A stretch of DNA of 10,422 nt, filler included, from an uncultured virus (IMG/VR IMGVR_UViG_2049941000_000142) (lineage: Duplodnaviria; Heunggongvirae; Uroviricota; Caudoviricetes). It is 7 parts of one record of this genome, joined end to end, with 100 filler letters (N's around TTAATTAATTAA, not from the genome) between each part and the next. Parts side by side here need not be neighbours in the genome. Positions count along the whole stretch, not along the records: positions 6,276 to 8,825 come from IMGVR_UViG_2049941000_000142; 6 more parts are not named here. The stretch is one strand, 5' to 3'. The translations under genes were made by a program, and so were the position numbers. A model generated the notes under the pieces. It saw only the letters and a program-made list of their open reading frames with translations. It searched no databases and was not told the DNA's origin. Shown one piece after another: positions 1-10,422 of the stretch. Each line of letters opens with the position of its first letter. Within the stretch, counting starts at the first letter, position 1.

Positions 1-11
1 ATTTCGTGCGA

Positions 12-41
12 ATTATACCGTATAGACCTACGGTCAGTCAA
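12..41 (-). promoter_or_regulatory. Sigma-A/sigma70-type promoter pointing out of the left edge, with a palindromic operator in the spacer
   Basis: Minus strand reads TTGACT (41-36), an 18-nt spacer, then a perfect TATAAT (17-12). The inverted repeat ACCGTA-N6-TACGGT lies at 17-34. Confidence 0.7.
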
Positions 42-58
42 GTGCAGGATTCTGCACT
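41..58 (-). terminator. Short hairpin right after the helicase stop (possible weak terminator or second operator)
   Basis: Perfect 7-bp stem AGTGCAG-GATT-CTGCACT abutting the TGA at 58-60. No clear U-tract follows. Confidence 0.35.
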
Positions 59-543
59 CACCAACGCTCTCTGCTGAACGAGTGCCAGTACATATTGCCC
101 TGTTTCTTTTCCGAGCAAGTGATTCCGTCTTTCTCAAGAAGCCTATCCTGGATCTGGCTGAGGTGCGTCCGCATCGCCCTGGGTTTGGACGAGTAGGTTT
201 CATCCTTAGTCTGCTGTTCAACTGCACGAATGAGATCAGGAGTAGTTATGGTATAGACAGCTTCATTTACATCGGAGTTCTCCTGGTCAAGAATATCCTC
301 GGCTTCATCGAGGAAATGCACAATGGTTTTCACTACCGGATCATTGCGGTAAGCTGCGTCCTCTGCGGTCTCACGGACATCCTTCTCCTCGCCGAGGTTC
401 TCCCACCGGAGATTCATCTCATTGAACTGAATGATAAAGGACTTCGACCTGACGAAACGCCCGGTAATATTCAGAACAGTAGTAGGATCGTTCCTTGCTC
501 TTCTGGTCATTCCATAAATGAAGTCGGCAGCACCTGTGATTCC
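58..543 (-). CDS. C-terminal part of a RepA/AAA_25-like (RecA-fold) phage helicase, probably the end of a primase-helicase
   Basis: GITGAADFIYGMTRRARNDPTTVLNITGRFV...QFNEMNLRW resembles the late motifs of AAA_25 helicases (GxxGAAD...R...L.ITGR...F...W). Walker motifs would fall in the N gap. Stop TGA at 60-58. Confidence 0.65.
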   Translation of the reverse strand, partial: GITGAADFIYGMTRRARNDPTTVLNITGRFVRSKSFIIQFNEMNLRWENLGEEKDVRETAEDAAYRNDPVVKTIVHFLDEAEDILDQENSDVNEAVYTITTPDLIRAVEQQTKDETYSSKPRAMRTHLSQIQDRLLEKDGITCSEKKQGNMYWHSFSRERW

Positions 544-937
544 NNNNNNNNNNNNNNNNNNNNNNNNNNNNNNNNNNNNNNNNNNNNNNNNNNNNNNNNN
601 NNNNNNNNNNNNNNNNNNNNNNNNNNNNNNNNNNNNNNNNNNNNNNNNNNNNNNNNNNNNNNNNNNNNNNNNNNNNNNNNNNNNNNNNNNNNNNNNNNNN
701 NNNNNNNNNNNNNNNNNNNNNNNNNNNNNNNNNNNNNNNNNNNNNNNNNNNNNNNNNNNNNNNNNNNNNNNNNNNNNNNNNNNNNNNNNNNNNNNNNNNN
801 NNNNNNNNNNNNNNNNNNNNNNNNNNNNNNNNNNNNNNNNNNNNNNNNNNNNNNNNNNNNNNNNNNNNNNNNNNNNNNNNNNNNNNNNNNNNNNNNNNNN
901 NNNNNNNNNNNNNNNNNNNNNNNNNNNNNNNNNNNNN

Positions 938-1048
938 AGGACGCAACGGCTCTTGAGAAGATTCTTGTTTCGTTTATCGTCGGTAAACTCTCCGGCTACA
1001 TAACCGCCGATATCCTTGATCGCTGTCCTCTCCTCGTTGGTCATCGCC
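938..1048 (-). CDS. Internal N-proximal fragment of a phage primase domain (type usually found ahead of VapE/VirE-like helicases)
   Basis: AMTNEERTAIKDIGGYVAGEFTDDKRNKNLLKSRCV matches the conserved KDVGGFVGG...R....V..R...TLD block. The frame is open into the gap on both sides. Confidence 0.7.
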
Positions 1049-1148
1049 NNNNNNNNNNNNNNNNNNNNNNNNNNNNNNNNNNNNNNNNNNNNTTAATTAA
1101 TTAANNNNNNNNNNNNNNNNNNNNNNNNNNNNNNNNNNNNNNNNNNNN
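1049..1148. other. Artificial scaffold linker (44N + TTAATTAATTAA + 44N). The 12-mer recurs at 1093, 1952, 3565, 5071, 6220 and 8870.
   Basis: Identical all-frame stop 12-mer, always centred in exactly 100 nt and flanked by Ns. Assembly artefact, so order across these joins is not sequence-supported. Confidence 0.97.
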
Positions 1149-1490
1149 GTATGCCATCGGCTCCCACCCCAGATTGTAGATGTACCGATTAATCAGGATG
1201 TCTCTATAGAAGTCAGACAGAGAACAGTCCTCAATGAAAGAACGGATAAGTTCCCTACGCTCTGTCAGGAGACCCCACCATTTCTCGGTACTGCCATCAG
1301 CGTCAGCAAGGTTTGCGAGGACAGCATTGCGATCAGCACCACCACCGGACGGCATCCCGGTTATATGGGATGTAGTCTTGGTTGCCCTCTCGTACAACTC
1401 CATGTACTTCTCACGCTTCTCTCTGGTAATGCTGTTGTAAATACTGCCTGACCCTAAAAACTTTCTTATGTCTTGAGCATTAACTCGCAT
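1149..1490 (-). CDS. ArpU/RinA/DUF1492-like phage transcriptional regulator, 3' truncated by gap
   Basis: ERATKTTSHITGMPSGGG followed by a helical region and YRDILINRYIYNLGWEPMA, the lead-in to a sigma-region-4-like HTH. Confidence 0.65.
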
Positions 1491-1895
1491 AACTTTTTAA
1501 TACCATCCTCACCCCAGAAATGAAATGCCCGGTCATCTATATAGTAATGAGCCATGACTTTTNNNNNNNNNNTCCCACTCAAGTCCTTGCTCTGTACACC
1601 AGGAGAGTGCTTCGTTAAGCGAGCCACCACCACGGCAAGTCCAAAGGATCAGCTTCACACCGGACAGCTTTGCCATCTTAAGGACGGCAATCAGCTTCTC
1701 ATTAGGTTTCCCTATATTCGGAAACTGACTGCCGACTGTAAGAGTGCCATCGAAATCAACCGCCCAGATCGTCGGAAGCTTTTTATCCTCTTTCTTTTCT
1801 TTAGGCTTTCTGCTCCCCGGTTTAGGCGGATGCTTTAACTGCTGCCGGATGATAGGGTTATCCGTCATCGGTTTTACTGTCACCATCCGCAACAC
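1466..1895 (-). CDS. Small capless HAD-superfamily hydrolase/phosphatase (BT0820-like), spanning a 10-N gap
   Basis: Motif I WAVDFDGTL and motif II LILWTCR precede the gap. After it, a frame not used by the ORF track (1561-1466) reads KVMAHYYIDDRAFHFWGEDGIKKLCELMLKT*, supplying motifs III/IV (K...YIDD). Confidence 0.85.
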
Positions 1896-1987
1896 CTTTC
1901 TCCCACANNNNNNNNNNNNNNNNNNNNNNNNNNNNNNNNNNNNNNNNNNNNTTAATTAATTAANNNNNNNNNNNNNNNNNNNNNNNN

Positions 1988-2337
1988 NNNNNNNNNNNNN
2001 NNNNNNNACCATTAGCCACAAGCCGGATGCAGTTCCTCTGCCCATGCAAGGCTTTGGCTGCGAAATTCAAAGACGGATAGATCACTCCGTTCTCCACACA
2101 CAGCACAGCTTTTCTGGTCGGACTATGGATGCAACTCTTCAACCGCTCGTCATCTGTCCTTACACGGTTTCTTGCAGCCTGTGCTATATGCTCACGTATC
2201 GTTTCAAGTCTGGAGTTGAAATACATTCCGCCATCGCAAATGTTATATCCATGCTTCCGATCCTGTGTCTCAAAGGAAGCTATGTAATAAGTCTCAAGAA
2301 GATTCGCTTCATCGAGTGTTACATCTTCAGCCAGAAT
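1988..2337 (-). CDS. GIY-YIG homing endonuclease fragment with C-terminal NUMOD1-like DNA-binding domain (both ends in gaps)
   Basis: Extending the 1960..2226 ORF upstream in frame gives ILAEDVTLDEANLLETYYIASFETQDRKHGYNICDGG, with the catalytic E..YI helix and GYN...GG motif. Downstream, RKAVLCVENGVIYPSLNFAAKAL is NUMOD1-like. Confidence 0.8.
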
Positions 2338-2347
2338 NNNNNNNNNN

Positions 2348-2432
2348 TCAGCCGTTCGACAAGATCATCCCAGGTTAACTCAACGCTTTTACCCGTTGTG
2401 GAAAATCTGTTTTTAAATTCAGTAATAATCAT
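2348..2432 (-). CDS. Extreme N-terminus of the phage primase (not in the ORF track)
   Basis: ATG at 2432 overlaps the upstream TGA (ATGA). It reads MIITEFKNRFSTTGKSVELTWDDLVERL, the typical 'tW..lverL' start that precedes the KDxGG block. Confidence 0.6.
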
Positions 2433-2662
2433 ACGTTGCGACCTGCTCTCTTCTTCCTTTCGGACAAGTACCGCACCGCTTGCTTACCGTATTTCTTTTC
2501 TATCCTTTCTTTTGATACTTCCGGATTCCAGCCACAGCTATCACACGGAGCAGATGGGGCGAGTTCCCTTTCGGCATAAACACAGCCAACATTCCTGCAG
2601 AATTTACAAGAGGGGAATAAATCATACGGCCCTGACCACAACTTATCTACTTCATACTTCAT
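2429..2662 (-). CDS. Small Cys-rich phage protein (CxxCGWNP type)
   Basis: 77 aa with CKFC, GC and CDSCGWNP. ATGA overlaps at both ends. Confidence 0.7.
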   Translation of the reverse strand: MKYEVDKLWSGPYDLFPSCKFCRNVGCVYAERELAPSAPCDSCGWNPEVSKERIEKKYGKQAVRYLSERKKRAGRNV

Positions 2663-2982
2663 TCAGAGTACCACCCCCCATTGATTCCTTTAAGTTCCAT
2701 CCACTTCTGCAGGTTGCGGATACCACGCTCGGCTTTTTCAAGTCGAGCCTTTTCTTTTGCAAGCTTGTCTTCAAGAGACCGCTTCTCGCCATCAAGTATC
2801 TCAAGCATCCGTTTATACCGGAAAGCTTCGCTCATTAGTATATAGGTATCTTCTCTGTACCGCTCAAGTTCACGAATGATACCCCGCTGTTCTCTGTTCT
2901 CCTGCAACAACCTGGCAATGTCACGCTGCTGGCTTTCAATCGTCTCAAGCAGTACTTCCTTTTTTACTTCCTCAAGTTTCAT
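2659..2982 (-). CDS. Coiled-coil hypothetical protein
   Basis: E/K/R/L-rich heptad pattern. The likely start MKLEEVKK at 2982 overlaps the upstream TGA (ATGA). Confidence 0.7.
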   Translation of the reverse strand: MKLEEVKKEVLLETIESQQRDIARLLQENREQRGIIRELERYREDTYILMSEAFRYKRMLEILDGEKRSLEDKLAKEKARLEKAERGIRNLQKWMELKGINGGWYSE

Positions 2983-3191
2983 GGATAATCCCACCTACAC
3001 TGATATAGCATAAAGGCATCCGGATGTACTTTCCGTACATAACCAAGACCAAGCTGTTGACTCAGATTTGCTTTCTCGCAGAACTCNNNNNNNNNNGTCG
3101 GCGGACAACCTCTGCACTTCCCGGTTATAATAAGGTAGTCACAGGTCATTGTGGTAGGAGAGTAGAACACGCATCCAAACTTATGGCACAT
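2979..3191 (-). CDS. Small Cys-rich hypothetical protein, interrupted by a 10-N gap
   Basis: MCHKFGCVFY...CDYLIITGKCRGCPP. Start and stop both overlap the neighbouring genes. Confidence 0.6.
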   Translation of the reverse strand: MCHKFGCVFYSPTTMTCDYLIITGKCRGCPPXXXXEFCEKANLSQQLGLGYVRKVHPDAFMLYQCRWDYP

Positions 3192-3471
3192 AACAATCGC
3201 CGCCCTCTATCTCTCCGCCACAGGCGGCATACCCGGCGAGGTCTATCCAGTTGTCATATTTAGCGTGACCGGACGCTATCCTCGCAATCTTAAGAAGAGC
3301 CAGCATAGCTGCGACATCTTTCGAATCAAATTTGGTATCCTCTTCCAGACCGAGATAAGCAGACCACAAGTCCGCAATCCGCTGAAAGTTTGTTTCCGGC
3401 GTTCCATAGTCTGACTCACGTTCTCCGCATACGCAGACCTTCGCTCTGTCAAGAATCTCTGCTCTCGTCAT
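3181..3471 (-). CDS. DUF6378-like phage protein
   Basis: ERESDYGTPETNFQRIADLWSAYLG...DVAAMLALLKIARI...DNWIDLAGYAACGGE is the characteristic pattern. AAGGAG RBS upstream and ATGA overlap. Confidence 0.85.
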   Translation of the reverse strand: MTRAEILDRAKVCVCGERESDYGTPETNFQRIADLWSAYLGLEEDTKFDSKDVAAMLALLKIARIASGHAKYDNWIDLAGYAACGGEIEGGDCYVP

Positions 3472-3520
3472 ATATCAAGTATCTCCTTCTTATATTTACC
3501 TGTGAGATTAACCCAGTCGG
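3468..3520 (-). CDS. 3' end of a gene (...DWVNLTGKYKKEILDI*), possibly the end of the 3621-3953 gene
   Basis: Open frame from the gap to a TGA overlapping the ATG at 3471. Confidence 0.4.
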
Positions 3521-3620
3521 NNNNNNNNNNNNNNNNNNNNNNNNNNNNNNNNNNNNNNNNNNNNTTAATTAATTAANNNNNNNNNNNNNNNNNNNNNNNN
3601 NNNNNNNNNNNNNNNNNNNN

Positions 3621-3953
3621 GACAAAAGCCTGTCTGTCAATCTCGGAAGTAACAATAGTAGCTGGCGGAAGACCTAACTGTTTTCTGTACCGAAAAATTT
3701 TCGATACAGATATTCCGGTCTTCGCACTTATCTCCTTGTCATTTCCGCAGATAGCGTACACAGCAAGGACAGCTTTCTCTCCGGGCAGTAACGGACGATC
3801 GTAATCTATATCGTCCATATCGTATGGAGTCTTCACAGCAACACAGTTAATGCATACTCGCTTCGTACATGACAAACATTTTTGTATCTGATCCGAAGTA
3901 TCATGGATAAGATCTCCGTCTCCGGACTTATCTTTAAGTACTTTCTTTACCAT
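3621..3953 (-). CDS. Cys-cluster plus HTH protein, 3' truncated
   Basis: IQKCLSCTKRVCINC, then NDKEISAKTGISVSKIFRYRKQLGLP (HTH pattern). Starts 2 nt after the polymerase stop. Confidence 0.7.
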
Positions 3954-3955
3954 AC

Positions 3956-5026
3956 CTACTCTTTCCTATACGATGTGCAAAGGTATCCGTCCGCATTAAG
4001 AGGTAACCCTTCCATCCACGGCGCTCCTTTGCACATTAGCTTAATAATCTCATCGAGCATACCATCCTTCATGGGAGCAGTTATGATTACTTCGTCATGC
4101 ACTGTGGCACGTACATCATATCCGGCTCGGTCCAGGTTGAACAAAGCTTCTTTAAGGCAGTCTCTCGCCACAGCCTGGACACAGTTCTCGACAAGCTTAC
4201 CGCCGAAAGTCTCCGTCCTCTCCCACTTCTTCGTTGTCTGGATCTGAGTCATGTAAGTAAGAGATGCTCGGCCCCATCTGTCCTTGCCCATCTCTGCGCC
4301 CCAATAGGCTATCCGTCTGCCGGATGGAAGATTCATCCACAGCACTCCGTCCTCAAAATCAAACCGAATAGATCCTACTGTAGATTCTGTCGGCTCTTTC
4401 CTTTTAACACAACGGATGGCTGCAGACTCAATACTCTTCCAGAAAGCAACGATGTGGGGGGATGCGTTTCTCCATTTATCGACAAGGTCAATCATCTCTT
4501 CCTCAGTCATGGTCAGATGATACATGGATGTAAAGTTCAGCATTGCCCCTGTTGATCCACCATATCCGCAGGCGAGTTCAATGACCTTCCCGAATTTCCG
4601 ATACTCGCTGTTCTGTCCATGCTTCTCGACCGGGATACCAAACGCTCGTGAAGCCGACTCGCAGTAAATATCTTTTCCGGTAGCAAACGCATCCACTCGC
4701 CACTCCTCTCCGGCAAGCCACGCTATTACCCTTGCTTCGATTGCAGAGAAGTCCGCCACCGCAAGGGTCTGTCCGTCTTCCGGAATTATCATAGTGCGAA
4801 TGAGTGCAGACAATGCCGACTGAACACGAGGATACATACACTCAAAGTCTTCCTCGTCACCGAGCAGAGCAAGCATCCTGGCATCATCGAGATCCGGCAA
4901 TGTATCATGCGGTAGATTCTGAAGCTGTACAAGTCTCCCTGCCCATCTGCCGGTACCCGCTCCGTAGAACTGAAACGTACCTCGGACATGGTTATCCGCA
5001 CAGCATGATCTGAGAAACGCTTCATA
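3956..5026 (-). CDS. polA: Phage family A DNA polymerase, C-terminal polymerase domain
   Basis: In-frame extension of the 3956..4900 ORF gives YEAFLRSCCADNHVRGTFQFYGAGTGRWAGRLVQLQNLP. Motif A is ADFSAIEAR, motif B is RKFGKVIELACGYG, motif C is VHDE. Confidence 0.95.
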   Translation of the reverse strand, partial: YEAFLRSCCADNHVRGTFQFYGAGTGRWAGRLVQLQNLPHDTLPDLDDARMLALLGDEEDFECMYPRVQSALSALIRTMIIPEDGQTLAVADFSAIEARVIAWLAGEEWRVDAFATGKDIYCESASRAFGIPVEKHGQNSEYRKFGKVIELACGYGGSTGAMLNFTSMYHLTMTEEEMIDLVDKWRNASPHIVAFWKSIESAAIRCVKRKEPTESTVGSIRFDFEDGVLWMNLPSGRRIAYWGAEMGKDRWGRASLTYMTQIQTTKKWERTETFGGKLVENCVQAVARDCLKEALFNLDRAGYDVRATVHDEVIITAPMKDGMLDEIIKLMCKGAPWMEGLPLNADGYLCTSYRKE

Positions 5027-5126
5027 NNNNNNNNNNNNNNNNNNNNNNNNNNNNNNNNNNNNNNNNNNNNTTAATTAATTAANNNNNNNNNNNNNNNNNN
5101 NNNNNNNNNNNNNNNNNNNNNNNNNN

Positions 5127-5395
5127 CTTCATGGAGTCTCCTAATATCCGCTGCATCTTTTGCAGATAACTTTGATCGAGTTTGTCTTCCCTTAATCCGG
5201 ACAACATCTCTTTTATTTTCCGATACGGAATCATAACGGAGATTACAAACCCTATTGTCATGAGAGTCTCCATTAGTATGGCACACTTGCATCCCATCCG
5301 GCCTAGTTCCTAAAAACGCTAAGGCTACAAGGGAGTGTACATAAAAGGTCTTTCTATTTTCTTTATGGCCGATGTCCACTTGATAGTAGTTTCTC
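5127..5395 (-). CDS. HNH homing endonuclease fragment (HNH_3 type with C-terminal HTH), both ends in gaps
   Basis: FYVHSLVALAFLG.RPDGMQVCHTNGDSHDNRVCNLRYDSVSEN, then SKLSAKDAADIRRL. Hand-counted GC is about 41% versus about 48% in the adjacent polymerase sequence. Confidence 0.9.
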
Positions 5396-5405
5396 NNNNN
5401 NNNNN

Positions 5406-6126
5406 CAAGACCGGAGATCTCTTTCGCCTGTTCAATAAGCTTCTCACGATACTGATTCCCAATCCGGATAGCATTCTCTGCAAGCTTCGGCTCGATGCGG
5501 ACGCCCTTATCATTCATCCGCTGATCAAGACACCACAGCTTATGCTCCGAGTAATTAGGTCTCCACTTCAGAAGCTGCTCTCTTATGGTATTCTCAACCT
5601 CGACATCCCTGATGTTGTACTTGCAGAATGTTTCCCATTTGTCAGGAGCATGGGCAGGAAGATTGCGTGTTCTATGCCCATTAACTTTCGTGGGTCTGCA
5701 GGGAACACAGAAGTATCTGATCAGATCAGATCCCTCTTTCATCTTCGCTTTGTCTTCCGGCAAACCAAGAGCAGCACCTACGCCTTTCAGACTCATCGGC
5801 AATCCGCATGAAGCCGCAAGCACCATTGTGCAACTCCATTGCTCCGGTTCGCAGTATCTGCCGAGTGCTTTCGTCAGACACGTTCTTTCGAACGCAGCAT
5901 TGAATGCGGTCTTCTCTACATCCTTATCGTAGAGGTACTCAAGGATCTCTTCAGGGATATGCTCACCCTCGGCAAGCTTAACGATCTGCACAACACCATA
6001 GTCGCATGAGTAGGCGAACAGCAGTATCTCAAAGTCATCTGCTTCCACATATTTGTAAACCCCACAGGATATCAGATCAACAGAACTGAATGTCTCGATG
6101 TCTATGCTTAAAGTGTGTGGCTTCAT
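5406..6126 (-). CDS. polA: Phage family A DNA polymerase, N-terminal 3'-5' exonuclease domain
   Basis: ExoI SIDIET, ExoII AFNAAFER, ExoIII YNIRDVEVE, then LDQRMNDKGV. Ends at AKEISGL at a 10-N gap. Confidence 0.93.
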
Positions 6127-6276
6127 TTATCGTACCCGCATTGTGCCAGCGTATATCCTACGTGCTGAATATCGANNNNNNNNNNNNNNNNNNNNNNNNN
6201 NNNNNNNNNNNNNNNNNNNTTAATTAATTAANNNNNNNNNNNNNNNNNNNNNNNNNNNNNNNNNNNNNNNNNNNNA

Positions 6277-6551
6277 GAGCGTAACGGCTGTGCTACTTCT
6301 GCATCTACCTGTTGGTTGTAACTATCGAATCCATAAGAAACTACTATCATAGGAATGTAGCCACCACCCATGCCCATGCTTGCCGGAAGCGTAGTGCATA
6401 CTTCCGTATCTGTTATTGTCGCATGGTTCTGATTCGATTCAATGACTAGCACCTCGCTTCCCCCCCCATACGATCCGCCGGAAGCACGAAGTGATACAGA
6501 CTGATCGTCCTCGTACCATTCAAAGAATCTCTTCTCTGCATAACAGATCAT
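6277..6551 (-). CDS. Methyltransferase variable-region (TRD-like) module protein with its own start, 3' truncated
   Basis: AAGGAG at 6564-6559, 7 nt before the ATG at 6551. Modules SLRASGGSYGGGSEVLV, TTLPASMGMGGGYIPMIV and QPLRS. Confidence 0.75.
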
Positions 6552-6824
6552 CTTCTGTCTCCTTCAGTTGTTTGCGTTCTTTAACCAACTGCAACACACA
6601 CGGATACCCCTGTCCAGGCTTACCGCCATGCGTGGTAAGCTGATAAGCGATGTCGCTTACATAGACTCTTGCCTGCTGATTCTCATGCACAGAGTAGGCT
6701 TCAAGAATTAAGGGCGGATGTCCGTGATCTTCTGCTCTTAAAGTATGCGTGATATCCTCTGTGATATCCATCCGACCACCGCCCTGATCATTAAACACAA
6801 GCACGTTCAACCTCGACAAGAATG
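6520..6824 (-). CDS. Methyltransferase variable region (TRD-like modules), 3' part
   Basis: FNDQGGGRMDITEDITHTLRAEDHGHPPLI and YQLTTHGGKPGQGYPCV. Stop at 6520. Which upstream frame it joins cannot be determined across the 401-N gap. Confidence 0.75.
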
Positions 6825-7225
6825 NNNNNNNNNNNNNNNNNNNNNNNNNNNNNNNNNNNNNNNNNNNNNNNNNNNNNNNNNNNNNNNNNNNNNNNNNNNN
6901 NNNNNNNNNNNNNNNNNNNNNNNNNNNNNNNNNNNNNNNNNNNNNNNNNNNNNNNNNNNNNNNNNNNNNNNNNNNNNNNNNNNNNNNNNNNNNNNNNNNN
7001 NNNNNNNNNNNNNNNNNNNNNNNNNNNNNNNNNNNNNNNNNNNNNNNNNNNNNNNNNNNNNNNNNNNNNNNNNNNNNNNNNNNNNNNNNNNNNNNNNNNN
7101 NNNNNNNNNNNNNNNNNNNNNNNNNNNNNNNNNNNNNNNNNNNNNNNNNNNNNNNNNNNNNNNNNNNNNNNNNNNNNNNNNNNNNNNNNNNNNNNNNNNN
7201 NNNNNNNNNNNNNNNNNNNNNNNNN

Positions 7226-7458
7226 GGTATCTCCGACGACCATTCCTTCAGGGGGCCATCCGTCTTTAGGTACAGAAAGACCGGGCGCTTCCGGCTCAAC
7301 GACTCTAATGGATTCCTCAAGGACTTCTCTGAAGTCTTCTCCGTTGTGGCTGGAGAATATTCCGGGCACGTTCTCAAGGATTGTGAATCTCGGACGCACC
7401 CAGCTTCTAGCGTTTCGAACAGATTGATCTGTCCTTCGTAGTTGTTTATCATGCTCAC
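7226..7458 (-). CDS. Nested alternate-frame ORF inside the methyltransferase gene (candidate beta polypeptide)
   Basis: AAGGAG at 7468-7463 precedes GTG 7458 and ATG 7452. MINNYEGQINLFETLEAG...RTCPEYSPATTEKTSEKS...PVFLYLKTDG is open for about 77 codons up to the gap. Confidence 0.6.
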
Positions 7459-7661
7459 GCATCTCCTTTATTATCCGGATAGAATCAAAGAACAATCCGG
7501 AACGAGTTGTCTCTGCATCACCCTGCAGTTCTGATGTCATCCCCGCTCTTTTACCTGCGATGGAAACATCATGGCTACTGGCATGGAGAGCCGTAAGTGA
7601 TAACATCAACAGGCTCTATCTCCCACCCATTGATCTTCGTCACATCACCAAGCTGCTTCAT
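7226..7661 (-). CDS. DNA (cytosine-5) methyltransferase catalytic part (motifs III-VII), interrupted by a 7-nt insert at 7571-7577 (recoded or pseudogene)
   Basis: 7661-7578 reads MKQLGDVTKINGWEIEPVDVITYGSPCQ then TAG. From 7570, in the +1 frame, it reads DVSIAGKRAG...TRSGLFFDSIRIIKEMR...PRFTILENVPGIFSSHNGEDFREVLEE (rest of motif IV, V, VI ENV, VII). Confidence 0.9.
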
Positions 7662-7696
7662 GCTAGTTCCATCACCTCTTTTCCTTTTCCTTATTA

Positions 7697-8163
7697 TTAA
7701 TCGGCTTTCTCTTCGCCGGACTTTATGCCGTACCTCGGCATGAATGTTTTCTCAATGAGAGNNNNNNNNNNATGTTCTTGTTCCACGCCTTGGACGAAAC
7801 GGCAAACGTGTAATCCTCAAAGCCGAGAATCTTCTGCAGGCTGTCGTTGTAATACGCTACTGCTTCCGGCGGAATAGGCACATGGTCTGCCAGGAATCTG
7901 CTGATCAGCATGGATGCTATGCTAAGCCTTAAGACGGGTGCTTTGTCCTCTTCGGGAACATCGTCAAGAGCGGTAAGTTCCGCTTCTCTCTGGACATCGC
8001 TCCTGTCGTCCGGTACATCCTCGTCCTTTACGCTGTCCGACACCTCATCGATGACACCGCACAGGCGAGACAGCTTCTCTTCAGCCGGAAGGTCTTCCCA
8101 TAGCTTANNNNNNNNNNCAAGACAGATCCCCGGTCTTTTCTTTGAATATCTCATAGGGTTCAC
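7697..8163 (-). CDS. Hypothetical protein(s), broken by two 10-N gaps
   Basis: Acidic open frame 8107-7772. After the second gap the better frame reads LIEKTFMPRYGIKSGEEKAD then TAA TAA TAA (first stop 7699-7697). Confidence 0.55.
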
Positions 8164-8165
8164 AG

Positions 8166-8456
8166 CTAAAACCCCCGGCTTTCTATGGCATAAACAACAG
8201 GGAACTGATCAAGCTTCTCCGGATGGGCAAGGAATACCGTTTCGAAATCGAGGTTCAGTATCTTGCATACCTTGTAAGCTTCCGCTACATACCAGTTTCC
8301 CCATGACAGCCTGTTCCATATCGTCCGGAGACTTACACCGAGCATATCGGCAAGCATCTGTCCGCTTACACCCTGCTCCGTCATCGCCGTTGTGATCGCC
8401 ACAGAATCTACCATCCGGTTCTCTGTAGCACAGTAGTCATTCTTTGATGCACTCAT
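8166..8456 (-). CDS. Cro/XRE-family HTH regulator
   Basis: MTEQGVSGQMLADMLGVSLRTIWNRL..GNWYVAEAYKVCKILNL..ETVF. Confidence 0.75.
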   Translation of the reverse strand: MSASKNDYCATENRMVDSVAITTAMTEQGVSGQMLADMLGVSLRTIWNRLSWGNWYVAEAYKVCKILNLDFETVFLAHPEKLDQFPVVYAIESRGF

Positions 8457-8462
8457 ATCTGT

Positions 8463-8825
8463 TCACCACTCATCATCCGGAATTCTCATCCACGCAGCAA
8501 CTGTGATCGTCTCATCGAGGACTGAGCCGTCCGACCTTGTCTCGTACCATATCTTCTTCCGGCTGTCGAACCACAGCACAGCGTAGGTCTTCAGCCTTGA
8601 CCTACCTACCGGAACTACCCTGATGCACAGGTAGTAGTCAGACTCACCCGGATAAGTTCCGGCTACCCACTGGCTTGGCTTCTTACTCCCTGCGAGTACC
8701 GCTTCATCAACACCGAGGGCGGAAGACAGCAAGCTTATCGTTGTCGCTGACGGCTGTTGCTTCTGCCTTTCGATATTGGCGATGGTTATTCTGTGGACTC
8801 CGGATCTCTCAGACAGTTCCGCCTG
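8463..8825 (-). CDS. XRE-HTH fused to a DUF551-like domain, 5' truncated
   Basis: In-frame extension of 8463..8732 gives QAELSERSGVHRITIANIERQKQQPSATTISLLSSALGV (XRE HTH). The C-terminus reads W...YP...YYLC...W...VAAWMRIP. Confidence 0.75.
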   Translation of the reverse strand, partial: QAELSERSGVHRITIANIERQKQQPSATTISLLSSALGVDEAVLAGSKKPSQWVAGTYPGESDYYLCIRVVPVGRSRLKTYAVLWFDSRKKIWYETRSDGSVLDETITVAAWMRIPDDEW

Positions 8826-8925
8826 NNNNNNNNNNNNNNNNNNNNNNNNNNNNNNNNNNNNNNNNNNNNTTAATTAATTAANNNNNNNNNNNNNNNNNNN
8901 NNNNNNNNNNNNNNNNNNNNNNNNN

Positions 8926-9050
8926 AGACAGGATATGTCATAGGCTTTATGGGATAGCCATGCTTCGTGAAGATCCTTTGTCTCCACTATGTCGATGAGG
9001 AAGTCTCCGTCTGTAAAGCGTTTGATCTTGTATCCGATTGCTTCTTTCAT
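8926..9050 (-). CDS. Hypothetical phage protein, 3' truncated (not in the ORF track)
   Basis: AAGGAG 7 nt before ATG 9050. Reads MKEAIGYKIKRFTDGDFLIDIVETKDLHEAWLSHKAYDISC. Confidence 0.65.
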
Positions 9051-9065
9051 TTCATATCTCCTTTC

Positions 9066-9347
9066 TTATTCCTCTGCTGTGGCCGCTTCAATTGCCATCC
9101 GGATGAATTCCTTAATTGGTTCGTGTGCTACCACATCTCCAGTGAGACGATCTGTGCTGACAACTTCCTCGTCATTGATGACGATGAAATCCTGGTAGTC
9201 CCAGTCGGTAAGATGCTTTAGGTTCAGCTTGGCATCTTCGGAAAGAGCCAGCCATTCCTCTCTGTCGAGGTGTTCGTCGATGAGATCGTACGCATCGTGG
9301 TAAACGCAGATGTTGCTGATCTCTGTGGTGTTGATGATTGCTTTCAT
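9066..9347 (-). CDS. Small acidic hypothetical protein
   Basis: 93-aa complete ORF with a strong AAGGAGG RBS. Confidence 0.8.
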   Translation of the reverse strand: MKAIINTTEISNICVYHDAYDLIDEHLDREEWLALSEDAKLNLKHLTDWDYQDFIVINDEEVVSTDRLTGDVVAHEPIKEFIRMAIEAATAEE

Positions 9348-9940
9348 TGTTCAGTCCTCCTTAGTCATCGAACCAGTCCNNNNNNNNNNGTCCAATGCTT
9401 CCGGCGATGCTGTTAAGAAGAAATATGGTATCAAGAAGCTNNNNNNNNNNNNNNNNNNNNNNNNNNNNNNNNNNNNNNNNNNNNNNNNNNNNNNNNNNNN
9501 NNNNNNNNNNNNNNNNNNNNNNNNNNNNNNNNNNNNNNNNNNNNNNNNNNNNNNNNNNNNNNNNNNNNNNNNNNNNNNNNNNNNNNNNNNNNNNNNNNNN
9601 NNNNNNNNNNNNNNNNNNNNNNNNNNNNNNNNNNNNNNNNNNNNNNNNNNNNNNNNNNNNNNNNNNNNNNNNNNNNNNNNNNNNNNNNNNNNNNNNNNNN
9701 NNNNNNNNNNNNNNNNNNNNNNNNNNNNNNNNNNNNNNNNNNNNNNNNNNNNNNNNNNNNNNNNNNNNNNNNNNNNNNNNNNNNNNNNNNNNNNNNNNNN
9801 NNNNNNNNNNNNNNNNNNNNNNNNNNNNNNNNNNNNNNNNNNNNNNNNNNNNNNNNNNNNNNNNNNNNNNNNNNNNNNNNNNNNNNNNNNNNNNNNNNNN
9901 NNNNNNNNNNNNNNNNNNNNNNNNNNNNNNNNNNNNNNNN

Positions 9941-10152
9941 TCCAGGGTATCGTAATACTGCATGAGTTCTTCCTCGCTGTTCAACAGCGTGAGATCGATT
10001 GTTCCGTAGGTGTTCATGACTTCTTCTCTCTCGCAGAAATTGCAGAAGATGTTTTCACCATCTCTGTGGAATCTCTCTCCGGCAAGGGTAGTCATGTGGA
10101 AGTGTCCACACTCCGAGCATCTCCAAAGGTCTGCTAAAAGTTTCTTACTCAT
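9941..10152 (-). CDS. Putative zinc-ribbon protein, 3' truncated
   Basis: WRCSECGH...IFCNFC, with an AAAGGAG RBS. Confidence 0.7.
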
Positions 10153-10178
10153 TGTTCAGTTCTCCTTTNNNNNNNNNN

Positions 10179-10268
10179 TTTGTTCTTTCTGATAGTCGGA
10201 ATGTCTGAAGAAATGCGGATGAGTACATCCTCTGCTTCTGCTATCCGGTCGATGATTTCCTGTGGCAT
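10179..10268 (-). CDS. Hypothetical protein, 5' fragment
   Basis: AAAGGAG RBS, then MPQEIIDRIAEAEDVLIRISSDIPTIRKNK running into a gap. Confidence 0.6.
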
Positions 10269-10270
10269 GG

Positions 10271-10422
10271 TTAGTTCTCCTTTCTTTCCTCGGAGTCAAA
10301 GCCGAGGTCTCTTCTGATTCGATCGACAGGGAAGTTCCGGATGTCGTGATACTCTAGCCAATCCATATAGGACATATCGAATATTCCGGCATCAACTCCA
10401 ACTCTCACCGCCTGGATGTACT
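10271..10422 (-). CDS. 3' end of a hypothetical protein entering from the right edge
   Basis: YIQAVRVGVDAGIFDMSYMDWLEYHDIRNFPVDRIRRDLGFDSEERKEN*, with the stop 2 nt before the next ATG. Confidence 0.6.
   Translation of the reverse strand, partial: YIQAVRVGVDAGIFDMSYMDWLEYHDIRNFPVDRIRRDLGFDSEERKEN

Follow-up and report, generated by a model that had tools for sequence, protein, structure and literature searches.

A stop-initiated seven-base gap at the catalytic motif of a rumen phage cytosine-5 methylase gene has counterparts in relatives and may be crossed by translational bypass

Introduction

To our knowledge, utilised translational bypassing in natural genes is confined to a few cases, namely gene 60 of phage T4, the mitochondrial byps of yeast and, as candidates, the terminases of Streptomyces phages. 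The byp inserts of Magnusiomyces capitatus are 27 to 55 bases long, and +1 frameshifting, as in prfB, is classically stimulated when a stop codon occupies the A site. T4 gene 60, a gene split by rearrangement in which the break falls near the start (codon 46), is described in the accessible parts of the sources as having a 50-base gap, a take-off codon followed by UAG, a matching landing triplet, a take-off stem-loop, a KKYK nascent-peptide signal and the adjoining HNH nuclease gene mobA, with the leader and gap resembling a module (PMC5009743; bioRxiv 10.1101/2022.08.31.505936). The M. capitatus byps, according to the available text of the review, are many short GC-rich inserts present in 12 of 15 mitochondrial genes, with translational jumping at an unassigned A-site codon and with take-off and landing sites often matched at two of three positions (PMC5009743). 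For the Streptomyces phages, two 10-base gaps in the large terminase gene of phiHau3 and a 7-base gap in that of an S. catenulae prophage are reported in the available text of PMC10732093, where hopping is set off by UUA, a rare sense codon linked to the physiology of the host tRNA(bldA); only three of 100 terminase genes were affected, and mass spectrometry revealed a junction peptide in E. coli. Furthermore, synthetic 'stop-hops' were engineered in E. coli (Weiss, Dunn, Atkins and Gesteland 1987, via PMC5009743), while no natural in-frame stop-hop was known to the 2016 review in its accessible part (PMC5009743).

The locus described here is a catalytic-site gap in a DNA-methylase gene of a rumen phage, where 7 additional bases, the first three of them a stop codon, are inserted; no description of such methylase gaps was found in a literature search. 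As far as the terminase report is available, both systems share short frame-breaking inserts in phage genes, flanks that are contiguous in relatives, a slow first codon and a proposed landing next to the resume codon, but the methylase gaps have UAG as the trigger, measure 4 to 9 bases, lie in a catalytic motif and occur in well over a hundred contigs. The likeness to T4 gene 60 and its MobA cassette homologues extends to the take-off codon followed by UAG, a proposed landing triplet (here matching in part), the module-like leader and gap, and the position near the start (codon 28 here) of a gene split by rearrangement, whereas no such take-off stem-loop or nascent-peptide signal was found for the methylase, and one HNH query had no match within 4 kb in 31 gapped and 47 intact loci. 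The layout of the synthetic stop-hops, as given in the review, is matched by two relatives (L321, CAA TAG CAT; L454, TGT TAG A TGT), with the difference that the methylase gaps are natural. The byps are likewise numerous, short and often only partly matched, and differ from the methylase gaps in the properties given above and in having no tie to the catalytic motif of one enzyme. Finally, prfB (RF2, CUU UGA C) shares the A-site stop and the upstream Shine-Dalgarno-like element as stimulators, but it depends on re-pairing of the P-site codon in the +1 frame and on a fixed +1 shift, which misfits CAG UAG and gaps of 5, 6, 8 and 9 bases.

Permuted methylases made in the laboratory are comparable in architecture only, their new N-terminus being placed between motif II and motif III. 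In the available part of that report, the pair Mpe[280-61] + Mpe[62-279], split after motif VIII, was still an active enzyme; the natural permutants it covers start in the variable region (motifs IX-X first), and that part contains no coding gaps.

Results

Anatomy of the interrupted methylase gene

The window, i.e. the whole stretch of 10,422 nucleotides analysed, consists of small scaffolds strung together through N44-TTAATTAATTAA-N44 linkers. The gap sits in a 536-base contig (7226-7761) for which blastn gave no match among phage records or plasmids. The features considered were the following:

7672..7680, minus strand: Shine-Dalgarno-like AAGAGGTGA, read from the sequence, 10 bases 5′ of the leader ATG
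7578..7661, minus strand: leader ORF of 28 codons, MKQLGDVTKINGWEIEPVDVITYGSPCQ, from ATG 7661 to the catalytic Pro-Cys-Gln (motif IV; GSPCQ)
7587..7617, minus strand: possible, weakly indicated upstream hairpin, AGAGCC (7617-7612) pairing with GGCUCU (7592-7587)
7578..7580, minus strand: proposed take-off codon CAG (Gln), the last sense codon 5′ of TAG
7571..7577, minus strand: coding gap TAGCCAT of 7 bases, with the stop TAG at 7577-7575 and the proposed landing triplet CAT at 7573-7571
7226..7570, minus strand: visible part of the downstream methylase frame (+1), with the resume codon GAT at 7570-7568, reading DVSIAGKRAGM...ENVPG... (motifs IV to VI)
7226..7458, minus strand: first, visible part of an ORF that overlaps in the next (+1) frame, from GTG 7458 or ATG 7452, preceded by AAAGGAG (7469-7463)
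6825..7225, minus strand: masked stretch of 401 N, hiding the rest of the methylase ORF (motif VIII QRRKR and stop)
6276..6824, minus strand: outside the catalytic ORF, two ORFs bearing TL-type target-recognition modules (..ITHTLRAEDHGHPP.., ..CTTLPASMGMGGGYIP..)

The minus strand at 7589-7563 reads TCT CCA TGC CAG TAG CCA TGA TGT TTC, exactly as the original prediction had given it. In frame 0 from ATG 7661, MKQLGDVTKINGWEIEPVDVITYGSPCQ is followed by TAG (7577-7575), CCA and TGA, which bears out the claim that plain readthrough of TAG meets a second stop one codon on. At the DNA level, the Pro-Cys(-Gln) loop of motif IV is not contiguous with x-F/L/V-S-x-A-G, and it becomes so only if 7577-7571 is skipped; the product is then GSPCQDVSIAGKR, the canonical motif that had been predicted and that is contiguous in the closest intact relatives (P0005, P0127, P0129, P0006, P0131 and P0262). 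The two other outcomes foreseen were also reproduced, as a +1 shift would insert Ser-His and a deletion between the GCCA..GCCA repeats would give PCHD.

Both sides of the gap resemble methylase. The leader corresponds to positions 46-72 of the Pfam profile PF00145 with 18.8 bits, under the cut-off of 22, while the 115 downstream residues match with 27 bits against the same cut-off. The leader start site is common to the window and the intact relatives P0005 and P0129, and the equivalent of its Shine-Dalgarno site in L082 is AGAGGGTGA followed by 9 bases and ATG. Motif VI (ENVPG) is visible in the window, and motif VIII (QRRKR), masked there, is seen in the identical ORF P0004. According to this ORF, which has 201 residues from Asp and is identical over the visible part, the methylase stop should lie near 6965. 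The ORFs with TL-type modules fall in the recognition region when full-length relatives are aligned by tblastn, and a run of 8 G (6460-6467) lies within this region. Motif I (FxGxG) and motifs IX-X are absent from the catalytic ORF and from the rest of the window, where scaffold breaks and runs of N intervene. In L081, the order is motifs IV-VIII, recognition modules, IX-X and then I-II, with IX-X-I-II in a downstream ORF. The window gene is a circularly permuted, probably multi-part cytosine-5 methylase, and because of this permutation the gap comes after no more than 28 codons of the gene.

The overlapping +1 ORF belongs to the anatomy of the gene and is separate from the gap. Its conserved C-terminal motif was found in 199 of 221 related loci, with suppressed synonymous variation of the methylase frame, and it had no family match in Pfam, PHROG or NCBIfam.

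The insert is real and its flanks are maintained

The first of the computational checks, on the presence of the insert in independent data, was positive. Bridging contigs from four runs of four other studies dated 2021-2024 (X5, X7, X8 and X9) carry the insert with 0 gaps, no changed letter being itemised between 7395 and 7640, and the Logan ORF P0004, which likewise begins in the shifted frame, shows 100% identity. The gap site agrees base for base in these five data sets. Moreover, P0124 (ENA, three contigs) is ~95% identical and has the same ..ALHASSHDVSIAG start. Since contigs of four other studies and P0004 carry it, the insert is real DNA and not an assembly error.

Heterogeneity of the DNA itself (a phase switch in which the 7 bases are gained and lost) or an artefact of sequencing or assembly is the most improbable of the explanations considered. 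The assembly of the source is highly fragmented, part of the insert is bordered by a direct repeat (GCCA..GCCA), and intact and gapped alleles coexist in nature, but the five data sets are identical at the site with no indel variant reported, even if contigs hide rare variants, and a repeat-mediated deletion would yield PCHD instead of PCQD.

Among the insert-bearing copies, 10 of the 13 itemised variable sites were third codon positions (binomial P = 0.0016), and 22 base changes led to only 2 residue changes (5 and 0 in X5, 8 and 1 in X7, 8 and 1 in X9, and 1 and 0 in X8, respectively), in a comparison of contigs that hide minor variants and in which 0 to 4 differences per contig were un-itemised. 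In particular, 21 of the itemised changes fell in the downstream frame and accounted for the 2 residue changes, the same D103G appearing in two runs. In the leader, the only itemised variant of this lineage (7641) was synonymous, which gives little power to a test of selection there.

Stop-initiated gaps recur at the same codon junction

Homologues were then the second subject of the checks, and a stop codon plus a short insert of variable sequence was indeed found to recur directly after PC or PCQ. Within the 13 closest 90% clusters, a break at the junction was present in 7 of 32 member ORFs, 22 being intact there and 3 unclear. A total of 240 similarity-retrieved loci contained five gap loci from four contigs (ATACGGT, TAGGGT, TAGC and TAGGGC), and TGT|TAGA|CAG was present in 31 of 79 parsed loci of a gut-phage clade. 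The pattern TGTTAG..CARGAY gave at least 117 matches, and all 117 of those listed were methylase genes, with TAGA (72), TAGC (38) and TAGT (3) as gap types. Conversely, none of the six matches of TGTCAR-TAG was a methylase, nor were 13 of the 15 matches of TGCTAG..CARGAY and 32 of the 36 matches of scans with TAA or TGA.

Overall, gaps of 4 to 9 bases, nearly all of which begin with TAG, occur at PC|Q or PCQ| in relatives. A ribosome-binding site of their own accompanies them, their leader is conserved and the frames downstream are intact. The pattern scans gave TAG as the first codon in at least 119 cases, TGA in 4 and TAA in none among the matches listed; these scans demanded a stop codon, so that the frequency of non-stop gaps is not measurable from them. 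In the unbiased similarity retrieval, TAG opened four of the five gap types, and the fifth opened with ATA. The same grammar appears in many relatives at varied length: a take-off codon, UAG, 1 to 5 bases, a take-off-like triplet and the resume codon. The insert at this junction is more than chance, given that it was found in other samples and that relatives have stop-initiated gaps at precisely the same codon junction.

Some close relatives carry intact alleles (P0126 and P0005), from which it follows that the gap is dispensable. The gap state lies on deep branches of the tree, on which at least four changes are needed, and TAGGGY is found in both L247 and L092, even though the identity of their downstream proteins is only 55%. 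The proposal that only permuted genes carry gaps was true in the similarity-retrieved sets and failed in the pattern scans, where motif I was present in the leader of 10 of the 126 listed gap-bearing methylase loci.

Selection on both sides of the gap

The leader evidence for purifying selection, the third check, comes mainly from the TAGA clade, and selection acts on both sides of the gap in insert-bearing lineages. In the TAGA alleles, a strong Shine-Dalgarno site (AGGAGGTGAT or GGGGGTGAT) is followed by GTG and a leader of exactly 27 codons. Between leader subtypes, about one quarter to one third of the bases differ, with dN of 0.20-0.26 and dS of at least 1.2. Downstream, the ratio of dN to dS was 0.25-0.35 in the indel-free pairs, the only usable ones, since the other pairs were compared unaligned across indels and are unreliable. 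ORFs of 415-639 aa were kept downstream in 26 of 31 TAGA loci; in the other five they were shortened, one of them being cut by the end of the locus, and similar numbers were shortened in intact alleles. The gap persists across samples, and both of its flanks are kept as protein.

These data bear on two further explanations. According to one of them, the gap inactivates the gene and persists by hitch-hiking or by a favoured loss of methylation (e.g. against methylation-dependent restriction). The intact alleles of close relatives and the five shortened TAGA loci, one of which is cut by the locus end, are in its favour, but purifying selection acts within the gap-bearing lineages, the gap state is found on deep branches, TAGGGY is common to L247 and L092 despite their divergence, and shortened ORFs are similarly numerous in intact alleles. 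Furthermore, random knock-outs would not cluster at one codon junction or open with TAG in four of five independently retrieved types, and inactivation is considered very unlikely.

The other explanation, held to be distinctly unlikely, involves no joining at all: the leader would be a short ORF in its own right, and translation of the downstream frame from an internal start or by termination-reinitiation would give a Cys-less, catalytically dead methylase-like protein or one chain of a two-chain enzyme. The downstream frame is clearly under selection, as this requires, and ORF callers place starts in it at ATG 7606 or TTG 7609, and at GTG in the TAGA clade (P0209). However, the candidate internal starts have no Shine-Dalgarno site 5′ of them, L142, L082, L092 and the window have no conserved start codon of the downstream frame close to the stop, and gaps of 6 bases put the GTG out of frame while the surrounding motif is still kept (L374). 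Besides, the methylase sequence in the leader, including Pro-Cys, would be left unexplained.

Gap lengths, which favour a hop over a fixed shift, and landing triplets

Gap lengths of 4, 5, 6, 7, 8 and 9 bases all occur, with downstream frames open to the end of the fetched DNA, and shifts of 0, +1 and +2 would all be needed across relatives. Close relatives differ in length, e.g. L321 (TAGCAT) and L322 (TAGTGCAT) with 6 vs. 8 bases and, among the matches listed, L454 (TAGATGT) and L411 (TAGACAGT) with 7 vs. 8 bases, as well as L377 (TAGT) and L374 (TAGGGT) or L381 (TAGA) and L430 (TAGGT), which cover 4, 5 and 6 bases. Lengths that differ between close relatives fit a frame-independent hop and not one fixed frameshift.

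Regarding the landing site, the window has CAG and CAT, which agree at two of three positions, CAT being a His codon. The Gln take-off with a near-matching landing triplet proposed for it was encountered again, since Gln-type gaps end in CAT in the window, L321, L322 and L323 and, by inference, in the P0252 type, and one ends in CAA (P0130, also inferred); the gap sequences of P0130, P0128, P0252/P0254 and P0054 were back-inferred from out-of-frame ORF starts and not read as DNA. Among the matches listed, the Cys-type gaps of more than 4 bases have GGT, GGC, TGT, AGT, CGC or TGA as their last triplet, and the middle base of the triplet before the resume codon is always that of the take-off codon. 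The landing triplet of L454 (TGT) is identical to its take-off codon, while in the commonest gap, TAGA, the match is only one of three (AGA vs. UGU). A conserved GGTGGTTCACCT motif is confined to the Cys-type gaps, most of which, among the matches listed, also have a Shine-Dalgarno-like GGTGGT 6 bases 5′ of the Cys codon.

Another form of recoding is regarded as unlikely, in which CAG-UAG would act as a 'shifty stop' for a +1 frameshift, or relatives would use readthrough or a +2 shift. The catalytic loop of the methylase would then contain one or two additional residues (PCQ-Ser-His-DVS in the window; GSPCQSHDVSIAGK). The commonest gaps among the matches listed have 4 bases and the window has 7, both being 1 modulo 3, which a +1 shift requires; the stop would occupy the A site, a classic +1 stimulator in prfB according to the available text of the review (PMC5009743); and the upstream GGTGGT of most Cys-type gaps listed would suit such a site. 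On the other hand, gaps of 5, 6, 8 and 9 bases with open downstream frames occur in close relatives of those with 4 or 7, and the P-site tRNA would be unable to re-pair (CAG to AGU, UGU to GUU). Moreover, TAGC in L347 vs. TAGA in 30 loci with an identical leader, among the matches listed, would swap Arg for Ser in the catalytic loop. A prfB-type +1 site was rejected for the window, as CAG to AGU gives no pairing, no Shine-Dalgarno site precedes the window site and relatives need shifts of 0, +1 and +2.

Stimulatory signals and other candidates

The possible hairpin of the window ends 6 bases 5′ of the take-off codon, and the 100-nt fold had a z-score of -2.0, with 4 of 200 shuffles folding as well. 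None of the six 100-nt folds was significant (z-scores of -2.0, -0.74, 0.56, -0.11, -0.17 and -0.03), and they had no structure in common except for a possible 4-bp hairpin (GGUG..CACC) in the Cys-type gaps. For the window gap, neither a nascent-peptide signal nor an internal Shine-Dalgarno site upstream was found.

Two other candidates were considered. A homing-nuclease immunity cassette like that of gene 60 found no support, with HNH-like matches within 4 kb in none of 31 gapped and none of 47 intact loci (tblastn with one HNH query from L081); the three upstream ORFs in the window had no HNH family match in Pfam or PHROGs. Reassignment of TAG does not fit, as reading it leads to TGA one codon on and 2 of the window's 12 ordinary ORFs terminate at TAG; no suppressor tRNA was found in the window or in 12 loci.

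Removal or bypass of the gap before translation, through RNA excision and religation or polymerase realignment, is deemed highly improbable. An RNA ligase gene (PF09414) lies directly 5′ of the methylase in L081, which is circumstantial, but the gap sequences are not slippery runs and no mechanism is known for the precise removal of 4 to 9 bases.

Discussion

A programmed short translational bypass across the 7 bases is the best reading of this locus, with a probability of roughly 55%. Points against it are the partial match of the landing triplet (two of three positions, and one of three in TAGA), the negative search for a nascent-peptide signal, a significant RNA structure or an internal Shine-Dalgarno site before the window gap, and the intact alleles of close relatives. 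Ribosomes would start at ATG 7661, make the 28-residue leader ending in Pro-Cys-Gln and meet UAG in the A site, where most of them would probably terminate. In a fraction of the ribosomes, the peptidyl-tRNA(Gln) would leave CAG while the mRNA slides by 7 bases, the tRNA would re-pair with CAU at two of three positions, and decoding would resume at GAU. The product of such a hop would have the canonical catalytic loop GSPCQDVSIAGK and would be the active catalytic subunit of the permuted multi-part cytosine-5 methylase. The gap may thereby act as a gate on the methylase level, in which only the exact hop would give active enzyme and the default product would be a harmless 28-mer. We infer the hop itself, its low efficiency and its gating role from the sequence comparisons, and the recoding reading of the original prediction is supported by the computational tests that it had named, all of which turned out as recoding would predict.

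At slightly less than even odds, this might be extended beyond the window. Stop-hop gaps of UAG plus 1 to 5 bases may be widespread in gut and rumen phages as a decoding device that is under selection and independent of frame, placed exactly at the catalytic residue of the methylase so that only an exact hop would give active enzyme, and the module of Shine-Dalgarno site, start, leader of 27-28 codons and gap may spread between methylase genes by recombination.

If true, these gaps would form the first large family of stop-hops found in nature, a compact and sequence-defined system, and its more than 100 natural variants, differing in gap length, take-off codon and landing triplet, would be a ready mutational series for the rules of short-range hopping. 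With regard to annotation, gene callers split or truncate such methylases (P0004 and P0209 being among the products), so that the methylation capacity of phages would be underestimated. Finally, the data suggest that the dosage of the methylase in these phages is gated at its catalytic codon, which would provide a tunable control, possibly sensitive to RF1, over the modification of phage DNA.

Interruption of the catalytic motif and its presence in independent data

The interruption lies in motif IV of a C5 methylase gene, where TAGCCAT separates Pro-Cys-Gln, at the end of a 28-codon leader, from Asp-Val-Ser.

Features of the interrupted region
7226–7761: contig with the gap (536 bases)
7680–7672, minus strand: SD-like AAGAGGTGA, followed by 10 bases and ATG 7661
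7577–7571, minus strand: the gap
6825–7225: 401-N run hiding the 3′ part of the methylase gene
1049–1148, 1908–2007, 3521–3620, 5027–5126, 6176–6275, 8826–8925: the six linkers, N44-TTAATTAATTAA-N44

From ATG 7661 (minus strand), frame 0 reads MKQLGDVTKINGWEIEPVDVITYGSPCQ and then TAG (7577–7575), CCA and TGA, and the +1 frame from GAT 7570 (minus strand) reads DVSIAGKRAGMTSELQGD...RFTILENVPG.... Both sides of the gap matched PF00145 (the cytosine-5 methylase family), the leader with a score below the cut-off. Reread in both frames, the insert was correctly described by the original prediction in every detail. The window is a pseudomolecule of 10,422 bases chained from small scaffolds, not a single contig, and therefore does not fix the order of genes across the linkers; inside the scaffolds lie eight N10 runs and sized gaps of 394, 401 and 500 N. 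Predicted ORFs that cross N runs, or end in ..LIN, are artefacts of these gaps and linkers.

The stretch was found in 20 sequencing runs from 13 studies, of which the best-matching runs may be the source sample. In four other studies (runs X5, X7, X8 and X9), one contig each spanned 7562–7592 with no gaps, and that of X8 was identical to the window over 151 bases across the insert. No itemised letter change fell between 7395 and 7640 in these contigs, a comparison in which rare variants are hidden and 0 to 4 differences per contig are un-itemised. Moreover, the Logan ORF P0004 was 100% identical over 115 visible residues, its start (MMLSLTALHASSHDVSIAG) being the window's own shifted frame. 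An assembly error, raised as an alternative in the original prediction, was thus excluded as the source of the insert.

A permuted, multi-ORF methylase with an overlapping ORF

The closest proteins have about 228 residues, the same start (M(K/I/R)(Q/H)LGD) and an unbroken GSPCQDVS(I/V)AGKR, including P0005 and P0006 (86% and 82% identity), both uninterrupted at the gap site. The majority of more distant relatives are longer at the N-terminus by about 48 residues, which hold motifs I (SLFDGSGGF) and II. In L081, a 39-kb relative (70% identical), motifs IV–VIII occupy one ORF, the recognition modules occupy several, among which a NUMOD4/HNH nuclease gene is inserted, and the final ORF holds motifs IX–X and then I–II. 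The enzyme is therefore circularly permuted, its chain now beginning between motifs II and III, and split after motif VIII.

Features of the methylase region and its surroundings
Window 6276–7661; L081 4986–7327: permuted, multi-ORF methylase
Window 7226–7458, minus strand, onward into the masked part; L081 5197–5700: overlapping ORF in the methylase +1 frame
L081 5646–5700: in-frame TGA, then TAG, after the catalytic ORF and before coding restarts
L081 6195–6539: NUMOD4/HNH nuclease gene
L081 3687–4805: RNA ligase gene directly upstream of the methylase
L081 9635–10204: downstream tRNA-Gln(UUG), tRNA-Ile(UAU) and tRNA-Leu(UAA)
Window 6460–6467, minus strand: 8-G run within a small recognition-module ORF (..SGGSYGGGSEV..)
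Window 5127–6126 and 3956–4900 (minus strand): two pieces of a family A DNA polymerase, on different scaffolds

In the available text of PMC5944983, natural permutants are known only with motifs IX–X first; the highest activity was that of engineered permutants opened between motifs II and III, and an engineered pair split after motif VIII kept activity. The breakpoint found here matches that of the engineered Class B permutants, unlike the natural ones described there.

The overlapping ORF (135–175 aa) runs from just past the methylase IKEMRE codons, which supply its AAGGAG, to beyond motif VIII, and was present in 199 of 221 related loci with the motif ES.LSQILE..KY.LS.KAC.GIL.RAERRGK.LP. 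Over codons 80–160 of the methylase frame, third-position entropy dropped to about 0.2, from 0.97, and at codons 141–170 first positions were more variable than third ones, an entropy signature that marks the overlapping +1 ORF as, in all probability, a real gene. It matched no family in Pfam, PHROG or NCBIfam, its N-terminal part varies freely in the window lineage, and in L161/P0209 an indel joins it to the methylase frame.

In the polymerase, the first piece (the exonuclease part) continues beyond an N10 gap as an HNH_3 nuclease domain, which suggests a homing-nuclease insertion in that gene.

Recurrence of stop-initiated gaps in methylase genes

Among the 32 member ORFs of the 13 closest 90% clusters, the junction was broken in 7, intact in 22 and preceded the start in 3. 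Furthermore, the Pro-Cys/Gln junction was broken in five loci, from four contigs, out of 240 retrieved by protein similarity. P0209, in which the start (MVHLVRQDLSIAG) reveals a break, was used as a query and led to 80 gut-phage loci; 79 were parsed, 31 with TGT-TAGA-CAG and 48 intact.

Breaks in relatives
P0004, P0124: ..ALHASSHDVSIAG
P0130: MALHASSQDISIAG, implying TAGCCAA (inferred from out-of-frame residues)
P0128: MPIEDVSVAG, implying CAA-TAGAR-GAT, 5 bases (likewise from residues)
P0252, P0254: MPIAHDLSVAG, implying CAA-TAGCNCAY-GAY, 8 bases (likewise from residues)
L082/P0256: TGC-ATACGGT-CAA, read as DNA
L092 (same contig as L243): TGC-TAGGGT-CAA
L142: TGT-TAGC-CAG
L247: TGC-TAGGGC-CAG

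Pattern scans of the viral collection, each pattern demanding a stop codon at the junction
TGTTAG..CARGAY: at least 117 matches; among the matches listed, 117/117 methylase genes, with gaps TAGA (72), TAGC (38), TAGT (3) and TAGGGT, TAGGT, TAGATGT and TAGACAGT (1 each)
TGCTAG..: 15 matches, 2 methylase genes; TAGC, TAGT
TGCCAR-TAG..: 4 matches, 3 methylase genes; TAGCAT, TAGTGCAT, TAGCGCAT
TGTCAR-TAG..: 6 matches, 0 methylase genes
TAA- or TGA-first: 36 matches, 4 methylase genes; TGACCGC, TGACAATGA (2 loci), TGAAAATGA

A stop plus a short variable insert (4–9 bases, stop included) after PC or PCQ, as the original prediction had anticipated, therefore recurs in homologues. UAG is strongly preferred as the first gap codon, since TAG-first methylase genes far outnumbered TAA- or TGA-first ones. 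Reassignment of TAG was rejected, as TGA follows one codon on and TAG ends 2 of 12 ordinary window ORFs; no suppressor tRNA was found in the window and 12 loci.

The permuted type, with a short stop-bounded leader lacking motif I, accounted for 113 of the 126 gap-bearing methylase loci listed in these scans; in 10 the leader contained motif I, and 3 more ran off the end of the retrieved DNA. Gaps (TAGCAT, TAGTGCAT, and the 9-base TGACAATGA or TGAAAATGA) also occurred in an unrelated, ordinary-order C5 family of large phages (..TYSFPCQ / TYSYPC..), represented by L321 and L322 (132- and 190-kb IMG/VR contigs), L465, L467 and L472, so that the device is not limited to one gene lineage.

Selection on both parts of the interrupted gene

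All compared copies of the window's lineage carry the insert, and their differences arose with it present, barring recombination. With codon positions scored in the leader frame upstream and the +1 frame downstream of the gap, 13 variable sites were itemised, of which 10 were third positions (binomial P = 0.0016). Five base changes in X5 (one two-base change preserving the residue) and one in X8 altered no residue, and eight each in X7 and X9 altered one, the same D103G. The downstream +1 frame is therefore translated as protein in the gap-bearing lineage, under the purifying selection that the original prediction had set as a test. The leader had a single, synonymous variant, which gives a selection test there little power.

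In the TAGA clade the leader has exactly 27 codons and a GTG start immediately after a stop codon, with AGGAGGTGAT or GGGGGTGAT upstream at a spacer of 4–5 bases; L092, L247 and L082 share this layout. Leader subtypes diverge at roughly one base in four to one in three and retain KH.GD..K..G.E.E.V.C..GGSPC (dN 0.20–0.26 vs. dS of at least 1.2). The downstream ORF reached 415–639 residues in 26 of 31 TAGA loci, and the share of shortened ORFs was similar in intact alleles and TAGA loci. A tree built from the first 330 bases downstream of the gap (53 distinct rows) places the gap state on deep branches and requires four changes of state, at least two by well-supported branches. L247 and L092 have TAGGGY in common and leaders identical at 66 of 81 bases, with downstream proteins just 55% identical. 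A pseudogene fails to account for the leader layout and conservation, the open downstream ORFs and the deep-branch gap state. The same facts are left unexplained by an independently started Cys-less protein, for which the loci examined had neither a conserved start codon in the downstream frame nor such a start with a ribosome-binding site. The recoding interpretation was thus supported by every comparative test available (persistence, recurrence and selection).

Bypass as the proposed mechanism

Gap length varied among close relatives with open flanks: TAGATGT (7) in L454 vs. TAGACAGT (8) in L411, TAGT (4) in L377 vs. TAGGGT (6) in L374, TAGA (4) in L381 vs. TAGGT (5) in L430 and, in near-identical genes of the other C5 family, TAGCAT (6, in frame) in L321 vs. 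TAGTGCAT (8) in L322. Moreover, L347 had TAGC and 30 loci with an identical leader had TAGA. Because these gaps cover the 0, +1 and +2 frames, a single mechanism for all of them would have to be bypass. The peptidyl-tRNA would leave the last sense codon before the stop and re-pair with the triplet that immediately precedes the resume codon. Gln-type gaps (the window, L321, L322 and L323) end in CAT, and Cys-type gaps longer than 4 bases end in GGT, GGC, TGT, AGT, CGC or TGA; in all of these the landing triplet has the middle base of the take-off codon, with an exact match in L454, a resemblance that such re-pairing predicts. Against a hop, TAGA, the commonest gap, gives one matching base only, and CAT does not code for Gln. 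Removal of the gap at the RNA level or a switch at the DNA level is a less probable alternative. Overall, a hop is the best single mechanism that the sequences suggest, with a probability of roughly 0.55.

GGTGGTTCACCT, almost invariant 12 bases before the Cys codon in the gap-bearing alleles among L161–L240 and L346–L462, is a candidate for a cis-acting signal, either an internal SD or a small hairpin, since it includes the SD-like GGxGGT and could form a 4-bp stem. At this place intact alleles have different synonymous codons (GGCGGCAGCCCA and others), and L142 and L381 have GGCGGTTCGCCC with the 4-bp stem preserved. No such element precedes the window's Gln-type gap, and RNA folds around the gaps were not significant.

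Utilised bypassing, in the available text of a 2016 review (PMC5009743), comprised T4 gene 60, Magnusiomyces mitochondria and, likely, a Streptomyces phage terminase, natural in-frame stop-hops being unknown there as of that year. The accessible part of PMC10732093 describes UUA-initiated gaps of 10 and 7 bases, carried by 3 of 100 terminase genes, and the detection of a junction peptide in E. coli. The gene 60 cassette is a mobile element according to the portion available of a 2022 preprint (10.1101/2022.08.31.505936); a similar nuclease cassette was unsupported here in a limited test. No description of coding gaps in methylase genes was found in the openly accessible literature that was searched. 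The hop would serve to gate or throttle an active methylase.
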